64,000 nt of DNA, taken from positions 531,231 through 595,230 of the forward strand of contig CBDBNP010000007.1 in the NCBI GenBank assembly GCA_965207865.1. The letters are read 5' to 3'. Positions 1 to 64,000 of the stretch are shown here, in pieces. Source of the DNA: Dehalococcoidia bacterium (lineage in GTDB: Bacteria > Chloroflexota > Dehalococcoidia > Lucifugimonadales > UBA3495). Numbering within the stretch: position 1 is the stretch's first letter; every line of letters begins with the position of its first letter. The notes below the pieces were generated by a model, which did not search any database, was not told the origin of the DNA, and saw only the letters and a program-made list of their open reading frames with translations. The position numbers were made by a program, and so were the translations under genes.

Positions 1-755
1 GCGAAGGCCCTGGGCCCCTCCCTTGCGTCCTCGGAGTTCAGCACCCGCTGGCCCCACGCGGCGTTCAGGCGGTACGACTCCTCCAGGCCGTAGCGACGCC
101 AGAACTGGGCCACGGCCTTGGTGCCCTGCACCGCCAGCGGCGCGTTGGCGCCGATCATCTCCGCGACCTCCACGGCCCTCGACATCAGCGACTCCGGCTC
201 CAGCACCTCGTGTACGAACCCAATACTGTGGGCCTTCTCCGCGCTCAGAGTGTCGCCGGTAAGCATCAGGTACACTGCTTCGCCGTAGGGCATCAGCCGC
301 GCCAGGTGGTTGATGCCATAGTTGGCCAGGATGCCGCGCTTTACCTCGAACAGCCCGAAGTACGCCTCAGTTGAAGCGATGCGGATGTCGCAATCCGCGG
401 CCCGCTCCATCCCGGCTCCGATGGCCAGCCCGTTGACCGCCGCGATGAAAGGCTTGGGGTTGCGGCCGAAGGGCTGGTTGCCCCGGTAGGCCTCGATGCG
501 TTCCTCCTCGGTCTTGCTGGCCCGGGTGCTGCCGCCGCCCTCGGCCATCTCCCGCAGGTCGGCGCCGGCCGAGAACGCCCGGCCTGCTCCGGTCACGATG
601 CCAACCCGCATCTCATCGTCGTGGGAGAACTCGGCCAGCGCCTCCCGCAACTCCGCCCGCATCTGCGCCCCCTGCGCGTTCAGACGGTCCGGGCGGTCCA
701 TTGTGAAGACCGCGTAGTGTCCCTCGGGGAATCGTTCGTATCGCAGGTCCGGCAT
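1..755 (-). CDS. enoyl-CoA hydratase/isomerase (crotonase) family protein; C-terminus runs off the window edge
   Basis: Absent from the ORF track because no stop lies inside the window. Minus-strand translation from ATG (755-753) reads MPDLRYERFPEGHYAVFTMDRPDRLNAQ...VTGAGRAFSAGADLREM, a typical crotonase N-terminus. GAGGTGG RBS just upstream. Confidence 0.8.
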   Translation of the reverse strand, partial: MPDLRYERFPEGHYAVFTMDRPDRLNAQGAQMRAELREALAEFSHDDEMRVGIVTGAGRAFSAGADLREMAEGGGSTRASKTEEERIEAYRGNQPFGRNPKPFIAAVNGLAIGAGMERAADCDIRIASTEAYFGLFEVKRGILANYGINHLARLMPYGEAVYLMLTGDTLSAEKAHSIGFVHEVLEPESLMSRAVEVAEMIGANAPLAVQGTKAVAQFWRRYGLEESYRLNAAWGQRVLNSEDAREGPRAF

Positions 756-764
756 CAATCCACC

Positions 765-1778
765 TCAGCTCGCCAGCAATTCGCGCAGTGCTGCGTCGAT
801 GAAGGCCGCGTCCGTCGGGTTGAGGCCCGGACTTCCTGCCAAGTGTCCCCAAATGGACTCGATGGGCCGGAACTCGGCATTGGGCATCATCGAGACCTCG
901 ATTTCATTGTCCTCCGGAGGGAAGTACAGGTCGGTCCGGCCGGGCATCACGATGGCCCGCGCCTTGATGGCCCCAAGAGCAGCAGCGAAGTCGCCGTTGT
1001 ACTTGTCGTTGAGGCTGATGTCCCCATTCTGCCACGTCCGGATCATGGCCAGAAAGTTGTTGGCGTCGGCGAAGAGCCTCCGGCCCTCCCAGAATGCGAT
1101 CAGGTAGTCCTCCAGCGACGAGTACCCGATGTCCAGATACACCTCTTCCCGGTAGAAGGCCTGCGACACGGCCCAGCCGGCGTACACTCGGCCCATGGCC
1201 CGCAGTCCCTTGTACGGTGGGGAATCATACCAGCCGTTATTCCAGGCGTCGTCGGCGGTCAGCGCCGCCTTGACTCCCTCGAGGAACACGAAGTTGTGCC
1301 GCGACGTCCGCGCCGACCCGCAGATGGGCGCGATGCGCTCCACCATGTCGGGGTACAGCGCGCCCCACTGGTAGGTCTGCTGCGCCCCCATGGACCAGCC
1401 GACGACCAGCTTGATGCGCTCGAGGCCGAACAGCTCGGTCACCAGCCGATGCTGGCTGCTGACGTTGTCGTACAGCGACACCCACGGGAACCGCGCCCGG
1501 TCGTAGGGCATGGGCGTGTTCGACGGCGACGACGAAAGCCCGTTGCCCATTATGTTGGGCACGATGATGAAGTACTTGTCCGGGTCCAGCGCCTGCCCCG
1601 GCCCGATGATCGCCTCGTTGGCGTAGTGCTGCCCCCCGAAGAAGGTGGGGAACACGATGGCGTTGTCCTTGGCCGCGTTCAGCGTCCCGTAGGTCTTGTA
1701 CGCAATCCAAGCGCCCCGCAGCGTAGCCCCGCCCTGCAGCCGCAGGTTGCCAAGGTCGAATATGTTGTAGTCGGTCAT
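765..1778 (-). CDS. MetX-like alpha/beta hydrolase (homoserine O-acetyltransferase family)
   Basis: ORF track gives 765..1859. The internal ATG at 1778 was chosen because AAGGTGGAG lies upstream. Nucleophile elbow GWSMG, and MetX-like N-terminus LGNLRLQGGATL...YKTYGTLN. Abuts the downstream crotonase gene. Confidence 0.8.
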   Translation of the reverse strand: MTDYNIFDLGNLRLQGGATLRGAWIAYKTYGTLNAAKDNAIVFPTFFGGQHYANEAIIGPGQALDPDKYFIIVPNIMGNGLSSSPSNTPMPYDRARFPWVSLYDNVSSQHRLVTELFGLERIKLVVGWSMGAQQTYQWGALYPDMVERIAPICGSARTSRHNFVFLEGVKAALTADDAWNNGWYDSPPYKGLRAMGRVYAGWAVSQAFYREEVYLDIGYSSLEDYLIAFWEGRRLFADANNFLAMIRTWQNGDISLNDKYNGDFAAALGAIKARAIVMPGRTDLYFPPEDNEIEVSMMPNAEFRPIESIWGHLAGSPGLNPTDAAFIDAALRELLAS

Positions 1779-2036
1779 TGTTAACTCGCTCCACCTTTGG
1801 GAACTCTCTAGACCAAATAGTAGCTGTTGATCAAGAGGAACAGTGTTGACAGCATACACCCAAGTGCTAGAGTAGCATTCAATCAGTCTGAGAGGGTGAG
1901 ACCTACCTCAACTCGGTGCAAGCGTACTGGTACACGTCGCGATTGTTCATTCGGCCTCGCCGCTGAGTTGTGCAGAATTTCTCCAGTCCTTGGGGAGGAA
2001 ACTGAACAAACCATTTGCTGTAAGGAGCAAGCCCTA

Positions 2037-2774
2037 ATGACCTCTCGTGCAGCTCAAGATTCCTATGATTTGGGAATGGAATTCTTCGAGAGCGGCAACT
2101 GGGACCTTGCCATTGCCAACTTTACAAACTCCATCAATTTCGTCAGCAATAATCCGGACGTATACCATCGTCGTGGTGAGGCATTTTTCTCTAGAGGCGA
2201 CTACGGCGATGCCATAGACGACTATGATCGCGCTATCAATTTAGACGCCAACCGTGCCATATTCTGGCTGCACCGGGGATGGGCGTTCCATAACATTGCG
2301 CTCTATGACCCCGATTACATAATGACGAGAGACTGGATCGGAGAACGGAGATGGGTTGTAGACCGCGGAGACGTAGATTCCCTTAACAATCAGGCCCTTT
2401 CTGACATCAATAACTCACTCCGTCTCGACCCTCTGAACCACACCGCCTGGCACAACCGAGGCTGGTTGCATTTCAACGTTGGAAACTATCAGCAGGCCAT
2501 TGATGATTGCAATCAGGCGATCGAAATCGACCCCAACATTTCTGGCACCTGGAACAATCGGGGACTAGCCTACCAGGGATTGAACAAATTTAATGAAGCC
2601 TTTCGGGATTTTGACCATGCCCTTTCACTCAGTCCCAATGATCAATTAGTTACAGCCAACAAACGTAGAGCCAACCGAAATCGATGGGGTAGACGATACA
2701 AGCGATTCAAGAATATAAGCCTCCTCACAATTATCGTGATCGTGGCGATTCTCATAGCTATTTCAGCGTTTTAA
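2037..2774 (+). CDS. TPR-repeat protein with C-terminal hydrophobic tail anchor
   Basis: ORF track gives 1827..2774. ATG at 2037 has an AAGGAG RBS. Several TPR-like units (GDYGDAIDDYDRAINLD, GNYQQAIDDCNQAIEIDP, NKFNEAFRDFDHALSLSP). Basic stretch followed by ISLLTIIVIVAILIAISAF at the C-terminus. Visibly AT-richer than its neighbours. Confidence 0.75.
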   Translation: MTSRAAQDSYDLGMEFFESGNWDLAIANFTNSINFVSNNPDVYHRRGEAFFSRGDYGDAIDDYDRAINLDANRAIFWLHRGWAFHNIALYDPDYIMTRDWIGERRWVVDRGDVDSLNNQALSDINNSLRLDPLNHTAWHNRGWLHFNVGNYQQAIDDCNQAIEIDPNISGTWNNRGLAYQGLNKFNEAFRDFDHALSLSPNDQLVTANKRRANRNRWGRRYKRFKNISLLTIIVIVAILIAISAF

Positions 2775-2834
2775 ATTCCCGCACCGAAATGTGCTTATTC
2801 TGGGAGTGAAACGATAGTCCATCCGGATTAACAT

Positions 2835-3296
2835 CTAACTCCCCGCCGCCTCCCGCAGCAGCCCCAGGTCGATCTTAACCATCGGCAGCAGCGCCTCCAT
2901 CACCGCCTCCGGCGCTCGCTCTAGGAGCTCCGGCAGTTCTGCCGGGACGATCTGCCACGACAGGCCGAACTGGTCCACCAACCACCCGCACTGCTGCTCC
3001 GTTCCGCCGCCCTCCAGCAGGCCGTACCAGTAGTGATCTATCTCCTCCTGCGACTCGCAGGACACCACGAACGACACCGCCGGCGTCAGCTGGTACATCG
3101 GTCCACCGTCCAGGGCCGTGAACTTCAGTCCCTCCAGATGGAACTCCGCCAGGGCGGTGCCCTCCCCCGGACCCGACGGCAGGGGATTCACGCTCAGCAG
3201 CCTGGAGTTTGGAAACAGCGACACGTAGTGCCGCGCTGCAGCCTCTGCCTGTCCATCGAACCACAGGAACGGCGTGATCTTGTTGGTGATTGGCAT
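2835..3296 (-). CDS. VOC/glyoxalase-superfamily protein (PhnB-like, 3-demethylubiquinone-9 3-methyltransferase domain)
   Basis: N-terminus ITPFLWFDGQAEAAARHYVSLFPNS and GLSWQIVP are typical of this family. GGAGAGG RBS upstream. Confidence 0.75.
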   Translation of the reverse strand: MPITNKITPFLWFDGQAEAAARHYVSLFPNSRLLSVNPLPSGPGEGTALAEFHLEGLKFTALDGGPMYQLTPAVSFVVSCESQEEIDHYWYGLLEGGGTEQQCGWLVDQFGLSWQIVPAELPELLERAPEAVMEALLPMVKIDLGLLREAAGS

Positions 3297-3417
3297 TCCT
3301 GACCTCTCCGGTATTAGTGCTGCTTCGTACAGACATCTTACCGGATGATTTGACGCTCCCGCCCGCTCCGCCGTAGACTGCCTTCGCCGTCACTGAGGAC
3401 GGTCAGGAGGTAGCATA

Positions 3418-4536
3418 ATGGCCAACGAGCCCGTCAACATATTTGAATACGAAGCCATCGCCCGCGAGAAGCTGGAAAAGGGACACTACGACTTCATCGC
3501 CGGCGCGGCCACCGACGAGATTACCCTGCGGCGCACCCGCGCCGTCCTCGACAGCATTCAGCTCCGCCCGAAGATGCTGACAGACATCAGCCAGCGCGAC
3601 CTCAGCACTACCGTGCTGGGCCAGCGCATCAGCTTCCCGGTGATGCTCGACCCGGCGGGCAACCACGAGGCGGCCCACCCCGACGCCGAGCTGGCCACCG
3701 CCCGCGCCGCCGGCAAGGCTGGCACCGTGATGGTCGTCAGCTCCCACGCCGCCCGCACCATGGAGGATGTGGCCGGCGCCGCCTCCGGGCCGCTGTGGTT
3801 CCAGCAATACTTCTTCAAGGATCGCGGCCTCACTCTCGAGATGGCCGCCCGCGCCGCCGAGGCCGGCTACTCCGCCCTCTGCATCACCGTCGACGCCAAG
3901 ATCAAGCCCAAGCGCGAACGCAACATCCGCAATGACTACGTCGGCGCCTCCTCGCCCAACTACGACCAGATCGAGCTGTCCGAGCATTCCTGGCGCTTCG
4001 CCGCCGACGCCCCCGCCGGCGTCATGGACATCCGCGACCCCGGCGCCACCTGGGACGACGTCGACTGGCTGGCCGGCGCCCAGAGCCTGCCCGTGGTCAT
4101 CAAGGGTGTGATGGTCGGCGAGGACGGTCGCCACGCCGCCGACAGCGGGGCCAAGGCGGTCATCGTCTCCAACCACGGCACCCGCTACCTCGACACCACC
4201 TTCACCACCATCGAGGTCCTGCCCGAGGTCGTCGAGGCGGCTAACGGCGACATTGAGGTCTACATGGACGGGGGCATCCGCCGCGGCACCGACATCGTCA
4301 AGGCTCTCGCCCTCGGCGCCCGCGCCGTGCTCATCGGCCGCCCGCTGTTCTGGGGCCTGGCGGTCAACGGCGAGGAGGGCCTGACCTCCGTCCTCGATAT
4401 GCTTCGCGACGAGATGGACGCCACCATGGGCATGTGCGGCCGCCCCACCATAGCCGACATAGACCGCGACATCATAGGCACCGTCTCCCCGCTGCTGGGC
4501 ATGTTCCCCCAGTCGTGGGACTCCGCGCGGTACTGA
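3418..4536 (+). CDS. FMN-dependent alpha-hydroxy acid dehydrogenase/oxidase (LldD/glycolate oxidase family)
   Basis: 372 aa with an AGGAGG RBS. Family motifs IKGV, VSNHGTRYLD and GGIRRGTDIVKALALGA. Confidence 0.9.
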   Translation: MANEPVNIFEYEAIAREKLEKGHYDFIAGAATDEITLRRTRAVLDSIQLRPKMLTDISQRDLSTTVLGQRISFPVMLDPAGNHEAAHPDAELATARAAGKAGTVMVVSSHAARTMEDVAGAASGPLWFQQYFFKDRGLTLEMAARAAEAGYSALCITVDAKIKPKRERNIRNDYVGASSPNYDQIELSEHSWRFAADAPAGVMDIRDPGATWDDVDWLAGAQSLPVVIKGVMVGEDGRHAADSGAKAVIVSNHGTRYLDTTFTTIEVLPEVVEAANGDIEVYMDGGIRRGTDIVKALALGARAVLIGRPLFWGLAVNGEEGLTSVLDMLRDEMDATMGMCGRPTIADIDRDIIGTVSPLLGMFPQSWDSARY

Positions 4537-4662
4537 AAGTAAGCTGGCTACTTTAGGTACATTCGTATCTACCGACCTTCCCTGAATAGTGGGCATCTTC
4601 AACGAGCGTTGAGGGTGCCCACTGCTACAATGTGTTCATAACTACGAGCGAGCGATAGTGCC

Positions 4663-4911
4663 ATGATAGATTGGAGCGGATGTCCTGCTATCGAGAGCGA
4701 CCCGGAAAAGATGAGCGGGGCCTGGGTGTTCACCGGCAGTCGAGTGCCCGTCTCTGCCCTGTTCGGCAACTTGGAAGAGGGCGCCACTGTGGCTGAATTT
4801 TTGGACTGGTTCGAGGGCGTTGAGGAATGGCAGGTCAAAGCCGTCCTTGAATACCTCATCAATGACTTGGAGGCCCACCTCCCTCACGTCAAGCATGCGA
4901 ATATAGCTTGA
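4663..4911 (+). CDS. DUF433 domain protein (antitoxin-like small HTH protein)
   Basis: 82 aa. PEKMSGAWVFTGSRVPVSALFGNLEEGATVAEFLDWF matches the DUF433 pattern (G.P.i.GTRi.v..l...l..G.s..ei...yp). Confidence 0.7.
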   Translation: MIDWSGCPAIESDPEKMSGAWVFTGSRVPVSALFGNLEEGATVAEFLDWFEGVEEWQVKAVLEYLINDLEAHLPHVKHANIA

Positions 4912-5274
4912 CAACTGCACCCCACCCCACCGTTGGCTAGGACAACACGGCATCCTATTCCCCCTCCCCGGATGGTTCGCAAACTCATAGGATGTGTTCT
5001 GGTACCGATTTGATCTGAACTCGGAGAATCTCTAGTTGTAGAAACCGCAGGCGGCAGCACAGCCCTAACCAAGCATTGTTCTTGGAGTTCTCTTTGCCCA
5101 ACCAATTAGTACAAAGTCATCACCTTCGTTCTTCGAAGAACGGCGAATGAATTTCAGCTTCTAGAATCGTCTAGATCCCCTCCCAACTTAGAATAACAAT
5201 TGAGTAGGTGGTAAAATGGAGTCTAGGATGAGTATTGTTAACGCCCTTGGATAACCGGGCGGTGAGGTGTTGCG

Positions 5275-6459
5275 ATGGGACAGGAAATTAATGGCAACGG
5301 TCTCGGAGCCGAGGATCGAAAGGAAGGCTATACGGAGGAACCTGAAAGAGATTTTCGGAAGAGGACTACCCTGGCACGTTCCTTCGCCTCCGTCAGCGCC
5401 CTGAACGATGTCAGCAGGTCCCTCGCACGCTCCTTCCCAGCCGTCAACATTGCAGGTGACCTTCAGCGATCCCTTGCTCCTTCGTTCCCAGCCGTCAACA
5501 TTGCAGTTGAGCTTCAGCGATCCTTTGCTCCTTCGTTCCCAGCTGTCAACATTGCAGCTGACGTTCGGCGGGCCCTCGCACCTTCGTTCCCAGCCGTCAA
5601 CATTGCAGTTGAGCTTCAGCGATCCTTTGCTCCTTCGTTCCCAGCTGTCAACATTGCAGCTGACGTTCGGCGGGCCCTCGCACTTTCGTTCCCAGCCGTT
5701 AACATTGCAGCTGGCTTTCGGCGATCCTTTGCTCCTTCGTTCCCAGCCGTCAACATTGCAGCTGACCTTCGGCGGTCCTTTGCACCTTCGTTCCCAGCCG
5801 TCAACATATTGGGAGACCTGAACCGTCGCCTGGCGCTCTCATTTCAATTCGAAGAGACTGGATGGTTCCCGCACAGTACTTTTCCCGCACAGATCTTCGA
5901 CGAAGTGCAGGATTATGCAGAGATTGACGAAGAGATACTAACTTATTACCGCAAGAATTGGATTGAAATTTGCAATGAAATCGAAAGCGAGCTTGCTGGA
6001 TATTTGATAGATGAGAAAGAGAAGAACGTATTAAGGCAAGCATTACGTGCACACAAAAATGGCCTGCATGATCTTGTGAGCCCTACATTGTTTACTTTGA
6101 TTGAGAGGGCAGTTCGTGTACATTTGAACGAGAACAAGATCGGCAACCTCTCAGTCAGAAATGAGATGACCAATAGGTTATCTGAGATACCCATTTCTGC
6201 GTTTCCAGATCGTTTAGTAGGCTACGTGGGTTATAGTCTATTCTCTCATCATTTATACCAGAGCATCCGGACGGACGATGACCGTGACTATTTCTCTAAG
6301 ATATCTATGCCAAACCGGCATGCAGTTATTCATGGATTATTTGATTACGAGGCTGAGAAAAGCAGTTTGAATTCCATCTTTATCGCTTGCTACGTATTTC
6401 AAATAATTACTTTGATTAAGATCCAAGAGATCAAAAGAGTTCTTGATAACAATACATAG
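5275..6459 (+). CDS. hypothetical protein: N-terminal 17-aa tandem repeats plus C-terminal HEPN-like (Rx4H) domain
   Basis: 394-aa ORF in an AT-richer islet. Residues 36-188 are nine copies of SFPAVNIAxxLxRSxAP. The C-terminal helical domain has LRQALRAHKNGLHDLVSPTLFTLIERAVRVHL and PNRHAVIHG (R-H-x3-H at 6316-6333), resembling the HEPN R[NHD]xxxH signature. Confidence 0.65.
   Translation: MGQEINGNGLGAEDRKEGYTEEPERDFRKRTTLARSFASVSALNDVSRSLARSFPAVNIAGDLQRSLAPSFPAVNIAVELQRSFAPSFPAVNIAADVRRALAPSFPAVNIAVELQRSFAPSFPAVNIAADVRRALALSFPAVNIAAGFRRSFAPSFPAVNIAADLRRSFAPSFPAVNILGDLNRRLALSFQFEETGWFPHSTFPAQIFDEVQDYAEIDEEILTYYRKNWIEICNEIESELAGYLIDEKEKNVLRQALRAHKNGLHDLVSPTLFTLIERAVRVHLNENKIGNLSVRNEMTNRLSEIPISAFPDRLVGYVGYSLFSHHLYQSIRTDDDRDYFSKISMPNRHAVIHGLFDYEAEKSSLNSIFIACYVFQIITLIKIQEIKRVLDNNT
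5380..5838 (+). repeat. 51-bp (17-codon) tandem repeat array, about 9 copies, inside the CDS
   Basis: Direct reading shows TTCCCAGCCGTCAACATTGCAG recurring every 51 bp. A 102-bp two-unit block (about 5506-5607) is repeated almost identically at about 5608-5709. Confidence 0.9.
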
Positions 6460-6661
6460 TAACGCAACTTGCTTAGATTCCCAATGGTTCTCAGGTATTG
6501 ATCTCTGCCTCAAATCCATCCGGCCACTTAGACATCCCTTTGCATACCGAAAGAGTTAACTCTCACAACGCAACACCGAACGTTGAAATGGCGGCCAATT
6601 ATTCCACCGTGTACAATACCCTCACCACCCAAGCACCCCAACCCCGACAGGAGGCCAACCT

Positions 6662-7537
6662 ATGACCACCCTTGGCTCCGGCCACTACACCTACACCCTC
6701 GAGGAAAACTGGGCCAAGCTGCCCGAGGGCGAGACTTTTGCCATGGTCTCGGCCATCGCCACCGACTCCCAGGACCTCGTCTACGCCTTCCAGCGCAAGG
6801 AGCCGCCCGTCCTCATCTTCGACCGCGACGGCAACCTCCAGGACTCTTGGGGCAACGGCTCCTTCCTCTTCGCCCATGGCTTTTACATCGAGGACGACGT
6901 CGTCTACGTGACCGACCGTGACGCCTCCACCTGCCTCGTCTACACCCTCGACGGCAAACCGGTCCAGATGCTGGGCCGTCACGGCCGCCACTCCGACACC
7001 GGCTGCGAGGTTGCAGGCGACCTCGTGCCCCGCGCCGCCGGGCCCTTCAACTACCCCGCCGAGCTGGTCCCGTCGCCCTCCGGCGAGCTCTACGTCGCTG
7101 ACGGCTACCGCAACTCCCGCGTTCACCGCTTCACCGCCGAGGGCGAGCTGATCCAGTCCTGGGGCGAGCCCGGCAAGTCCGAGGCCAACCACTTCCACCT
7201 GCCCCACAGCCTGATCATTGACGGCGACCGCATCATCGTGTGCGACCGCGAGAACCACCGCATTCAGCTCTTCACCCTCAACGGCGAGTTCATCGAGTTC
7301 TGGAACGACATTCAGCGTCCCATGGACATTTCCCGAGACCCCGAGGGCAACTTCCTCGTCAGCGAAGGCACGGTCGGCGACAGCTCCGCGCGCATCAGCA
7401 TCCTCGATCCCCAGGGCAGCGTCCTAGCCCGCTTCGACTGCCGCGGCTCCGGCCATGGCAGCTGGATTGACTCTCGCGGCGACATCTACCTCGCCGGCGT
7501 CCCCGACGCCATCGACAAGTACGTCCGCGAGGGCTAG
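6662..7537 (+). CDS. NHL-repeat beta-propeller protein (peptidyl-alpha-hydroxyglycine lyase-like)
   Basis: 291 aa with an AGGAGG RBS. NHL-type blades: GELYVADGYRNSRVHRF, IIVCDRENHRIQLF, FLVSEG. Confidence 0.8.
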   Translation: MTTLGSGHYTYTLEENWAKLPEGETFAMVSAIATDSQDLVYAFQRKEPPVLIFDRDGNLQDSWGNGSFLFAHGFYIEDDVVYVTDRDASTCLVYTLDGKPVQMLGRHGRHSDTGCEVAGDLVPRAAGPFNYPAELVPSPSGELYVADGYRNSRVHRFTAEGELIQSWGEPGKSEANHFHLPHSLIIDGDRIIVCDRENHRIQLFTLNGEFIEFWNDIQRPMDISRDPEGNFLVSEGTVGDSSARISILDPQGSVLARFDCRGSGHGSWIDSRGDIYLAGVPDAIDKYVREG

Positions 7538-7691
7538 TAGCACTCATAGGCGCACTGGCCGTCTCTGTGGAAGACAGGGAGGCCAGTGAATTCCTGCGCG
7601 CCATCCGTTCGTCATCAGCCCGTCCTGAGCAAGCTCAAGGGTCTGAGTCTGTCGAAGTCCGGAGGGTGTATCCAACCGAACGGAGACGGCT

Positions 7692-7895
7692 ATGGCAACT
7701 GAAAAGAGCCAGGCAGAACTGAACCTCGAAACAGTCATGGCAACCATGGGCGACAGCGAGTGGCGCAACGTCCGCATCCTAGAGCACTACGCGGAGTCGC
7801 ACATCTCCTACTCACTCATTGGGGTCAAGATCGACGACGGCAAGACCTATTACTACCAGGCCGAGACGGGCCGCTTCATCATGCTGAACATCTAG
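7692..7895 (+). CDS. hypothetical small protein
   Basis: 67-aa ORF with a GGAGA RBS, followed by a strong hairpin terminator. No family recognised. Confidence 0.4.
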   Translation: MATEKSQAELNLETVMATMGDSEWRNVRILEHYAESHISYSLIGVKIDDGKTYYYQAETGRFIMLNI

Positions 7896-7954
7896 CCGCC
7901 CACGCGTCCAATCCTCTCTCAGGAGGGGGGCAGGGTGGGCGCGATTTCCCGGAC

Positions 7955-7990
7955 AAAAAGTAGGGGCGCACGGCTGTGCGCCCCTTTTTC
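7955..7990. terminator. bidirectional intrinsic terminator / REP-like hairpin
   Basis: AAAAAGTA-GGGGCGCAC-GGCT-GTGCGCCCC-TTTTTC lies between convergent genes (7692..7895 on + and the MFS gene on -). Confidence 0.8.
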
Positions 7991-8013
7991 GTTGTCATTC
8001 CCACCGATTCTAC

Positions 8014-9537
8014 TCAGTCCGCCGCGGCACCCGCGCGCGCCTGTTGGCCGCCTTCACTCGTCGGCGCCGTCGGCGGCTTGTAGGGTCGGTGGAACGCCGC
8101 GATGATGGCGCCGATGGTCATGATTCCGACCACCGCCATCGCCGAGACCTGGAACCCCTCAAGGTGCAGCCGCTGCGACTCCGCCGGCAGCATAAGTCCG
8201 ATAGTCGCCGGCACGATCATGGCCACGATGAACGACGAAATCGTCGCGCCCGTCGCGTGTCCCATGTCCCGTGTCGTCTCCAGCATCCCGGAGGCGAAGC
8301 CCCGGTTCTCCGTCGGCAATGTGCTCATCACCGTCGCGTTGTTCACCGTGTTGAAGATGTTGGTGCCCACCGAGATCGGGAACAGCAGGAGCGGCAGCAA
8401 CCAGATGGAAACCGTCCCCGCGAACAGCGCCAGCAGCACGAACCCCGACGCGATGGACAGCATGCACGCCGTCCGCAGCAGCCGTGGGTTGAACTTGTCG
8501 TGGATGAACCCCGCTATGGCCGGTAGCCAGATGCCGAAGGACTGGTGCGGCAGCAGCACGTAGGTAACGAATATTGGCGACATGCCCAATCCCTCTTCGA
8601 TCATGATCGGCACCAGGATCATGGTCGCCATCATCGAGAGGTGGAACATCACGTTGGATATGATCGCCAGCGTGAAGTATTTCTGTCTGAAGTGCTGGAA
8701 CTCGACGAAGGGGTGCGACACTCGCCGTTCAACGAATATGAACACCACCAGCAGCGCGATGGTCAGCCCGTGCATCGGCAGGTGGTAGGTCAGCGCGTCC
8801 GGCGACGTGTACGACTCCTCGCCGCCGTGGATGTGGCTGCCCGACAGGATGAACACCGCCGACACCGCCACCAGCAGGATCGCCCCCAGGTAGTCGATGG
8901 GGTTCTCCTTGTCGACGATGGACTCGTTGTTTCGCCGCACCACTGGCATGCACGTCTTGATGACGATCAGGCCGATGGGCAGCATGGTCAGGAACACCAA
9001 CCGCCAGCCGGCGAAGCTTTCCCAGTTGGCCCACTGCAGCAGGACCCCAAAGAACGCAACGCCGATGAAGGTCCCGACGCGCGAGCCGGTGATGGGGAAG
9101 GCGTAGGCCCGGCCCCGCTCGCTGGGCGGGAATGCGAAGGCCAGCATGGCGTTCCCGTTGCCGTGTATCAGTCCGGCGCCGAACCCTTGCAGTCCTCTCA
9201 GCACAGTGACCTGTGTCAGGTCCTGGGCCGCCACGATTCCCACCGCGCCCACAGTGATGATGATCGTGCCGATGAAGAACACTCGTGGATGGCCGAACCG
9301 GTCGCCCAGCCTCGCGCCGAGGAACACGGTGCTGCCCAGCACCAGCAGGTTGGCGATGACGATCCAGGCCGCCTCGTCGACGCTGTAGCCGAAGTCGCGA
9401 GCGATGCTCGGCAGCGCCAGCGTCACCGGCAGGCTGGAGAGCTGCACCAGCAACTGCCCGCCGGTCATGGCGATCAGCACCTGGCGGCGCTCCACCGAGT
9501 TCACGACTTCCCTGTAGTTCTGAATAAAACCGGGCAT
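8014..9537 (-). CDS. MFS transporter (DHA2/EmrB-like, about 14 TM segments)
   Basis: 507 aa and highly hydrophobic. MFS motif GARLGDRFGHPRV after TM2. Confidence 0.85.
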   Translation of the reverse strand: MPGFIQNYREVVNSVERRQVLIAMTGGQLLVQLSSLPVTLALPSIARDFGYSVDEAAWIVIANLLVLGSTVFLGARLGDRFGHPRVFFIGTIIITVGAVGIVAAQDLTQVTVLRGLQGFGAGLIHGNGNAMLAFAFPPSERGRAYAFPITGSRVGTFIGVAFFGVLLQWANWESFAGWRLVFLTMLPIGLIVIKTCMPVVRRNNESIVDKENPIDYLGAILLVAVSAVFILSGSHIHGGEESYTSPDALTYHLPMHGLTIALLVVFIFVERRVSHPFVEFQHFRQKYFTLAIISNVMFHLSMMATMILVPIMIEEGLGMSPIFVTYVLLPHQSFGIWLPAIAGFIHDKFNPRLLRTACMLSIASGFVLLALFAGTVSIWLLPLLLFPISVGTNIFNTVNNATVMSTLPTENRGFASGMLETTRDMGHATGATISSFIVAMIVPATIGLMLPAESQRLHLEGFQVSAMAVVGIMTIGAIIAAFHRPYKPPTAPTSEGGQQARAGAAAD

Positions 9538-9661
9538 TCATTACCCCTGCGCCGGTCAATACCAGCCCGCCTACTCTATCACGAGGGCTGATGGCGTGCC
9601 ACCTCAAGTATCACTGACTGACGCTGCGGTTCTTTGTGCGGAAATATTAACCGGGACAAAG

Positions 9662-9688
9662 CAAAAAGAGCGGGCATTAATCCCGCCC
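9662..9688 (-). terminator. intrinsic terminator downstream of the PIN gene
   Basis: The minus strand reads GCGGGATTAATGCCCGC followed by TCTTTTTGC. Confidence 0.65.
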
Positions 9689-9709
9689 CCGTCTGATGCG
9701 TCTATTCAT

Positions 9710-10135
9710 CTACACCAGGGTGTCGAGTTGTGTTAAGAGTTTCTGCGGCGAGAGTATGGCAATCCCTCGGAACGGGTGCATCGACAGCAAGTCGTCGTCT
9801 CCGGTGATGATATGGGTGGCCGCGCCGCTTACTGCCAGTTCCAAGAACTTGTCATCCTTGGGGTCGCGACAGACAGCAATTTCCTCCGTAAAGTCCACAA
9901 GTTCCGAGGCCCCGACCAGTTCTTCAAGAAACCCCAGGCGTTCCTCTTCGTTCAGATATCTGCTGAAGCGCTGCCGAGCCATCACCTCATTCAGTTCGGC
10001 CAAGATAGCAAAAGAGGTAAGCAATCTGCCTTGCTCCAGAACCTGGTCCAAGACCTGACGTGGCGTGGACCGTCGCGACAGAACAGCGCTCACTACGACA
10101 TTAGTATCTAGCACCACCCGCAGATCACTCGTCAC
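9710..10135 (-). CDS. PIN-domain toxin (type II TA system)
   Basis: 141 aa. VVLDTNVVVSA (first acidic PIN residue), DPKDDKFLELA and ITGDDDLL are typical of the putative PIN-family TA toxin. Overlaps the upstream small gene by 11 bp. Confidence 0.85.
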   Translation of the reverse strand: MTSDLRVVLDTNVVVSAVLSRRSTPRQVLDQVLEQGRLLTSFAILAELNEVMARQRFSRYLNEEERLGFLEELVGASELVDFTEEIAVCRDPKDDKFLELAVSGAATHIITGDDDLLSMHPFRGIAILSPQKLLTQLDTLV

Positions 10136-10355
10136 GCAAAAGCGTCTCCAGAATCTCCGGCGTCAATCCACGTGACTCCGCCCTTTCGCTAATCTCATCC
10201 ATGACTGCCTGAAGCGTCTTGCCCGACGAGTCTGTCAATTCCTGCAATCGCAGGCTCAGCAAGAGCTGCAGCTTTCTCTTCTCGCTTGGCGACGCCTCGA
10301 CAAATGCCCGCGCCGCCCCTTCGTCCACCTCTATGGTGATGTTCGCTGTACCCAC
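10125..10355 (-). CDS. putative antitoxin partner of the PIN toxin
   Basis: The ORF track begins at TTG 10391. GTG at 10355 is preceded by GGAG at 8 nt, so the start is uncertain. Small acidic protein that overlaps the PIN start, the classic TA arrangement. Confidence 0.55.
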   Translation of the reverse strand: MGTANITIEVDEGAARAFVEASPSEKRKLQLLLSLRLQELTDSSGKTLQAVMDEISERAESRGLTPEILETLLRDE

Positions 10356-10439
10356 GACGTAAACTCCAAATATCCTCTGAAACACTCCCAAATGTGATCA
10401 GCCCGAACGCCCTGTATATCCCGCATAATACCATCAGGT

Positions 10440-11453
10440 TTATGGGCTACTAAAATTGATCTCCAACCTCCCATCTACCACATTCGCAACTCTGTTCTCA
10501 CCACCTAGATCCTCTTGCAAACTCACCCAACTATTATGGAAGAATCCCTTATCCGCCCTTGTAAATTTAGGTCGTCCCCTCAAGAGCTTAGAAAGTACCC
10601 TCGCGGTGTCAGCAGAAGCTGTACCTTGCAGCTGTTTCCACTGAACGTATGCTAGGAGATCGGCCAATTGCAGTGGCGGGACCTCTTTGGAAGAGTCGAA
10701 TTCAATGTCGGCAATTCTCGTTTCGCCCTGACTAAAGAGCGGCACCCAGACTCTACCGACATAGTCCTTTACATTTGCTTCCAAGGACGTCTGCCTGTCC
10801 AATACGAAATGTATGGCGGAACCCTCGGGTGACAAGCCAAGCGATTCTTCAAGAATTAGATTTAATGCCATCAGATACGTACGGGATGGTGCTCCCGAAG
10901 TCTTAAATTTTCGCCTTATTACTGGTTTAAGAGCTTCAGAATCTTGGCTTCTCTCGAGTGTCCAGTGAGATTCAAGGTGCCCACCAGTAAAATATCTCCT
11001 TTGTTCATCTGTAAGGTCGTAAAACGCCTCTGTCTCTACTACGCCACCAATGGGGAAGAGCATGCACGACTCTGCGGCCGCGACTAGCTCCTCCAAAAAA
11101 CAAACTCTTCGTTCAACGGACCATCTCCGAAAAGGATTGCTAGTACTTCTCTTCCGGTTCGGCTGGAAGAAGTCAATCGCGTGGAAAGTTTCCACGCCAT
11201 AATGCCGTAAAGTAGTGCCCCAAAGTCCGTTGAATCGAAGCCATTCTGATTTAGTAGAAACATGCCCAGACATTATTGAATACTTTGCAGAGCGATGTAT
11301 GCCACTTTCGTCTGCGAAGGCCCAGAGATCCCCCACTTCAGATGATGGTTGGTCTCGGTGCATGTACTGTGAATTCTCTGAGTCAAAAGCTCGAGATTTA
11401 TCGGGAGTCTTGATGAACTCACCTCCCTCACTTCTTACAACAAAACATTCCAT
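10440..11453 (-). CDS. DUF3800 domain protein
   Basis: 337 aa. AFADESG near the N-terminus and PLQLADLLAY near the C-terminus are the DUF3800 hallmarks. AT-richer than the backbone. An alternative start is M31 (11363). Confidence 0.75.
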   Translation of the reverse strand: MECFVVRSEGGEFIKTPDKSRAFDSENSQYMHRDQPSSEVGDLWAFADESGIHRSAKYSIMSGHVSTKSEWLRFNGLWGTTLRHYGVETFHAIDFFQPNRKRSTSNPFRRWSVERRVCFLEELVAAAESCMLFPIGGVVETEAFYDLTDEQRRYFTGGHLESHWTLERSQDSEALKPVIRRKFKTSGAPSRTYLMALNLILEESLGLSPEGSAIHFVLDRQTSLEANVKDYVGRVWVPLFSQGETRIADIEFDSSKEVPPLQLADLLAYVQWKQLQGTASADTARVLSKLLRGRPKFTRADKGFFHNSWVSLQEDLGGENRVANVVDGRLEINFSSP

Positions 11454-11814
11454 CTAGAGGTGAACTCCGCTAGAGCTCACCATCGTCTCCACCCAATCCA
11501 ATCTCCTCAACCGTTCTGCCAGCTAAATGTCCCTAAGTAACTACGCGCCGACTTTGCCTCGACACATGGTAGCCCCATTGGCTCTGCAGCTTAATACACT
11601 GTTGGACCCCCTGCATACTTCACAACCGCCCCCAACCGCTCCTCCTCAACCTCCTGGCCACACTCCCCCAAGATATCCATCCGCAACCCGGCGGAGTTCC
11701 ATCGAAGAAGCGGGATTGCAGCACCGCGGTCTCCGCCGATATACCCAGCTCCCAATCAGAAATGGCGCCTTTCAGTTTGGTACCCATGCTAACGGAGTTA
11801 GACATCCCGAAGCT

Positions 11815-13042
11815 CAGGGTCATTCGATTATTGATCGAAAATGGGGATGGGGTGTCTTGGGGATGATGATGAGGGAGTAGTAAGGTAGGGGGAGTGAGTG
11901 TGAGAGGGGTGTGTGGAATGGGCAATGAAAGGGAGAATATCGGGGGCCTGTCGTTACTGGAGGTCATGGGGAGATTGCCGGACCCTCGGAGCGGGCATGG
12001 CCGGCGCCATCCTCTGGGGGCGGTTCTTGGGTTGGCGGTGTGCGCCATGCTGTGTGGCGCCCGCAGCCTGTATGCCATCAGCCAGTGGGGCCGGGATCAG
12101 GGCCGGGAGGTATCGGAGGCACTGGGCTTCACCCGGAGTCGTACTCCCTGCGTATCCACGTTGCATCAGGTATTCAGCCGGCTGGACCGGGAGGCCTTCG
12201 AGCTGCTGTTGGGTCAATGGCTAAAGGAGCGGGGACTGGAGGCTGGGGAGGCACTGGCCATAGACGGAAAGAGATTGCGTGGAATTCACGGAGAGCAATT
12301 GCCTGGGGTCCACTTGGTGGCGGCCTATGCCCACCGGTCGGGTATCGTGGTGGGTCAACAGGCAGTGGCGCACAAGAGGAATGAACTGGAGGCGGTACAC
12401 CGGCTCTTGGATCGGTTGGACCTGCAAGGCCAGGTGGTGACGGGAGACGCCCAGTTCACCCAGCGGAAGGTGTGCCGCAGTATCGTGGCAAAAGGGGGCA
12501 CTACCTCCTCTCGGTAAAGGACAATCAACCCACCTTGAAACAGGACATTGCCGACCTCTGGGAGGAGGCTATGGCACCGCAGGCAGAGCAGGTAGGCCGG
12601 CACGGGGACCGGGTGGAGGTGCGGCGCATCTGGGTGTCGGATGAACTGGCAGGCTACAGCGACTGGCCCCACCTGGCCCAGGTGTGTCGTGTGGAACGTA
12701 TCGTCCACCACAAAGGCAAGACCCGCCGGGAACTCGCGTATGCCGTAACCAGCCTCGGTCCCAATGAGGCTGACCCTGCCAGGCTGCTGCAACTGTGGCG
12801 GGGTCATTGGGGGATCGAAAACCGGGTGTTCTGGGTACGGGATGTGACCATGGATGAGGACCGCTGCCAGGTAAGATCGGGTTCAGCCCCTCAAGTGATG
12901 GCCGGACTGCGCAATCTGGTCATCAGTCTCTTGAGAATGGAAAAGGTGCCCAACATCGCCGCCGCACTCCGTCGCTGCGCCACCAGACCCTCCTATCCCT
13001 TGTCTCTCGTCGGCGCCCCTACCCAATAATCGAAAGACCCTG
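11815..13042 (+). mobile_element. ISAs1-family insertion sequence (1228 bp) with IRs and a 10-bp target-site duplication
   Basis: IRL is CAGGGTCATTCGATTATTG (11815-11833). The IRR reverse complement is CAGGGTCTTTCGATTATTG (13024-13042), an 18/19 match. It is flanked by direct repeats TCCCGAAGCT at 11805-11814 and 13043-13052. Confidence 0.85.
11894..13029 (+). pseudogene. ISAs1-family (H-repeat-associated) DDE transposase, frame broken at an A4G5 run
   Basis: ORFs 11894..12517 and 12472..13029 together resemble one ISAs1 transposase (LPDPR, AIDGK, ...GHWGIENRVFWVRDVTMDED). The frames join as IVAKGG/HYLLSVKDNQ only with a -1 shift at GCAAAAGGGGGCAC (about 12487-12500). Confidence 0.8.
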
Positions 13043-13135
13043 TCCCGAAGCTAGACCCACCCACCCCAACCCCCCACCCTGCGCTATAATGGCCCCAACA
13101 TCCCCGGGCACCGAACGGGGTACAGGAGCGCGGCA

Positions 13136-14182
13136 ATGGTCAATGCGCCGGTCCGGCTGACCGAACTCTCCCACTGCGCCGGTTGAGCCGCCAAGCTCAG
13201 CCAGCAGGACCTCGTGCAGGTCCTAAGCAAGCTTCCCCAGGTGGAGCACCCAGACCTGCTGGTCGGGTCCTCGACGGGCGACGACGCCGCCGTGTACCGC
13301 CTCGATGACAGGCTCGGGCTGGTGCTGACAGTGGACTTTTTCACGCCAATCACCGACGACCCATACGAGTTCGGCTCGGTGGCCGCAGCCAACTCCCTCA
13401 GCGACGTCTACGCCATGGGCGGGCGTCCGCTGGTGGCCCTCAACGTGGTCGGCTTCCCCGCCGCCCTGGCCGGCGAGATGCTGGGCGATGTGCTGCGCGG
13501 CGGCTACGACAAGGCCGCCGAGGCCAACTGCCTCATCGTCGGCGGCCACACCGTCGACGACAACGAGCCCAAGTACGGCCTGTCTGTCGTGGGACTCGTC
13601 GAACCCGGTCGCCATGTGACCAACGCCGGCGCCCGGCCCGGCGACGTCCTGGTGCTCACCAAGCCCCTCGGCACGGGCATCGTCACCACCGGCTGCAAGG
13701 CAGGTGTGGCGCCGCCCGGCTCGGTGGAGGTTGCCGTCGAGACCATGGCCACGCTGAACCGGGCCGCCTCGGAGGCCATGATGGAGGTGGGCGTCAACGC
13801 CTGCACCGACGTCACCGGCTTCGGTCTGATGGGGCATCTGACCGGCATGCTGCGGGCCAGCGGAGTCGGCGCCGAGATCCGGGCCTCGTCCGCTCCGGTC
13901 CTGCCCGGCGTGGACGAGTTGCTGTCCCAGGGAGTCGCTCCCGGCGGCACCCACCGCAACGAGGCGGGGGTAGCCGATTATGTCGACTGGGACGATGCGG
14001 TCAGCTCCGACCAGCGCCTGATCCTGTGCGACGCCCAGACCTCGGGCGGGCTGCTGATCTCCGTGCCCGAGGATCGGCTGTCGCAGCTTCTGAGCGCCCT
14101 GGAGTCCAGGAGCGTAGAGACCCGTTCCATCGTGGGCCACATTAGCGATGGCGCGGCTGGGATTGCCAGCGTGATTCAGTGA
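13136..14182 (+). CDS. selD: selenide, water dikinase (selenophosphate synthetase) with in-frame TGA = selenocysteine at 13184-13186
   Basis: The ORF track starts at 13214. The in-frame ATG at 13136 has an AGGAG RBS and reads MVNAPVRLTELSHCAG-TGA-AAKLSQQDL. The rest is clearly SelD/AIR-synthase-like (DDAAVY, SDVYAMGG, VGGHTV). Confidence 0.85.
13206..13224 (+). promoter_or_regulatory. candidate bacterial SECIS hairpin downstream of the selD UGA
   Basis: AGGACC-UCGUGCA-GGUCCU, a 6-bp stem and a 7-nt loop containing GU. It starts 19 nt after the UGA. Confidence 0.35.
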
Positions 14183-14197
14183 GCATAGGGCGGTAAA

Positions 14198-14845
14198 ATG
14201 CTGTCCAAACTATTCCCCAATGTGAGGTGGGGCTTGAAGCGACCCGACCGAGTAAAGAAGGCACCCGACCAGGGCTACGGCGAACGCGTGCCGCCGGGCC
14301 AGTTCGTCACCACCAAGTTCCCGGTGCTCACCTACGGCCCCGAGCCCAAGATCGACATCAACGCCTGGCAGTTCCGGGTGTTCGGCCTGGTCGAGAAAGA
14401 AATCACCCTCGATTGGAAGGCGTTCACCGAACTGCCCTGGCAGGTCCTCGAGGCCGACTTCCACTGCGTAACCCAGTGGAGCGCCCTGGACCAGACCTGG
14501 GAGGGTGTGGCGGTGTCTGACCTGCTGGAACTCTCGGGAATATCGACGGAAAGCAAGTACCTGATGGCACACTGCTTCGGCGGCTATTCCACCAACCTCC
14601 CGCTGGAAATCGCCCTGGACGAGGGATTCCTGGCCCACAAGCAGGGCGGCGAGCCCATCGGCAAGAGCCACGGCTGGCCCCTGCGCCTGATCGTGCCCAG
14701 CCTCTACGGTTGGAAGAGCGCGAAGTGGGTCAACGGCATCGAGCTGATGGCCGAGGACGCCCCAGGATTCTGGGAGCAGCGCGGCTACCACAACAACGGC
14801 GACCCCTGGAAGGAAGAGCGCTTCTGGCCCGAGTTGATGCGTTAG
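14198..14845 (+). CDS. sulfite-oxidase-fold molybdopterin-dependent oxidoreductase (small YedY/SUOX-like)
   Basis: 215 aa, starting 15 nt after the selD stop. FHCVTQWS (Mo-ligand Cys context), GGEPIGKSHGWPLRLIVP and YGWKSAKWV are typical of this family. Confidence 0.8.
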   Translation: MLSKLFPNVRWGLKRPDRVKKAPDQGYGERVPPGQFVTTKFPVLTYGPEPKIDINAWQFRVFGLVEKEITLDWKAFTELPWQVLEADFHCVTQWSALDQTWEGVAVSDLLELSGISTESKYLMAHCFGGYSTNLPLEIALDEGFLAHKQGGEPIGKSHGWPLRLIVPSLYGWKSAKWVNGIELMAEDAPGFWEQRGYHNNGDPWKEERFWPELMR

Positions 14846-14948
14846 GGGTTGAGGGATCAATTCCCATTTCCTCCGGGAACAGGACCCTTGCAAAGTCGTC
14901 GTCTGAACTGTGATTCGTGTGATTTCAGGATTTCACTGATGCGACCTC

Positions 14949-14980
14949 AATCCTGCCAATCCTCTAATCCTGTGAATCCT
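14949..14980. repeat. four closely spaced AATCCT direct repeats
   Basis: AATCCT occurs at 14949, 14958, 14966 and 14975. An inverted partner TCAGGATTTCAC (about 14926) faces GTGAATCCTGA (14972-14982). Confidence 0.6.
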
Positions 14981-15057
14981 GATTCAGACAATTGTATTCG
15001 GCAACTACTCTAAGAATGATTGCTCTCTTTTTGGCCTGATCAATTAAACACCACGCA

Positions 15058-15090
15058 AGCAAAAGGGGCGGCCGATCGGCCGCCCCTCGT
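15058..15090 (-). terminator. intrinsic terminator of the zinc-ribbon gene
   Basis: Palindrome GGGGCGGCCGATCGGCCGCCCC (15065-15086), followed on the minus strand by TTTTGC. Confidence 0.7.
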
Positions 15091-15121
15091 TCTGGACTGT
15101 GCAATTCGACTGTAGACGCAG

Positions 15122-15322
15122 TCAAGCAGCCCTCGGCAGCGCTTCCTGCTCTCTTTGCCACGCGGCAGCGGCGGCTGCTGGCGAGGTCGCCGTCCGCGAG
15201 GCGCCCTTGACCTCAAGGTCTTTCATGAATCCGCACTGCAGGCAGCTGATGAAGGTGCCGTACCCATCCTGGGCAACGGTCAGGTCTCCGAGGCACTTGG
15301 GACAGGACTTCAAGTACACCAT
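15122..15322 (-). CDS. small zinc-ribbon protein
   Basis: ORF track gives 15122..15520. The internal ATG at 15322 has a GAGGAGGTG RBS. MVYLKSCPKCLGDL...ISCLQCGF gives a CxxC-x17-CxxC pattern. Confidence 0.6.
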   Translation of the reverse strand: MVYLKSCPKCLGDLTVAQDGYGTFISCLQCGFMKDLEVKGASRTATSPAAAAAAWQREQEALPRAA

Positions 15323-15479
15323 GGAACACCTCCTCTCATTTTTCGGCCCCCTGCCGGCCATTAAGACGGCTGGTGAACCCTGAGATACTCCACCAAGCTG
15401 GCTCATCAGGCTGGCGTAGTTTCCATTAGTACGCCAGCACCTTTCTTTCGGATTCTTTATCTCTCTCGCTACACTACTA

Positions 15480-15508
15480 TTGACACGCCACGTATCAAAC
15501 CCTATCAT
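15480..15508 (+). promoter_or_regulatory. sigma70-like promoter of hspR-grpE-dnaK with an overlapping inverted repeat
   Basis: TTGACA (15480-85), a 17-bp spacer, then TATCAT (15503-08). TTGACA-N7-TATCAA (15480-15498) is an imperfect palindrome with the same TTGA-N11-TCAA spacing as HAIR. Confidence 0.55.
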
Positions 15509-15547
15509 ACGTATCAGCACAGGTCAACAGACCGGCGGGAGAAAACC

Positions 15548-16057
15548 ATGACCCAGCAGCGTCGAGTCCAAACACAACGCATCCAGGACAGGAGCGTCCC
15601 TCCTGTTCCGGAAGTTGCGTCTGGCGACGCTGACCCGTCTCAAGCACAGGTCCAGAACAACTCTGCAGTCGGTCAGGAGATGGACCAGACCGTGGAAAGC
15701 GAGGCCGCTCTGCAGATGGAAGGGGTCTACATCATCAGCGTGGCGGCCCGTATCCTCGATATGCACCCCCAGACCCTGCGCAAGTACGAGCGGCTGGGGC
15801 TGATCCGGCCCGGAAGAACCCTGGGCATGCTGCGGCTGTATTCCACTGAGGACATTCGCAAGCTGCGACTAATACGCCACCTGTCGGATGAAATGGGCCT
15901 GAATCTCGCTGGCGTGGAATTCGTCCTGACGGCGGTCCAGAACCTTATCACCATGCAGCAGAGGCTGACCGCGAGGTTGGGGCCGGAGGCGGGCGAAGCG
16001 GTGGCCGAAGAGCTTGAGTTACTCTTTCACAGCCTCAACCTGCCCGTTGATCACTAA
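15548..16057 (+). CDS. hspR: MerR-family heat-shock repressor HspR
   Basis: YIISVAARILDMHPQTLRKYERLGLIRPGRTLGMLRLYSTEDIRKLRLIRHL is a MerR HTH of the HspR type. GGGAGA RBS. About 60 aa of N-terminal extension. Lies directly upstream of grpE-dnaK. Confidence 0.8.
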   Translation: MTQQRRVQTQRIQDRSVPPVPEVASGDADPSQAQVQNNSAVGQEMDQTVESEAALQMEGVYIISVAARILDMHPQTLRKYERLGLIRPGRTLGMLRLYSTEDIRKLRLIRHLSDEMGLNLAGVEFVLTAVQNLITMQQRLTARLGPEAGEAVAEELELLFHSLNLPVDH

Positions 16058-16119
16058 CTGAGCGTGTGGACCCCGGACGAGGGAAAGGAACCAGAGCAAA
16101 CTTACACAGGGATCGGTTG

Positions 16120-16710
16120 ATGTCTACAGAACACGACAGGGAACCAACGAACGAGCCAGGGCGCCACGACCAGAACGCGGCACCAGCAGACGGGGAAGCT
16201 CCCCAGGAAGCGATGGATTTCTCGCAGTTGCCGCCGGAGTTGAAGATCGCGGCACTGACCGAGCGGCTGGAAGCCGCTGAGGCAGATGCCGAGAAATTCC
16301 GGAACGAGGTGCAGTACAGGGAGGCGGAGCTTCAAACCGAAAGAAGGCGATTCGCCGAACAGCGCGCGACACTGGCCAAATACCGGGATGAGGACCTGCT
16401 CCAGGACCTGCTCCCGGTGATCGAGGGGCTGGAGCTGGCACTGAACGCCGAGGTGAGCCCCCAGTGGGGAGACGGCGTTAAGCTGGCGGTGCGGGAAGTG
16501 AAGCGTCGACTGGAAATGCGCGGAGTCACTCTCGTCGACGGGGCTGTGGGGCAACCCTTCGACCCCAACGAGCACGAGGCGCTGGCATACCAGGAATCAA
16601 CGGATCACCAGCCGGACCACGTGGTCCAGATGGTCCGTCCCGGCTACCGGCTCCACGATCGGCTGTTGCGAGCTGCCCAGGTGATCGTGGCGCGAGAACC
16701 CGCGTCATAG
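16120..16710 (+). CDS. grpE: nucleotide exchange factor GrpE
   Basis: The ORF track starts at GTG 16066; ATG 16120 was preferred. Coiled-coil N-terminus, then the GrpE core (LLPVIEGLELAL, FDPNEHEA, GYRLHDRLLRAAQV). Confidence 0.85.
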   Translation: MSTEHDREPTNEPGRHDQNAAPADGEAPQEAMDFSQLPPELKIAALTERLEAAEADAEKFRNEVQYREAELQTERRRFAEQRATLAKYRDEDLLQDLLPVIEGLELALNAEVSPQWGDGVKLAVREVKRRLEMRGVTLVDGAVGQPFDPNEHEALAYQESTDHQPDHVVQMVRPGYRLHDRLLRAAQVIVAREPAS

Positions 16711-16811
16711 CTGGCCAGCCGGGGGGAGCAAACCAACATACATGACAATCGGCACTATCCATAGCGAATAAATCAAGCAAATAAATCAGTTTTGATCTAA
16801 GGAGAGCAACC

Positions 16812-18710
16812 ATGCCTAAAGTCTTGGGCATAGACCTGGGAACTACCAACTCGGTAGCAGCCGTAATCGAGGCGGGCGAACCGGGCGTGGTCGAGAACGC
16901 CGAGGGCGCACGCCTGACCCCGTCGGTGGTGGCGCTGAATACCCGCACCGGTGAGCGGTACGTGGGACAGGTGGCGAAGCGACAGGCGGTCACCAATCCT
17001 GAGAATACCCTGTTTTCCGTCAAGCGGTTGATGGGACGCAGGTTTGACGATGCCGAGGTGCAGAACGCCGCTACCAAGCTGCCCTACGAGGTCGTAAGGT
17101 CTGACAACGGCGACGCCCACGTCAAGATGGGCGACCAGAGCTACGCGCCGCCACAGATATCGTCCTTTGTGCTTGCGAAGATCAAGCAGGACGCGGAAGC
17201 AAAGCTGGGAGAGCGCATCACCCAGGCAGTGATCACTGTGCCGGCTTACTTCAACGATTCTCAGCGCCAGGCCACCAAGGACGCCGGCACCATAGCCGGG
17301 CTGGACGTGCTGCGAATCATCAACGAGCCGACAGCCTCGTCCTTGGCCTACGGACTCGACAAGACCCGGACGGATGCCAACGTTGCCGTATTTGACCTCG
17401 GTGGTGGCACCTTCGACATCACAATCCTCCAGATGGGAGACGGAGTGTTCGAGGTCAAGTCCACCAATGGCGATACGTTCCTTGGCGGCGACGACTTCGA
17501 CCAGGCCATCCTTGAGTGGCTGATCGCGGAGTTCCGCCGCGAAACCGGCATTGACCTGGCCAACGACCGCATGGCCCTGCAGAGGCTGCGGGACGCCGCT
17601 GAGCGGGCCAAGGTGGAGCTGTCCAGCGTTGTCGAGACGGAGATCAACCTGCCCTTCATTACCGCCGATGCCAGCGGGCCGCAGCACCTGGTCAAGTCGC
17701 TCACCCGCGGGCGATTCGAACAACTGGTAAGGGGTCTCATCGACCGCACGGCGGGACCGTGCCAGCGGGCCATCGCCGATTCCGGCGTTTCCACCAGCCA
17801 GATTGACGAGGTCATCATGGTGGGCGGCATGTCCCGCATGCCGGCGGTGCAGGAGAAGGTCAAGGAGATCTTCGGCAAGGAACCCAACCGCAACGTCAAC
17901 CCGGACGAGGCGGTGGCCCTGGGCGCCGCCATACAGGCCGGCGTTCTGGCGGGTGAGGTTGGCGACATCGTCCTCCTGGATGTGACTCCCCTGACGCTAG
18001 GGCTGGAGACACTTGGTGGCGTGATGACCACCCTGATCCCAAGGAACACGACGATCCCGACCAAGAAGAACGAGATGTTCACCACCGCCGCCGATAGCCA
18101 GCCGGCCGTGGACATCCATGTGCTGCAGGGCGAACGTAGTATGGCCGGCGACAACAAGTCCATCGGCATGTTCAAGCTGGACGGTATCGTCCCGGCGCCC
18201 CGGGGGATTCCCCAGATCGAAGTCACTTTCGACATCGACGCCAACGGCATCCTGAGCGTGTCGGCCCAGGACAAGGGCACCGGGAAGGCACAGAGCATCG
18301 TGATCCAGTCCGGGTCGGGCATGGACAAGTCCGACATTGACCGGATGGTGGACGAGGCCCGGCAGTATGAGGCAGAGGACCAACAGCGCCGCCAGGAGGT
18401 CGACACCCGCAACCAGGCCGACTCCATGGTCTACCAGGCCGAGAAGCTGCTGAACGACAATGCCGACAAGGTGCCGCAGGAGCTGCGCGCCGAGGTCCAG
18501 ACCAAGATCGACGCTCTGCGCGCCGCGTCGGCCTCCGGGAGCGTCGCCGAGATGCAGACGGCTATAAACGAGCTGAATGAGGTCCTTCAAAGGCTGGGCG
18601 AGGTGGTGTACAGCCAAGCCGCGGCGCCGGGCCCTGGCGGACCCGAGGGCCCAACGGACGGCCCGTCCGACGACGCCGGGACCGTGGAGGGCGAGTTCCG
18701 GGAGGTATAG
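16812..18710 (+). CDS. dnaK: molecular chaperone DnaK (Hsp70)
   Basis: 632 aa with an AAGGAG RBS. Contains [17 protein letters not shown] and the rest of the canonical Hsp70 sequence. Confidence 0.97.
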
Positions 18711-18746
18711 GGCCAGCGCCATCCCATTGACCGAGAACTTAACACC

Positions 18747-18786
18747 GGGGTGAGGGGTCTACCGAAACGTCCCTCACCCCTTCCAG
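18747..18786 (+). terminator. hairpin terminator after dnaK
   Basis: GGGGTGAGGG-N14-CCCTCACCCC followed by TTCC (weak T tract). Confidence 0.55.
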
Positions 18787-18854
18787 AACAGCGATGATCT
18801 TTCAAAACCGAACGCCAGGCAGCCTCTCAAACGATTACGTCAATTTTCACGCTC

Positions 18855-18863
18855 TGATATAAT
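18855..18863 (+). promoter_or_regulatory. extended -10 element (TGaTATAAT)
   Basis: TG at 18855-56 and TATAAT at 18858-63, about 90 nt upstream of the 18951 ORF. No good -35 element. Confidence 0.4.
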
Positions 18864-18950
18864 TGGGTTTTAATCGACCCGTAGGTCGAATAAATCAAAC
18901 GCACGCAATCATCTGGGTAACCCTTTGGTTGAGAGCGGACGGAGTTCATC

Positions 18951-19268
18951 ATGAACGCGCAACCAGAACATGCAGACCAAGAAGTACTGGGTACCGAAGA
19001 CGAATTCACCCCGGTAATAGGAACGCCGGACATCAGTGAGTGGCGGGTGGATGGAGTGCACCGCGATCTGACTCCCCTGCAGTACCATTACCTGAGCCTG
19101 ATGCAGCGTTTGATTAGTCTGAAGGACCGTTACCAGGTTGACGCCGACCACGAGGAATGGTTGATGTCGGCCATCAACAAGTCGATATTCTCTACTCTGC
19201 GCGACTGTATCGAGGCCAGCGTAGGTGACGAGGCCAAAGACCTGATTCATCCCCAGCAGCGCGTGTAG
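18951..19268 (+). CDS. hypothetical acidic protein
   Basis: 105-aa ORF with its own promoter-like element and a strong terminator. No family recognised. Confidence 0.55.
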   Translation: MNAQPEHADQEVLGTEDEFTPVIGTPDISEWRVDGVHRDLTPLQYHYLSLMQRLISLKDRYQVDADHEEWLMSAINKSIFSTLRDCIEASVGDEAKDLIHPQQRV

Positions 19269-19320
19269 CAGAACTTGCTAATTCTGCCGAGACTTCCCGT
19301 TTAATTGCCTGGTCTTGAGG

Positions 19321-19353
19321 ATAGCCCTCCTAAGTTAGGAGGGCTATTGCTTT
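19321..19353 (+). terminator. intrinsic terminator
   Basis: ATAGCCCTCCT-AAGTT-AGGAGGGCTAT (11-bp stem) followed by TGCTTTG. Confidence 0.7.
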
Positions 19354-19451
19354 GCCTCGGCCAATGCTGCATCGGGATCGCGCAATGTGCTGCCGTTCAG
19401 CGCTTCGGGACTGCCGGGAACCGCCAGCAGCAGCGGTCACCTGAAATCTCG

Positions 19452-20579
19452 TCAGGCCATCGCGCCATGGACGGGAAACACCTGCTCCTTCAGAGCCGCC
19501 ACTGTCTCCCCTGCGTGGCGCCGGATGTCGAGCCGCAGATTCGCAGGAACCTCCGGAGAGCCGCTGTCCCTGAGATGCCCGATCCCGTGTTCCAGAGCAA
19601 AGTCCCTGGGTAGCGTGTCCGGCCACTCCTCTCCCAGCATTACCCCGTATGCCAGCGTCCAGGCCCTCGCGACCGCCATCAGATCGTAGCCGCCCCCGCC
19701 CGTCGCCAGCCAGGGCAGTCCGAGGCTCGCGAACTCACGTATCACCTCCACGAATCCCATCGTGGTCAATTGCAGGTGCGTAAGGGGGTCCGAATGATAG
19801 CTGTCGATCCCCAGCTGTGTGACGAGCACATCCGGAGCGAAGGCCCGGACCAGTGGCGGAACGATCTGCTTGAAGGCATCCAGGTACACATCGTCGCCAG
19901 TGTATGGGAACAGCGGCAGGTTAACCGAATACCCCTTGCCTCGCCCCTGTCCCTGTTCGCCGACGAATCCGGTCCCGGGGAACAGGTATCTGCCCGACTC
20001 GTGCATCGAAATGGTCAGCACCCGATCGTCGTCGAAGAAGGCATCCTGCACACCATCGCCGTGGTGAGCGTCGACATCTATGTACACCACCCGCATACCC
20101 CGGCGGAGAAAGTAATGGACCGCCAGCGCCGGGTCGTTGAACACGCAGAACCCGGAGGCATGGCCCGCCGCAGCGTGGTGCAGCCCTCCGGAGATGTTGA
20201 AGGCGACGTCGACGGACCTGTTGGCGATCATTTCCGCGGCCAGGAGAGTGGCACCGGAACTCAGCGTCGCAGCCTCGTACATTCCCGTGTAATACGGGTT
20301 GTCCCCCTGGAGGCTGAAGTTGAACCTGTGCGCCTCCTGGGTCCCTTCTCCCGCGCTGAGACGCCTCACCGCCTCGATGTACTGGGGTGTATGCAACCAG
20401 CCGAGCTCATCCTCGACCGCAGCCCGCGGGCTGACCAGAACTGCGTTTTCGTGTTCGAAAGCGTCATAGCCACGCAGCAGTTCGTAGGTGTACCGCAACC
20501 TGACCGGGCGCATGGGATGGTCTCCCCTCAGTTCGTGCTGCGACATCAGATCATCGTATACAAACGCTGCCCGGGGCAT
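19452..20579 (-). CDS. histone deacetylase-family amidohydrolase (AcuC / acetylpolyamine deacetylase-like)
   Basis: 375 aa. Contains GGLHHAAAGHASGFCVFND, DVDAHHGDGVQDAF and GGGGY. Confidence 0.85.
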   Translation of the reverse strand: MPRAAFVYDDLMSQHELRGDHPMRPVRLRYTYELLRGYDAFEHENAVLVSPRAAVEDELGWLHTPQYIEAVRRLSAGEGTQEAHRFNFSLQGDNPYYTGMYEAATLSSGATLLAAEMIANRSVDVAFNISGGLHHAAAGHASGFCVFNDPALAVHYFLRRGMRVVYIDVDAHHGDGVQDAFFDDDRVLTISMHESGRYLFPGTGFVGEQGQGRGKGYSVNLPLFPYTGDDVYLDAFKQIVPPLVRAFAPDVLVTQLGIDSYHSDPLTHLQLTTMGFVEVIREFASLGLPWLATGGGGYDLMAVARAWTLAYGVMLGEEWPDTLPRDFALEHGIGHLRDSGSPEVPANLRLDIRRHAGETVAALKEQVFPVHGAMA

Positions 20580-21209
20580 GGCCTCCCTCCTGAAACAGTG
20601 GGTTTCTGCCGGTCTCGTAACCTCGATAGCCTACCTTTACGTTTGGCTTACAGTGCCTCGGGCAGGCCGGTTCGGGACAATTGACTGCCTGACTGGAGCG
20701 ATTCAGATTCCGTTGTCAAGAATACACCTGGCGGCAGACCCATGGGAGCACGGGCAACGGTAAACTGCATCCGCCACAGTGATGCAACCGTACCGAATTT
20801 TTCTTTTTCTAAAAATTGGGTGAAAATTGCATCTCAGATGAATGTAATGGCAAGGTGGGTGGGGTTATATTAGATAACGCAACGGGATGACCGTTACGCA
20901 CTATTTACCGCCCTCTGGGCGGACATCGCGCCGGATCGCCAGGTTTCGGCCCAACTTGCCCCGATAGCCCAAAAAGCCGGGGCCTCAATAGAAGACATGG
21001 GGGTAAGCGTATAAAACGGCCAAACGCCGTTTCAGCCCGGGGGCTCGCGATTCCAGGCTGCCTCAGACCGGGGACCTCAGCCAATCAGCCCGTTGCATCG
21101 AGCCCGGGAGCAGAACCAGGCAGGCCATTGGCTCATTTTTCACTTTATTTTGCCATTGGACTGTAACGTGCGCCTTCCATAGAACATCTTAGTCTGAGGA
21201 GAGATTGCC

Positions 21210-21860
21210 ATGCCCATAGAGTTCGACGAATCCATGCAACAGCGGCTCAAGCAGGCCGAGATGGCGGAACGGGAGTTGGCGCGCCTGCAGCCCCTCGCCG
21301 AAGAGGCTCCCGAGCTTAGGACCAGGCAGGAGCGGGCCATGAAGTTCGAGGACAGCCTGCACCGCCGGGATCAGTGCCTTGAAGAGGCCGAGCAAATGGT
21401 GGCCTCGGCCAGCACCAGGCAGGAGGAAATCCCGGAACTGCTGAATAACGCGTCCCAGGCCGTCGCCGCCCTGTTCGCTGCCATGAAAGACGTCAAGAGC
21501 CGACGACGCCGCGCCGCCGAGGCCCTGGCCGTAGTCGACCGCGTCGATTATGACATTGAGCTGGAGGAGGTTGGCGAGGAGCAGCGCCAGTACGACCGCG
21601 ACCCGCGGGGGCTGGCCTACGCCCTGGCCGCCCGCCACGGTGAGTCCAGGGTCCAGCACATGCTGGAGGAAATGGACCCCGGCTTCGACCTGCTCAAGAA
21701 CTGCAACATGCACGATGCCCTGCATCGCGACGTTTCGGACTTCGTTCTCGAACACGTCAACGCCAAGGAAAAGCCCGGCATCAAACCGGCCACCTTCCTC
21801 AAGACCACGGTGGTCCAGAGGGAACAGGACATGGAAGTGGAGATGGCCACCAGCGAATAG
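21210..21860 (+). CDS. hypothetical coiled-coil protein
   Basis: 216-aa ORF with a GAGGAG RBS and a terminator hairpin downstream. Glu/Arg-rich helical N-half. No family recognised. Confidence 0.6.
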   Translation: MPIEFDESMQQRLKQAEMAERELARLQPLAEEAPELRTRQERAMKFEDSLHRRDQCLEEAEQMVASASTRQEEIPELLNNASQAVAALFAAMKDVKSRRRRAAEALAVVDRVDYDIELEEVGEEQRQYDRDPRGLAYALAARHGESRVQHMLEEMDPGFDLLKNCNMHDALHRDVSDFVLEHVNAKEKPGIKPATFLKTTVVQREQDMEVEMATSE

Positions 21861-21888
21861 ACGCCGTCCATCCTGCAGGAAGGCCTTC

Positions 21889-21918
21889 GGGGCGCCCATC
21901 CAGGGCGCCCTTTACTTA
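21889..21918 (+). terminator. hairpin terminator
   Basis: GGGCGCCC-ATCCA-GGGCGCCC followed by TTTACTT. Confidence 0.55.
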
Positions 21919-22045
21919 TATCCGGCCAACGCGATCCGCAAATAAACACGAGCCACCCAGTCCGATGGTGGCCCACGACCGCCATCACGGTCGTTGACCG
22001 CCCTGTTCCCCCGATATAGACTCTCGCCATCCCCACTCTCGGGAG

Positions 22046-22813
22046 GTGACTGTGGTCACGCTGGACCAATACGCGAACAACTACCAGAATATCCGGTTCG
22101 AGCGCCGCAACGGAATTCTGCAGATGACGTTCCACACCAACGGCGGACCGCTGCAGTGGGGCGGCGGGCCCCACGAGGAATTCCCCCGCGCTTTCGCCGA
22201 TGTCGGCAGCGACAGGGAGAACCGGGTGATCATCATGACCGGAACGGGAGACGCATTCTCCGGTCCCCAGGGAACCGCAGCGGGCGCCCCCAAGCGCACT
22301 CCCGAGCAATGGGACAGCACCTACTGGGAGGGCAAGAAACTTCTCGGCAACTTGCTGGACATCGAAGTTCCGATGATCGCGGCGGTCAACGGCCCCGCAC
22401 TGCGCCACTCCGAGATCCCTCTTCTGTGCGACATCGTGCTGGCGGCTGATACTGCTGCCTTCCAGGACTCGGGGCATTTCATGAGCAACCTGGTACCCGG
22501 CGACGGTGTTCACATCGTCTATCCCATGTTGCTGGGGGCCAACCGGGGCCGCTATTTCCTGCTTACGGGCCAGTCCATAGGTGCCCAAGAGGCGCTGAAT
22601 CTCGGCCTCGTTGGCGAGGTGATGGCGCAGGATGTCCTGGTGGACAGGGCCTGGGAGTTGGCAGAGCAACTCGCCGAAAAGTCCGACCTGGTGCTGCGTT
22701 ACACCAGGGTCGCCACCACGCAGTACATCAAACGGCTGATGCAGGACCTCCTGGGGTATGGTCTGGCGCTTGAGGGACTGGGGTCCGCGGACTCGCTGCT
22801 GCGCCAGCAATAG
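22046..22813 (+). CDS. enoyl-CoA hydratase/isomerase (crotonase) family protein
   Basis: 255 aa, GTG start with a GGGAGGTG RBS. Crotonase pattern: VIIMTGTGDAFSG, MIAAVNGPA, LTGQSIGAQEALNLGLV. Confidence 0.8.
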   Translation: MTVVTLDQYANNYQNIRFERRNGILQMTFHTNGGPLQWGGGPHEEFPRAFADVGSDRENRVIIMTGTGDAFSGPQGTAAGAPKRTPEQWDSTYWEGKKLLGNLLDIEVPMIAAVNGPALRHSEIPLLCDIVLAADTAAFQDSGHFMSNLVPGDGVHIVYPMLLGANRGRYFLLTGQSIGAQEALNLGLVGEVMAQDVLVDRAWELAEQLAEKSDLVLRYTRVATTQYIKRLMQDLLGYGLALEGLGSADSLLRQQ

Positions 22814-22882
22814 GGTCTTTCCGGAGCCAAAGTCTGACAGTCCAGACTTGAAAAGCAAGAGTCATTCTGGCAATATGAGGCT

Positions 22883-23803
22883 ATGCGAGTAGGGGCATTT
22901 GAATTAACAGATCCGGTTCCTGAACTGAAGGACCCGCACGTGTTCGCCATGATCCGCCCGTGGGTGGACGTGGGCAGCGTGGGCACCCTGACCCTCAATC
23001 GGCTGGAACGATTCATGGGGTCGAAGGAGCTTGGCCGGCTGCACCGGCCCGGGACGTTTTTCGACTTCACCCGCTACCGGCCCAATATGCGCCTGGTAGA
23101 CGGGGCGCGGCAGGTCAAGATCCCCAACAGCACCATCCGGTATGCCACCACGGAAAACGGCCCGGACTACCTTTTCTTCCACCTGCTGGAGCCTCACTCC
23201 AACGGGGAGGACTACACCGACTCCATCATGGAGGTGGTGAAGTATTTCGGCGTCAAGCGTTACTGCCGTGTCGGGGCGATGTACGACGCCGTACCCCACA
23301 CCCGTCCGCTGCTGGTCACCGGTTCGTTGGGCGAGGTGGAGCAGAAACGGACGGTACCCAATTTCAAGTTGTCGCAGAGCACATACCAGGGTCCGACCAC
23401 CATAATGAACCTTCTCTCCGAGGGAATAGAGAAGGAAAGCATTGAGACCATCAACTTCATGGTCCACCTTCCCCAGTATGTCCAACTGGAAGAAGACTAT
23501 GCTGGAACATCGCGAATGATCGAGGTCCTTTCGTCGGTTTACGACAACATACCCGCCGACCTGGCTCCGGTGCGCCGTGGCCAGCGTCAATACCGGGAGT
23601 TGAACGCCTCCGTCGACCGGAACTCAGAACTCAAGACCCTCATCCAGCAGATGGAACAGTATTATGACTCCCAGCTTACCGCCGAGGCACAGGCAGCCTC
23701 GGAGGAAAGCGGCAGCCCGGCGCCGGCATTGTCACCGGAGATCGAGGCCTTTCTCAGCGAACTCGGCGACCGACTGGACGGCGATCCGGAGCAGGACGAG
23801 TAG
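22883..23803 (+). CDS. PAC2 (proteasome assembly chaperone 2-like) family protein
   Basis: 306 aa. The N-terminus (LKDPHVFAMIRPWVDVGSVG...FFDFTRYRP) and the acidic C-terminal tail are typical of bacterial PAC2-family proteins. Confidence 0.75.
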   Translation: MRVGAFELTDPVPELKDPHVFAMIRPWVDVGSVGTLTLNRLERFMGSKELGRLHRPGTFFDFTRYRPNMRLVDGARQVKIPNSTIRYATTENGPDYLFFHLLEPHSNGEDYTDSIMEVVKYFGVKRYCRVGAMYDAVPHTRPLLVTGSLGEVEQKRTVPNFKLSQSTYQGPTTIMNLLSEGIEKESIETINFMVHLPQYVQLEEDYAGTSRMIEVLSSVYDNIPADLAPVRRGQRQYRELNASVDRNSELKTLIQQMEQYYDSQLTAEAQAASEESGSPAPALSPEIEAFLSELGDRLDGDPEQDE

Positions 23804-23936
23804 TCCGTTCAACCCTCCATACGCACATGTTTTCCCAGGAATAACGGCCGCGCCTTGACCAGCGTGGCCGTTGCTTTTGCCCCCCAACACAACTGGCATG
23901 CAAACGGTTCAAATTACGGCGGCAGGGAGAAATAGA

Positions 23937-24515
23937 ATGCAACTGAGCGAATTCGTAAAGGGATGCCTGGAGCACCACTACAACGCCATGGTCCGTTCCG
24001 TCAGCGGCCTGTCCGAGGAGGAACTGGCGTGGATGCCGACGCCCGAATGCTCATCCATTGGTTTCCTGGTATGGCATTACGGCAGGACCCTGGACCGCTG
24101 GGTCCACTCGCGACTCCAGGACATACCGCAACTATGGGAGCAGGGATGGGCCGAGCGCCTGGGGCAGCAGGACCTCGGTTCCGACGACACGGGCTACGGG
24201 TATGGACCCGAACAGCTGGCGTCCTTCAGGGTTCCCAACGCCGCGGCCCTGCTGGACTATGCCGCGGCGACTCTAGAGGCAGCCAACGCTTACCTGGACT
24301 CGGTCGGCGACCCGGCATTCGACGGAATGGAGGTCCGAAATCCGCGAGGGGGCACCATGTCCCTGGCCAACATGTGCCAGCAACTACTGTGGGAGTTCAA
24401 CCAGCACGGCGGGCAGATCGCCTATCTGAGGGGCATGCAACGAGGCCTTGAGGAACCAGGATACAGCGGGGGCATGCTGGAGAGACTTGCGGCCCGGGAG
24501 GCGAGCAATGGCTGA
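23937..24515 (+). CDS. DinB-family protein
   Basis: ORF track gives 23871..24515. ATG at 23937 has an AGGGAG RBS. A four-helix DinB-like pattern with His residues (WHYGRTLDRW ... FNQHGGQIAYLRG). Confidence 0.8.
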   Translation: MQLSEFVKGCLEHHYNAMVRSVSGLSEEELAWMPTPECSSIGFLVWHYGRTLDRWVHSRLQDIPQLWEQGWAERLGQQDLGSDDTGYGYGPEQLASFRVPNAAALLDYAAATLEAANAYLDSVGDPAFDGMEVRNPRGGTMSLANMCQQLLWEFNQHGGQIAYLRGMQRGLEEPGYSGGMLERLAAREASNG

Positions 24516-25230
24516 CGGCCAAATTCTGCTCATGGTCCAGATGACCTGCGCAAAAGAACATCTCGAGCCGTTCACAACCTGGTACAACAGCCACCTGCCA
24601 AACCTGCTGCGCATTCCGGGATACCAGTGGGCGCAGCGATACGTGAACCTCGATGGAAGCAACCGGTTCACTGCACTGTACGGCATCCGAAGCGCCGACG
24701 ACCTGCCCCCAATGCTTCAGTTTGGCGGACCAGACCTGCACCCCATAGCGGCATCCGAATTCTCGGCGTTCAGCACGCTGGATGGCATGAGCGACCATGT
24801 GGCCAACGTCTACGAGCAGGTTAGCGGCGCCCCGCTGCGAGATCCGCTTTTGCTGTCCGACACGCCGCTCAGCATCGTGAGCGCAGACGTGGATCCAGCT
24901 CACGAGGCCGAGTGGGACCGCTGGTACACCGAGTCCCACCTGCCCGGAGTGTTGAACGTGCCCGGCTATACTCGCGGGGCCCGATTCCGCATCCTGGATC
25001 ACCCAGCCCTTGCCGGCTTCAACACGGGCCCCAGGTATCTGGCAATTTACGAGTGCGACAGCGAGGAGATTCTGCCCACGCTGGTCCCTGGCGACCGGAT
25101 TCACCCGGAGGCGCAGGCTGAGCTTGACCGCTGGCAGGCCTATGGAGCCGTGCACGCCCGCAATTTCGGCTGGGGCTTCTACCGGCTTATTTCCAAGCAC
25201 TTCAAGTGGACTGACGTTCGGTCCGCATAG
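24508..25230 (+). CDS. tandem dimeric alpha/beta-barrel (DUF4286/EthD-like) protein
   Basis: The start overlaps the DinB stop (ATGGCTGA). Two repeats of the pattern E..F..WY...HLP.....PGY (FTTWYNSHLPNLLRIPGY and WDRWYTESHLPGVLNVPGY). Confidence 0.6.
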   Translation: MADGQILLMVQMTCAKEHLEPFTTWYNSHLPNLLRIPGYQWAQRYVNLDGSNRFTALYGIRSADDLPPMLQFGGPDLHPIAASEFSAFSTLDGMSDHVANVYEQVSGAPLRDPLLLSDTPLSIVSADVDPAHEAEWDRWYTESHLPGVLNVPGYTRGARFRILDHPALAGFNTGPRYLAIYECDSEEILPTLVPGDRIHPEAQAELDRWQAYGAVHARNFGWGFYRLISKHFKWTDVRSA

Positions 25231-25349
25231 TTTCAGCAAGAGAGAGTGGCCCCGGCCCCTTCGGAAGGGTTTACTTGCACCCTATCTGGCGTGGTGTAAG
25301 ATTGAAGGCGGCTTTCGCTGTTTTTCGATTCTGATTTTGGACAGGACTT

Positions 25350-26375
25350 ATGGCCTCAGACAGCAACGGCAGTAGGCGAGGCGTCATATTCTCCGGGATG
25401 CGACCCACCGGCCTGCTGCACCTTGGCAACTACATCGGAGCACTCCAGAACTGGGTCGCTCTGCAAAACGAATACGACTGCATCTACTGTGCCGTGGACA
25501 TCCACGCCCTCACGACGGTGGAATCACGGGCTGACACAGACGCCATTCAATCCAACATTGAGGACATGATCCTGGACTGGCTGGCCGCAGGCATCGACCC
25601 GGAGCGGAGTATCGTGTTCGTCCAGTCCCACGTGCCCGAGGTCATGACGCTTCACACGCTGCTGAGCATGGTCACGCCCCTCGGCTGGCTCATGCGCGTA
25701 CCCACCTTCAAGGAGAAGGTGCGGCAGATGGACGAGACCGAAGAGACCGTCAACTACGGCCTCGTCGGCTACCCGGTGCTCCAAACGGCCGACATCATCC
25801 TGTACAAGGCGGATACCGTGCCAGTCGGACAGGACCAGATTCCGCACATCGAGCTGTCGCGGGAGATAGCCCGCCGGTTCAACAACACATTCGGAGACAC
25901 TTTCCCTGAACCGCAGGTGAAGCTCACCGAGGCGCCCCTGCTGGTGGGCCTGGACGGACAGGCCAAGATGTCGAAGACTCTGGACAACCACCTGGACCTG
26001 GCAGCCAGTACCGAGGACACAACCAAGCGGGTGATGACGGCCTTCACCGACCCGCAGCGCACCACGCGGAACATCCCCGGGCGGCCCGAGGTGTGCAACG
26101 TGTACTCAATGCACCAGATGTTCGGTGCTGCGTCAGATGTGAGCACGATCTACAGTGAATGCACCACGGCGGCCCGCGGATGCGTCGACTGCAAACGCCA
26201 GCTCGCCGGCAGCATCAACGAGTTCCTGGAACCCATGCGGGAGCGTCGCCGGGAGTACGAGTCCCGGCCCGGTTACGTTCGCGAGATCCTCGACGAGGGC
26301 GGCAAGAAGGCACGGGCTATCGCCATCCGTACCATCGAGGAAGTTTATGAAAAGATGGGCCTTTCCGACCGATAG
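25350..26375 (+). CDS. trpS: tryptophan--tRNA ligase
   Basis: 341 aa. GLLHLGNY (HIGH motif), KMSKT (KMSKS motif) and a TrpRS-like overall sequence. Confidence 0.95.
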   Translation: MASDSNGSRRGVIFSGMRPTGLLHLGNYIGALQNWVALQNEYDCIYCAVDIHALTTVESRADTDAIQSNIEDMILDWLAAGIDPERSIVFVQSHVPEVMTLHTLLSMVTPLGWLMRVPTFKEKVRQMDETEETVNYGLVGYPVLQTADIILYKADTVPVGQDQIPHIELSREIARRFNNTFGDTFPEPQVKLTEAPLLVGLDGQAKMSKTLDNHLDLAASTEDTTKRVMTAFTDPQRTTRNIPGRPEVCNVYSMHQMFGAASDVSTIYSECTTAARGCVDCKRQLAGSINEFLEPMRERRREYESRPGYVREILDEGGKKARAIAIRTIEEVYEKMGLSDR

Positions 26376-26411
26376 CGGAGCCCGGAATTCCGACCACCAC
26401 ACTGAGGAATC

Positions 26412-27080
26412 ATGAAATCACTCGCGCTCCTGGTATTCATTGGCCTGATAACTGTCGGGATTCTCGCCTGCGGGGGCGAGACTGCCGAATCCACAGACAT
26501 CCCCGAGCCCACCGTAACCCGGACCGAGCCTACGGTTGCCCCGCCAACGACCGATGCACCCGAACCGACGGCGGCGCCAACCGACACACCCGAACCCACT
26601 GCAGTTCCCGAGCCGACGGAGCCGCCTGCGCCGCCCACCGCCGAGCCGACCGAGGCACCGGAGCCGACCGACGTGCCCGAGCCCACGGTGGCGCCGACGA
26701 ATGCTCCCACGCCAATGCCGACATCCACTCCAGAACCGACGTCGACTCCGGAGCCTGAGCCAACACCAGAACCGACAGAGGAGCCGGAACCTCCCATAGC
26801 AGTCGATCTCGCGCCTCTGGGCGACAACCTGCTGTTCGTCGCCTTTTTGAAAAGGGCGACCCAGACTTGGCAGGTCTACGACCCCTCAGGCAACTTCAAG
26901 CCCGAGGACATACCGCTTCCTCCAGGCATGGAGATTCCAGATGCCTCCGACATCAGTGCTCTTACAGAACTCATGCCGGATGAGGTCTACTCGATCATCG
27001 TGAAAGAGCAGCAGGACGTAGAATTCGCCAATTTCTCGAGGACGTTGTACAAGGGAAGAAACGACGTCGCCTGGCGGTAG
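26412..27080 (+). CDS. lipoprotein with a Pro/Thr/Glu-rich linker
   Basis: Signal peptide plus lipobox (LITVGILAC). About 110 aa of PEPT-type low complexity, then an approximately 90-aa C-terminal domain. Confidence 0.7.
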   Translation: MKSLALLVFIGLITVGILACGGETAESTDIPEPTVTRTEPTVAPPTTDAPEPTAAPTDTPEPTAVPEPTEPPAPPTAEPTEAPEPTDVPEPTVAPTNAPTPMPTSTPEPTSTPEPEPTPEPTEEPEPPIAVDLAPLGDNLLFVAFLKRATQTWQVYDPSGNFKPEDIPLPPGMEIPDASDISALTELMPDEVYSIIVKEQQDVEFANFSRTLYKGRNDVAWR

Positions 27081-27149
27081 CGGCTACAAATAACAATCTA
27101 GCGAATCCCCGATAAGCCGGCAGAGGTAACCACCTTTCTCCTGCGACCA

Positions 27150-28013
27150 ATGAACTTTTGGACAAGGAAGTATCCCCAAAGCATGACAGAAAATTCGACA
27201 GGCGCTCTCCCGACGACCGCCGACGGGCGAAGCGCCATGGACGTGGCACTGGCGGCCACCCGGGCCGCTGGTGAGATTATTCGAGGCGGCTGGAACTCGG
27301 ACCGCGAGATCACCTTCAAGGGCCGGGCCGATATCGTTACGGACGTCGACGTGAAGGCCGAACAGGCCATGCTGGACATCCTCACAGGAGCATTCCCGGA
27401 CTTTGGCATCCTGGCCGAGGAGTCGAAGCCGGTCGCCGGCGCCTCGCCTTATCGCTGGGTCGTGGACCCGCTGGACGGCACCCGCAACTACGCCCAGAGC
27501 ATCCCCCATTTCTGCACCATTGTTGCCCTGGCTCAGGACGACGAAGTCATCGCTGGGGTAGTCTACGATCCGGTGCGGGAGGAAACATTCACCGCTGCAA
27601 AGGGGCAGGGGGCATTCCTCAACGGCGCTCCCATTTCAGTGTCCGAGACCACCGAGCTTTCCCGGTCCCTGCTCAGTTTCGACCTCGGTTACGTGGACGA
27701 AAAGGCGGGGCTAGCCATCGACCTGCTGCGTTCCCTCTGGCCCGGAATGTACAGCGTGAGGCTCATGGGTTCCGCTGGCCTGGGCGTTGCCTACGCTGCC
27801 TCGGGACGTGTCGACCTGTTCTTCCACCACTCTCTGTCTCCCTGGGACATCGCCGCCGGGCTGATCATCGCCCAGGAGGCGGGGGGCAGGGTCGTGGACC
27901 GGCAGGGCAATGACGCCACCCTATTCACCCCCAGCGTGATTTGCTCCAGTCCCGCGCTGATCGACGGATTTCTCGCGGCCACCGATGGCCTGCCCTGGCG
28001 CACCGCCACCTGA
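27150..28013 (+). CDS. inositol monophosphatase family protein
   Basis: Contains WVVDPLDGTRNY, WDIAAG and GSAGLGVAYAASGRVD. An alternative start is ATG 27183. Confidence 0.85.
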   Translation: MNFWTRKYPQSMTENSTGALPTTADGRSAMDVALAATRAAGEIIRGGWNSDREITFKGRADIVTDVDVKAEQAMLDILTGAFPDFGILAEESKPVAGASPYRWVVDPLDGTRNYAQSIPHFCTIVALAQDDEVIAGVVYDPVREETFTAAKGQGAFLNGAPISVSETTELSRSLLSFDLGYVDEKAGLAIDLLRSLWPGMYSVRLMGSAGLGVAYAASGRVDLFFHHSLSPWDIAAGLIIAQEAGGRVVDRQGNDATLFTPSVICSSPALIDGFLAATDGLPWRTAT

Positions 28014-28055
28014 AGAGATGCTGACCATCGACACGTCCGGATTCTCGGAGTTGCC

Positions 28056-29267
28056 TTGAGCCAGGATTACGACCTGATCGTCGTCGGTGGTGGCGTGGCT
28101 GGCTCGGCCCTCGCGGCTGGCATGGCTGCTGCCGGGGCCCGTACGCTCGTGATCGAAGCGGAGGGGTCCTTCCGCGACCGCGTGCGTGGAGAAGCGATCA
28201 TGCCCTGGGGAGTGGCCGAGGCCAAAGTGCTCGGCCTCGACAGCGTCCTGGAACGGGCTGGCGCCAACCCCCTGACGCACTGGGATTCCTACGTTGGGCC
28301 AGACCGTTCCGGCCACAGGGACCTCGCCAGGACTACACGCGTCGGCGAGCCGGTGATGGCCTGCTACCACCCGGGGCTGCAGGCCGCACTGCTGGAACAC
28401 GCAGAAAGCGCGGGAGCGGACGTCTGGCGGTCGACTCGAGTCAGTGGCGTGTCCGGTGCCGAAAACGATGAGCCGCCATCGGTGTCGGTCGAAAGAAACG
28501 GGTCTCCAACTCAACTCAAGTGCAGGCTGGTAGTGGGCGCCGATGGCCGGGGCTCCCCGACTCGCGGCTGGGCAGGGTTCCCGGTGACTCGCGACGCCGA
28601 AGGCAACCTCGTCGCCGGAGTCCTTCTGGATAACGTTGCCTTGCCCCACGACGCCACCCACGCGTGGCTGGACACCGAAACGGGCCACTTCATCCTGAAC
28701 TTTCCGCAGGGGAACGGACGGGCGCGCGTGTATCTCTGCTATGCCGAGGGCAGCGCCCCTCGGTACAGTGGGCCGGACGATATAACTGTGGTGCTGGGCG
28801 AGTGCATTGCGTCCGGCGTGCCTGCTGAGGTCTACGCAGACGCCGTCCCCGCCGGGCCGCTGGCAACGTTCGAGGGTCGCACCACCTGGGCCGAGTCGAC
28901 CTACCGCAATGGTGTGGCGCTGGTCGGTGACGCCGCCGCCAACACCGATCCCACCTGGGGCCAGGGACTGTCCATGGCCATGCGCGACGCCCGCGTCCTG
29001 GGGGAGCTGATGCTGGCGGATGACGACTGGGACGCTGCCGGCCGGGCATACGCGGAGGCGCGGAGCGAATATTTCAACGTGGTCCACTCCATGGAAAACT
29101 GGCAAACGCAGCTTCTGATGGACACGGGACCGGACGCCGACGCGGTTCGCGCCCGCGCTTTCCGCAGCTGGCGCGACGACCGCACCCGGAACCCGGACAC
29201 GTTCCTCAGCGGACCCGGCAACGCGCTAGGTGAGACCGAGCGGCGGCGCTACTTCGGCGAGGAGTAG
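28056..29267 (+). CDS. FAD-dependent monooxygenase (UbiH/PHBH-like)
   Basis: Contains DLIVVGGGVAGSALA (GxGxxG), VVGADGRGS and LVGDAAANTDPTWGQGLSMAMRDA. TTG start. Confidence 0.8.
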   Translation: MSQDYDLIVVGGGVAGSALAAGMAAAGARTLVIEAEGSFRDRVRGEAIMPWGVAEAKVLGLDSVLERAGANPLTHWDSYVGPDRSGHRDLARTTRVGEPVMACYHPGLQAALLEHAESAGADVWRSTRVSGVSGAENDEPPSVSVERNGSPTQLKCRLVVGADGRGSPTRGWAGFPVTRDAEGNLVAGVLLDNVALPHDATHAWLDTETGHFILNFPQGNGRARVYLCYAEGSAPRYSGPDDITVVLGECIASGVPAEVYADAVPAGPLATFEGRTTWAESTYRNGVALVGDAAANTDPTWGQGLSMAMRDARVLGELMLADDDWDAAGRAYAEARSEYFNVVHSMENWQTQLLMDTGPDADAVRARAFRSWRDDRTRNPDTFLSGPGNALGETERRRYFGEE

Positions 29268-29280
29268 CCGGACGGAGGGC

Positions 29281-30513
29281 CTACCTCCTGCTGCCACTGC
29301 CCTGGCTGCCCAGGATCACTCCCTCAGCCAGCAGTTCATCCACCTCATCCTGGGTGAAACCGCGTTCCCGCAGTACCTCGGTGGAGTGTTCGCCAAGGGC
29401 CGGGGCCCTTCGGCGAATCCTGCCCGGCGTGGCTGAGAGCTTCACAGGCACGCCGATGTTATGTAAGGTGCCAAGCTCTGGGTCGTCCGTATCCACCAGC
29501 ATCTCCCGCGCCAGGACCTGCGGATCCTGGTAGACCTGCTCCATGTTGTAGATCGGCCCGGCCACCACACCGGCAGAATCCAGCAACTCTAGCCAGTGCT
29601 CGGTGTCCTCGGTGGAAAAGGTCTCTTCCAGCAGGGCCGCCAGCTCTTCCTCCCGGGCCTTGCGGTCCCACGGGTTGCGGAACCGGTCATCGTCCATCAG
29701 GTCCTCGCGCTGGATGGCCCGGCATAGCTGCTCCCAGGTCGGCTGCGTCGCTGCTCCCAGGTTCAGGTAGCCGTTCTTCGTCCGCATGGCCTGGTAAGGG
29801 GCCGACACACGGTGGGCGGAGCCGAGCGGCCCCGGGATCTCCCCTTCCGCGAAGTACACCGATGACTCCCAAACGGTGTAGGCAACCCCGGCCTCCATCA
29901 GCGAGGTGTCCACCATCTGCCCCTCGCCGGTCTTGAGGGCATGCACGTAGGCGGCCATCACTCCATTGGCCCCGAACAGGCCGGCGGTGAGGTCGGTGAT
30001 GGGGACTCCGACTTTGGCCGGCGGGGAATCGGGATGGCCGGTGATGCTCATCAGTCCGCTGACGCCCTGGGCAACCAGGTCGAACCCGCCGCGGTTGCGG
30101 GCCGGACCCGTGCTGCCGAATCCGGAAATAGTGCAGTAGACCAGGCTGGGATTGATCTCATGCAGCGCTGGATAGTCCAGGCCCATGCGTTCCATCACGC
30201 CGGGGCGGAAATTCTCCACAACCACGTCGGCGCCCTTGACCAGCCGGCGGAAGACCTCGCGTCCCTGCTCGCTGCGAAGGTCCAGCACCAGGCTGCGCTT
30301 GTTGCGATTCACAGCCAGGAAGCCTGCGGACCAGTCCTTGATGAACGGGGGACCCATGCGCCGGTTGTCATCGCCGCCGTTGGGCTTCTCAATCTTGATC
30401 ACGTCGGCGCCCATGTCCCCCAGGACCATGGTGCACATTGGCCCGGCCAGGATCTGCGTGAGATCGAGTACAACCATTCCGGCCAGAGGGCCGGTCGTCT
30501 GAGCTGAGGTCAT
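29281..30513 (-). CDS. CaiB/BaiF family III CoA-transferase
   Basis: ORF track gives 29281..30600; ATG 30513 was chosen as the start. GPLAGMVVLDLTQILAGPMCTMVLGDMGADVIKIE is the family N-terminal signature. Confidence 0.85.
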   Translation of the reverse strand: MTSAQTTGPLAGMVVLDLTQILAGPMCTMVLGDMGADVIKIEKPNGGDDNRRMGPPFIKDWSAGFLAVNRNKRSLVLDLRSEQGREVFRRLVKGADVVVENFRPGVMERMGLDYPALHEINPSLVYCTISGFGSTGPARNRGGFDLVAQGVSGLMSITGHPDSPPAKVGVPITDLTAGLFGANGVMAAYVHALKTGEGQMVDTSLMEAGVAYTVWESSVYFAEGEIPGPLGSAHRVSAPYQAMRTKNGYLNLGAATQPTWEQLCRAIQREDLMDDDRFRNPWDRKAREEELAALLEETFSTEDTEHWLELLDSAGVVAGPIYNMEQVYQDPQVLAREMLVDTDDPELGTLHNIGVPVKLSATPGRIRRRAPALGEHSTEVLRERGFTQDEVDELLAEGVILGSQGSGSRR

Positions 30514-30766
30514 TCTTCCTATCCTCGCCGGTATGTCAGGCGTCAGGCCAAGCGAGCCTGGCCGTCCACCAGAGTATAGCGGACAGTGCGGCCACTGCAT
30601 CTGTCCTTTTCCCCTGGAAAGTTGGTAGCCGGTGCAAACCCGTTGATGGCTGGATTGAGCACCCTACCATACCGAGGTACCGGCTGTTATATTTGTAATT
30701 GATGAGCGGTTCCGCTATGACCCGCCTATTGAATCAGCCATTCACATCCGTAGCGGACGAGGATAG

Positions 30767-31411
30767 ATGGACGGCCCTATGGAGATTACCCTCCTGGTCG
30801 CATCCGGAATTATCGGATATCTGCTCGGAGCCCTGCCCTTCGCCCAGTGGGTAAGCCGCTACGTCAAGGGCGTGGACATTTTCAGCACTGGGAGCACTCT
30901 CGCTGGCACGGCCAACGTCTTCTGGAATGTCGGTCGGCGCAGCGCCCTCCTGGTGTTTATTTGCGATGTCGGCAAGGGCTCCCTGGCGGTGATTGTCGCC
31001 TGGGGCCTGGGCGTCGAGGCGCCGCTTACCCTGGTGGCCGCCTCGGCAGCCATCGTGGGCCACTGGGTATCGGTATTTTCCTCATTCAGGGGCGGAGACG
31101 CCATGACTCCGCTGATCGGCGTCAGTTTCGCGCTGGTTCCCGAACTGACCCTGCTGGCGGCGGTGGCGGGAGTGGCAACGGTGCTGCTGCTGAGAAATCA
31201 CTACCTGCGGTCCTCGTGGGGCATCTGCACCGGCTTCTTGTTGATGCTGGGTCTGAGCATTGCCTACAGCGTGGACTTGGATCTGGTTACGGGGCTCACA
31301 ATCCTGGCGGTGCTGGTCCTGCTTCGGAGCCTGATTGTCCGCCGCCGTATCAGTTCCTCCGACGATGCTGACATTATCGAGGAACTGGAGACCGAGCCGG
31401 AACTACCGTAG
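30767..31411 (+). CDS. PlsY-family (glycerol-3-phosphate acyltransferase-like) membrane protein, divergent
   Basis: Aligns by eye to PlsY (GYLLGALPFA; KGVDIFSTGSTLAGTANVF; VGHWVSVFSSFRGGDAMTP). The canonical GSGN and GGKG motifs are altered (GSTL, GGDA). Confidence 0.65.
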   Translation: MDGPMEITLLVASGIIGYLLGALPFAQWVSRYVKGVDIFSTGSTLAGTANVFWNVGRRSALLVFICDVGKGSLAVIVAWGLGVEAPLTLVAASAAIVGHWVSVFSSFRGGDAMTPLIGVSFALVPELTLLAAVAGVATVLLLRNHYLRSSWGICTGFLLMLGLSIAYSVDLDLVTGLTILAVLVLLRSLIVRRRISSSDDADIIEELETEPELP

Positions 31412-31428
31412 CCTTGACAGGGCGGCAA

Positions 31429-32616
31429 CTAACCTGCGCTGTTAGTGCCCTCTCCAGGTCCACGAGTGTCCCGCATTTCCCGCATGCGAAGGGCCCAGCG
31501 CAGGTGCTCGTCCTGCGCGGCGTCCTCGGCCATCTCGGGAGACAGCGCCAGCAGGCTGTCCATGTGTCCCAGACATGATTCCAGATCGTCGAGCTGCGCA
31601 TACACCCGCGCCGCGTTGTAGTGGGCGGAGGCCAGGCGGGGATTGGCTGCCAGGGCCTGGTGATAGGCTTCCAGCGCCTCCTCCACATCACCCTGGGCCT
31701 CGAGCACGGCCCCCCGGTTGCTGTGGGCCTCGGCGAAATCGGGGCGCACCGTCAGCGCTTGCTCGTAGTCGGCCACTGCCGACTCGTAGTCTCCCAGCGC
31801 GTCATAGGCCAGGCCGCGATTGTTGTATGCCTCGGCATCTTCCGGGTCAAGCCGCAGCACCTGGGTATAATCGTCCAGGGCATCCTGCAACCGCCCCAGG
31901 TAGTAGCAGGTGCGAGCGCGGTTGAAGAGGGCACGAGGGTCTTCGGGGTTCAACTCGGCGGCACGAGCGTAACTGTCGATGGCCTCGTCGTGCAGGCTCA
32001 GTTCGTCCAGTGACGCTCCCCGGTTCAGGTGGGCGTTGCCGATGTCCGGACGGACTTCGATCACCCGGTCAAACTGGGCAACCGCCTCCTGGTGCCGTCC
32101 GGCGCTGGCCAGCACAATGCCCCTGTTATACATGGGTTGGACATACCCCGGTGAGAGATCAATGGCGCGCTGATAATCCGAGAGTGCACGCTCGAACTCC
32201 CCCAGATCATCGTGAGCGTTGCCCCTCTGGTAGTATGCCTCAGCCAGTTGGGGAGAGCGGACCAGTGTTTCCGTGAATTCCCGCACCGCTTCTTCGGGCT
32301 GCCTCAGGCGCAGGTACGCCAGCCCCAGGTTGAAGCGAGCGTCGACGTTGGCGGGCTCTCTTTCCAGCAGCGTGCGGTAGACCTCGGAAGCATTCTCGTG
32401 CCGCCCCAGGGCATAGCAGGCATTCCCGTATACCAGTTCATTGCCGTCGATCTCGGCGCTGGTGAGGGCATCCACGGCCGTTTCCAGCAGCAGTCGGGGC
32501 TCGCCGCTAAGACGAGAGCCCCGGGGTCCGGGGGTGATTCGGCCAACACCCACCGAGAACGCGTCAAGCAGGGTGGAGACGGTGTCGATAGCCGGGCGGT
32601 CGTTGGATGATTGCAT
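31429..32616 (-). CDS. TPR-repeat protein
   Basis: ORF track gives 31429..32811; ATG 32616 was chosen as the start. About 9 consecutive 34-aa TPR units (A.AYYQRGNAHDDLGEFERALSDYQRAIDLSP and similar). Confidence 0.75.
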   Translation of the reverse strand: MQSSNDRPAIDTVSTLLDAFSVGVGRITPGPRGSRLSGEPRLLLETAVDALTSAEIDGNELVYGNACYALGRHENASEVYRTLLEREPANVDARFNLGLAYLRLRQPEEAVREFTETLVRSPQLAEAYYQRGNAHDDLGEFERALSDYQRAIDLSPGYVQPMYNRGIVLASAGRHQEAVAQFDRVIEVRPDIGNAHLNRGASLDELSLHDEAIDSYARAAELNPEDPRALFNRARTCYYLGRLQDALDDYTQVLRLDPEDAEAYNNRGLAYDALGDYESAVADYEQALTVRPDFAEAHSNRGAVLEAQGDVEEALEAYHQALAANPRLASAHYNAARVYAQLDDLESCLGHMDSLLALSPEMAEDAAQDEHLRWALRMREMRDTRGPGEGTNSAG

Positions 32617-32822
32617 GGGAAACGGAGCCTTGCGGGAAACTACAGTCGTTTTCGGGGCCTCCCTAGCATAACATCCGAACGCGCAATCCGCGATTGCGGT
32701 CTGATTCGGTAGGCAAACAAAGAACATCCCTTCGTTGAACAATAGTCCGTGGCCGCGTACAATTCCTGAAAATGGATAGACATATAGCCCTTCCATGACA
32801 AACATGTACACAGGGGTGCGAC

Positions 32823-33056
32823 GTGACGCAAGACAGCCAGGTAATCCTCTACACCCATCCCGATTGCGCCTTTTCGGCGGCGGCCAAGATGGACTACCGC
32901 AAGCGCAAGGTGGCCTACGAAGACGTGGACCTGTCCAAGCAGGAAGACAGGATCCCCGAATTGCTCGGTCTCACCAACGGTGAGCGGGTGACTCCGGTGA
33001 TCGTTGAAAACGGCACGGTAACCATCGGATTCAAGGGCGGTACTTGAGAGTTCTAG
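32823..33056 (+). CDS. glutaredoxin/NrdH-like small redoxin; possible selenoprotein ending Sec-Glu-Phe-stop
   Basis: The ORF track ends at TGA 33045-47, giving 74 aa (VILYTHPDCAFSAAAK...TPVIVENGTVTIGFKGGT). The DNA continues TGA GAG TTC TAG. The CxxC motif is replaced by CAFS. The coordinates include the optional read-through; the conventional end is 33047. Confidence 0.55.
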
Positions 33057-33060
33057 CCCC

Positions 33061-33074
33061 GGGCCAGTTGGCCC
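33061..33074 (+). promoter_or_regulatory. candidate SECIS apical hairpin after the redoxin UGA
   Basis: GGGCC-AGUU-GGCCC begins 14 nt after the UGA and has GU in the loop. UAG/CUA could extend the stem. Confidence 0.3.
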
Positions 33075-33122
33075 AATCTACGTCCCGGCCCTTGGTATCC
33101 CTGCCTCAGCGGACTTTGCTAA

Positions 33123-34037
33123 GTAACTATCTCAAAATTGGAGTTGTGTGAAAGGGAGATCAAACCGGGGGGTTGGTTAAGATAGGGGAAAGTTGTGTGG
33201 TGGTGAATTATGGGGAAGCGGGAGACTCTGCCAACGATATGGGAAATACCGGATGATCTGTGGGAGCGAATCGAGCCGGTGATTTTGCAGTTGGACCCAC
33301 CCAAGGCGAAGGGGCGCAAACGGGTGAACCAGCGCAGGATGCTGGAAGGTATCATCTTCCGGATGCGTAGCTCCTGCCAATGGAACCGGTTGCCCAAGGA
33401 TCTGGGGGATGACAGCACCATCCACCGAACTTTCCAGCGTTGGGTAGAGCGTGGGGTGCTGGAGGGTGTCTGGGCTGTCCTGATAGAGGGATGCCGGGAG
33501 TTGGACGGCGTAGACTGGGAATGGCAGTCAGCCGACTGCTCCATGGGGAAGGCGCGTTTTGGGGGGGCGCTATTGGACGCAATCCCACGGACCGGGGCAA
33601 GGCTGGGAGCAAGAAAAGCGTCCTGGTAGACGGGGCAGGCGGGCCACTGAGCGTGGTGGTGGCCGGAGCCAATGTCCACGATACGAAACTCCTCGGGCCG
33701 ACGCTGGAGAGCATAGTGGTGGACCGGACGGAAGGCGTCCAGAACCTGTGCTTGGACAAGGGGTATGACAATCCCACCGGCCACCGGACCGTCTCCGAGG
33801 CCGGATACCAGCCGCGGATTCGGCGTATTGGCGAGGAGAAATTGGACCAATGGGGTGAGAGGACCCACCCGGCCCGGCGGTGGGTGGTGGAACGCACCCT
33901 GGCCTGGCTGTCCAAGTGCCGGGCAATCTTGGTTCGCTACGACAAGAAAGTATCCAATTACCTTGGCCTGCTCCAACTGGCATGTGCCCTTATCTGGTAC
34001 CGCCGTCAATGGAGCCTGGATAATTTGAGATAGTTAC
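33123..34037 (+). mobile_element. IS5-family (IS427/IS1031-like) insertion sequence, 915 bp, with a TAA target duplication
   Basis: IRL is GTAACTATCTCAAA (33123-36). IRR is TTTGAGATAGTTAC (34024-37), a perfect 14-bp inverted repeat. TAA flanks both sides (33120-22 and 34038-40). Confidence 0.85.
33210..34033 (+). CDS. IS5-family DDE transposase, two frames joined by a -1 shift at a T3G7 run
   Basis: ORF 33210..33629 (LPKDLGDDSTIHRTFQRW) and ORF 33440..34033 (NPTDRGKAGSKKSVLVD...DKGYD...RWVVERTLAWL) join as GKARFGG/AIGRNPTDRG at TTTGGGGGGG (about 33556-33566). Confidence 0.75.
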
Positions 34038-34150
34038 TAAAGAGTGCAAGTGCGTTTTATCAGAAGTTTTAAATTGATGACAGTTGGCCGTTGTACACAT
34101 ATTAGAACAAATGTTAGTCTTGGCCTATTCCAAAGGGAGGCAAGTGCAGG

Positions 34151-35242
34151 GTGATGAAAAAGGACAAGATGACAACTGACAAGAAAGCTGCGCTGGATAT
34201 CGCCCTCAGCAGCATCGAGAAGGACCACGGCAGGGGCGCGGTCATGCGCTTGGGCGAACTGAGCAACTCGCTCACCACCGAATCCATCTCAACGGGCTCC
34301 CTGGCCGTGGATATCGCCCTGGGCACCGGGGGAATACCCCGGGGACGGGTCACCGAGGTCTTTGGCGCAGAATCGGCCGGGAAGTCCACCCTGGCGATTC
34401 ACCTGATGTCCGAGACCCAGAAGGCGGGCGGGGTCGCCGCCTACATCGACGTGGAGCACGCCCTCGACCCGACATACGCGGCCAGCTGCGGTCTGGACCT
34501 CAACGAGCTGCTCATATCCCAGCCCGACAGCGCCGAGCAGGCCCTGGATATTACCGAACAGCTGGTACGCAGCGGCGCCATTGATGCCATAGTCATCGAC
34601 AGCGTCGCGGCCCTGGTGCCGCAGGCGGAAATCGAAGGCGACATGGGCGACACCCACGTCGGCCTGCAGGCCAGGCTCATGTCTCAGGCCTTGCGCAAGC
34701 TCACCGGCACCATCCACAAGTCCAAGACCGCCGTCGTGTTCATCAACCAGCTCCGTGAAAAAGTGGGCGTAACCTACGGCAGCCCGGAGGTAACGCCCGG
34801 TGGCCGCGCACTGAAATTCTACAGCTCGGTCCGCATAGACCTGCGCCGCATCGAGTCCATCAAGCAGGGCTCGGAGATAATCGGCAACCGGGTCCGGGCC
34901 CGTGTGGTCAAGAATAAAGTCGCCGCTCCCTTCAGGGTCGCGGAATTCGACATCATGTTCAACCAGGGCATCAGCAAGATGGGAGACCTCCTGGAAATCG
35001 GCACCGCCAAGGGCATCATAAAGAAATCCGGTGCCTTTTACTCCTACGGCGAAACCCGCCTGGGGCAGGGCCGAGAAAACTCCAAGGAGTTCCTGCAGCA
35101 GCACCCGGAAATTGCGGCCTCCGTGGAAAACCGTATCAGGGCGGGCAGCGATATCAACGCACCCCTGCCCGAAGAAGACGACGCCCTGGAAATTGGGGGA
35201 GCTCCCTCCCTCAACGGCTCTGAACCCTCCTCCGGCGACTAG
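34151..35242 (+). CDS. recA: recombinase RecA
   Basis: Canonical RecA sequence ([11 protein letters not shown] Walker [18 protein letters not shown]). The GGAGG RBS ends 10 nt upstream of the GTG start. ATG 34154 is an alternative start. Confidence 0.97.
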
Positions 35243-35251
35243 AAGGACAGA

Positions 35252-35288
35252 AGGGGCTGCCGTTTCCAGTGGCAGCCCCTTCATTTTG
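35252..35288 (+). terminator. hairpin (attenuator/terminator) between recA and recX
   Basis: AGGGGCTGCC-GTTTCCAGT-GGCAGCCCCT followed by TCATTTTGC. Confidence 0.55.
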
Positions 35289-35307
35289 CGCTGTGAGGAA
35301 TTCGTCT

Positions 35308-35889
35308 ATGAGCCGTGACACACACTTCGACCACGCCAACCGCTCTTTCCAGGCCGTCCCCTCGCTAGAGCACGCAATGTCAACGGTCCAGGCCGTCCCT
35401 TCATTAAAAAAGGAATCCGACCGTGCTCGCGGCGCGGCACTGCGACTATTGGCTCTGCGGCCACGCACGGTGTTGGAGATTCAAGAGCGGCTGGGGCAAC
35501 GCTTCGGTAAGGATGCCGTTGATGAAACCGTAGCGCGCCTGCTGAGCGAGGGACTGCTGGACGATGCGGACTATGCCAACCAGTGGCGCCAGAGCAGGGA
35601 GCGCCACAAGCCGCGAAGCCGGGGAATGATCGCCAGGGAGCTCAAAAGTAAAGGCGTTGCCGACGAATTCATTGACGACGCCCTTGAGGGATACGACTCC
35701 TCAGACGCGGCCCGGCGGTCGGCCCATCGCTACGCCTCCAGGCAATCTGGCGCCAGTCGCATTGCATTCGACCGCAGAGTCGGCGCGTTTCTTGCCCGGC
35801 GAGGATTCGAACCCTCAGTTATCCGGCAAGTCCTGCAGGAACTCAGAGAGGAACTGGAAATCGTCAACCCTTCGGACAACAGAGTATAA
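35308..35889 (+). CDS. recX: recombination regulator RecX
   Basis: The ORF track starts at GTG 35269, inside the hairpin. ATG 35308 has a GAGGAA RBS. RecX-like three-helix repeats (RGAALRLLALRPRTVLEIQERL..., DDADYANQW) immediately follow recA. Confidence 0.8.
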   Translation: MSRDTHFDHANRSFQAVPSLEHAMSTVQAVPSLKKESDRARGAALRLLALRPRTVLEIQERLGQRFGKDAVDETVARLLSEGLLDDADYANQWRQSRERHKPRSRGMIARELKSKGVADEFIDDALEGYDSSDAARRSAHRYASRQSGASRIAFDRRVGAFLARRGFEPSVIRQVLQELREELEIVNPSDNRV

Positions 35890-35929
35890 GGCTGGCCGCA
35901 AAACAACTAGGGTCGTAAATGATCCCGGT

Positions 35930-36460
35930 TCAGCGAAGCCGCGATGATGCCGTATAGACGGCGATGGCAAGGAAAAGCAGGCTGAAGATCACGGTGAGAA
36001 AGTTGCCACTGAAGAGATAAATGAATCCTCCGGAAATCAGGTAGGCAACCACCATCGCGCTGCCAGCGATCCAGGCAAGGGTCACGCCTCGTTTTCGATT
36101 GACGGCCCTGCTGATTAGTTCACCAATGGCATAGGCGACCGCCAGGCCAAAAATCGAAGATACCAGGGGCACTCCGCCAAACTGCGAATTCAGTCCCAGC
36201 CAAAGCAGCCCTCCCACCAGCGCGACAACGACCGCCACCCCAACGGCCCTCAACATGAACGCAGGTTGGACGTCGTAGGTCGGCAGACGCTCGGCGCGCC
36301 CACATTCCCGGCAACGAATTCCAACAGGTACCTGCACCATGCACAGAGTGCAGATGCTCTTGCCGCATTGGCTGCAGAATAACCGTGTCTCAGTGTCGGG
36401 ATGCCAGTTGCAGTAACTGGCGTTGGCCTCCTGGCCCGCGCTTCGCGGTTCCGTGGCCAT
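35930..36460 (-). CDS. B-box-type zinc-finger membrane protein
   Basis: The N-terminus CNWHPD...CSQCGKSICTLC...CRECG has 8 Cys/His residues. It is followed by about 4 TM helices. Confidence 0.6.
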   Translation of the reverse strand: MATEPRSAGQEANASYCNWHPDTETRLFCSQCGKSICTLCMVQVPVGIRCRECGRAERLPTYDVQPAFMLRAVGVAVVVALVGGLLWLGLNSQFGGVPLVSSIFGLAVAYAIGELISRAVNRKRGVTLAWIAGSAMVVAYLISGGFIYLFSGNFLTVIFSLLFLAIAVYTASSRLR

Positions 36461-36483
36461 AATCTGCTCCTGTTGGCGGATGG

Positions 36484-37176
36484 TCAGTTGCTCGCTTCGG
36501 GAATTCGTTCAACCCACTTGCTGCGGTCGTCCACATCCCTGTCCCGGAACAGGCGATTGATAAACACCTTTCCTCGCGGCAGATTATCGGGTAAGGGCCC
36601 CCAGTTTGAGGACAGGCGCTTGAGGATCACCACCACCAGCACGCCCAACCAGAACCACGCCATTGTCCCGCCGTCTGCCATTTTAAATTCTGCCGGAATC
36701 ACCAGCGCCAGAAAAGGAAGGGAAACCAGCGTGATCAATGCCCAGACTCCCGCCTCTTTGCTCAGGAGATATCCGCCGAAATAGGTCAACAATGCTATTC
36801 CCAGGATCACAGGTGAGAACGCCAGCAGCGCACCGGCAGCAACTCCGAGGCCCCTGCCTCCCTGCAGTTTGAGGAAGGGAGACCAATTGTTTCCGGCGAG
36901 TACCAGCAGTGGTGGCCCTATCACCCATGGCGAGTTCCAGTCGATACCCGCCACATAAACCGAGAACCAAATGGTGCCTGCTCCCTTTACCAGGCAGTCG
37001 GAAACCATTTGGGGAACAAACCATTTCCTGCCAACGTGCTGGATGACGTTTCCGCCCCCGACGTTTCCGCTCCCATACTGGCGAATGTCGATTCCCTTTG
37101 CCAGTTTACCCAGGAGATAGGCCGTGGGGATGGCACCCAGCAAATAGGCAGCTACGTACAGGGTGACAATTTCCAT
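36484..37176 (-). CDS. plsY: PlsY-family (glycerol-3-phosphate acyltransferase-like) membrane protein
   Basis: AAYLLGAIPTAYLLGKLAKGIDIRQYGSGNVGGGNV matches the PlsY N-terminus and motif 1. The later motif reads GNNWSPFLKLQGGRGLG (His to Asn, Lys to Arg). Confidence 0.7.
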   Translation of the reverse strand: MEIVTLYVAAYLLGAIPTAYLLGKLAKGIDIRQYGSGNVGGGNVIQHVGRKWFVPQMVSDCLVKGAGTIWFSVYVAGIDWNSPWVIGPPLLVLAGNNWSPFLKLQGGRGLGVAAGALLAFSPVILGIALLTYFGGYLLSKEAGVWALITLVSLPFLALVIPAEFKMADGGTMAWFWLGVLVVVILKRLSSNWGPLPDNLPRGKVFINRLFRDRDVDDRSKWVERIPEASN

Positions 37177-37221
37177 CGGCTGCTCGTGTTTAAATTCCTG
37201 AACGTCGCGCGGAGTGTGAAG

Positions 37222-38073
37222 CTATGGAGTGTGGCTGCCCCTGGCAGCCAGCGCCGCGGCCTCAAGTCGATCGACCGATTCCAACGGCGGGCCGTTTTCG
37301 CCCGGAAGGCATTCGTCCGCGTTTCCCAGCCCGTGGTAGTCACTGCCTCCGCAGGGGATGAGATCGTATTCCCGGGCGAGGCGCGCCAGTTGCCGGATGG
37401 TATCATCATGGTACTTGGCGTAGTGGACCTCCATGCCCGCCAGCCCGATCCCGGCCAGGTTGGCGATGCCCGCCTCCATGTCGTTCATGTAGGCTGGATG
37501 AGCCAACACGGCGACCCCGCCGGCGCGCCGGATCATGCCGACGGCCTCGGCTGGCGTCAGTTTGACCCGTTCCACATAAGCCAGGCCGTTGCGGCCCAGG
37601 TATTCAGGGAAGGCGTCCTTCGGTTCCTTGCAGTATCCGGCCTCCACCAGTGCCAGGGCGATATGTGGGCGGCCCACGGCGCCGTCCCCCGCAAAATGTT
37701 GTACGCGCTCCCACTCCACCCGGATTCCCAGTTCCCCCAGCTTCTCCACCATGGCCTTCGCCCGGCCAACACGGCCCTCGCGGAACCTGGCCAACTCCGA
37801 CTGAAGTTCATCGTCGGCGGGGTTTATAAAGTACCCCAGAACGTGGACCTCATCCCCCGGCACGTCAGCGCTCAACTCAATCCCCGGTATAATCCGCAAA
37901 CCCGGGAACTTCTTGGCCGCTTCAAATGCCTCCTCGAGACCGTCCGTGGTGTCGTGGTCGGAAATTGAGACCGTTTTCAGACCCTGGCCCGCCGCCAATT
38001 GCACCAGCTGGGTGGGTGTCAGTCTGCCATCGGAAGCCAGGGTATGAAGATGCAGGTCTACTTCTGCGCTCAT
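37222..38073 (-). CDS. PHP-domain phosphoesterase (TrpH/YciV-like)
   Basis: Contains VDLHLHTLASDG, ISDHDT and GGSDYHG. Confidence 0.8.
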   Translation of the reverse strand: MSAEVDLHLHTLASDGRLTPTQLVQLAAGQGLKTVSISDHDTTDGLEEAFEAAKKFPGLRIIPGIELSADVPGDEVHVLGYFINPADDELQSELARFREGRVGRAKAMVEKLGELGIRVEWERVQHFAGDGAVGRPHIALALVEAGYCKEPKDAFPEYLGRNGLAYVERVKLTPAEAVGMIRRAGGVAVLAHPAYMNDMEAGIANLAGIGLAGMEVHYAKYHDDTIRQLARLAREYDLIPCGGSDYHGLGNADECLPGENGPPLESVDRLEAAALAARGSHTP

Positions 38074-38074
38074 A

Positions 38075-38857
38075 TCAGGTGATCATCCTGTCGACGCGCT
38101 CCAGGTGAATGGAGCGGCCCGTCTGTTCATCAACTTCCACCAGCACCGAGTTCATGGTGCAGGGTCCCTTGGCGACCTCCAGCCTCTGGGGCATGGAGGT
38201 GAGGAAACGGTCCAGCACCGCCCGGGTGTCACTGCCGATCACCGAGTCCACCGGACCGGTCATTCCGACATCCGTCAAGTAGGCAGTACCCTCCGGCAGA
38301 ATGCGGGCATCGATTGTGCCCACGTGGGTGTGGGTGCCGAAGACGCCGCTTACCCGCCCGTCCAGGTACCAGCCCATGGCCTGCTTCTCGGACGTTGCCT
38401 CGGCGTGAAAATCAACCACGATCATGGGCGTATCGTGCTCCTCCTGCAACTCCTCCAGCAGACGGTCGGCGGTGCGGAATGGGCAGTCCAGCTGTGTCAT
38501 GAACACCCGCCCCATCAGGTTGACCACGGCCACTCCCTTTCGCTCAATGACACCCACGCCGGGAGCGCTGGGATAATTGGCGGGGCGAACGACCGGAAGA
38601 CCTTCTCCCGCCACGTCATCCAGGTAGGGAATGAATTCCTTCTTGTCCCAGATGTGATTCCCCGACGTGAGGACATCAACGCCTGAGTCGAGCAGTTCCG
38701 AGGCGGTATCCATGGTCAGGCCGAAGCCTCCGGCCGCGTTTTCGCCGTTGGCAATAACCAGGTCAATGTTCTTTTCGGTGCGCAGGTCAGGAAGAATCCG
38801 GCGCACGGCCTCTCGGCCCGGCTTCCCGATCACGTCGCCGATCATCAAAATTCGCAA
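38075..38857 (-). CDS. ymdB: YmdB-like metallophosphoesterase (TIGR00282 family)
   Basis: MRILMIGDVIGKPGR...ANGENAAGGFGLT and HAEATSEK. Lies downstream of rny, as in Bacillus. Confidence 0.85.
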   Translation of the reverse strand: MRILMIGDVIGKPGREAVRRILPDLRTEKNIDLVIANGENAAGGFGLTMDTASELLDSGVDVLTSGNHIWDKKEFIPYLDDVAGEGLPVVRPANYPSAPGVGVIERKGVAVVNLMGRVFMTQLDCPFRTADRLLEELQEEHDTPMIVVDFHAEATSEKQAMGWYLDGRVSGVFGTHTHVGTIDARILPEGTAYLTDVGMTGPVDSVIGSDTRAVLDRFLTSMPQRLEVAKGPCTMNSVLVEVDEQTGRSIHLERVDRMIT

Positions 38858-38913
38858 TGGCTGCGTTTCCTTTTCATAGGTTGACTCGGGTTGATCTCGA
38901 ATCTTCAGTGCGG

Positions 38914-38960
38914 AAAAAAGGACTCAGCAGCCGGGCAGATCCCGCTCCTGAGTCCTTTTG
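38914..38960 (-). terminator. strong hairpin terminator/attenuator between rny and ymdB
   Basis: A 9-bp stem (AGGACTCAG / CTGAGTCCT) with an A6 run on the plus-strand side, which is T6 after the hairpin on the minus strand. Confidence 0.7.
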
Positions 38961-39059
38961 TGTTTCCCGGTTGACCCAGAGCCCGCCGGGCGGAGCGGCA
39001 GGCCGGTCCTGAGTAAGTCTTTCCTTAGGCTGGTTGCCTTAAGGCTTCAGCCCATGCTC

Positions 39060-40589
39060 CTAGCGGGCAAATTCTACGCTGCGGGTTTCCCGTATGACAG
39101 TAACTTTAATCTGGCCTGGGAAGACGAGATCCTCTTCCACCTTGCGGGCAATGTCCCGCGCCAGAGACGCGGCCTTCACGTCGTCCATGTCTTCCGGTTT
39201 GACCATAACCCGCACCTCCCGACCCGCCTGGATGGCGAAGGTGCGTTCGACACCCTCGAATCCGGCAGCCACCCCTTCAAGGTCCCGGAGGCGCTTGACG
39301 TATTGTTCCAGCGACTCCTTTCGGGCCCCGGGCCGGGCGGCGCTGATGGCGTCGGCTGCGGCCACGAGGAACGACTCCACGGTCTCGTGCTCATCCCAGT
39401 GGTGCTCGAGTATACCCCGGTATGAGCTGTGGTTGATGCCGTGCCTCTTTGCGATTTCCGCGCCGATCTCCGCGTGGGGACCGGATACCTCGTGGGTGAG
39501 GGCCTTGCCGATGTCGTGCAGTAGGCCGCCTACCTTGGCAACCTGCACGTTGGCCCCCGACTCAGCGGCCAACATGCCGGCCAGGAGACCCACTTCCACT
39601 GAGTGTTGCAGCACGTTTTCGCCGTAGCTGTAACGATACTTCAACTGTCCCAGCAGCCGGACCAGTTCGCGGTCGAGCCCACTGACTCCGACTTCGAAGG
39701 TGGCCTCTTCCCCGGCCTTCATGATTGTTTGATCAATCTCGTGTTGGGCCCGGTTCACCATGTCCTCAATACGGGCAGGCTGGATGCGCCCGTCGGAGAC
39801 AAGCTTTTCCAGGGCCAGTCGTGCGATTTCCCGTCGAACCGGGTCAAAGCACGAAACGGTAACAGCCTCCGGAGTGTCGTCGATGATTACGTCAACTCCA
39901 GTCAGCGATTCCAGGGTCCTGATATTGCGTCCTTCGCGGCCGATGAGACGTCCCTTCATCTCATCATTGGGCAGGGATACCACGGAAGTAGTGCTTTCGG
40001 AGACGACGTCGGAGGCGAGCCTGTTGATAGCGACCGCAATGATTTTGCGGGCGTTCTCATCTGCTCTGTCCTTGTAATCCCGCTCCAGCTCGTAGTAGCG
40101 ACGCATCAAATCGTGCTGGGCGTCCTCCTCACCTCGCCTTACAATGGCCTCACGGGCCTCGTCGACGGTGAGGTTGGCAATCCTTTCCAGCGCTTTCGTC
40201 TGCTCCGCTCTGAGTTCCTCTACTTCTTTCCGAGACTCCTCGATTTTAGATTCCCTGTCGGCAAGTTCAACCTGCCGGTTGTCCTGCGCCTCGATCTTGC
40301 GTTCCAGTTGCTCTTCCCGCTGCACATGCCTGTCTTCCAGGCGGGTGAGCTCCCGGCGTTGCTCCTTGATTTCCGCTTCGGCCTCGTTCCGGAGTTTCAG
40401 GGTCTCTTCCTGGGCCGCCAGTAGAATGACCCTGCTTTCCTCTTTGGCTTGAGCGGTAAGGTCCCCAGCAGTCTCGTTGGCTGTCGCCAGCCGCGACGCC
40501 TGTACTCTCTGCCGGAACACCAGCCAAGTTGCTATCCCTAACCCTAGGGCCGCAAGGACGGCGAGAACAGCGATGATAACGGTAGTCAT
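39060..40589 (-). CDS. rny: ribonuclease Y
   Basis: N-terminal TM helix, a long coiled coil, a KH domain (GRLIGREGRNIRTLE) and an HD domain (HSVEV...LLHDIGK). Confidence 0.95.
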   Translation of the reverse strand: MTTVIIAVLAVLAALGLGIATWLVFRQRVQASRLATANETAGDLTAQAKEESRVILLAAQEETLKLRNEAEAEIKEQRRELTRLEDRHVQREEQLERKIEAQDNRQVELADRESKIEESRKEVEELRAEQTKALERIANLTVDEAREAIVRRGEEDAQHDLMRRYYELERDYKDRADENARKIIAVAINRLASDVVSESTTSVVSLPNDEMKGRLIGREGRNIRTLESLTGVDVIIDDTPEAVTVSCFDPVRREIARLALEKLVSDGRIQPARIEDMVNRAQHEIDQTIMKAGEEATFEVGVSGLDRELVRLLGQLKYRYSYGENVLQHSVEVGLLAGMLAAESGANVQVAKVGGLLHDIGKALTHEVSGPHAEIGAEIAKRHGINHSSYRGILEHHWDEHETVESFLVAAADAISAARPGARKESLEQYVKRLRDLEGVAAGFEGVERTFAIQAGREVRVMVKPEDMDDVKAASLARDIARKVEEDLVFPGQIKVTVIRETRSVEFAR

Positions 40590-40755
40590 ACCACCTTCCC
40601 TTTCCGCCTGTTACGCCCAAAATAGAGCAATACCTTTTTCGGTCATTGGACTTTGCTCCTATTGTGCATCGTAACCAGCGACCCTCAAAGTGTCAAGAAT
40701 GGGCACCCCGCATGCGTTACGAAAACCGTCCCTTACTTAGCAATAATCCGTCGCT

Positions 40756-40785
40756 ATTGAGCGCTAGCGCATGCTCAATTACAAT
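40756..40785 (+). promoter_or_regulatory. dnaJ promoter with an overlapping HAIR-like inverted repeat
   Basis: ATTGAGC (40756-62), N10, GCTCAAT (40773-79). TTGAGC would serve as the -35 element, then a 17-bp spacer, then TACAAT (40780-85) as the -10 element. Confidence 0.5.
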
Positions 40786-40846
40786 GGTCAAGACTGTGTC
40801 TCACGGTCGCTCACCTATACTGCCCAATGTTACTGAGTGATTGATA

Positions 40847-42076
40847 ATGGCCGACCAGGACTACTATGCGTTGCTGGGCGTTTCCCGCAACGCCAGTGAA
40901 GAAGAAGTACGCCGGGCCTTCCGAAGGAAGGCCATGGAGTACCACCCGGACAGAAACAAGAACCCGGACGCAGAGGAAAAATTCAAGGAGATCAACGAGG
41001 CCTACCAGGTCCTTTCCGATTCAAAGAAACGCGGCCAATACGACCGCTTCGGCAAAGCCGGAGTGAACGGCGGCGCACAAGGCGCGGGCAGTCCATTCGA
41101 CGGCTTTGAGGGTTTCGGCGGGTTCGGCGACATATTCGATTCATTCTTTGGCGGAGCCTCCACTCGCGCAGCTCGGCAGCCACGGCGTGGCGGGGACCTG
41201 CAGCAACAGGTCATGTTGAGCTTCGAGGAATCCATTTTCGGGGCCAGCCGAGAGATCGAGATCAACCGTCTGGAAATGTGCCACCACTGTTCCGGAGCGT
41301 GCAACGAACCGGGCACCTCGGTGGACACGTGCGCTGACTGCCGCGGCAGCGGCCAGGTGCGTCGCTCTCAGCGCAGCGTGTTCGGACAGTTCACGCAGGT
41401 TGCGCCCTGCCACGGCTGCAGAGGACGCGGAAGCATCATCAATTCGCCGTGCAGCGTCTGCCGCGGGGCCGGGCGGGAGCGCCGCAAACGCAAGATCGAG
41501 GTCAAGATCCCCGGCGGCATCGATCACGGCATGCAGGTGCGAATCAATGGCGAGGGCGATGTCGGAAGCGACGGAGGAGGTTCCGGCAACCTGTATGTCG
41601 GCGTTAACGTGCAGGAGCACAATATGTTCCAGCGGGATGGTACCGACATCGTTTACACCCTTCCTTTGAATATTGCCGAGGCAGCCCTGGGAGTCGACAA
41701 GCTCATCCCCACGGTGGATGGTTTCGAGGAGGATCTGAAATTGCCCCAGGGCACCCAGCCGGGCACGGAGTTCCGCATCCGCAACCGCGGCGTTCCGCAC
41801 CTTCACTCCAACCGTCGCGGCGACATGCGGGTGTACGCCGACGTGCGCATCCCCACATCCCTCTCCAGTCACCAGAAAGAGTTGATGGAAGAACTGGCGC
41901 TCTCGCTCAATGGAGGGGGACCGTCGAAGAGCGGGCGCAAGAAGAAGTCGAGCCGCTCCAGTAAGAAAAGCTCGAAGGGCCCCAGCAAGGCCGAGCAGGA
42001 ACCGGAGCAGAAACCGGAAGAGGACGCGGACGGCGACGAAAAAGGCCTGTTTGATCGAATCAAGGACGCCTTTTAG
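40847..42076 (+). CDS. dnaJ: molecular chaperone DnaJ
   Basis: J domain (DYYALLGV...HPDRN), a G/F region and four CxxCxGxG zinc-finger motifs. The ORF track starts at TTG 40841; ATG 40847 was preferred. Confidence 0.95.
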
Positions 42077-42174
42077 CCACGCCTGCCCTGGACTTCTGTC
42101 CGCATACCGAACGCACCGACGTATCTCTGAGCCCGTCGCCACCATCATTTCCGGCATATTGCCTTGGAGTCCCA

Positions 42175-43047
42175 ATGCCCTGGCAAGAACTCAGCATCTC
42201 CGTCCCCCACGAATATGTCGAGCCTGTCTCCTACCTTTTCGGGCGTTACGGAAGGGGTCTCAGCACAGAGCCCCAGGGTGCCGGGCGAGTGCTGTTGCGG
42301 ACCTACCTGGAGTCGGCATCCAGGGAACGGCTTGCGCGTATCGACGTAGGAATCCGGCTCATCAGTTCGGTGGGAGAGCTCGGAGAGCTGGTTGCCCGGG
42401 ACCTGGACGACGACGAAGACTGGCAGAATAGCTGGAAGCAGCACTACGCGGCGCTCCCTGTCGGCGAGCAGCTGATCATCAAGCCATCGTGGGTCGACCT
42501 GGAGCCCGGTGAGGCCCAGGGAAGGGTTGTCATTGACCTTGATCCCGGCATCGCCTTCGGCACCGGATACCATCCCACCACCTACACCTGCATGGAGGCG
42601 TTGGAGGAACTGGTGGAGCCGGACATGCGCGTTCTTGATCTGGGGACGGGCTCAGGTATTCTCACCATCACCGCCCTGAAACTGTCGGCTGGGTCGGCGG
42701 TGGCGCTGGACATCGATGGCCAGGCCGTCACTGCCGCGCGCGGAAATTTCAGGCGCCTGCGTCTCCAGGACCGGGTTACCCTGGCCAAGGGTTCCGTGCC
42801 CCACCCCGCCGCCGCGGATGGCACCATCGACCTGGCGGTGGCGAACATCTCGGCTCGCGGCGTGGCCGACCGGTCTCCGTTCCTGCTAAAAGCGCTGAAA
42901 CCGGGTTCCATGCTCGTTGCCTCAGGCCTGCTGGCCACCCAGAGGCCCGAGGTGGAGGATGCACTGCTGGCACTTGGTTTCATCCCCGATATGGAGTGGC
43001 CCCGGGATGAATGGGTGACCCTGGGATACCGGGCTCCATGCATCTGA
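42175..43047 (+). CDS. prmA: ribosomal protein L11 methyltransferase
   Basis: 290 aa. Contains PGIAFGTGYHPTT and the SAM motif VLDLGTGSGILTI. The dnaJ-prmA linkage is common. Confidence 0.9.
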   Translation: MPWQELSISVPHEYVEPVSYLFGRYGRGLSTEPQGAGRVLLRTYLESASRERLARIDVGIRLISSVGELGELVARDLDDDEDWQNSWKQHYAALPVGEQLIIKPSWVDLEPGEAQGRVVIDLDPGIAFGTGYHPTTYTCMEALEELVEPDMRVLDLGTGSGILTITALKLSAGSAVALDIDGQAVTAARGNFRRLRLQDRVTLAKGSVPHPAAADGTIDLAVANISARGVADRSPFLLKALKPGSMLVASGLLATQRPEVEDALLALGFIPDMEWPRDEWVTLGYRAPCI

Positions 43048-43227
43048 AGTTGGAGTTGAATGCGGCGCCCTGTGGCTTGGGCCGGCGTCCCGCTCAAGTT
43101 GCAAATGTCCAGACAGCGTCGTAACATCTTGCTCGGTTTGTACCGTATTTCGTAGCCTGTTCGAGCGCCGGTTCGCCTTAGGGATCTGGCAGCAGGCTGA
43201 TATACGGCGGTCGGGAGGCCGCTTTTC

Positions 43228-44244
43228 GTGGAAAAGGTAGACCTTCAGCGCTATGAAATTACCGGCCGCCTCGGTTCCGGCGCGGACTATGATGTGCGGG
43301 CCGCCATCGACCACGAGACGGGCGCGGAAGTGGCGTTGAAGCGTCCCGTACCCCAGGCGGTTAGCAGGAAGCAGCATGGCGCTATCGAGGCCCGTACGGA
43401 GCGCCTCCTGATGGCCTACGATCTCGCCGGAGACGCCGATGGGCTCTTGGCGCCGATCCTGGGTTACACGGATTCCGCCGTCCACGACGAATTCTATGGC
43501 GACGACCTGGCAGAGCCATACACGGTCTTCGTGCAGGGAAGGGCCGCCGGGATACCTCTCCTTGGCGATATGATGTCCCGCATTACCGGCGTCCCCATCG
43601 GAGCGGGCCAGAATCTCTTTGCCGTGTATCCCCTGGTCCATGCGGACGACAATCGCCCTTTTCCGGTGCATAACCAGCTCATAGACCTGGAACAGCATTA
43701 CCTCAGTGCCGGCTTCATCGTGATGGATCTCAGGCCCCAGAACGTTTTCTATCAGCCGGGAACGGGTGGCGTGCAGGTCATCGACACCGGCGCCCTCGCC
43801 GGGATCGACGATCCGGCTCCCAGGGGACGGCCCCCACTGGACGTGAATGATGCATGCCTCGAACTGCTCAAGTTCTACACCACACCCAATGAGCCACCCC
43901 TCGACGCCTCCGGATATCGTGATGCCCACGGAGTAAGGCCCGTGGTCAACGTGCAGCAGGAATTGAACGAAGTCCGCAGGGGCCTGCTGGGCGCCGGTGA
44001 CGAGGTGGCAGCCGCCGCCAATTCGATACTGGACAAGATCGACGCACGGTCATATACGGATTTCGAACAGTTCCGCACCGACCTGGCAGCCTACCTCGCA
44101 GCCCTGCAGGACAGGAACAGAGGCGTTGCCGACTGGGATGGGGCCCTGGTGGCCTGGCGGGAGGCACTGGACTGGTTGCGCGGCGCTTACTGGACCCGCT
44201 TCATATTCGATGCCGATACCGAGTTGGCCGCATACTCCCGATAA
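43228..44244 (+). CDS. atypical protein-kinase-like protein with a C-terminal helical domain
   Basis: GTG start with a GGGAGG RBS. G-loop-like GRLGSGADYDV, VALKRP (VAIK Lys), a catalytic-loop-like VMDLRPQN and VIDTG in place of DFG. No recognisable activation segment. Confidence 0.6.
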   Translation: MEKVDLQRYEITGRLGSGADYDVRAAIDHETGAEVALKRPVPQAVSRKQHGAIEARTERLLMAYDLAGDADGLLAPILGYTDSAVHDEFYGDDLAEPYTVFVQGRAAGIPLLGDMMSRITGVPIGAGQNLFAVYPLVHADDNRPFPVHNQLIDLEQHYLSAGFIVMDLRPQNVFYQPGTGGVQVIDTGALAGIDDPAPRGRPPLDVNDACLELLKFYTTPNEPPLDASGYRDAHGVRPVVNVQQELNEVRRGLLGAGDEVAAAANSILDKIDARSYTDFEQFRTDLAAYLAALQDRNRGVADWDGALVAWREALDWLRGAYWTRFIFDADTELAAYSR

Positions 44245-44327
44245 TCGACCGGCGTCAGTTAAAATAGTAGCCAATTATTCCCTGGCCAGAGGGAAAATCC
44301 TACAGGAGACAAACAGAGGGTACCGCA

Positions 44328-45005
44328 ATGGTTGCCAGCACTTATTCGACGCTGCAGGACAATTCAGCTCACGGCGAGGACAGTCTGCTGACCCGCGACC
44401 TTGGTAACGGGGACTTCCTGGATGTGGTCATGGACGGGGTCACCGGCCACGGCGGCGCCGAAGCCAGCCGTGAACTGAGGGAAGCACTGGAGCAGAGTCC
44501 TACAGGCAATATCGATGAGGTCTCCACCACCATTACGGACGTCAACCGGGATTTTTTTGACGTCGGAGCCGGGCGCTTCCTGCTGACCACGGTTTCTGTC
44601 GCCCTGTACCGGGGCGGGCGTCTGTACGTTGCTGCCGCCGGGGACAGCCCCATCTTGCTCGTCACCCCTGACTCCCATGAAAGACTCTGTGGGCGCCTGG
44701 GAGGGTTCCTCCATGTTGGAGTGGCTCGTGCCGTCGGCGCTGCCGCTGAATTGGGTCAGATGGTACAAAAAGACGTTACCATCGAGCCCGGAGTCAAGCT
44801 CGTCCTCGCTACCGATGGCGTTACCGACAACATGGACGTCGACGAGTTGGCGGACATAGTCAGGACTTCATCCACTCCCGAGGAGGCCGCCGGGCGCATC
44901 GAGGAAATCATCGCGGGGCGCCTGGTCGAGGGCCGCGTGCCTGAAAAACTGGGAGTCAGGTTTCGCCGCGACGACCGAACGGCCATCATCCGGTTTTTCC
45001 AGTAA
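44328..45005 (+). CDS. PP2C-family Ser/Thr phosphatase
   Basis: Contains GEDS, MDGVTGHGG, AGDSPILL, ATDGVTDNM and DDRTAII, which is the PP2C metal-binding motif set. Confidence 0.75.
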   Translation: MVASTYSTLQDNSAHGEDSLLTRDLGNGDFLDVVMDGVTGHGGAEASRELREALEQSPTGNIDEVSTTITDVNRDFFDVGAGRFLLTTVSVALYRGGRLYVAAAGDSPILLVTPDSHERLCGRLGGFLHVGVARAVGAAAELGQMVQKDVTIEPGVKLVLATDGVTDNMDVDELADIVRTSSTPEEAAGRIEEIIAGRLVEGRVPEKLGVRFRRDDRTAIIRFFQ

Positions 45006-45246
45006 TTGCCCTTCGACAGGCGTGCGGGGGTGGCTCCAATCGGCCGGGCCTGTGCAAACTGAGAGTAGGGATTTGGACTACAACTTGTTAGCAAGGGCCG
45101 CTGATTGATAAAATCGAGCGCTGTAGACTCACGCCATCGGGCGTCCTGAGCCCAATTCGTTGCGGTGCGCGCGGAGGACGGGCAGGCCGGACGCAGACTT
45201 ACGAGTGTCCGGACAGACACAATAGCCGTCGCAAAGGAGCCACTAA

Positions 45247-46362
45247 GTGGGCAAAATCAACGTAGCCATCATTGGCGTGGGGAACTGCGCCTCATCCCTG
45301 GTACAGGGCCTTCACAGGTACGTGGAGATTCCGCCCGATGACGCGGTTTCCGGCGTGATGCACAACACCATCGGCGGCTATCGCATCGAGGACATTGAAG
45401 TCGTTGCGGCCTTCGACATCGACGAGAACAAGGTCGGCAAGGACCTTTCAGAGGCCATTTTTACCGAGCCTAACAATACCCTGAAGTTCGCCGAGGTACC
45501 CGAGACCGGCGTCAAGGTCGACCGGGGAATGACCCATGATGGCATCGGCCGGTACGTCTCTCACCTGGTCAGGAAGTCACCTCACTCCACGTCCGACATT
45601 ACGGGTATCCTCCGCGACCGCGAAGTGGACGTGGTGATCAACTACCTGCCCGTCGGCAGCGAGCAGGCCACCAAGTGGTACGTGGAGCACATCCTCAACG
45701 CCCGCTGCGCCATGGTGAACTGCATCCCGGTGTTCCTGGCCCGCGAGGAATACTGGCGCAATCGGTTCGAAGAGCGCGGCGTTCCCATTATCGGCGACGA
45801 CATCAAGTCGCAGCTGGGAGCCACCATCACACACCGCGTACTCACCCGCCTGTTCGAGGACCGCGGTGTCACCCTCGACCACACCTACCAGCTGAATTTC
45901 GGCGGCAACACCGACTTCCTCAACATGCTGGAGCGTGAGCGTCTCACATCCAAGAAGATATCCAAGACCTCGGCGGTCACCTCCCAGCTGGACGAGGAAA
46001 TCGATCCCGACAGTATCCATGTCGGCCCCAGCGACCACGTTCCCTGGCTCAAGGACCGGAAGTGGTGCTACATCCGCATGGAGGGGAGGATCTTCGGCGG
46101 GGCTCCCATCAGCCTGGAGGCCAAGCTGGAGGTATGGGACAGCCCCAACTCCGCCGGCGTGGTGGTCGATGCTATCCGTTGCGCCAAGCTGGCCATGGAC
46201 CGGGGTGAGGGCGGTGCCGTCGTGGGGCCCAGCTCCTACTTTATGAAGTCTCCGCCCATCCAGTACACGGACGACGCAGCCCGGGATCTTACGGATTCCT
46301 TCATAGCCGGAGACGGGAACCGGCAGAGAACTCCTCAAACGGTGGAGGAGCCGTCGGGTTAG
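45247..46362 (+). CDS. ino1: inositol-3-phosphate synthase (myo-inositol-1-phosphate synthase)
   Basis: GTG start with an [26 protein letters not shown] (NAD fold) and overall resemblance to the bacterial/archaeal short MIPS. Confidence 0.88.
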
Positions 46363-46418
46363 AGCAGAACAGGGATGCCCCGGACACCCGTATCAAAGCG
46401 GGGCCGGGAGGTGTGCCA

Positions 46419-47561
46419 TTGAAGATAGCCTTGGTGTCGCCTTACGACTTCACTTGGCCCGGTGGCGTAACCATCCACGTGTCCCAGTTGGCAAGGGAAT
46501 TGGGAAAGCTGGGCCATGAGGTCCAGGTTCTGGCGCCCCATTCGCCCTCCCGGGAATGCCAGGACAGCGACCTGCTGGTGCCCCTGGGCCGCTCCGTGCC
46601 CCTGCCCAGTGGAGGCTCCATCGCCCGCGTCTCCCTTTCCTGGTGGCTGGCACGGAAGGTCAGGGCCCTTCTGGAGAGGGAGCAGTACGATATCATTCAC
46701 CTCCACGAGCCCATGGCACCCATCCTTCCGCTCACCGTTCTTGAGTATTCGAACACGGTGAATGTGGGCACATTTCACGCCTGCCACAACCGGCACCACC
46801 TCTACCGGATGAGCCAGCCGTTCATCAAGAGATGGCACCAGCGTCTGCACGGCAACATCGCCGTCTCGCCGGCAGCCCGGCATTATGTTCAATCCACCTT
46901 CCCCGGCAACTACGAGATCATTCCCAACGGTATTGACGTGGACCATTTCTCCCAGGAGGCGGAACCTTGGCCGCAGTACCAGGACGGCAAGACGAACATC
47001 ATCTTTGTTGGCCGGCTGGAAAAACGAAAGGGTCTGCGTTACCTGTTGGAAGCGTACGGGCAACTCCGGTGGGACACTCCCAACCTGCGCCTCATCGTGG
47101 TGGGACCGGGGAACCCGGACAAGGACTCTTACCAGGTCCTCAGCTCCCGGAACCTGCCTGAGGTGGAGTTTGTGGGGCGGGTGCCCTACGACGACCTGCC
47201 CCGCTACTATGCTTCCGCCGACATTTTCTGTTCCCCGGCTACGGGCGCCGAAAGCTTCGGCATTGTTCTGCTGGAAGCAATGGCGGCAGGCAAGCCCGTG
47301 GTGGCCTCCGACATTGAGGGTTACCGTGGTGTGCTGACCGACGGGGAGGAGGGCTTGCTCTTCAGGAACAAGGACGTGGGATCGCTGGCGACAGCCCTGG
47401 AGGATCTCATTCGCGACCCTCAGCGGCGGGCGCTCATGGGACAGCGGGGCCGGGCCACGGCCGAGAAGCACCGGTGGCAGGTGGTAGCCGGACGCGTTGA
47501 AGAGTACTACGAGGCCTGTCTGCAAGAGGTACATGGCGCTTCCGGGTTCAATGCGGCCTAA
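46419..47561 (+). CDS. GT4-family glycosyltransferase (PimA-like)
   Basis: The ORF track starts at GTG 46413, only 2 nt after GGGAGG. TTG 46419 gives MKIALVSPYDF. The C-terminal EX7E region is AESFGIVLLEAMAAGKPVV. Confidence 0.8.
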   Translation: MKIALVSPYDFTWPGGVTIHVSQLARELGKLGHEVQVLAPHSPSRECQDSDLLVPLGRSVPLPSGGSIARVSLSWWLARKVRALLEREQYDIIHLHEPMAPILPLTVLEYSNTVNVGTFHACHNRHHLYRMSQPFIKRWHQRLHGNIAVSPAARHYVQSTFPGNYEIIPNGIDVDHFSQEAEPWPQYQDGKTNIIFVGRLEKRKGLRYLLEAYGQLRWDTPNLRLIVVGPGNPDKDSYQVLSSRNLPEVEFVGRVPYDDLPRYYASADIFCSPATGAESFGIVLLEAMAAGKPVVASDIEGYRGVLTDGEEGLLFRNKDVGSLATALEDLIRDPQRRALMGQRGRATAEKHRWQVVAGRVEEYYEACLQEVHGASGFNAA

Positions 47562-48184
47562 TGCAACGGCTGGGTAGAGAACAGCTTAGAGGCGCACTGC
47601 GCAGCTACCTTGAGGAGCCCGGCGCGCGCGCGTTCAGGGCCGCCGGCTTTTCCCCCAATGGAATCACCCTGCTGGGCTTTGCGGTCTGCGTCGTCTCCGC
47701 CTGCCTGGTGGCTTACGGCTGGCTGGTATGGGGCGGCGCGGTGTTCCTGGCTGGCGGAATCCTCGACTTGTTCGATGGGGCCCTTGCCCGTCTGACCGGC
47801 AAGGCAACGCCCTTCGGCGCCCTCCTGGATTCGGTGTTCGACCGGCTGGGAGAGGCAGCGCTATTCGTGGGTCTGGGAGTCTACATACTCAGGGCGGATG
47901 TATCTGAGGACTACCGGGCATTTTTCCTCATCGCCCTTCTGCTGGCCCTCGTGTTTTCCCAAGGCGTCAGCTACCTCCGGGCCCGTGGCGAGGGTCTCGG
48001 GGTATTCACCCGGGCCGGTGTGATGACGCGCACGGAGCGAGTGATACTGCTGGGCGCCGCCCTGCTGCTGTCCTGGATCCCCTGGCTGCTTATGGGCATC
48101 CTGGTCGCCATTGCCGCCGTGTCATGTTTCACCCTCTTCCAGCGCATGTTCACCATCCGGGACATGCTGGACAAGGAAGGCTAG
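47561..48184 (+). CDS. CDP-alcohol phosphatidyltransferase (phosphatidylinositol-phosphate synthase-like)
   Basis: TAATG overlap with the GT4 gene. DLFDGALARLTGKATPFGALLDSVFDRLGE matches D-G-x2-A-R-x8-G-x3-D-x3-D. Confidence 0.85.
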   Translation: MQRLGREQLRGALRSYLEEPGARAFRAAGFSPNGITLLGFAVCVVSACLVAYGWLVWGGAVFLAGGILDLFDGALARLTGKATPFGALLDSVFDRLGEAALFVGLGVYILRADVSEDYRAFFLIALLLALVFSQGVSYLRARGEGLGVFTRAGVMTRTERVILLGAALLLSWIPWLLMGILVAIAAVSCFTLFQRMFTIRDMLDKEG

Positions 48185-48298
48185 CGTTCGGTCCGTTCTT
48201 GGCACACCAGGTGCCGGAACAGGACGGCCGGCGGGGTGGCTAAGCCTTTGCGGGCCGTGTAAACTGGCCCCATCCACTGCCGCAGGGGACCAGAATCC

Positions 48299-49000
48299 AT
48301 GGCAACCGCGCAACAGGACCTGATTCCGCCACAGGAAAAGCCACGTCTGAAGCGGGAATTCCGCAAGCACCTCAAGGCTGATGTGCTTCTGCGGATGTAC
48401 ACGCAACGCCCGTCGCCCATCGCGATTCCGGGTCGCGAGTGCCGGTACTGTCCGCAGACGCTGCAACTGATGGAGGAGCTGGTCTCCCTTTCGCCCAAGC
48501 TGTCCCTGGAAACCGTGGAATTTCACCTCGAGAGGGAAAAAGCGCAGGAGGACAGCATCTCCCGCATTCCAGCGGTGGTGATGGGAGCGGGCTCCGGGAA
48601 GTGGGTCAGATACTACGGCCTGCCCCTTGGATATCAGCTACCGGTGCTGGTTGAAATTACCAAGGCGCTTTCCCGGGGCAGCACCCGCCTTTCCGTCAAC
48701 TCCCGGAAGCAGCTGCGACGGGTGGAAAAGCCGGTACATCTCCAGGTATTCGTCACGCCGGGCAGCGAGACCTCGGCGGGGATGGCGCTTCTGGCGCAAT
48801 CTATGGCCGTGGAAAGCGCCAACATCCATACCGACGTGATTGAGGCGGAGGAGTTTCCCGACCTCGCCCGCCGTTACGGGGTGCGCCAGGTGCCGTTCAC
48901 CGTGATAAACGAGTTCAGCACCGTGTCCGGGATGGTCTCAGAGGCCGAATTGCTGGACAAGGTGCTCCTGGTGGGACTGGAAACTCCTGCCGACTCCTGA
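48299..49000 (+). CDS. two-domain thioredoxin-fold protein (archaeal PDO/glutaredoxin-like domain protein)
   Basis: Domain 1 has CRYC. Domain 2 (VFVTPGSETSAG...EFPDLARRYGVRQVPFTVIN) aligns to the second Trx fold, but its CxxC is replaced by SETS. Confidence 0.65.
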   Translation: MATAQQDLIPPQEKPRLKREFRKHLKADVLLRMYTQRPSPIAIPGRECRYCPQTLQLMEELVSLSPKLSLETVEFHLEREKAQEDSISRIPAVVMGAGSGKWVRYYGLPLGYQLPVLVEITKALSRGSTRLSVNSRKQLRRVEKPVHLQVFVTPGSETSAGMALLAQSMAVESANIHTDVIEAEEFPDLARRYGVRQVPFTVINEFSTVSGMVSEAELLDKVLLVGLETPADS

Positions 49001-49096
49001 TGGAGCCGCCGAAGCGATAGTACCTCACGCAATGTTGACGATTTCAGCGGCCGAAATGGCCGAATTCAATTCATACCAAGACTAGGAGAACTTACC

Positions 49097-49570
49097 GTGC
49101 CCAACGAACTCAGGGGCGACATGAACGGGCAGGGCCTGCGAGTCGGAGTCGCGGTCGCCCGTTTCAACGAGATAATTACCAAGCAACTGCTCGACGGGGC
49201 GCTGGAGACCCTTGGCCGCTGCGGCGTGCGCGACTCGGACATCACTGTGGCCTGGGTCCCGGGATCCTTCGAGCTGCCCGTGGTGGCCCGAGCCTTTGCC
49301 AAAAGCGGTCGCTTTGACGCAGTGATATGTCTCGGCGCCGTAATCCGGGGTGAGACCACGCATTACGACATGGTGGCCGGTCAGGCACAGGGCGGCGCGG
49401 GGTCCGTCAGCATGGACACCGGTGTGCCCACGATCTTCGGCGTGCTGACCACCGAAAACATGGAGCAGGCCCTGAACCGCGCCGGCGGCAAGTCCGGCAA
49501 CATCGGGACCAACGCAGCCCTCGCCGCGGTGGAAACGGCGTCCGTGCTCACCGCCATCAATACGGCGTAG
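49097..49570 (+). CDS. ribH: 6,7-dimethyl-8-ribityllumazine synthase
   Basis: GTG start with an AGGAG RBS. Contains [32 protein letters not shown] and NRAGGK. Confidence 0.92.
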
Positions 49571-49703
49571 CCGCCTACGAGCGCGTGCCCGACGCTGTTG
49601 GAGCGGCATCTCTCAATGCTGCTTCCCGGCTGCGGAGGCCTACCAGAGGCGGTCAAATGCGGGCTGCCGGTCAAGTCAAGCGCGAATATTCATCGGACGA
49701 GTT

Positions 49704-50606
49704 ATGACGCAATTCGGAGTTACCATCCCCAATAACTGGGGAGTTTCGGACCCAAATGAAGTCCTCAGCCTGGGGCCGGAGGCGGAACAACAGGGGTATG
49801 ACTCCATCTGGGTGATGGACCACCTGTTCAACACCGGCTACATCCGGGAGAGGCTTGAGGACCGTCCCTACTATCACCCGATGGCCATGCTGTCGTACAT
49901 GTCTGCGACCACCAGCAGGGTTGCCCTGGGTACGTCGGTGCTGGTGCTCCCCTACCACAACCCGGTGGAACTGGCCAAGTATGCCGCCACGCTGGATCAG
50001 ATGTCCGGGGGCCGGGTCACGTTGGGAGTGGGCGCCGGCGCAATGACCGAGGAATTCGAGGCTCTCGGAATACCGATGAGTGAGCGTGGATCGCTGACAA
50101 ACGAGTCCATCGCCATAATGAAGGAGCTGTGGAGCAACAACAGGCCGGAATACCACAGCCGCCGCTGGGATTTTGAGGACCTCTACTTTTCTCCCAAGCC
50201 GGTGCAGCCGTCCATCCCGCTGTGGATCGGCGGCTCATCTCCCGGAGCGATGCGCCGGACTGCCCGGGTGGGCGACGGTTGGCACCCGACAGGCCTGTCA
50301 CCCGAGGACTTCGCCATCGGCAAGGCCGAGTTGGCATCCCTGGCGCAAGCGGCGGGCCGGGACGTATCCGACATCACCATGTCGACGCGAGTCGAGGTCG
50401 AAGTACACGGGGGCCCGTCGAGCCAGCGGGCCTCGTCGCGCTCGCGGCTGCCCGGCGGTGATCCCGGAGCCATGAGGGCAGGCATCGAGGCCTATCGGGA
50501 GGCGGGGGTGGAGCACATGGTGCTGGCCCTGAATTCTGGGGACATCCCCGCGCTCCGCCGGCTCATGGCGCTCATCGCCGACGAGGTGCTTCCGGCCTTT
50601 CGCTAG
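49704..50606 (+). CDS. LLM-class flavin/F420-dependent oxidoreductase
   Basis: Luciferase-like pattern (GYDSIWVMDHL, LDQMSGGRVTLGVGAG, IPLWIGG). Confidence 0.85.
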   Translation: MTQFGVTIPNNWGVSDPNEVLSLGPEAEQQGYDSIWVMDHLFNTGYIRERLEDRPYYHPMAMLSYMSATTSRVALGTSVLVLPYHNPVELAKYAATLDQMSGGRVTLGVGAGAMTEEFEALGIPMSERGSLTNESIAIMKELWSNNRPEYHSRRWDFEDLYFSPKPVQPSIPLWIGGSSPGAMRRTARVGDGWHPTGLSPEDFAIGKAELASLAQAAGRDVSDITMSTRVEVEVHGGPSSQRASSRSRLPGGDPGAMRAGIEAYREAGVEHMVLALNSGDIPALRRLMALIADEVLPAFR

Positions 50607-50733
50607 ACGGCAATGCTCTTTTCGGTCAGGACGATTCCGCAGTCACTTTCCAGTGGCTCCCGGTGAGGCTACCAGACTAACGGCGCCTTGAACGGATATC
50701 CTCCGGCATGCCTCAGAGCGAGTGCAACTATGC

Positions 50734-50817
50734 AGCTATCTCAAGAGTTCCCTCTCCCTTGAGGATGGTTGTCAAGAGAAAGGTGCAGGGAAAGCAAACA
50801 CTCGATTTGAGATAGTT
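50734..50817. repeat. MITE-like remnant with IS5-family-type termini
   Basis: ATTTGAGATAGTT (50805-17) is identical to 13 nt of the IS5-family IRR (34023-35). AGCTATCTCAAGA (50734-46) is its imperfect inverted partner (11/13). Confidence 0.4.
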
Positions 50818-50853
50818 TCAAAGAACTGGGCAACCTGGCCGACGACTGGCGTT

Positions 50854-52245
50854 TCAGCGGTCCTTTTTGCGCTGGCCCAGGAACTCCTCCAACGCGAGGC
50901 GGTCTTGCTCCAGCCTATCCATCCGTTCCGAATCGGCTACTGTGGCGCCGTAGTGGGCGTCCTGGAACTCATCGACGATCCGGGAGACTGGGTCGGCTGG
51001 CAGGATCCCCGAAAGGTCGCGCTGGTGCTCCCTCGGTGTCGCCGACGATTCCCTGGGGCGGCCGGCGCGTCTCGCCATCTCCAGCAGGGCGTGGTAGTAG
51101 TCGCGCGGTGTGGCAAATATGCGATTCCGTCTCCGCGACCCTCCCCACCTGCCAGCAAATATGCCACCCAACGCTTCGTTCACGTCATCCCCGGCCCGGC
51201 TCAGGCTGAACAGCGACTCCCGGACCTCGACAACCTGGCCGCCCCCGCCCTGGCGGCGGCGACTCCTAAAGAGCCAATAGACGATGCCCACCGCGGCCAG
51301 GGAACCGAAGGCAACAGCGGTCCACTGCAGAACGGTAAGGAGCAGGTTCCCATCAGTATCGGATTCGGCCTCCCTCAGGCTTTCGTGAAATTCATTGATC
51401 CGTCGTTGAGCCTCCAGGAGTCCATCGAAATCGCCGCCGCCCATGAGCTGGGAGAACCAGTTTCCCACGCTGACCAGCCCCCCGGCGATCAACCCCACCA
51501 GCATCAGCACCGGCTCCAGGATTCTCAGGCCGACCGCGCCGATCAGGCCTGTAACCGCCCTGCTGACATCGTCAAGCCCGCCCAGGCCGAGGCCGCTGAT
51601 CAGCAGACCCAGCAGAAGAACGGCCGCGACGCAGGCCATGATCGGCCAGAGCCATTCCCGTGGCATTTCGCGATTCTCGCCTCCATCAGCTGAGAACCTG
51701 GCCAGCGCCATTCCCAGGAGGCCCACGCTGAAGAAACCGATTACGAAGAACCCGCTGACAATCCGGCCCTCGGTGGCAGCATCGATCAGGGCCGCAGCGA
51801 GCAGGGTGAGCATCCCTATCTGAAAGGCAGTACGTACTGAATCGAGAGTTGCCTCCTCGCGGGAGACCTGCACCCCTCGCCACCAGGTGATGAGCAGAAA
51901 AATGACCGAGCCAACGAACAGGCCAAGACCGCCCGGCTCCAGCGGAATAAGAAGCCCAAAGGGCAGAAAGGGAAGACCGGCGTTCCAGGCGACAAGGACC
52001 AGCAGAGACGGCACCCCGACGGCCATTCCAATCACCCCTCTGAGCACAGGAGTGATCTTAAGTCCCAGCACCCAGAGGGACAGGCCATAACCCCAGGCAA
52101 GGGCCACAAATACCAGCCAGAATGGCAACTGCAGCTGTTCCAGCCTGATCAGGCTGGAAACTGTCGAGAATACCAGGTACAGGACGCAGCTCTCCAGGAA
52201 GAGGTCCACCGCAGTCACCGACCTTATGCGCCAGTATGGCCTCAC
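50854..52245 (-). CDS. DUF4129 domain-containing polytopic membrane protein
   Basis: About 10 TM helices, then a C-terminal RDYYHALLEMARRAGRPRESSATPREH...DAHYG (DUF4129 pattern). Last gene of the MoxR operon. Confidence 0.7.
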   Translation of the reverse strand: MRPYWRIRSVTAVDLFLESCVLYLVFSTVSSLIRLEQLQLPFWLVFVALAWGYGLSLWVLGLKITPVLRGVIGMAVGVPSLLVLVAWNAGLPFLPFGLLIPLEPGGLGLFVGSVIFLLITWWRGVQVSREEATLDSVRTAFQIGMLTLLAAALIDAATEGRIVSGFFVIGFFSVGLLGMALARFSADGGENREMPREWLWPIMACVAAVLLLGLLISGLGLGGLDDVSRAVTGLIGAVGLRILEPVLMLVGLIAGGLVSVGNWFSQLMGGGDFDGLLEAQRRINEFHESLREAESDTDGNLLLTVLQWTAVAFGSLAAVGIVYWLFRSRRRQGGGGQVVEVRESLFSLSRAGDDVNEALGGIFAGRWGGSRRRNRIFATPRDYYHALLEMARRAGRPRESSATPREHQRDLSGILPADPVSRIVDEFQDAHYGATVADSERMDRLEQDRLALEEFLGQRKKDR

Positions 52246-52278
52246 CCTTACCCTCGTTCCGGTATCTGTTTCACAACT

Positions 52279-53598
52279 TCACGCGGACATTGATCCGTCG
52301 TTCTCGCCGATGCGCGCGTCGGGAAAGCCAGGACCTGGGCTGGCTTGATCCATAGCTTCACCCAGTACATTCGGCTCCTCATTCCAGTCAGTGCGGTCCT
52401 CGGGCAACTGGTCGAGGAGATGGCCGATGTTGAATACGGGAATATCGGCAATTCGTTCCGGCGCCTCGCCATCCCCGGCATAGATCACGCTGAGCCGGTA
52501 TCCGCCCTCGGAAAAGGCAGCCAGCTGTTCAGGGATGGAGCCGGTCAGGGCGGCCGTTATGAAAACCACCGTGGCGCCCGGAGGCAGGTTGTCCCGTTCC
52601 GCCCGGAACACGCTGGGCAGCATCGAGACCACGTAGGGCGCCGCCATGGCCAGCGCCTCGAGGGTCATGGTCAGTTGCTGCGAGGAGGCGCCCACGGGAA
52701 CGCTCAGCCATTTCCCGGAGTAGGAGGCCACGGCGTTGGAAATGAGGCCGTAGGTGTAACCCCGCCGGTCGGCCAGCACCATGGCGGAGGCAGCGGCAGT
52801 GACGGCGCGCTCGAACAGCCGCCTGTTGGTACCCAGCCAGACATAGTCACTGGTCGAGCCATTCAGGGCCACGACGATGTTCATTGACACTGAAGGTTCG
52901 AAGATCCGTGTTTGCAATCTCCTGGCCCTGGCGGTGGCCTTCCAGTCGATGTGCTTCATGGGATCCTCGGGAAGATAGTCCCTGGTGCCACGAAACCTGG
53001 TGGTGTCGTGAAAGAGCGGTAAGCCGCCACGGGATGCACCGAGGGGGTGTTGCGGGGGAGGGACCAGGCTGTCAAGGTCGATCACCCTCGGATACACCAG
53101 CACGTCGCTGACGCTCGATTGGCGGGTTTCCGTCGAGGCGAATCCGAATATGTCGCCGCTTCGCATCCTCACCGGGCCGATACGGTGATAGCCCCGGCGG
53201 GCACAGTGCATCCGGAAATTCCAGGTGGCCCGCTGGTACGGAAGGAGGGAGGTGGTGATGCTGTAGTGGCGGTTGGTCTCGAGACTGGCGCCGCGTACAA
53301 CCGCGCCTGGGAGTTCCAGTCCCTCCGGGAACGGGTCCTGCGCCTCCACCCAGATCAGTGGGAGCAGTTTGTCGTTGGTCAGGGAAACGGAATAGTCGAC
53401 GGTGTCACCGATGAAGGCACGACGTCGACCCATATTACGTTCGAACGAGACCTTCCGAAAACAGTACCGCTCCCACAGCCGTGCCGTCATCCAGACCACC
53501 ACGACCATTGAGCCGACCACCAGCAGGAGGCCGCTGCTGGCCAGCAGGCCAACAACCACAAGCAGCCCGCTGATCACCGGCCACAGCTCGTGCCTCAT
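52279..53598 (-). CDS. DUF58 domain protein (MoxR-associated, vWA-like)
   Basis: Two N-terminal TM helices. RDYLPEDPMKHIDWKATAR is the DUF58 signature. Lies directly downstream of the MoxR ATPase gene. Confidence 0.8.
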   Translation of the reverse strand: MRHELWPVISGLLVVVGLLASSGLLLVVGSMVVVVWMTARLWERYCFRKVSFERNMGRRRAFIGDTVDYSVSLTNDKLLPLIWVEAQDPFPEGLELPGAVVRGASLETNRHYSITTSLLPYQRATWNFRMHCARRGYHRIGPVRMRSGDIFGFASTETRQSSVSDVLVYPRVIDLDSLVPPPQHPLGASRGGLPLFHDTTRFRGTRDYLPEDPMKHIDWKATARARRLQTRIFEPSVSMNIVVALNGSTSDYVWLGTNRRLFERAVTAAASAMVLADRRGYTYGLISNAVASYSGKWLSVPVGASSQQLTMTLEALAMAAPYVVSMLPSVFRAERDNLPPGATVVFITAALTGSIPEQLAAFSEGGYRLSVIYAGDGEAPERIADIPVFNIGHLLDQLPEDRTDWNEEPNVLGEAMDQASPGPGFPDARIGENDGSMSA

Positions 53599-53613
53599 AC
53601 CGCCCGGCCCGGC

Positions 53614-54612
53614 CTAAACGGGCACCTCCACCCGGGAAAGCAGCTCATGTACCACATCCTCCTGGGTTCGGCCCCTCAGCCGGGCCTGGGAGGTGAGAAT
53701 TGTGCGGTGGGCCAGCGCGTAGGGCGCCAGGACCTTCACGTCATCGGGGGAAACATACTCCCTGCCCCGGATGGCGGCAAACGCCTGGGAACAGCGGTAC
53801 AACCCCAGGGTGGCCCGTGGGCTCACACCCAACTCCACATCCTCGTGGCGACGGGTCGCCTGGGCCAGCCTCACAATGTAGTTGCTCAGGACGGGGTCGA
53901 CGTATATCTGCCTGACCGCCGCCTGCGTTTCCGTCACACCGCTACCATCGGCAACCGGCTGCAACGAGTCGATGGGATTGCCCGAATTGAAGCGGGCCAG
54001 CATCTGCACCTCCTCGTCCTCATCCGGATATCCCATACGCAGGCGAAGCATGAACCGGTCCAGCTGGGCCTCGGGCAGAGGAAAAGTCCCCTCCAGCTCG
54101 ATGGGATTCTGCGTCGCAACCAGGAGAAACGGCTGGGGAAGCGCAATGGTCCGGTCGTCCACGGTCAGTTGCCCCTCCGCCATAGCCTCCAGCAGTGCCG
54201 ACTGGGTGCGCGGCGTGGCACGGTTAATCTCGTCGGCCAGCACGACCTGGGCGAGGATGGGGCCGGGCCGGAACTCAAACTCACTCAGCTTCTGGTTGTA
54301 AAAGTTCACCCCGGTGATGTCCGATGGCATAAGGTCCGGGGTACATTGAATGCGCCGGAAACTGCAGCTGAGGGATTCAGCCAGGCTGCGGGCGAGCGTG
54401 GTCTTTCCGATGCCCGGGACGTCTTCGACGAGTATGTGCCCGCCACTCAGCACTGCCGCCAGGAAGAGCTCAATAACCTGGCCCTTACCGACCAGAACCT
54501 TCTCCATGCTGGCCCTGACGGTTGCTGCCATCGCGGCGACGTCGGGCAATGCTGTCCCGGTACCGACTGAGGTGGAATCAGCCACTGATTCCCCGGTCTC
54601 GCTCCGAGTCAT
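53614..54612 (-). CDS. MoxR-family AAA+ ATPase
   Basis: Contains HILVEDVPGIGKTTLARSLA (Walker A), VVLADEINRA (Walker B) and ATQNPIE. Confidence 0.92.
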   Translation of the reverse strand: MTRSETGESVADSTSVGTGTALPDVAAMAATVRASMEKVLVGKGQVIELFLAAVLSGGHILVEDVPGIGKTTLARSLAESLSCSFRRIQCTPDLMPSDITGVNFYNQKLSEFEFRPGPILAQVVLADEINRATPRTQSALLEAMAEGQLTVDDRTIALPQPFLLVATQNPIELEGTFPLPEAQLDRFMLRLRMGYPDEDEEVQMLARFNSGNPIDSLQPVADGSGVTETQAAVRQIYVDPVLSNYIVRLAQATRRHEDVELGVSPRATLGLYRCSQAFAAIRGREYVSPDDVKVLAPYALAHRTILTSQARLRGRTQEDVVHELLSRVEVPV

Positions 54613-54660
54613 GACTGAAGTTCGCAGGTACGCCCGGGAGCGCGCCGCCCGTTTCCGGAA

Positions 54661-55392
54661 TCATCGCGCAAGGTCGGCGGAAGTGCCCGCGCTCTCGCGG
54701 GCCACAAAGTCCTCGGCTTCTCTGAGGTCCTTGAAAGAGTCGATGCTGGTCCAATAGGACCTGGTACGGAATGCGGCGATCCTTCCGGACTCCGCCATGT
54801 GCGGGAAGGTCGAAACCTCGTGGTCTCCCAGATCGGGAAACTCCGCGAAAACGTCCCGGTCTATCACGTAAACGCCACCGTTGATCCAATGCGGCAGTTC
54901 AACTTTCTCACGGAAGCCGACCACGCCTCCCCTGTCATCCATGTCCACAATTCCGTATGGGCTGATCATGGGAACCGCCAGCAGGGTGGCGCAGGACCCG
55001 TTGCCACGTGCCGGGGAGGCACGGTGGAAATCGATGATCTCCGAGAGCGGTTGGCGAGTGATGATGTCGCCGTTGGTTACCACGACGGGCTCGTCCCCGT
55101 CGCCGACAAAGGGAATGCCCTGCTTGATTGCCCCGCCCCGGCCTAGAGGGGAGCTCTCAATGCTGTAGGCTATGTTGACCCCGTACCGAGAGCCGTCGCC
55201 GAAGTGAGACCTGATGGATTCCCAGCGGTAGCCCACGAGGAACACAACGCTCTCGACGCCCGCCTCCTTCAACCACTCAATCTGGTGCTCAAGGATCGGT
55301 CGTCCGGCAACGGGAGCCATGGGTTTCGGCACCCTGTCGGTAAGTGGTCGAAGGCGCTCTCCCTTTCCGCCGGCGAGAACTAACGCATACAT
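54661..55392 (-). CDS. sugar-phosphate nucleotidyltransferase
   Basis: ORF track gives 54661..55545. ATG 55392 gives MYALVLAGGKGERLRPLTDRVPKPM, the NTP-transferase signature. Confidence 0.8.
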   Translation of the reverse strand: MYALVLAGGKGERLRPLTDRVPKPMAPVAGRPILEHQIEWLKEAGVESVVFLVGYRWESIRSHFGDGSRYGVNIAYSIESSPLGRGGAIKQGIPFVGDGDEPVVVTNGDIITRQPLSEIIDFHRASPARGNGSCATLLAVPMISPYGIVDMDDRGGVVGFREKVELPHWINGGVYVIDRDVFAEFPDLGDHEVSTFPHMAESGRIAAFRTRSYWTSIDSFKDLREAEDFVARESAGTSADLAR

Positions 55393-55618
55393 ACCATAGC
55401 ACACCCTTGGTGTCAGCAGACCATCGTTCAGGTGGCTAATATACCCGCGAGCAGGATGAGGGTCAAACAGGTAACGGAATGCGCCTGCTCTACCACAACG
55501 CCGACTGTATAATTTATTCAGGCCACAGTTGTTTTTGTCGCCCATTACGATGTCGCGACTGAACCCAGCTTTCGCCCGAGCCCCGCGGTCGGGCCAACAC
55601 TAGGGAGGACACCAACTT

Positions 55619-56290
55619 ATGGACTACGAAATCCTTCACAAACCATCCTATGCGCTGGCTATGATCAGGATGAATCGCGGAGAGCAACTCCAGGCGGAAA
55701 CCGGTGTCATGGTCAGCATGTCGGACACCATCAAAATGGAGACGGGCACGCGAGGTGGAATCTTCGGCGGCCTGCGTCGGTCGGTCCTGGGAGGGGAGAG
55801 TTTTTTCGTAAACACCTTCACCGCAGAGGAGCCGGGCGAAGTGTCCGTCGCGCCATCCCTCCCGGGCGACATTGAGGTCATGGAGCTGCGGCACGAGACG
55901 GTTATGGTCCAGTCCGGCTCCTTCCTCGCCGCGACTATGGACATTGAGGTGGACTCGCAGTGGGGAGGCGCAAAGTCCTTCTTTTCCAAGGAGGGGCTGT
56001 TCCTGCTGCGCTGTTCCGGACGAGGGCTGCTGTTCATTTCATCGTACGGAGCAATCCACCGCATTGACCTGGCGCAGGGTGAGCGCTACACGGTGGATAA
56101 CGGCCACATGGTTGCCTTTGACGAAAGTGTCAGGTACGACGTGGGACGCTCGGGAGGCTGGAAGACCACCCTACTCAGCGGAGAGGGCCTGGTCTGCAAG
56201 CTGGAGGGCCCCGGCCGCTTCTTCATGCAGACCCGCAGCGAGGATGACTTCCTGAGCTGGCTCGTCCCCAAGCTGCCCAAGCGGGGCTAG
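55619..56290 (+). CDS. AIM24/TIGR00266 (DUF124) family protein
   Basis: AGGGAGG RBS. The pattern LxxGExxxAExGAMVxMS ... GESFF.N.F ... GPGxxxLQT is recognisable (GEQLQAETGVMVSMS, GESFFVNTF, GPGRFFMQT). Confidence 0.8.
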   Translation: MDYEILHKPSYALAMIRMNRGEQLQAETGVMVSMSDTIKMETGTRGGIFGGLRRSVLGGESFFVNTFTAEEPGEVSVAPSLPGDIEVMELRHETVMVQSGSFLAATMDIEVDSQWGGAKSFFSKEGLFLLRCSGRGLLFISSYGAIHRIDLAQGERYTVDNGHMVAFDESVRYDVGRSGGWKTTLLSGEGLVCKLEGPGRFFMQTRSEDDFLSWLVPKLPKRG

Positions 56291-56336
56291 TTGTGCGAAT
56301 TCTTTTTGTTGATGGGTAGCCCTGGCTGTAGCGTTC

Positions 56337-56404
56337 AGGGCGCACACAAGGGACGCCCCTACGGGACAGTCTCTGACTGGTAGGGGCAACCCTTGTGGTT
56401 GCCC
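56337..56404. repeat. pair of GC-rich REP-like hairpins between convergent genes
   Basis: GGGCG-N13-CGCCC (56338-60) and GGGCAACC-CTTGT-GGTTGCCC (56384-56404). Same TAGGGGC...GCCCCT style as the hairpin at 7961-7985. Confidence 0.55.
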
Positions 56405-56449
56405 TCGTTGGCCATCATTTCAAAGCAGTTGGTCCAATAGCTGCCCCAG

Positions 56450-57352
56450 TCAGTGAATCCTGATCCCGCCGCCTTCCACCCGGCACTGCATCGTTGATTC
56501 CAGGCAGTCAAAGCGTTTCCTCGCACAGGCGGCGGCCTGGGCCACGGCTGCTGGCTGGTCGGGGAGCAGTATGCCTATCACGGTCCCGCTGTGGGCAACG
56601 TTCACCCCATAGGCGCCGACCTCGGCGGAAAGGGCCAGCACATCGTCCAGGCGCGGATTGAATGAGACCTCCTGGTTAGCGATGGCGCTGATGGTAGCAC
56701 CCTTGCCGATATGGAGGGGATTTCCCCGCAGCAGCCCGGTCTCGATGAGCGACACTGCCTCGGACATCCTGGGCCCCAGGGACTTCAGGGCCGTATCCCG
56801 TGCAGCGCTGTTGCACTCCCTGTTGTATTCCAGGGTATCCACAGTTCCGCCGAAATCCAGCACCAAAACGCGCATGGGTGGGGGCTGACCCAGGGCACGG
56901 GCAATTCTCCCCTCGCGATGGTCGAAGACCGCGATTCCGGGAAACATGATCCCGTCGCTGGGCTCCACGCCCAGGGCGATTTCGGCAATTTGATCCGACT
57001 CCAGCCGGTGGCCGACGGCGGATGCTGTTGCCGCGATGCTGGCGACCACATCTGCCGTGCTGCTGGCCATGCCCTTTCCCCGCGGGAGTCCGGATTCCAG
57101 CGAGAGCCGGGCATCCACGCCCGTCTCGTTCAGGAATCCCAGAGTCGCCTCCACAGCCCGGGCGGCCTTGGGAGAGTCGGTCGGCGCCACGACATTCCCG
57201 TCGCCGGGCAGCAGACTCACTGTCGCGGTGCTCCGTATATCAATAGGGCAAGTGACCAGGCACAGGACGCCGTCCAGCATCCCTTGGGCCAGCTCCCCGC
57301 AGGTGCCAGGCGCCGATGCCGTTCCAATCCGGAGGTCCTCGTGTCCGGACAT
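56450..57352 (-). CDS. pduX: GHMP-family kinase, probable L-threonine kinase (PduX-like)
   Basis: ORF track gives 56450..57571. ATG 57352 overlaps the cobU stop (TGATG). APGTCGELAQG and PRGKGMASSTAD (GHMP motif II). Sits in the cobalamin operon next to cobD. Confidence 0.65.
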   Translation of the reverse strand: MSGHEDLRIGTASAPGTCGELAQGMLDGVLCLVTCPIDIRSTATVSLLPGDGNVVAPTDSPKAARAVEATLGFLNETGVDARLSLESGLPRGKGMASSTADVVASIAATASAVGHRLESDQIAEIALGVEPSDGIMFPGIAVFDHREGRIARALGQPPPMRVLVLDFGGTVDTLEYNRECNSAARDTALKSLGPRMSEAVSLIETGLLRGNPLHIGKGATISAIANQEVSFNPRLDDVLALSAEVGAYGVNVAHSGTVIGILLPDQPAAVAQAAACARKRFDCLESTMQCRVEGGGIRIH

Positions 57353-57942
57353 CAGGGGAGGGGTGCCCTTCCGCCGCTGAAGGGGCCGCTGGCGAAAGGT
57401 GCCGCGCCCAGGGCTTTCAGGTCCATGGCCAGCCCGGCGATCAGCATGTAGGCCCTGTCGGCACGCGCCGCAAACATCTGGTTCACTCGGCCCTGGACGT
57501 CCCGGAATTTCCGGCCCAGCGGCGATGGAGGCACCAGGCTCAGGCCCACTTCGTTGCTCACGACTATCCATGTCGCGGATGACCCCTCGTACACCTCCAG
57601 CAACTCACCGGCAGCCGTCAGAATTTCCTGCTCGGCGTTAGGGTTGCCCTCCCCTGCCAGCAGCATGTTGCTGATCCAGAGGGTGAGACAGTCCAGCAGG
57701 CAAGTGTCGTACCCCTCAAGCGCCGGGCCCAATGCCGAAGGCAGGGCCAGAGGCTCCTCCAGCGTGTCCCATTCGGCAGGTCGCTGGCGGCGGTGCATGT
57801 CGATGCGCTGGCGCATTTCTTCATCAAATGCCTCGGCGGTGGCCACGTAGAGTACCCGACTGCCTTCCTTGGCGAGCTGTTCAGCAAAGGTGCTCTTGCC
57901 TGACCGAGCGCCGCCCAGCACGAAAATCAGCTGCTTGGGCAA
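57352..57942 (-). CDS. cobU: adenosylcobinamide kinase / adenosylcobinamide-phosphate guanylyltransferase
   Basis: IFVLGGARSGKSTFAE (P-loop), YVATA and RIDMHRRQRP are typical of CobU/CobP. Confidence 0.9.
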   Translation of the reverse strand: MPKQLIFVLGGARSGKSTFAEQLAKEGSRVLYVATAEAFDEEMRQRIDMHRRQRPAEWDTLEEPLALPSALGPALEGYDTCLLDCLTLWISNMLLAGEGNPNAEQEILTAAGELLEVYEGSSATWIVVSNEVGLSLVPPSPLGRKFRDVQGRVNQMFAARADRAYMLIAGLAMDLKALGAAPFASGPFSGGRAPLP

Positions 57943-59051
57943 TGATCCCCCGCTTTGGAGAGCACGGCCCGGAGCGCGTCCGCCAGCCTGCGGTTGTCCT
58001 CCATGGCCCTTATCCCTATCCTAATGTACTCCGGGAGACCGAAGGAACTACAGTCCCGCACGCAAATGCGGTACTCGGACAGGAGAGCGGCACGGCTATT
58101 GCTGGCGCATCCCACGTTGAGGAGCAGGAAATTGGCCGCAGCCGGAGGGCAGCCAATGCCGAGTGTCGCTGCGACCTGCCTCAAGTACTCCTTGCCCCGC
58201 TCCACGATCTGCCTTCCCCTTGCGACGTGCTCCCCATCGGAGAGGGCGGCGATTCCGGCGGCCTGGGCGGCCGCGTTCACGCTCCAGCTGTACTGGAACC
58301 GCCGCACCTGCCCGACAACCTCCTCCGATGCCAGTAGGTAGCCGAGTCGCAGGCCCGTCAGAGCGTAGTCCTTGGTCATCGAACGCAGCAGCACTACGTT
58401 GTCCAGCGACAGAAGAGGAGTGGAATCCCAGCGTTCCTCGACAAAGGGGAGGTAGGCCTCGTCAACGACCAGTACACCCACGCCCTGCAGCGCCTTGGCA
58501 ACACTCCGGAGCTCGTCCTCCCCCACATAGACGCCTGTCGGGTTATTGGGATTGCACAGAAAGACGATGGACGGCGATAGCTCTGCGATGCAGTCAATGG
58601 CTTTCGTAATGTCCCAGCGGAACATTGCGTCAGGCGGCCCCTCGTCCGAGGGACGAAACGAGACAGGCTCCACTCCTTCGTTGCGACAGGCCGCCACATA
58701 TTCACCAAAGGTTGGAGCGAATATCAGGGCCGAATCATCCGGGGACAGGAAAGCCCGCGCCAAGAGGTGTATCAGCTCGGTGGACCCGTTGCCCGGCAGG
58801 ACGTTTGCAGGGCTGACTCCCGTGGCGCGGCCAATGGAATTCCTGAGATCGAGGCACTCGGGGTCCGGATATGCGGCGAGGTTGACCCGCTGTGCCGCCT
58901 CCAGCGCCACCTGCGACGGGCCCAGGGGGTTGATGCTGGCGCTGAAGTCCGTGACATCCTCGGGGCGAAGTCCTAGCGCCGCCAGTTCCGAATAGTTCAG
59001 GCCGCCATGTACCGGCCTCTGTTGTCTGCTTGGCAAGTCCAATGGAATCAA
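57927..59051 (-). CDS. cobD: threonine-phosphate decarboxylase (class I/II aminotransferase fold)
   Basis: VHGG...DFSASINPLGP N-terminus, NPNNPTG and SMTKDYALTGLRLGY (PLP Lys). Lies between cbiB and cobU. Confidence 0.8.
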   Translation of the reverse strand: MIPLDLPSRQQRPVHGGLNYSELAALGLRPEDVTDFSASINPLGPSQVALEAAQRVNLAAYPDPECLDLRNSIGRATGVSPANVLPGNGSTELIHLLARAFLSPDDSALIFAPTFGEYVAACRNEGVEPVSFRPSDEGPPDAMFRWDITKAIDCIAELSPSIVFLCNPNNPTGVYVGEDELRSVAKALQGVGVLVVDEAYLPFVEERWDSTPLLSLDNVVLLRSMTKDYALTGLRLGYLLASEEVVGQVRRFQYSWSVNAAAQAAGIAALSDGEHVARGRQIVERGKEYLRQVAATLGIGCPPAAANFLLLNVGCASNSRAALLSEYRICVRDCSSFGLPEYIRIGIRAMEDNRRLADALRAVLSKAGDHCPSS

Positions 59052-60013
59052 CCCGCCACAACCCCGCGCAGGGCCAGCACTCCCAGGGCCATCGGTGCCC
59101 CGATGGCAGCCACCACCAGGGCTATCCTTACCGATTGGCTGATGTGCCGGGGATCCGGGTCATCCAGCCCGTCGCCGATGCGGTAGTGACCTGCCTTTTC
59201 GAGGGCCACGCCCAAGAGACCGGACATTGCGCCGATGGTCCAGCCAGCGTTGGGGCTGGCAGTCAGGCGCCTTCCCTTCCATAGCCAGCGCATCCCTCGC
59301 CCTGTGGGCAGCCGGCACAGGCCGCCGGAGACGACGATGAGTCCTGCGCTCAGGCGCGCCGGGACCAAGTTCATCACGTCGTCCAGCCTGGCAGAAGCCT
59401 TGCCGAGATATTCGTACTTTCCCCTGTAGCCGATCATACTGTCCAAGGTGTTCACCGCCCGGTAGGCAAAAGCCCCGGGCAACCCCAGCAGGGCGAACGC
59501 CAACCAGGGGCCGATGTAGCTGTCTGTAGTGTTCTCCGCCACGGATTCTATGGCAGCCGCCGAGGCCAAGGACTTGTCGAGCGAACCGGCATCCCGGCTC
59601 ACCAGGCTGCGCAGCTCGTGCCGGGCCTCGCCGATGCTGCCTTCGTTTATGGCATCCTTGACGCCAATCCCGGCCTGCGCCAGTCCCTTGACGGCAAAAG
59701 TGGTGCTCAGAAGCACTGTCGCTCCCACCAGGTAGGGTATCGTGCCCAGCTCACGGAGGCCGTTGGCTGCCACCCAGGCCACCCCACCGAACAGTGACGG
59801 AACGGCCACGGCCATCACGGCGCCCCAAGCGAGAGCGAGCCTTCCAGACTCGGGAGACGGTCCCACCCTCTCCATCAAGGAGACGGTCCGGCCCATCCAG
59901 ACCACCGGATGCAGCCGGTTGGGAAGTTCTCGCAGTGCGAGATCCAGGACCAGCGCCAGGACCAGTGCTCCTGCGTCAAGATACCATTCTCCAGGAAATA
60001 AGCGCCACTCCAT
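59048..60013 (-). CDS. cbiB: adenosylcobinamide-phosphate synthase
   Basis: HPVVWMG motif, a polytopic membrane protein and the CbiB/CobD family pattern. 4-bp overlap with the next gene. Confidence 0.9.
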   Translation of the reverse strand: MEWRLFPGEWYLDAGALVLALVLDLALRELPNRLHPVVWMGRTVSLMERVGPSPESGRLALAWGAVMAVAVPSLFGGVAWVAANGLRELGTIPYLVGATVLLSTTFAVKGLAQAGIGVKDAINEGSIGEARHELRSLVSRDAGSLDKSLASAAAIESVAENTTDSYIGPWLAFALLGLPGAFAYRAVNTLDSMIGYRGKYEYLGKASARLDDVMNLVPARLSAGLIVVSGGLCRLPTGRGMRWLWKGRRLTASPNAGWTIGAMSGLLGVALEKAGHYRIGDGLDDPDPRHISQSVRIALVVAAIGAPMALGVLALRGVVAG

Positions 60014-60031
60014 GTGCAGTGATCGTCATCC

Positions 60032-60904
60032 TCACCACGACCATTCGTGGAGAGGTCGCAGAAAGTTCGAGGACACCGCGTAGGCCAGGATGGCCGCCCC
60101 TATCAGTACCATTGCCTCCACTGCCTCGTTGACCGCTCCGTAAACGTCACCGGTCACTCCTCCCAAGAGACGCGCTGCCCACCACGCCAGCGCTGCCGCC
60201 ACGCCGGTCGCCAAGGCCAGCAGGGCCAATCCGCCCGGTCCCGCCAGGGCAACCGTCGCGACCAGAGCCACAACCAGTCCCGCCAGCAGTTGGCCCCTCT
60301 TTTTCCACACCAACCCCACTGAACGCCAGCGTGCGCCGTGCCGTTCAGGCTGGGCGGCGGGCTGGAAGGGCACCCCGATCCCCTGCGTCCTGGCGTACGG
60401 AAAGAACTCCAGCACCAGCAGCATGCCCCAGCGCGACAGGCACGGAAACAGCAAGAGAAGCCAAAAGCGTACCGGCATGGGCAGCGCCATGATAGCAGCA
60501 ACCTTCAGCAGGAGCAGGCTCACAGCTCCGACCACGGCAAACGCTCCAACGTGGGAGTCCCGCAGGATCGACAGTCGTCTCTCGCGGTCGAAGCCGCCGA
60601 ACAGAGCATCGCAGCAGTCCATGAAACCGTCGAGGTGAAGGGCGCGGGTGAGCGCTGCCAGGGCCACGACGAGAATAGATGCGGACAACGCAGAGGGGAA
60701 ATGGCGGTTCTCGTCGGTGAGGATAGGGTATCCCCACTGCATCAGGAGGTCGAGGCAGGCCAAGACCAGCCCCAGCAGGAGCCCGACCACGGGAAACCAT
60801 CCTCTCGCCGATTCCAAACCTCCGGAGCTTGCCGAAGGGGGAGCGACCGGCAGGATGGTCAGGAACCCCAGCGCCGCTCTCATTCCAACGGAGGGCCCGT
60901 TCAC
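60032..60904 (-). CDS. cobS: adenosylcobinamide-GDP ribazoletransferase (cobalamin synthase)
   Basis: AALGFLTILP..., FPVVGLLLG and GGVTGDVYGA are CobS signatures. Confidence 0.9.
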   Translation of the reverse strand: MNGPSVGMRAALGFLTILPVAPPSASSGGLESARGWFPVVGLLLGLVLACLDLLMQWGYPILTDENRHFPSALSASILVVALAALTRALHLDGFMDCCDALFGGFDRERRLSILRDSHVGAFAVVGAVSLLLLKVAAIMALPMPVRFWLLLLFPCLSRWGMLLVLEFFPYARTQGIGVPFQPAAQPERHGARWRSVGLVWKKRGQLLAGLVVALVATVALAGPGGLALLALATGVAAALAWWAARLLGGVTGDVYGAVNEAVEAMVLIGAAILAYAVSSNFLRPLHEWSW

Positions 60905-60916
60905 GTTGCTTGCGCT

Positions 60917-62011
60917 CTAACTCTGGTCAGGCTCGTCCTCCGGATCCCTGTCCGACACACCTGCTTCGGCGAATGTCGCCATTTCGGACAGCGTGGCGGC
61001 GGCGGCCTCGATGATCGGCATTGCCAGTGCCGCACCCGTTCCCTCACCCAGGCGCATTCCCAGGTCGAACAGGGGCTCCAGCTCCAGGGAGGCGAGGGCA
61101 GCGCGGTGTCCCCGCTCCGCCGAGACGTGGGACCCAAGCATGAAATCCCGGGAAGTCGGACAAACGGCATTGGCCACCAGGGCGGCGGCGCTGGAAATGA
61201 AACCGTCAACCACCACCGGGCGGCGCATCATGGCTGCGCCGATGATCACGCCGGCCAGGACGCCGATCTCGAACCCACCGACTTTCGATAGCAGATCTAT
61301 CCCATCGGATGGATCGGGGGAGTTGACCTCCAGCGCGGTGCGTACCACACCGGCCTTGTGCTGTAGCTCCTCGGGGTTGCGTCCCGTGCCTTCTCCAGTG
61401 GTCTGTTCGGTATCCAAATGGGTAACCGCAGCCGTGATGGCGCTGGAAGCCGTGGTGTTACCGATACCCATGTCGCCAGTGGCCAACAGATCAACGCCCG
61501 ATTCGATCACCTCAACCGCCAGACTAATCCCGGCCTCCAGGCACTGCGTCGCCTGTTCTCGCGACATCGCCGGACCTTGGCTCATGTCGTCCGTGCCCCT
61601 GCCGATCTTGAGCGTGCGAAGCTCCGGGCTGTCGGGAAGATCAGAGGCGACTCCGGCGTCAACAATCACCTGGCGAATTCCCAGGTGCCGGCACATGGCG
61701 CTGATGGCGGCGCCACCGCCGAGGAAGTTGAGCACCATCTGCGCTGTGACTTCCTGCGGGTAGGCGGTGACTCCCTGGGCGACCACCCCGTGGTCTCCGG
61801 CGGCGATGATCACTGCTTTCCCGCCGATGGTTGGCCTCTCGGTGCCAAAGATGCCAGCCAGCCTGATGGAGAGATCCTCCAGGCGACCCAGGGCGCCCGG
61901 CGGCTTGGTCAGGTTTCCCTGCCGGGCCTCGGCCCGGACCATTGCGGCAGTATCCAGACCCCCGGTACGTTCCAACGCATCAGCGAGTGTGACTCCGATG
62001 TTTGACACCAC
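60917..62011 (-). CDS. cobT: nicotinate-nucleotide--dimethylbenzimidazole phosphoribosyltransferase
   Basis: Contains LTKPPGALGRLE, AGDHGV, GDMGIGNTT and LGEGTGAALA. Confidence 0.92.
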   Translation of the reverse strand: MVSNIGVTLADALERTGGLDTAAMVRAEARQGNLTKPPGALGRLEDLSIRLAGIFGTERPTIGGKAVIIAAGDHGVVAQGVTAYPQEVTAQMVLNFLGGGAAISAMCRHLGIRQVIVDAGVASDLPDSPELRTLKIGRGTDDMSQGPAMSREQATQCLEAGISLAVEVIESGVDLLATGDMGIGNTTASSAITAAVTHLDTEQTTGEGTGRNPEELQHKAGVVRTALEVNSPDPSDGIDLLSKVGGFEIGVLAGVIIGAAMMRRPVVVDGFISSAAALVANAVCPTSRDFMLGSHVSAERGHRAALASLELEPLFDLGMRLGEGTGAALAMPIIEAAAATLSEMATFAEAGVSDRDPEDEPDQS

Positions 62012-62099
62012 AGTGGACCTTCCTGCCCTGAATTTTAGCCCTGATATATGGACGGAAAGACTAGCCGGAAAGATTGATCTGAAAGATAGGCGGGAGAAT

Positions 62100-62924
62100 T
62101 CACGCAGACGGCCCGATCAGCCACACCTGGGGAGAACCCGTCGTGGGATCCAGCTGCACCGTTGTCTCGACACCGAAGGCGCTCCTGAGATTATTGGTAG
62201 TTAGGACCTCGACAGGACTCCCCTCCGCCGCAATGCGCCCGTCGGACATGAGGGTCAGCCGGTCGCAATAACGGCTGGCCAGGGATACGTCGTGGAGGGC
62301 GACAACCACGGCCACCTGCCTGGCGGCCACCTCCTCCCTCAGCGTCTCCATGATCGAAAGGCGATGGCGCAGGTCCAGGCTGGCCGATGGCTCATCCAGA
62401 ATAATGACGCCGGCCTGTTGAGCCAGTGCCCGCGCCAGAATAACCCGCTGGCGCTCGCCACCCGAGAGCCGGTCGAGCTGCCGGTCCTCGAACTGGGCCG
62501 TATCCGTGCGGGCCATCGCGGCCAGCGCGATCTCCCGGTCCTGCCTTCCTTCGAGCTCGAAACGCCCCAGGTGGGCGTACCGGCCCATGAGCACCGTCTC
62601 GATGGCCGTAAAGGGGTGTGTCGCATCGTGCTGGGGCATAAACGCAATGCGTCGCGCCCTCTGGCTGGAGTTGAGTCCCTTCAGCGGCTCGTCCTCGATC
62701 CGCACGTCTCCCGATTCCGGACGCAGCAACCCCGCCAGCACGCGCAGCAGCGTGCTCTTCCCCGCGCCATTGGGGCCGATGAGGCCCGCGACTTCGCCAG
62801 CGCGGGCCTCGAATGACACCGATTTCAGGATGGGGTTGCCCCCGAGCCGGACCGATACGTCCCTGGCGGACAGGGCGGCCGTGCTTGCGCTTACAGCCTG
62901 TCCTGGGCTTGTCGAAAGGGTCAA
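62100..62924 (-). CDS. ABC transporter ATP-binding protein (FecE/BtuD type)
   Basis: GPNGAGKSTLL (Walker A), LSGGERQRV (signature) and IILDEP (Walker B). Confidence 0.9.
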   Translation of the reverse strand: MTLSTSPGQAVSASTAALSARDVSVRLGGNPILKSVSFEARAGEVAGLIGPNGAGKSTLLRVLAGLLRPESGDVRIEDEPLKGLNSSQRARRIAFMPQHDATHPFTAIETVLMGRYAHLGRFELEGRQDREIALAAMARTDTAQFEDRQLDRLSGGERQRVILARALAQQAGVIILDEPSASLDLRHRLSIMETLREEVAARQVAVVVALHDVSLASRYCDRLTLMSDGRIAAEGSPVEVLTTNNLRSAFGVETTVQLDPTTGSPQVWLIGPSA

Positions 62925-62928
62925 CGGT

Positions 62929-64000
62929 TTACTCCCCGCGGTATGGCTCGAAATCCGTAAAAGTCACGTCGGCAAACAGGTCTGGGAAGAGAATTTCTGC
63001 CGTTGATTCTATGCCCCGCACGTTCCAGTGAGACAGGGTGATGTGCTTCGGTGCATCCATAATGTGGACCTCGCCGTTTGCAATTGCAGGCACTTCAGCC
63101 AGCACCGGGTCGTTCAGCAGGTCGTCGCGCAGCGAGGTGCCGCCATCGCCGCCCTGGGGGATGATAATGAAGTCAGGGTTCATGGCCGCGACGGACTCAG
63201 TGGTTATCGTCTTGAACCCATCAATGCCGTCACGCGCCGCCGCATTCAAGCCACCAGCGGACTCGATGATTCCGTTGCCGGTGGTACCGCCCCCTGCAAC
63301 GCTGATGGAGTCAGACCAACGGGATATCGAAATCACCGCCGGTCTCCCAGGATCGCCAACGGGCGGTACTCTGTCGGATATCGTCGCCAGCCTGTCCTCG
63401 ATTTCCGCGGCCAGCTCCAGGGCCCGTTCCTCTACCCCCAGCATGTATCCCATCAGCAATATGTTGGGGACATTCCCCTCGGCGGAACTTTCCAGGGCAG
63501 GCCTCACGACCGAAACCCCGGCATCCTTCACGAGGTCGACTATATCAGCATCCGTGAACGCCGAAACAATGAACAGGTCCGGTTCGGCGGCCAGGACATT
63601 CTCGGCACCTTTCTCAAATACGGGGTATTCCGAGGCAATGTTGGCCACGTTGGAATAGGAGGCATTGCTGGCGAACGCGCCCAGAGCGGCCACCCGTTCC
63701 GGCGGCACGAGGGCCACCAGCATCTCGTCGTGTCCCAGGGAATACGTGAGGATGCGCTCCGGCGGCGCCTCCAGCGTCACCACGCCCTCGAGGGTTTCGA
63801 CGTCGCGAGGCCAGCCGGTGTTGGACGGGTCAACGATGCCCGGTACAGCGGGATATGGCTCCGGCGTTGACGTCGGCTCCGGTGTGTTCGTTGGCTGAGG
63901 CGCCTCGGTCGCAGCTGGCTCTGACGTCGGCTCAGCCGTTGCTGCGGGTGCCGAAGTGGGGACCGCCGTTGGCTCCTCAGGTGTTTCCGCCTCGGGCGTG
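62929..64000 (-). CDS. periplasmic binding protein (BtuF/FhuD class) with a Pro/Thr-rich N-terminal linker; N-terminus beyond the window
   Basis: The ORF track begins at 63783, but the frame stays open to the window edge (...TPEPTSTPEPYPAVPGIVDPSNTGWPRDVETLEGVVTLEAPPERI). The body has the class-III SBP pattern (PDLFIVSAF, NPDFIIIP). Confidence 0.8.
   Translation of the reverse strand, partial: TPEAETPEEPTAVPTSAPAATAEPTSEPAATEAPQPTNTPEPTSTPEPYPAVPGIVDPSNTGWPRDVETLEGVVTLEAPPERILTYSLGHDEMLVALVPPERVAALGAFASNASYSNVANIASEYPVFEKGAENVLAAEPDLFIVSAFTDADIVDLVKDAGVSVVRPALESSAEGNVPNILLMGYMLGVEERALELAAEIEDRLATISDRVPPVGDPGRPAVISISRWSDSISVAGGGTTGNGIIESAGGLNAAARDGIDGFKTITTESVAAMNPDFIIIPQGGDGGTSLRDDLLNDPVLAEVPAIANGEVHIMDAPKHITLSHWNVRGIESTAEILFPDLFADVTFTDFEPYRGE

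What the first reader, a model, noticed from the sequence alone, without database searches (positions are those of the whole stretch)
5275..6459. Repeat-fused HEPN-like protein in an AT-rich islet (candidate defence or toxin gene of unknown type)
The C-terminal approximately 200 aa are helical. They contain LRQALRAHKNGLHDLVSPTLFTLIERAVRVHL and, near the end, PNRHAVIHG (R-H-x3-H at 6316-6333). This is the arrangement of HEPN RNase domains (Rx4-6H, often RNxxxH followed by G). The N-terminal half is nine 17-aa SFPAVNIAxxLxRSxAP repeats that I cannot assign to any family. The gene sits alone in a visibly AT-richer patch next to an orphan DUF433 gene. No MNT-type antitoxin partner is present. I do not know of this architecture having been described.
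Basis: partly seen in the sequence, partly recalled or inferred. Interest (0 to 1): 0.7.

Follow-up and report, generated by a model that had tools for sequence, protein, structure and literature searches.

The report
Solo HEPN-like RNase with hypervariable repeats
This gene encodes a partner-less protein whose conserved C-terminal half has the catalytic signature of HEPN RNA-cutting toxins and belongs to a large family that no database has catalogued, while its N-terminal half is a fast-changing array of short peptide repeats of unknown role.

Summary
ORF 5275..6459 (+, 394 aa) has a charged leader, nine in-frame 17-aa repeats (aa 36-188) and a 205-aa all-helical C-domain. It lies in a low-GC patch beside a DUF433 gene.

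The C-domain defines a large family that no library catalogues: 703 clusters at 50% identity, with no Pfam, NCBIfam, PADLOC or PHROGs model. E277, R348, H349 and H353 are each invariant in 133 of 133 diverse members.

These residues form the two HEPN signatures, Ex3[K/R] on one helix and R-[H/N]-x3-H-G just before the last long helix. They appear in the helix order described for HEPN. Eight of the top 50 Foldseek PDB matches are HEPN structures, but none is significant (E > 1). Profile searches, including hhalign against DUF86/HepT, found no HEPN link. I therefore rate the HEPN reading well supported but not proven.

No partner gene is conserved across about 60 distinct loci. Neighbours are often integrases, transposases, restriction-modification genes and other HEPN genes. 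The gene has 10-20 points lower GC than its flanks everywhere and diverges faster than they do. A single-protein defence or toxin RNase is the best reading.

The repeats occur only in the Dehalococcoidia subclade. They change unit and copy number between proteins whose C-domains are 92-100% identical, and they are predicted to be flexible. Their function is unknown.

The parts
5275..6459 (+). Whole gene: 394-aa repeat-plus-HEPN-like protein (the stop codon is included)
   Evidence: ORF list. Homologs in 13 clusters at 90% identity and 703 clusters at 50% identity.
5275..5379 (+). N-terminal charged leader, aa 1-35, predicted disordered
   Evidence: pLDDT 38-49 with no secondary structure. Comparable acidic leaders occur in L005, L008, L009 and L011.
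5380..5838 (+). Nine in-frame 17-aa repeats (aa 36-188), consensus SFPAVNIAxxLxRSxAP. The DNA array detected by TRF is 5434-5807 (51-bp unit, 102-bp super-unit).
   Evidence: pLDDT is 40-57 with short helices. The last unit continues into helix 176-195, where pLDDT rises from 57 to 85 as it approaches the C-domain.
5839..6456 (+). Conserved all-helical C-domain (aa 189-394). The HEPN-like core is approximately aa 247-394 (6013-6456).
   Evidence: pLDDT 94-99. The family profile covers this region in all homologs.
6103..6117 (+). E277-x3-R281 (ERAVR): the Ex3[K/R] motif on the helix spanning aa 265-284 (putative HEPN helix 2)
   Evidence: E277 is conserved in 133 of 133 members and R281 in 123 of 133. 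The motif definition comes from PMC3710099.
6250..6258 (+). H326-L-Y328 in the insert between putative helices 2 and 3
   Evidence: H326 is conserved in 123 of 133 members and Y328 in 132 of 133. PMC3710099 describes an alternative conserved His in this insert in some HEPN families.
6310..6336 (+). P346-N-R348-H349-A-V-I-H353-G354: an Rx4H motif with a polar residue after R and Gly after H, on short helix 348-353 before long helix 361-393
   Evidence: P, N, R, H and H are each conserved in 133 of 133 members and G in 131 of 133. Position 349 is N in P0002, P0006 and P0013.
4663..4911 (+). DUF433 gene. It is a neighbour only and is not part of the system.
   Evidence: PF04255, E 1.5e-14. It is absent from the syntenic locus L001 and from all other loci.
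4540..6606 (.). Variable low-GC islet between conserved flanking genes (FMN-dependent dehydrogenase on the left, NHL-repeat protein on the right)
   Evidence: blastn of the window against syntenic L001: flanks are 82-87.5% identical, the C-domain 64% and the repeats about 69%. The segment 4540-5367 has no counterpart in L001. GC profile.

Best explanation
The gene encodes a single-chain, partner-less member of a previously uncatalogued family within, or very close to, the HEPN superfamily.

Catalytic domain. The C-terminal ~205 aa form an all-helical domain. E277/R281 (Ex3R) on one helix, and N347-R348-H349-x3-H353-G354 at the end of the next core helix, would together form a HEPN-type active site. 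H326/Y328 from the intervening insert may contribute. HEPN RNases are metal-independent and normally become active when two Rx4H motifs come together in a dimer or higher oligomer (established knowledge; PMC3710099).

Inferred action. The protein would cleave cellular RNA such as tRNA, rRNA or mRNA, and so arrest growth. It would act as a single-protein abortive-infection or toxin gene carried in the accessory genome.

N-terminal half. The charged leader and nine 17-aa repeats are flexible and evolve fast. I infer that this half regulates or gates the RNase, for example by autoinhibition or by binding a trigger at several sites. This matches the usual Abi layout of an N-terminal sensor and a C-terminal HEPN effector, and the single-protein HEPN sensor-effector HepS.

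Shown: the family, the invariant motifs, the helix order, the absence of a partner, the mobile and defence-type contexts, the low GC and fast divergence, and the repeat hypervariability.

Inferred: RNase activity, toxicity, a defence role, and any role of the repeats.
For: - Motifs: R348, H349, H353 and E277 are each conserved in 133 of 133 members, R281 in 123 of 133 and G354 in 131 of 133.
- Agreement with the published HEPN definition (PMC3710099): Rx4-6H with N, D or H after the R; an Ex3[KR] acidic motif on helix 2; an insert between helices 2 and 3; the motif at the end of helix 3.
- Helix order in the model (pLDDT 94-99): helices 247-261 and 265-284 (carrying Ex3R), an insert (helices 294-302 and 314-327), helices 334-341 and 348-353 (carrying Rx4H), then helix 361-393.
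- Foldseek against PDB: eight of the top 50 matches are HEPN structures (5yep_B, 2hsb, 1o3u with TMt 0.50, 3o10_C, 1wol with TMt 0.47, 1ufb_A, 7ae6_B, 9oik_A HepS).
- No conserved partner gene in 76 loci, which form 60 distinct groups.
- Integrases lie near 8 loci. The nearest neighbours include DUF4145 and Abi_C (both HEPN families), a type ISP/IIG restriction enzyme, HerA, PD-T7-4, a resolvase and an S24 peptidase.
- P0044 lies between a C5-methyltransferase/Vsr module and a type IIG restriction enzyme. P0058 lies among transposases.
- L005 is on an integrase/AlpA/VapE island next to a cNMP-TIR gene.
- The C-domain has GC 0.40-0.52 against 0.60-0.67 for the flanks in all 11 Dehalococcoidia loci.
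- The gene is 64% identical to its syntenic counterpart, while the flanks are 82-87.5% identical.
- Precedent: HepS is a single HEPN protein that both senses infection and acts as the effector, without an antitoxin (PMC13043305).
Against: - No significant match to any HEPN family or structure was found.
  - Pfam, NCBIfam, PADLOC and PHROGs scans of the protein, of 133 members and of family consensus sequences gave nothing recurrent.
  - PDB sequence-profile searches gave nothing for the C-domain.
  - hhalign against a DUF86/HepT alignment gave probability 0.5%.
  - All Foldseek PDB matches have E > 1.
- A helical domain can resemble four-helix bundles non-specifically.
- There is no experimental evidence of RNase activity or toxicity.
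- Some loci, such as L002 (his operon and hisS on one side, an AP endonuclease on the other), are in housekeeping surroundings.
- The family consensus has no tblastn match in 72,556 plasmids or 50,697 phage genomes.
- The unusually many conserved His residues (H200, H260, H326, H349, H353) would also fit a metal site.
Confidence: 0.6

Rival explanations
1. The C-domain is not a HEPN RNase. It is a helical metal-binding enzyme or sensor that uses the conserved His/Glu cluster (H260, E277, H326, H349-x3-H353), in the manner of DinB/YfiT-type four-helix bundles with an H...HxxxH metal triad. The comparison with DinB comes from my own knowledge and was not tested.
For: Five conserved histidines and one invariant glutamate. 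H349-x3-H353-G resembles an HxxxH metal motif. No significant HEPN match was found by profile or structure.
Against: No DinB-like or other metal-bundle structure appears among the top 50 Foldseek matches, whereas eight HEPN structures do. Pfam DinB models did not match any of the 133 members even at E <= 10. The invariant N347-R348 and the Ex3R motif are explained by the HEPN reading and not by a His-triad site.
Confidence: 0.1
2. It is a HEPN-type RNase, but it serves a housekeeping or regulatory role (RNA processing or turnover, or stress response) rather than defence or toxicity.
For: Some loci lie among housekeeping genes, for example L002 next to the his operon and hisS. The window and L001 keep the gene at the same chromosomal position. 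No antitoxin is present. The family is absent from sequenced plasmids and phages.
Against: The distribution is patchy and contexts are unrelated between loci. The gene has low GC relative to the host in all 11 loci. It diverges much faster than its flanks. Integrases, transposases, restriction-modification genes and other defence genes are frequent neighbours. Five relatives are on IMG/VR viral contigs.
Confidence: 0.15
3. The repeat array has no function of its own. It is a tolerated slippage or recombination expansion of a flexible linker upstream of the functional C-domain. This concerns the repeats only and is compatible with the main explanation.
For: - Repeats occur in only 26 of 133 members, all from one subclade.
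- Unit length varies (10, 15, 16, 17, 18, 22 and 30-35 aa) and different segments are expanded in near-identical proteins.
- The repeat region has pLDDT 40-50.
- Units within an array are nearly identical at the DNA level, so the expansions are recent.
- The window unit is no more amphipathic than shuffled controls.
Against: - All periods are multiples of 3, and the reading frame stays open through the arrays in the window and in L002, L005, L006 and L008-L011.
- The 'SFPAVN/D' half of the unit is conserved between the window, L001 and L003/P0016, whose C-domains are only 60-64% identical. Within the window array this half carries only one synonymous change, while changes cluster in the other half.
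- Independent expansions recur in many lineages, which suggests that they are favoured.
Confidence: 0.3
4. The repeats are modular nucleic-acid-binding or lipid-binding helical repeats, like TALE/PPR repeats or apolipoproteins, and direct the RNase to a target RNA or to the membrane.
For: - The window array has a 34-aa super-unit made of two helices, with variable positions clustered in one half.
- The N-terminal part of the family profile weakly matches apolipoprotein A-IV (E 2.9e-4), apolipoprotein A-I and apolipophorin III.
- Several units have a hydrophobic moment above that of shuffled controls.
Against: - AlphaFold2 gives no confident solenoid (pLDDT 40-50).
- Unit length differs between close relatives, which does not fit a fixed repeat geometry.
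- Per-domain E-values of the apolipoprotein matches are 2-14, so they reflect composition or pattern.
- The window unit's hydrophobic moment equals that of shuffles (0.54 vs 0.52 +/- 0.12).
Confidence: 0.08

Closest known systems
HEPN superfamily RNase domains (Anantharaman et al. 2013, PMC3710099)
   Same: Rx4H motif with a polar residue after R and Gly after H. An Ex3R acidic motif on the preceding core helix. An insert between the two motif-bearing helices. An all-alpha domain of similar size. Frequent placement in the mobile or defence gene pool.
   Different: No significant profile or structure match to any described HEPN family. There is an extra conserved N-terminal helical sub-region (aa 189-246, with the GW[FLV]PH and YYRxNW motifs) and further conserved His/Tyr residues. 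Membership is inferred from motifs and topology, not shown statistically.
Single-protein HEPN abortive-infection systems: AbiJ-type proteins (N-terminal domain plus C-terminal HEPN) and HepS of prophage Gifsy-1 (PMC13043305; PDB 9oik)
   Same: One polypeptide with no antitoxin. A variable N-terminal part precedes a C-terminal HEPN-like effector. The genes are carried on integrative elements or defence islands. HepS is among the weak Foldseek matches.
   Different: The N-terminal part here is not a globular sensor domain. It is a flexible region that in Dehalococcoidia is expanded into tandem peptide repeats. No trigger, target RNA or phenotype is known. The Abi_C Pfam model does not match the family.
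HEPN-MNT (HepT/MntA, DUF86) type II/VII toxin-antitoxin modules
   Same: Small helical RNase with an Rx4H motif. Structures 5yep_B, 7ae6_B, 1o3u and 1wol are among the weak Foldseek matches.
   Different: No MNT partner in the window or conserved in the family. hhalign against DUF86 gave probability 0.5%. The protein is three times larger. The MNT fragment next to the L004 homolog is an isolated case.
Uncharacterized siphovirus protein A0A8S5NQ77 (BFVD predicted structure)
   Same: Best structural match: Foldseek probability 1.00, TM-score per target 0.61, rmsd 4.5 A over 208 columns. It is probably the same fold as the C-domain.
   Different: 14% identity, no annotation and no repeats. It gives no functional information.
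Exchangeable apolipoproteins (ApoA-I, ApoA-IV, apolipophorin III)
   Same: Tandem helical repeats punctuated by proline. There are weak HMM matches to the N-terminal part of the family profile.
   Different: This is similarity of pattern only. Per-domain E-values are not significant, and the window's repeat is not demonstrably amphipathic.

Membership tests
HEPN superfamily | Conserved Rx4-6H motif with a polar residue (N, D or H) immediately after R | tested here: met
   R348-[H/N]349-x3-H353. R, H349 and H353 are each conserved in 133 of 133 members in A3. Position 349 is N in P0002, P0006 and P0013. Definition from PMC3710099.
HEPN superfamily | Second conserved acidic residue upstream, typically within Ex3[KR], on helix 2 | tested here: met
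   E277 is conserved in 133 of 133 members and R281 in 123 of 133. Both lie on predicted helix 265-284.
HEPN superfamily | Four-helix up-and-down core with an insert between helices 2 and 3, and the motif at the end of helix 3 before helix 4 | tested here: inconclusive
   The order of predicted helices fits. Eight of the top 50 Foldseek PDB matches are HEPN structures, but with E 2-6 and TM-score per target at most 0.50. The query model included the disordered half of the protein.
HEPN superfamily | Significant profile match to an established HEPN family | tested here: not met
   No HEPN Pfam model matched any of the 133 members or the consensus sequences, even at E <= 10. hhalign against DUF86 gave probability 0.5%. 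Only one HEPN family was tested by profile-profile comparison.
HEPN superfamily | Metal-independent RNase activity, with dimerisation forming a composite active site | not testable with these tools
   This needs biochemistry or a multimer model.
HEPN-MNT toxin-antitoxin module | Adjacent MNT nucleotidyltransferase gene | tested here: not met
   There is none in the window. No conserved neighbour was found across 76 loci. One isolated MNT fragment lies downstream of the L004 homolog.
Abi-type single-protein HEPN defence (AbiJ-like or HepS-like) | Solo gene with an N-terminal non-catalytic region and a C-terminal HEPN, located in defence islands or mobile elements | tested here: met
   The architecture is shown. 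Integrases, transposases, restriction-modification genes and HEPN neighbours are shown. This is a layout criterion only.
Abi-type single-protein HEPN defence (AbiJ-like or HepS-like) | Protection against phage, or toxicity on activation | not testable with these tools
   This needs experiments.
DUF433-associated toxin-antitoxin pair | DUF433 gene conserved next to the toxin gene | tested here: not met
   DUF433 is present only in the window. It is absent from syntenic L001 and from all other loci.
Solenoid nucleic-acid-binding repeats (TALE, PPR, PUF type) | Fixed repeat length that forms a confident helical solenoid | tested here: not met
   pLDDT is 40-50 over the array. Unit length ranges from 10 to 35 aa among relatives.

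The most novel reading that the evidence does not exclude
The repeat array is a rapidly evolving, multivalent gate for a HEPN RNase. Each unit would be a copy of the helix that docks onto the catalytic domain. This idea rests on the last unit, which runs into helix 176-195 where model confidence rises as it approaches the domain. Arrays of such units would either hold the enzyme off or bind a repetitive invader structure and cluster the RNase into active oligomers. Lineage-specific expansion and replacement of units would then retune trigger specificity, which would be a new way of diversifying an immune sensor in bacteria.
Probability: 0.15. Interest if true: 0.75.

Novelty: new variant of a known kind. 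Interest (0 to 1): 0.45.

Why it matters
If the HEPN reading holds, this adds a large family of single-protein RNase effectors (over 700 clusters at 50% identity, spread through soil, freshwater and marine metagenomes) that current defence and domain catalogues miss.

The Dehalococcoidia branch also offers a natural experiment. Nearly identical catalytic domains carry very different repeat arrays, so one can test whether short peptide repeats can tune or gate a toxin.

The family would also give a handle on mobile and defence gene content in Dehalococcoidia, a group that is poorly studied and largely uncultivated.

Tried and rejected
- Conserved partner or antitoxin. I clustered ORFs within +/-4 kb across 15 and then 76 loci. 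I also scanned 107 nearest neighbours against Pfam and PADLOC. There is none. The small upstream ORFs in L003, L004 and L005 are the protein's own N-terminus, split off by frameshifts or late start calls.
- DUF433 as partner. It is present only in the window.
- Curated libraries. Pfam, NCBIfam, PADLOC and PHROGs gave nothing for the protein, for 133 members or for consensus sequences. The PDC-S70 hit (E 0.037) did not recur.
- PDB by sequence or profile. No C-domain hit was found.
- First AlphaFold2 model, built with 14 sequences. It was poor (pLDDT 67) and its Foldseek matches were meaningless.
- hhalign against single DUF4145 and other neighbour sequences, and against a DUF86 alignment. All were negative.
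- The inverted repeat bracketing the gene (5266-5283 and 6560-6577). It is no better than shuffled sequence, and no homologous locus has one.
- Amphipathic-helix reading of the repeats. The result was mixed, and the window unit equals shuffled controls.
- Rfam. The only match is a glutamine-riboswitch hit far below threshold on the opposite strand (20 bits against a 35-bit cut-off, E 0.6), which I take as chance.
- Sigma-70 promoter and terminator scan. No promoter was found, and the one terminator-like site is within chance expectation.
- Plasmid and phage collections. tblastn of the family consensus found nothing.
- Source names. Members are called only 'hypothetical protein'.
Full report
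**1. Observation**

The ORF at 5275..6459 (+) encodes 394 aa exactly as quoted. Tandem Repeats Finder reports an array at 5434-5807 with a 51-bp unit (7.3 copies, 84% matches). It also reports a 102-bp higher-order unit (92% matches, score 613).

At protein level there are nine 17-aa units starting at aa 36, 53, 70, 87, 104, 121, 138, 155 and 172, and the first is degenerate. R348 and H353 lie at 6316-6318 and 6331-6333.

GC falls to 0.40-0.43 over the C-terminal half against 0.60-0.70 in the flanks. The repeat segment itself is 0.57. The upstream ORF 4663..4911 is DUF433 (PF04255, E 1.5e-14).

**2. The family**

No Pfam, NCBIfam, PADLOC or PHROGs model matches the protein or its C-terminal half. 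A word-indexed search found 13 unnamed homologs at 43-64% identity.

An exhaustive HMM search with the C-domain profile found much more: 703 clusters at 50% identity with E <= 1e-3, of which 243 have E <= 1e-30. Typical length is 260-320 aa.

In an alignment of 133 full-length members the invariant residues are W229, E277, P346, N347, R348, H349, H353, Y358 and N366. Residues H260, R281, H326, Y328 and G354 are conserved in at least 90% of members.

Scanning all 133 members against Pfam (E <= 10) and PADLOC (E <= 1) gave no recurrent family. Sources name members only 'hypothetical protein'.

Near relatives come from Dehalococcoidia MAGs. More distant ones come from a Methylovirgula MAG, five IMG/VR contigs and about 90 soil, freshwater and marine metagenome contigs.

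**3. Is the C-domain HEPN?**

The reference analysis (PMC3710099) defines HEPN by four features:
- an Rx4-6H motif with N, D or H after the R;
- a frequent upstream Ex3[KR] motif on helix 2;
- an insert between helices 2 and 3;
- the motif placed at the end of helix 3, before helix 4.

With 133 sequences, AlphaFold2 models aa 190-394 at pLDDT 94-99. The helix order is:
- helices 247-261 and 265-284, the second carrying E277-x3-R281;
- an insert with helices 294-302 and 314-327, carrying H326/Y328;
- helices 334-341 and 348-353, carrying R348-H349-x3-H353-G354;
- a long helix 361-393.

Both sequence signatures and the topology therefore fit.

Foldseek against PDB gave no significant match (best E 1.8). 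However, eight of the top 50 matches are HEPN-domain structures: 5yep_B, 2hsb, 1o3u (TMt 0.50), 3o10_C, 1wol (TMt 0.47), 1ufb_A, 7ae6_B and 9oik_A. From my own knowledge, not a count, HEPN chains are a small fraction of PDB entries, so this is far more than expected by chance. The disordered N-terminal half of the query probably depressed the scores.

The best match in the viral structure library is an unnamed siphovirus protein (probability 1.00, TMt 0.61).

Against this, every sequence-profile test was negative:
- PDB profiles found nothing for the C-domain.
- Consensus sequences found nothing in Pfam.
- hhalign against a 35-sequence DUF86/HepT alignment gave probability 0.5%. I built that alignment from an annotated MNT-DUF86 pair.

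My conclusion is that the domain is HEPN-like by motifs and topology, and that membership is not statistically proven.

**4. Partner genes and context**

ORF clustering within +/-4 kb found no neighbour shared by unrelated loci, first across 15 loci and then across 76 loci that form 60 distinct groups. The most frequent neighbour is a tyrosine integrase, seen near 8 loci.

A Pfam and PADLOC census of 107 nearest neighbours is heterogeneous. It includes two DUF4145 and one Abi_C protein (both HEPN families), a type ISP/IIG restriction enzyme, HerA, PD-T7-4, ABC-3C, a resolvase and an S24 peptidase.

Individual loci:
- L005 lies on an integrase/AlpA/VapE island beside a cNMP-TIR gene.
- L003 and L004 lie among transposases.
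- P0044 lies between a C5-methyltransferase/Vsr module and a 1339-aa type IIG enzyme.
- P0058 lies among transposases.
- L002 lies in housekeeping surroundings.

The 'small upstream ORFs' at L003, L004 and L005 are the protein's own N-terminus.

In the window, the locus is syntenic with L001: 3-dmu-9_3-mt, FMN dehydrogenase, the gene, an NHL-repeat protein, a 67-aa ORF and an MFS transporter. L001 lacks DUF433. Flanks are 82-87.5% identical, but the C-domain is 64% and the repeats about 69% identical.

In all 11 Dehalococcoidia loci the C-domain has GC 0.40-0.52 against 0.60-0.67 for the flanks. The family consensus has no match in PLSDB plasmids or INPHARED phages.

**5. The repeats**

Only 26 of the 133 members carry clear tandem repeats, and all are among the closest relatives. 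The units differ between lineages. Examples are:
- SFPAVNIAADLRRSFAP (window)
- SFPAVNALGNLNKTLER (L001, 13 copies)
- SQVAQSVTAANRLLAS
- DVQKPLVSTGLSRMF
- LAESVLPTAKFMESVNFG
- NRLNRLQDSV
- LNTFPSALSE

Periods are 10, 15-18, 22 or 30-35 aa, so the DNA period is always a multiple of three. Many units share a loose pattern, hydrophobic-x-R-x-hydrophobic-x3-hydrophobic-x-P. Non-expanded members show one to three degenerate copies.

Among proteins whose C-domains are 92-100% identical, the N-regions are only 36-89% identical, because different segments were expanded.

Within the window array the SFPAVNIA half carries a single synonymous change, while replacements cluster in the other half. The SFPAV[N/D] half is also kept in L001 and L003/P0016, whose C-domains are only 60-64% identical. 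This argues for some constraint on the unit.

AlphaFold2 gives pLDDT 40-50 over the array, with short helices and no solenoid. Confidence rises only where the last unit runs into helix 176-195 next to the C-domain.

The N-terminal part of the family profile weakly matches apolipoproteins (ApoA-IV, E 2.9e-4, with non-significant per-domain E-values). Hydrophobic-moment tests are mixed, and the window unit equals shuffled controls.

Frameshifts separate the repeats from the C-domain in L001, L003 and L004. All three are low-coverage long-read assemblies, so sequencing error is as likely as real inactivation.

**6. Mechanism**

The most likely reading, at about 0.6 confidence, is a single-protein HEPN-type RNase of the accessory genome. 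It would act as an abortive-infection or toxin effector. Its flexible N-terminal region would regulate it.

This follows the known Abi layout of an N-terminal sensor and a C-terminal HEPN (PMC3710099). It also follows HepS, a single HEPN protein that senses a phage tail-tip protein and cleaves tRNA anticodon loops (PMC13043305).

RNase activity, toxicity, a defence role and any function of the repeats are inferred, not shown. The rival readings are a metal-binding non-HEPN bundle, a housekeeping RNase, functionless repeat expansion, and targeting repeats. They are weighed in the Rival explanations section.

**7. Novelty and score**

The catalytic domain belongs to a known kind, HEPN-like solo effectors. 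It forms a large family that is absent from Pfam, NCBIfam, PADLOC and PHROGs.

I found no description of hypervariable, lineage-specific tandem peptide arrays fused to such a domain. That search was limited and does not prove absence.

I rate the finding a new variant of a known kind, with interest 0.45. A new HEPN family alone would be routine for specialists. The repeat hypervariability on near-identical catalytic domains is the unusual and testable part.

Noticed in passing
window 9537-13124: This segment is absent from the syntenic locus L001 and has lower GC than its surroundings. It carries a PIN_3 toxin-like gene (9710..10135, -), a DUF3800 protein (10440..11453, -) and a frameshifted ISAs1-type transposase (11894..12517 and 12472..13029, +). 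It is a second small mobile islet.
   Followed up: partly
window 1827-2774 (+): A TPR-repeat protein sits in another low-GC patch (about 1800-2800). It is only 68.8% identical to its L001 counterpart, while the adjacent flanks are 87% identical. It is a second fast-diverging low-GC gene in the same neighbourhood.
   Followed up: partly
L001 7163-8663; L003 7666-8807; L004 5180-6489: In three homologous loci the repeat region and the C-domain are in different reading frames. All three come from low-coverage long-read assemblies (6x-14x). I could not tell whether these are sequencing errors or real inactivation.
   Followed up: partly
L004 6502-6819 (+): An uncalled MNT-type nucleotidyltransferase fragment (PF01909, E 1.5e-10) lies 13 bp downstream of the family member. 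No DUF86 partner is visible. This is an isolated case among the loci.
   Followed up: partly
L017 5050-5847; L022 6649-7305: DUF4145 proteins, which belong to a recognised HEPN family, are the immediate neighbours of family members in two unrelated loci. This hints at clustering of HEPN genes in defence islands.
   Followed up: partly
window 5266-5283 and 6560-6577: An 18-nt imperfect inverted repeat (83% complementary) brackets the gene. It scores no better than shuffled sequence, and no homologous locus has such a bracket, so I take it as chance.
   Followed up: yes
window 4912-5274: A 363-bp spacer lies between DUF433 and the gene. It has no convincing ORF. DUF433 has no adjacent PIN-like partner here, so it looks like an orphan (partner expectation from my own knowledge). 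I did not test the spacer for remnants of a degraded toxin gene.
   Followed up: no
L106 1-13148: The distant family member P0044 sits in a dense defence island. The island holds HATPase_c_3 proteins, a C5 DNA methyltransferase, Vsr, and a 1339-aa MmeI/Eco57I-type restriction-modification enzyme, together with several unannotated genes.
   Followed up: partly

What the first reader, a model, noticed from the sequence alone, without database searches (positions are those of the whole stretch)
32823..33074. Glutaredoxin-like gene may end in Sec-X-X-stop (TGA GAG TTC TAG), with CxxS instead of CxxC
The 74-aa NrdH/Grx-like ORF has only one Cys in the active-site position (CAFS) and ends ...GFKGGT at TGA 33045-47. 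Exactly two sense codons later comes TAG (33054-56). A 5-bp stem with an AGUU loop starts 14 nt after the TGA. If the TGA is decoded as Sec, the protein ends GGT-U-E-F. A Cys14/Sec75 selenenylsulfide pair would then replace the missing second Cys. I recall a curated family of small glutaredoxin-like (seleno)proteins named for a C-terminal U-x-x-stop, but I cannot verify that here. The Sec-type selD 20 kb away makes Sec decoding available in this genome.
Basis: partly seen in the sequence, partly recalled or inferred. Interest (0 to 1): 0.7.

Follow-up and report, generated by a model that had tools for sequence, protein, structure and literature searches.

The report
Known glutaredoxin-like selenoprotein, Sec-x-x-stop

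Summary
The ORF runs from GTG 32823 to ACT-TGA(33045-47)-GAG-TTC-TAG(33054-56), and a 5-bp hairpin with an AGUU loop lies at 33061-33074.

- The protein scores above the curated cut-off of NCBIfam NF041211, "UXX-star (seleno)protein family 2" (108-116 bits, cut-off 100).
- In the window plus 80 related genomes (Dehalococcoidia/Chloroflexota/SAR202), 81 of 81 orthologs have TGA at this codon, then Glu/Asp-Phe, then a stop.
- The two codons after the TGA vary only at third positions. The final stop switches among TAG, TAA and TGA.
- A hairpin that fits the bacterial SECIS consensus follows in 77 of 81 sequences, against 1.2-1.6% of background positions. It has 52 distinct stems and compensatory changes.
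- More distant relatives carry Cys-x-x-stop, with the Cys aligned on the TGA.
- A selD gene 19.6 kb upstream also has an in-frame TGA at its catalytic position.

A Cys15-Sec75 selenenylsulfide redox mechanism is plausible but only inferred.

Novelty: already known (Haft & Tolstoy 2025; listed in a 2026 review).

Side observations:
- recA/recX lie next to the gene in 79 of 80 genomes.
- In this window a 915-bp IS5-family element sits between the gene and recA.

The parts
32735..32763 (+). Promoter-like site (TTGAAC-17-TACAAT), about 60 nt upstream of the start codon
   Evidence: Consensus scan only. This is weak evidence. An AGGGG Shine-Dalgarno-like run lies 6-7 nt before the GTG.
32823..33056 (+). 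Full coding sequence of the selenoprotein: 77 codons (Met1...Thr74-Sec75-Glu76-Phe77) plus the TAG stop
   Evidence: Sequence. NF041211 scores 108-116 bits against a cut-off of 100. Pfam Glutaredoxin PF00462 scores 29.2 bits against 22.9. 81 of 81 orthologs share the same architecture.
32865..32876 (+). Active-site motif Cys15-Ala-Phe-Ser18 (CxxS)
   Evidence: C15 and S18 are invariant in 44 family members. C15 is also invariant across distant relatives.
33045..33047 (+). TGA decoded as selenocysteine (residue 75)
   Evidence: The codon is TGA in 81 of 81 orthologs, while the true stop varies among TAG, TAA and TGA. Cys occupies this aligned column in distant relatives. Eight validated genes in the window have no other in-frame TGA apart from selD's Sec site.
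33048..33056 (+). Glu76-Phe77 codons and the true stop, TAG
   Evidence: The codons are GAG, GAA, GAC or GAT, then TTC or TTT. Only third positions vary. G4, A5, T7, T8 and T10 are invariant in 80 sequences.
33061..33074 (+). SECIS hairpin GGGCC-AGUU-GGCCC, lying entirely in the 3' untranslated region
   Evidence: MFE is -10.7 kcal/mol. The loop starts 18 nt after the UGA, with G then U at loop positions 2-3. It meets all four constraints of the bSECIS model quoted in PMC13188914. It is conserved in 77 of 81 orthologs against 1.2-1.6% background. There are 52 distinct stems, and 45-47 double-change cells against 20 in shuffles.
13136..14182 (+). selD (selenide, water dikinase), itself carrying an in-frame TGA (Sec) at 13184-13186. 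This is the only part of the Sec machinery present in the window.
   Evidence: TIGR00476 scores 384.8 bits against a cut-off of 125, and NF002098 scores 346 against 299. Translation. A downstream hairpin folds with z = -2.4.

Best explanation
The gene at 32823-33056 encodes a 77-residue selenoprotein of the curated 'UXX-star (seleno)protein family 2'.

Decoding. The ribosome reaches UGA 33045-47. The hairpin at 33061-74 has loop AGUU, starting 18 nt after the UGA. It recruits SelB carrying Sec-tRNA(Sec), and selenocysteine is inserted instead of terminating. Two more residues (Glu, Phe) are added and translation stops at UAG 33054-56. Only two codons follow the Sec, so the bacterial SECIS lies in the 3' UTR and not in coding sequence.

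Protein. It is a minimal glutaredoxin/NrdH-type thioredoxin fold (beta-alpha-beta-alpha-beta-beta) with no C-terminal helix. It has a single active-site Cys15 (C-A-F-S), a Thr57-Pro58 motif and a Gly-Gly turn. These are followed by a flexible tail, Thr-Sec-Glu-Phe.

Inferred chemistry. The tail swings onto the active site so that Cys15 and Sec75 cycle between a thiol/selenol pair and a selenenylsulfide. This would make the protein a small redox carrier or reductase.

Shown here: family membership, the recoding signature, SECIS conservation, the fold, and a Sec-type selD in the window.
Inferred: actual Sec insertion, the Cys15-Sec75 bond, and the physiological partner.
For: - Family: NF041211 scores 107.9-116 bits (cut-off 100) and NF041212 scores 92-98 bits (cut-off 66). 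A 78%-identical homolog carries the NCBI name 'UXX-star (seleno)protein family 2' (MEO2140777.1).
- Recoding: 81 of 81 orthologs have TGA-[E/D]-F-stop. The variation after the TGA is synonymous-type. The final stop varies (TAG 57, TAA 13, TGA 7 among the first 77 scored).
- All 120 listed database homologs are called as ending ...GFKGG[T/N/S/Y], which is at the TGA.
- Sec/Cys pairs: nine relatives end C-x-x with the Cys aligned on the TGA. Locus L081 is the TGA-bearing counterpart (61% identity) of the Cys form P0142.
- SECIS: the hairpin is present in 77 of 81 against 1.2-1.6% background. 83% of cells are paired against 74% in shuffles, and 47 double-change cells against 20.6 (0 of 500 shuffles reach this). 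The bSECIS model criteria are met. No T-tract follows, and no terminator is called there.
- TGA is an ordinary stop elsewhere in the window.
- selD carries Sec.
- Fold: the AF2 model has pLDDT 76. Strands are 7-11, 32-36, 59-62 and 65-68. Helices are 16-28 and 41-51. The tail at 72-74 has low confidence. The best Foldseek matches are NrdH 1h75, BC3987 3zij and Grx2, with TM 0.71-0.74.
Against: - There is no direct evidence of Sec insertion (no proteomics or 75Se data).
- selA, selB and tRNA-Sec are not in the 64-kb window. ARAGORN found no tRNA at all, and no SelA/SelB match appeared among the ORFs scanned.
- The hairpin on its own is not thermodynamically exceptional.
- RNAalifold gave no consensus structure on the mixed-register alignment.
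- The Cys15-Sec75 bond was not tested.
- CxxC-type relatives also appear to carry the C-terminal Sec/Cys. The review PMC13188914 suggests instead that Sec in UXX-star proteins may be a metal ligand or interact with unknown substrates.
Confidence: 0.88

Rival explanations
1. The TGA is the real stop. The protein is a 74-residue monothiol glutaredoxin. The conserved sequence after it (GAR/GAY TTY stop plus hairpin) is a non-coding regulatory or terminator element.
For: Gene callers end all 120 database homologs at this TGA. The hairpin is small and not unusually stable in a single sequence. Rfam has no match.
Against: A non-coding element would not vary only at every third base while keeping Glu/Asp-Phe. 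An ordinary stop would drift among TAA, TAG and TGA, as the downstream stop does in the same genomes, yet 81 of 81 are TGA. Cys-x-x-stop relatives align Cys on the TGA. No T-tract follows the hairpin and no terminator is called. The invariant loop GU fits SelB recognition, not termination.
Confidence: 0.04
2. Sec75 is inserted as proposed but acts as a metal or metalloid ligand, or attacks a small-molecule substrate. In that case it is not a partner for Cys15 in a selenenylsulfide redox couple.
For: [quoted passage not shown] Relatives with a full CxxC site also seem to carry the C-terminal Sec/Cys, so the tail residue is not merely a resolving partner. Cys has not replaced Sec in any of 81 species of this clade, which hints at chemistry that Cys performs poorly.
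Against: No metal-handling genes sit next to it. The neighbours are a TPR protein, a PlsY-like protein, a CoA-transferase and recA/recX. The fold and the invariant Cys15, Thr-Pro and Gly-Gly are classic thiol-disulfide oxidoreductase features.
Confidence: 0.25
3. TGA is read through by general reassignment (for example to Trp or Gly), or by near-cognate suppression, and not by the Sec machinery.
For: None specific. It would also explain conservation of the two following codons.
Against: About 3,300 codons of eight validated genes contain no in-frame TGA except selD's known Sec position. TGA ends selD and an MFS transporter gene. The conserved hairpin at SECIS spacing and the Sec/Cys pairing are not expected under reassignment.
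Confidence: 0.02

Closest known systems
UXX-star (seleno)protein family 2 (NCBIfam NF041211). Attributed to Haft & Tolstoy 2025, mSystems 10:e0141724, in the review PMC13188914.
   Same: The score is above the curated cut-off over the full profile. The size, Grx-like fold, G-x-G-U motif and U-x-x-stop ending all match. A 78%-identical protein already carries this name in GenBank.
   Different: Nothing of substance; this is a member. The window's copy is separated from recA by an IS element, unlike 80 of 80 related genomes.
UXX-star selenoprotein families 1 and 3, and the HUGP/GUXX-star fusion (NF041114, NF047338, NF045501), within the subfamily model NF041212
   Same: They share the Grx-like scaffold and the C-terminal Sec-x-x-stop. 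The window protein matches all of these models.
   Different: Scores are below their cut-offs (69 against 72, 71 against 97, 56 against 325). According to the review table, family 1 has a second Sec in the active site (UxxT), whereas this protein has Cys (CAFS).
NrdH-redoxin and classical glutaredoxins (1h75, 4fiw, 3zij, Grx2)
   Same: They share the thioredoxin-fold core, the position of the N-terminal nucleophilic Cys and the cis-Pro region. TM is 0.71-0.74.
   Different: The motif is CxxS, not CxxC. There is no helix after strand 4. The C-terminal Sec tail is extra. Scores are far below the family cut-offs: TIGR02194 gives 29 against 85.75 and TIGR02196 gives 36 against 88.55.
Mammalian thioredoxin reductase C-terminal -Gly-Cys-Sec-Gly tail, and its expression in E. 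coli with a bacterial SECIS placed after the stop codon (Arner et al. 1999). This comparison rests on my own knowledge and was not checked here.
   Same: Sec sits on a flexible C-terminal tail a few residues from the end. A bacterial-type SECIS functions downstream of the true stop codon.
   Different: The protein is unrelated (a flavoenzyme). In TrxR the partner Cys is adjacent in the tail, whereas here the only Cys is in the Grx active site. Here the 3'-UTR SECIS is natural, not engineered.

Membership tests
UXX-star (seleno)protein family 2 (NF041211) | HMM score at or above the curated cut-off (100 bits) over the whole profile | tested here: met
   107.9 bits for the 74-aa ORF. With the tail as C-E-F the score is 116 bits, covering profile 1-71 of 71.
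UXX-star (seleno)protein family 2 (NF041211) | Sec (TGA) or Cys followed by exactly two residues and a stop | tested here: met
   TGA GAG TTC TAG at 33045-33056. The same architecture is seen in 81 of 81 orthologs.
UXX-star (seleno)protein family 2 (NF041211) | Glutaredoxin-like thioredoxin fold | tested here: met
   PF00462 scores 29.2 bits against 22.9. The AF2 model has pLDDT 76 with beta-alpha-beta-alpha-beta-beta topology. Foldseek top hits are NrdH and Grx.
Bacterial selenoprotein gene (general) | bSECIS downstream of the UGA: 3-9 nt loop, stem of at least 4 bp, G in loop position 1 or 2, 16-37 nt from the UGA, MFE at most -7.5 kcal/mol | tested here: met
   Loop AGUU, 5-bp stem, 18-nt spacing, -10.7 kcal/mol. 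Criteria as quoted from PMC13188914. Conserved in 77 of 81 with covariation.
Bacterial selenoprotein gene (general) | Cys-containing homologs with Cys aligned to the UGA | tested here: met
   P0142, P0144, P0153, P0171, P0174, P0157, P0163, P0204 and P0242. None occurs within the close clade, where 0 of 81 have Cys.
Bacterial selenoprotein gene (general) | Sec-decoding machinery (selA, selB, selC, selD) in the genome | tested here: inconclusive
   selD is present and is itself Sec-containing. There is no tRNA-Sec in the 64-kb window, and no selA or selB among the ORFs scanned. The rest of the genome could not be read.
Bacterial selenoprotein gene (general) | Selenium actually incorporated into the protein | not testable with these tools
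   Needs 75Se labelling or mass spectrometry.
NrdH-redoxin / dithiol glutaredoxin | CxxC active site and a score above the family cut-off | tested here: not met
   The active site is C-A-F-S. TIGR02194 scores 29.3 against 85.75, TIGR02196 scores 36.4 against 88.55 and TIGR02181 scores 28.7 against 90.
Class II monothiol glutaredoxin (CGFS type) | CGFS motif, C-terminal helices and an Fe-S/GSH-binding signature | tested here: not met
   The CAFS motif only resembles CGFS. No monothiol-Grx model appears in the NCBIfam hits. The model ends after strand 4 with no helix. Fe-S binding was not tested.

The most novel reading that the evidence does not exclude
The selenoprotein may be functionally tied to the RecA/RecX DNA-repair module. 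Its gene sits directly upstream of recA, on the same strand and about 170-200 nt away, in 79 of 80 Dehalococcoidia/SAR202-type genomes. This holds although the protein itself has diverged to 62% identity. Sec has never been replaced by Cys in this clade. It could be a selenium-dependent redox partner of the DNA-damage response.
Probability: 0.08. Interest if true: 0.55.

Novelty: already known. Interest (0 to 1): 0.25.

Why it matters
The result confirms that a reader working from raw sequence can spot a genuine recoding event. Most gene callers miss it: all 120 database homologs are truncated at the TGA and mostly unnamed or called 'glutaredoxin'.

Biologically, it adds clean comparative evidence for a family whose function is untested.
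- Sec is strictly conserved across 81 species.
- The bacterial SECIS lies wholly in the 3' UTR, at 10-14 nt from the UGA.
- The gene has a conserved position next to recA.

None of this changes current understanding, because the family is already curated and published.

Tried and rejected
- Rfam scan of the whole window: no hits.
- ARAGORN: no tRNA or tRNA-Sec in the window.
- Single-sequence folding z-scores were not significant for the longer stretches, so I relied on comparative evidence.
- RNAalifold on the model-based alignment predicted no pairs. Loops of 3, 4 and 5 nt put the 3' arms in different registers. I used register-aware hairpin finding and a background control instead.
- The primary paper (Haft & Tolstoy 2025) is not held under its PMC id or DOI. 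Family provenance therefore rests on NCBIfam and on the review PMC13188914.
Only residues 1-74 could be modelled, and the Cys15-Sec75 distance could not be measured.
- Locus search with the distant alignment A3 failed because no conserved stretch was found. The Cys form P0142 gave only two loci.
- ORF 16812-18710 (632 aa) was considered as a possible selB, but it is dnaK.
- A terminator reading of the hairpin was rejected: no T-tract and no call.
- An operon with recA is considered unlikely. The spacer after the SECIS is not conserved. A conserved promoter-like block with a GAAC-N4-GTTA box lies just upstream of recA.

Full report
**1. What is in the sequence**

One search confirms the description base for base. 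An ORF starts at GTG 32823, preceded by an AGGGG Shine-Dalgarno-like run. It reads MTQDSQVILYTHPDCAFSAAAKMDY...TIGFKGGT and reaches TGA at 33045-47. GAG TTC TAG (33048-56) follows. After four C residues comes GGGCC-AGTT-GGCCC (33061-74).

Taken alone, none of this is beyond chance. A second stop three codons on is common. The hairpin is not unusually stable for 61% GC DNA, with z = -0.03, -0.77 and -2.56 depending on the stretch folded.

**2. Family assignment**

- NCBIfam model NF041211.1, 'UXX-star (seleno)protein family 2', scores 107.9 bits on the 74-aa ORF.
- With the tail modelled as Cys-Glu-Phe it scores 116 bits and covers all 71 profile positions (cut-off 100).
- The broader NF041212 'Uxx-star family glutaredoxin-like (seleno)protein' scores 92-98 bits (cut-off 66).
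- Pfam sees only a Glutaredoxin domain.
- NrdH, YruB and Grx3 models score far below their cut-offs.

A 78%-identical homolog already carries that name in GenBank (MEO2140777.1). [quoted passage not shown] I could not read that primary paper.

**3. Comparative test of recoding**

I fetched 80 loci from species-representative genomes. All are Dehalococcoidia, Chloroflexota or SAR202 MAGs, with protein identity of 62-99%. With the window, 81 of 81 have TGA at this codon, then Glu or Asp, then Phe, then a stop.

- The two sense codons appear as GAG, GAA, GAC or GAT and as TTC or TTT.
- First and second codon positions are invariant in 80 distinct sequences. Third positions vary. That is the signature of translated sequence.
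- The final stop drifts (TAG 57, TAA 13, TGA 7 among the first 77 scored). The upstream TGA never changes. This serves as an internal control for what an ordinary stop does in these genomes.
- All 120 listed database proteins are called as ending ...GFKGG[T/N/S/Y], meaning they are truncated at the TGA.
- TGA is not a general sense codon here. Eight validated genes (about 3,300 codons) have no in-frame TGA except selD's Sec position, and TGA terminates two of them.

**4. Sec/Cys pairs**

A full HMMER scan of 1.84 billion representatives found only 124 relatives. Nine of the more distant ones (30-43% identity) end in Cys-x-x-stop or a similar tail. Examples are ...GVGCAF...GFGCSF and ...GFGCVE. 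In each the Cys aligns exactly on the TGA column. All of them match the UXX-star models.

Locus L081 (a Lake Baikal Dehalococcoidia MAG) is the TGA-bearing counterpart of the Cys form P0142 at 61% identity. It reads ...GLG-TGA-GCC-TTC-TAG followed by AAGGCC-GUU-GGCCUU. L082 (Zixibacteria) reads ...GGG-TGA-GGA-ATT-TAG.

**5. SECIS**

Register-aware hairpin finding shows a 5-8 bp stem whose loop begins 17-20 nt after the UGA in 75 of 81 sequences. The stem starts 10-14 nt after the UGA in 76 of 81. The loops are AGUU (28), GGUC (13), GGUU (9), AGUUA (6), GUU, GUG and similar, so the GU is essentially invariant. There are 52 distinct stem sequences.

- On the MAFFT and model-based alignments, 82-83% of cells pair, against 74% in shuffles.
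- There are 45-47 double-change cells against about 20 in shuffles (0 of 500 shuffles reach this). Slid registers score lower.
- A strict definition was used for the background test: stem of at least 5 bp with at least 3 G-C pairs, a 3-6 nt loop with GU at loop positions 1-2 or 2-3, and the loop 16-21 nt from the codon. It is met by 77 of 81 orthologs. Only 1.2% of all positions and 1.6% of all TGA triplets in the same loci meet it.
- The window's element meets every constraint of the bSECIS consensus quoted in PMC13188914. It has a 4-nt loop, a 5-bp stem, G at loop position 2 followed by U, 18-nt spacing and -10.7 kcal/mol.
- No T-tract follows and no terminator is called.
- The hairpin starts after the true stop, so this is a natural bacterial SECIS lying wholly in the 3' UTR. 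The same review describes bacterial SECIS elements as residing in coding regions.

**6. Sec machinery**

selD lies at 13136-14182, 19.6 kb upstream, and scores 384.8 bits against a cut-off of 125. It has an in-frame TGA at 13184-86 in SHCAG-U-AAKL, followed by its own hairpin. A Sec-containing SelD can only be made if the genome decodes Sec. selA, selB and tRNA-Sec are not in the window, and the rest of the genome could not be examined.

**7. The protein and how it probably works**

AlphaFold2 on residues 1-74 with 44 homologs gives pLDDT 76. Strands are 7-11, 32-36, 59-62 and 65-68. Helices are 16-28 and 41-51. Residues 72-74 form a low-confidence tail, and there is no C-terminal helix. Foldseek's best PDB matches are NrdH (1h75), BC3987 (3zij) and Grx2, at TM 0.71-0.74. 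No close solved structure exists.

Within the family, C15, S18, T57-P58, G69 and G72 are invariant, and G73 and T74 are at least 90% conserved.

From general knowledge of glutaredoxins, the Gly-Gly turn after strand 4 abuts the active-site Cys. A flexible Thr-Sec-Glu-Phe tail starting there could reach Cys15. I therefore favour a Cys15/Sec75 thiol-selenol to selenenylsulfide cycle. This step is inferred, not shown.

Two points count against a simple 'Sec replaces the second Cys' story. Superfamily members that end at the same G-x-G position include CxxC (14) as well as CxxS (22) and CxxT (11) forms. The review also raises metal binding as a possible role.

**8. Context**

The gene order TPR protein (-) | selenoprotein (+) | recA (+) | recX (+) is conserved. 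recA follows in 79 of 80 loci, recX in 74 and the TPR gene in 62. The spacer after the SECIS is not conserved. A conserved block just upstream of recA contains GAACAAATGTTA (34105-16), the only GAAC-N4-GTT[A/C] match in the window. recA therefore probably has its own promoter, possibly LexA-controlled, and a shared operon is unlikely. The two more distant UXX-star loci are not near recA.

In this window alone, a 915-bp IS5-family element separates the selenoprotein gene from recA. It spans 33123-34037 and has terminal inverted repeats GTAACTATCTCAAA... The TAA duplication lies at 33120-22 and 34038-40. Its transposase is split over two overlapping ORFs. It lies 48 nt past the hairpin and upstream of the recA promoter block, so it leaves both intact.

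**9. Verdict**

This is an ordinary member of a curated, published selenoprotein family, so novelty is 'already known' and interest is low. Its biochemical function, the reason Sec is never replaced by Cys in this clade, and any link to recA remain open.

Noticed in passing
window 33123-34037 (target duplication TAA at 33120-22 and 34038-40): A 915-bp IS5-family insertion sequence lies between the selenoprotein gene and recA. It has terminal inverted repeats (GTAACTATCTCAAA...). Its transposase is split over two overlapping ORFs (33210-33629 and 33440-34033), which match profile positions 3-101 and 115-257 of NF033580. It is absent from all 80 related loci, including one at 94-96% nucleotide identity. 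It leaves the SECIS hairpin and the recA upstream block intact.
   Followed up: yes
window 34151-35889, and loci L001-L080 at about 6400-8300: recA, then recX, follows the selenoprotein gene on the same strand, about 170-200 nt downstream. recA is there in 79 of 80 related genomes and recX in 74 of 80. A TPR-protein gene lies divergently upstream in 62 of 80. The two more distant UXX-star loci (L081, L082) are not near recA.
   Followed up: partly
window 34105-34116: GAACAAATGTTA lies 35 nt upstream of the recA start, inside a block conserved across relatives. It resembles the Gram-positive-type LexA (Cheo) box GAAC-N4-GTTC; that comparison is from my own knowledge. It is the only such match in the window, but about 2.4 are expected by chance, so only its position and conservation are suggestive.
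   Followed up: partly
window 13136-14182 (TGA at 13184-86; hairpin about 13204-13225): selD is itself a selenoprotein gene (SHCAG-U-AAKL). A hairpin 3' of the TGA folds with z = -2.4. This makes it a second recoded TGA in the same window.
   Followed up: partly
window 11894-12517: An ISAs1-family transposase fragment lies about 600 nt upstream of selD. It scores 121.7 bits and matches profile positions 1-161 of 314, so it is probably truncated.
   Followed up: no
L081 513-755; L082 4001-4210: Other UXX-star lineages show the same TGA-x-x-stop plus hairpin layout...GLG-TGA-GCC-TTC-TAG in a Baikal Dehalococcoidia MAG, and ...GGG-TGA-GGA-ATT-TAG in a Zixibacteria MAG. L081 is the Sec counterpart of the Cys-ending protein P0142 at 61% identity.
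   Followed up: partly
proteins P0121-P0242 (representative search): Many distant Grx-like proteins end abruptly at the same G-x-G position. Their active sites are CxxS (22), CxxC (14) or CxxT (11). They are probably further uncalled Sec-x-x-stop proteins, but their DNA was not examined.
   Followed up: no
window 14198-14845: The ORF directly after selD has only a partial match to the molybdopterin sulfite-oxidase/MsrP catalytic domain (58 bits, far below cut-offs). Its function is unclear.
   Followed up: no
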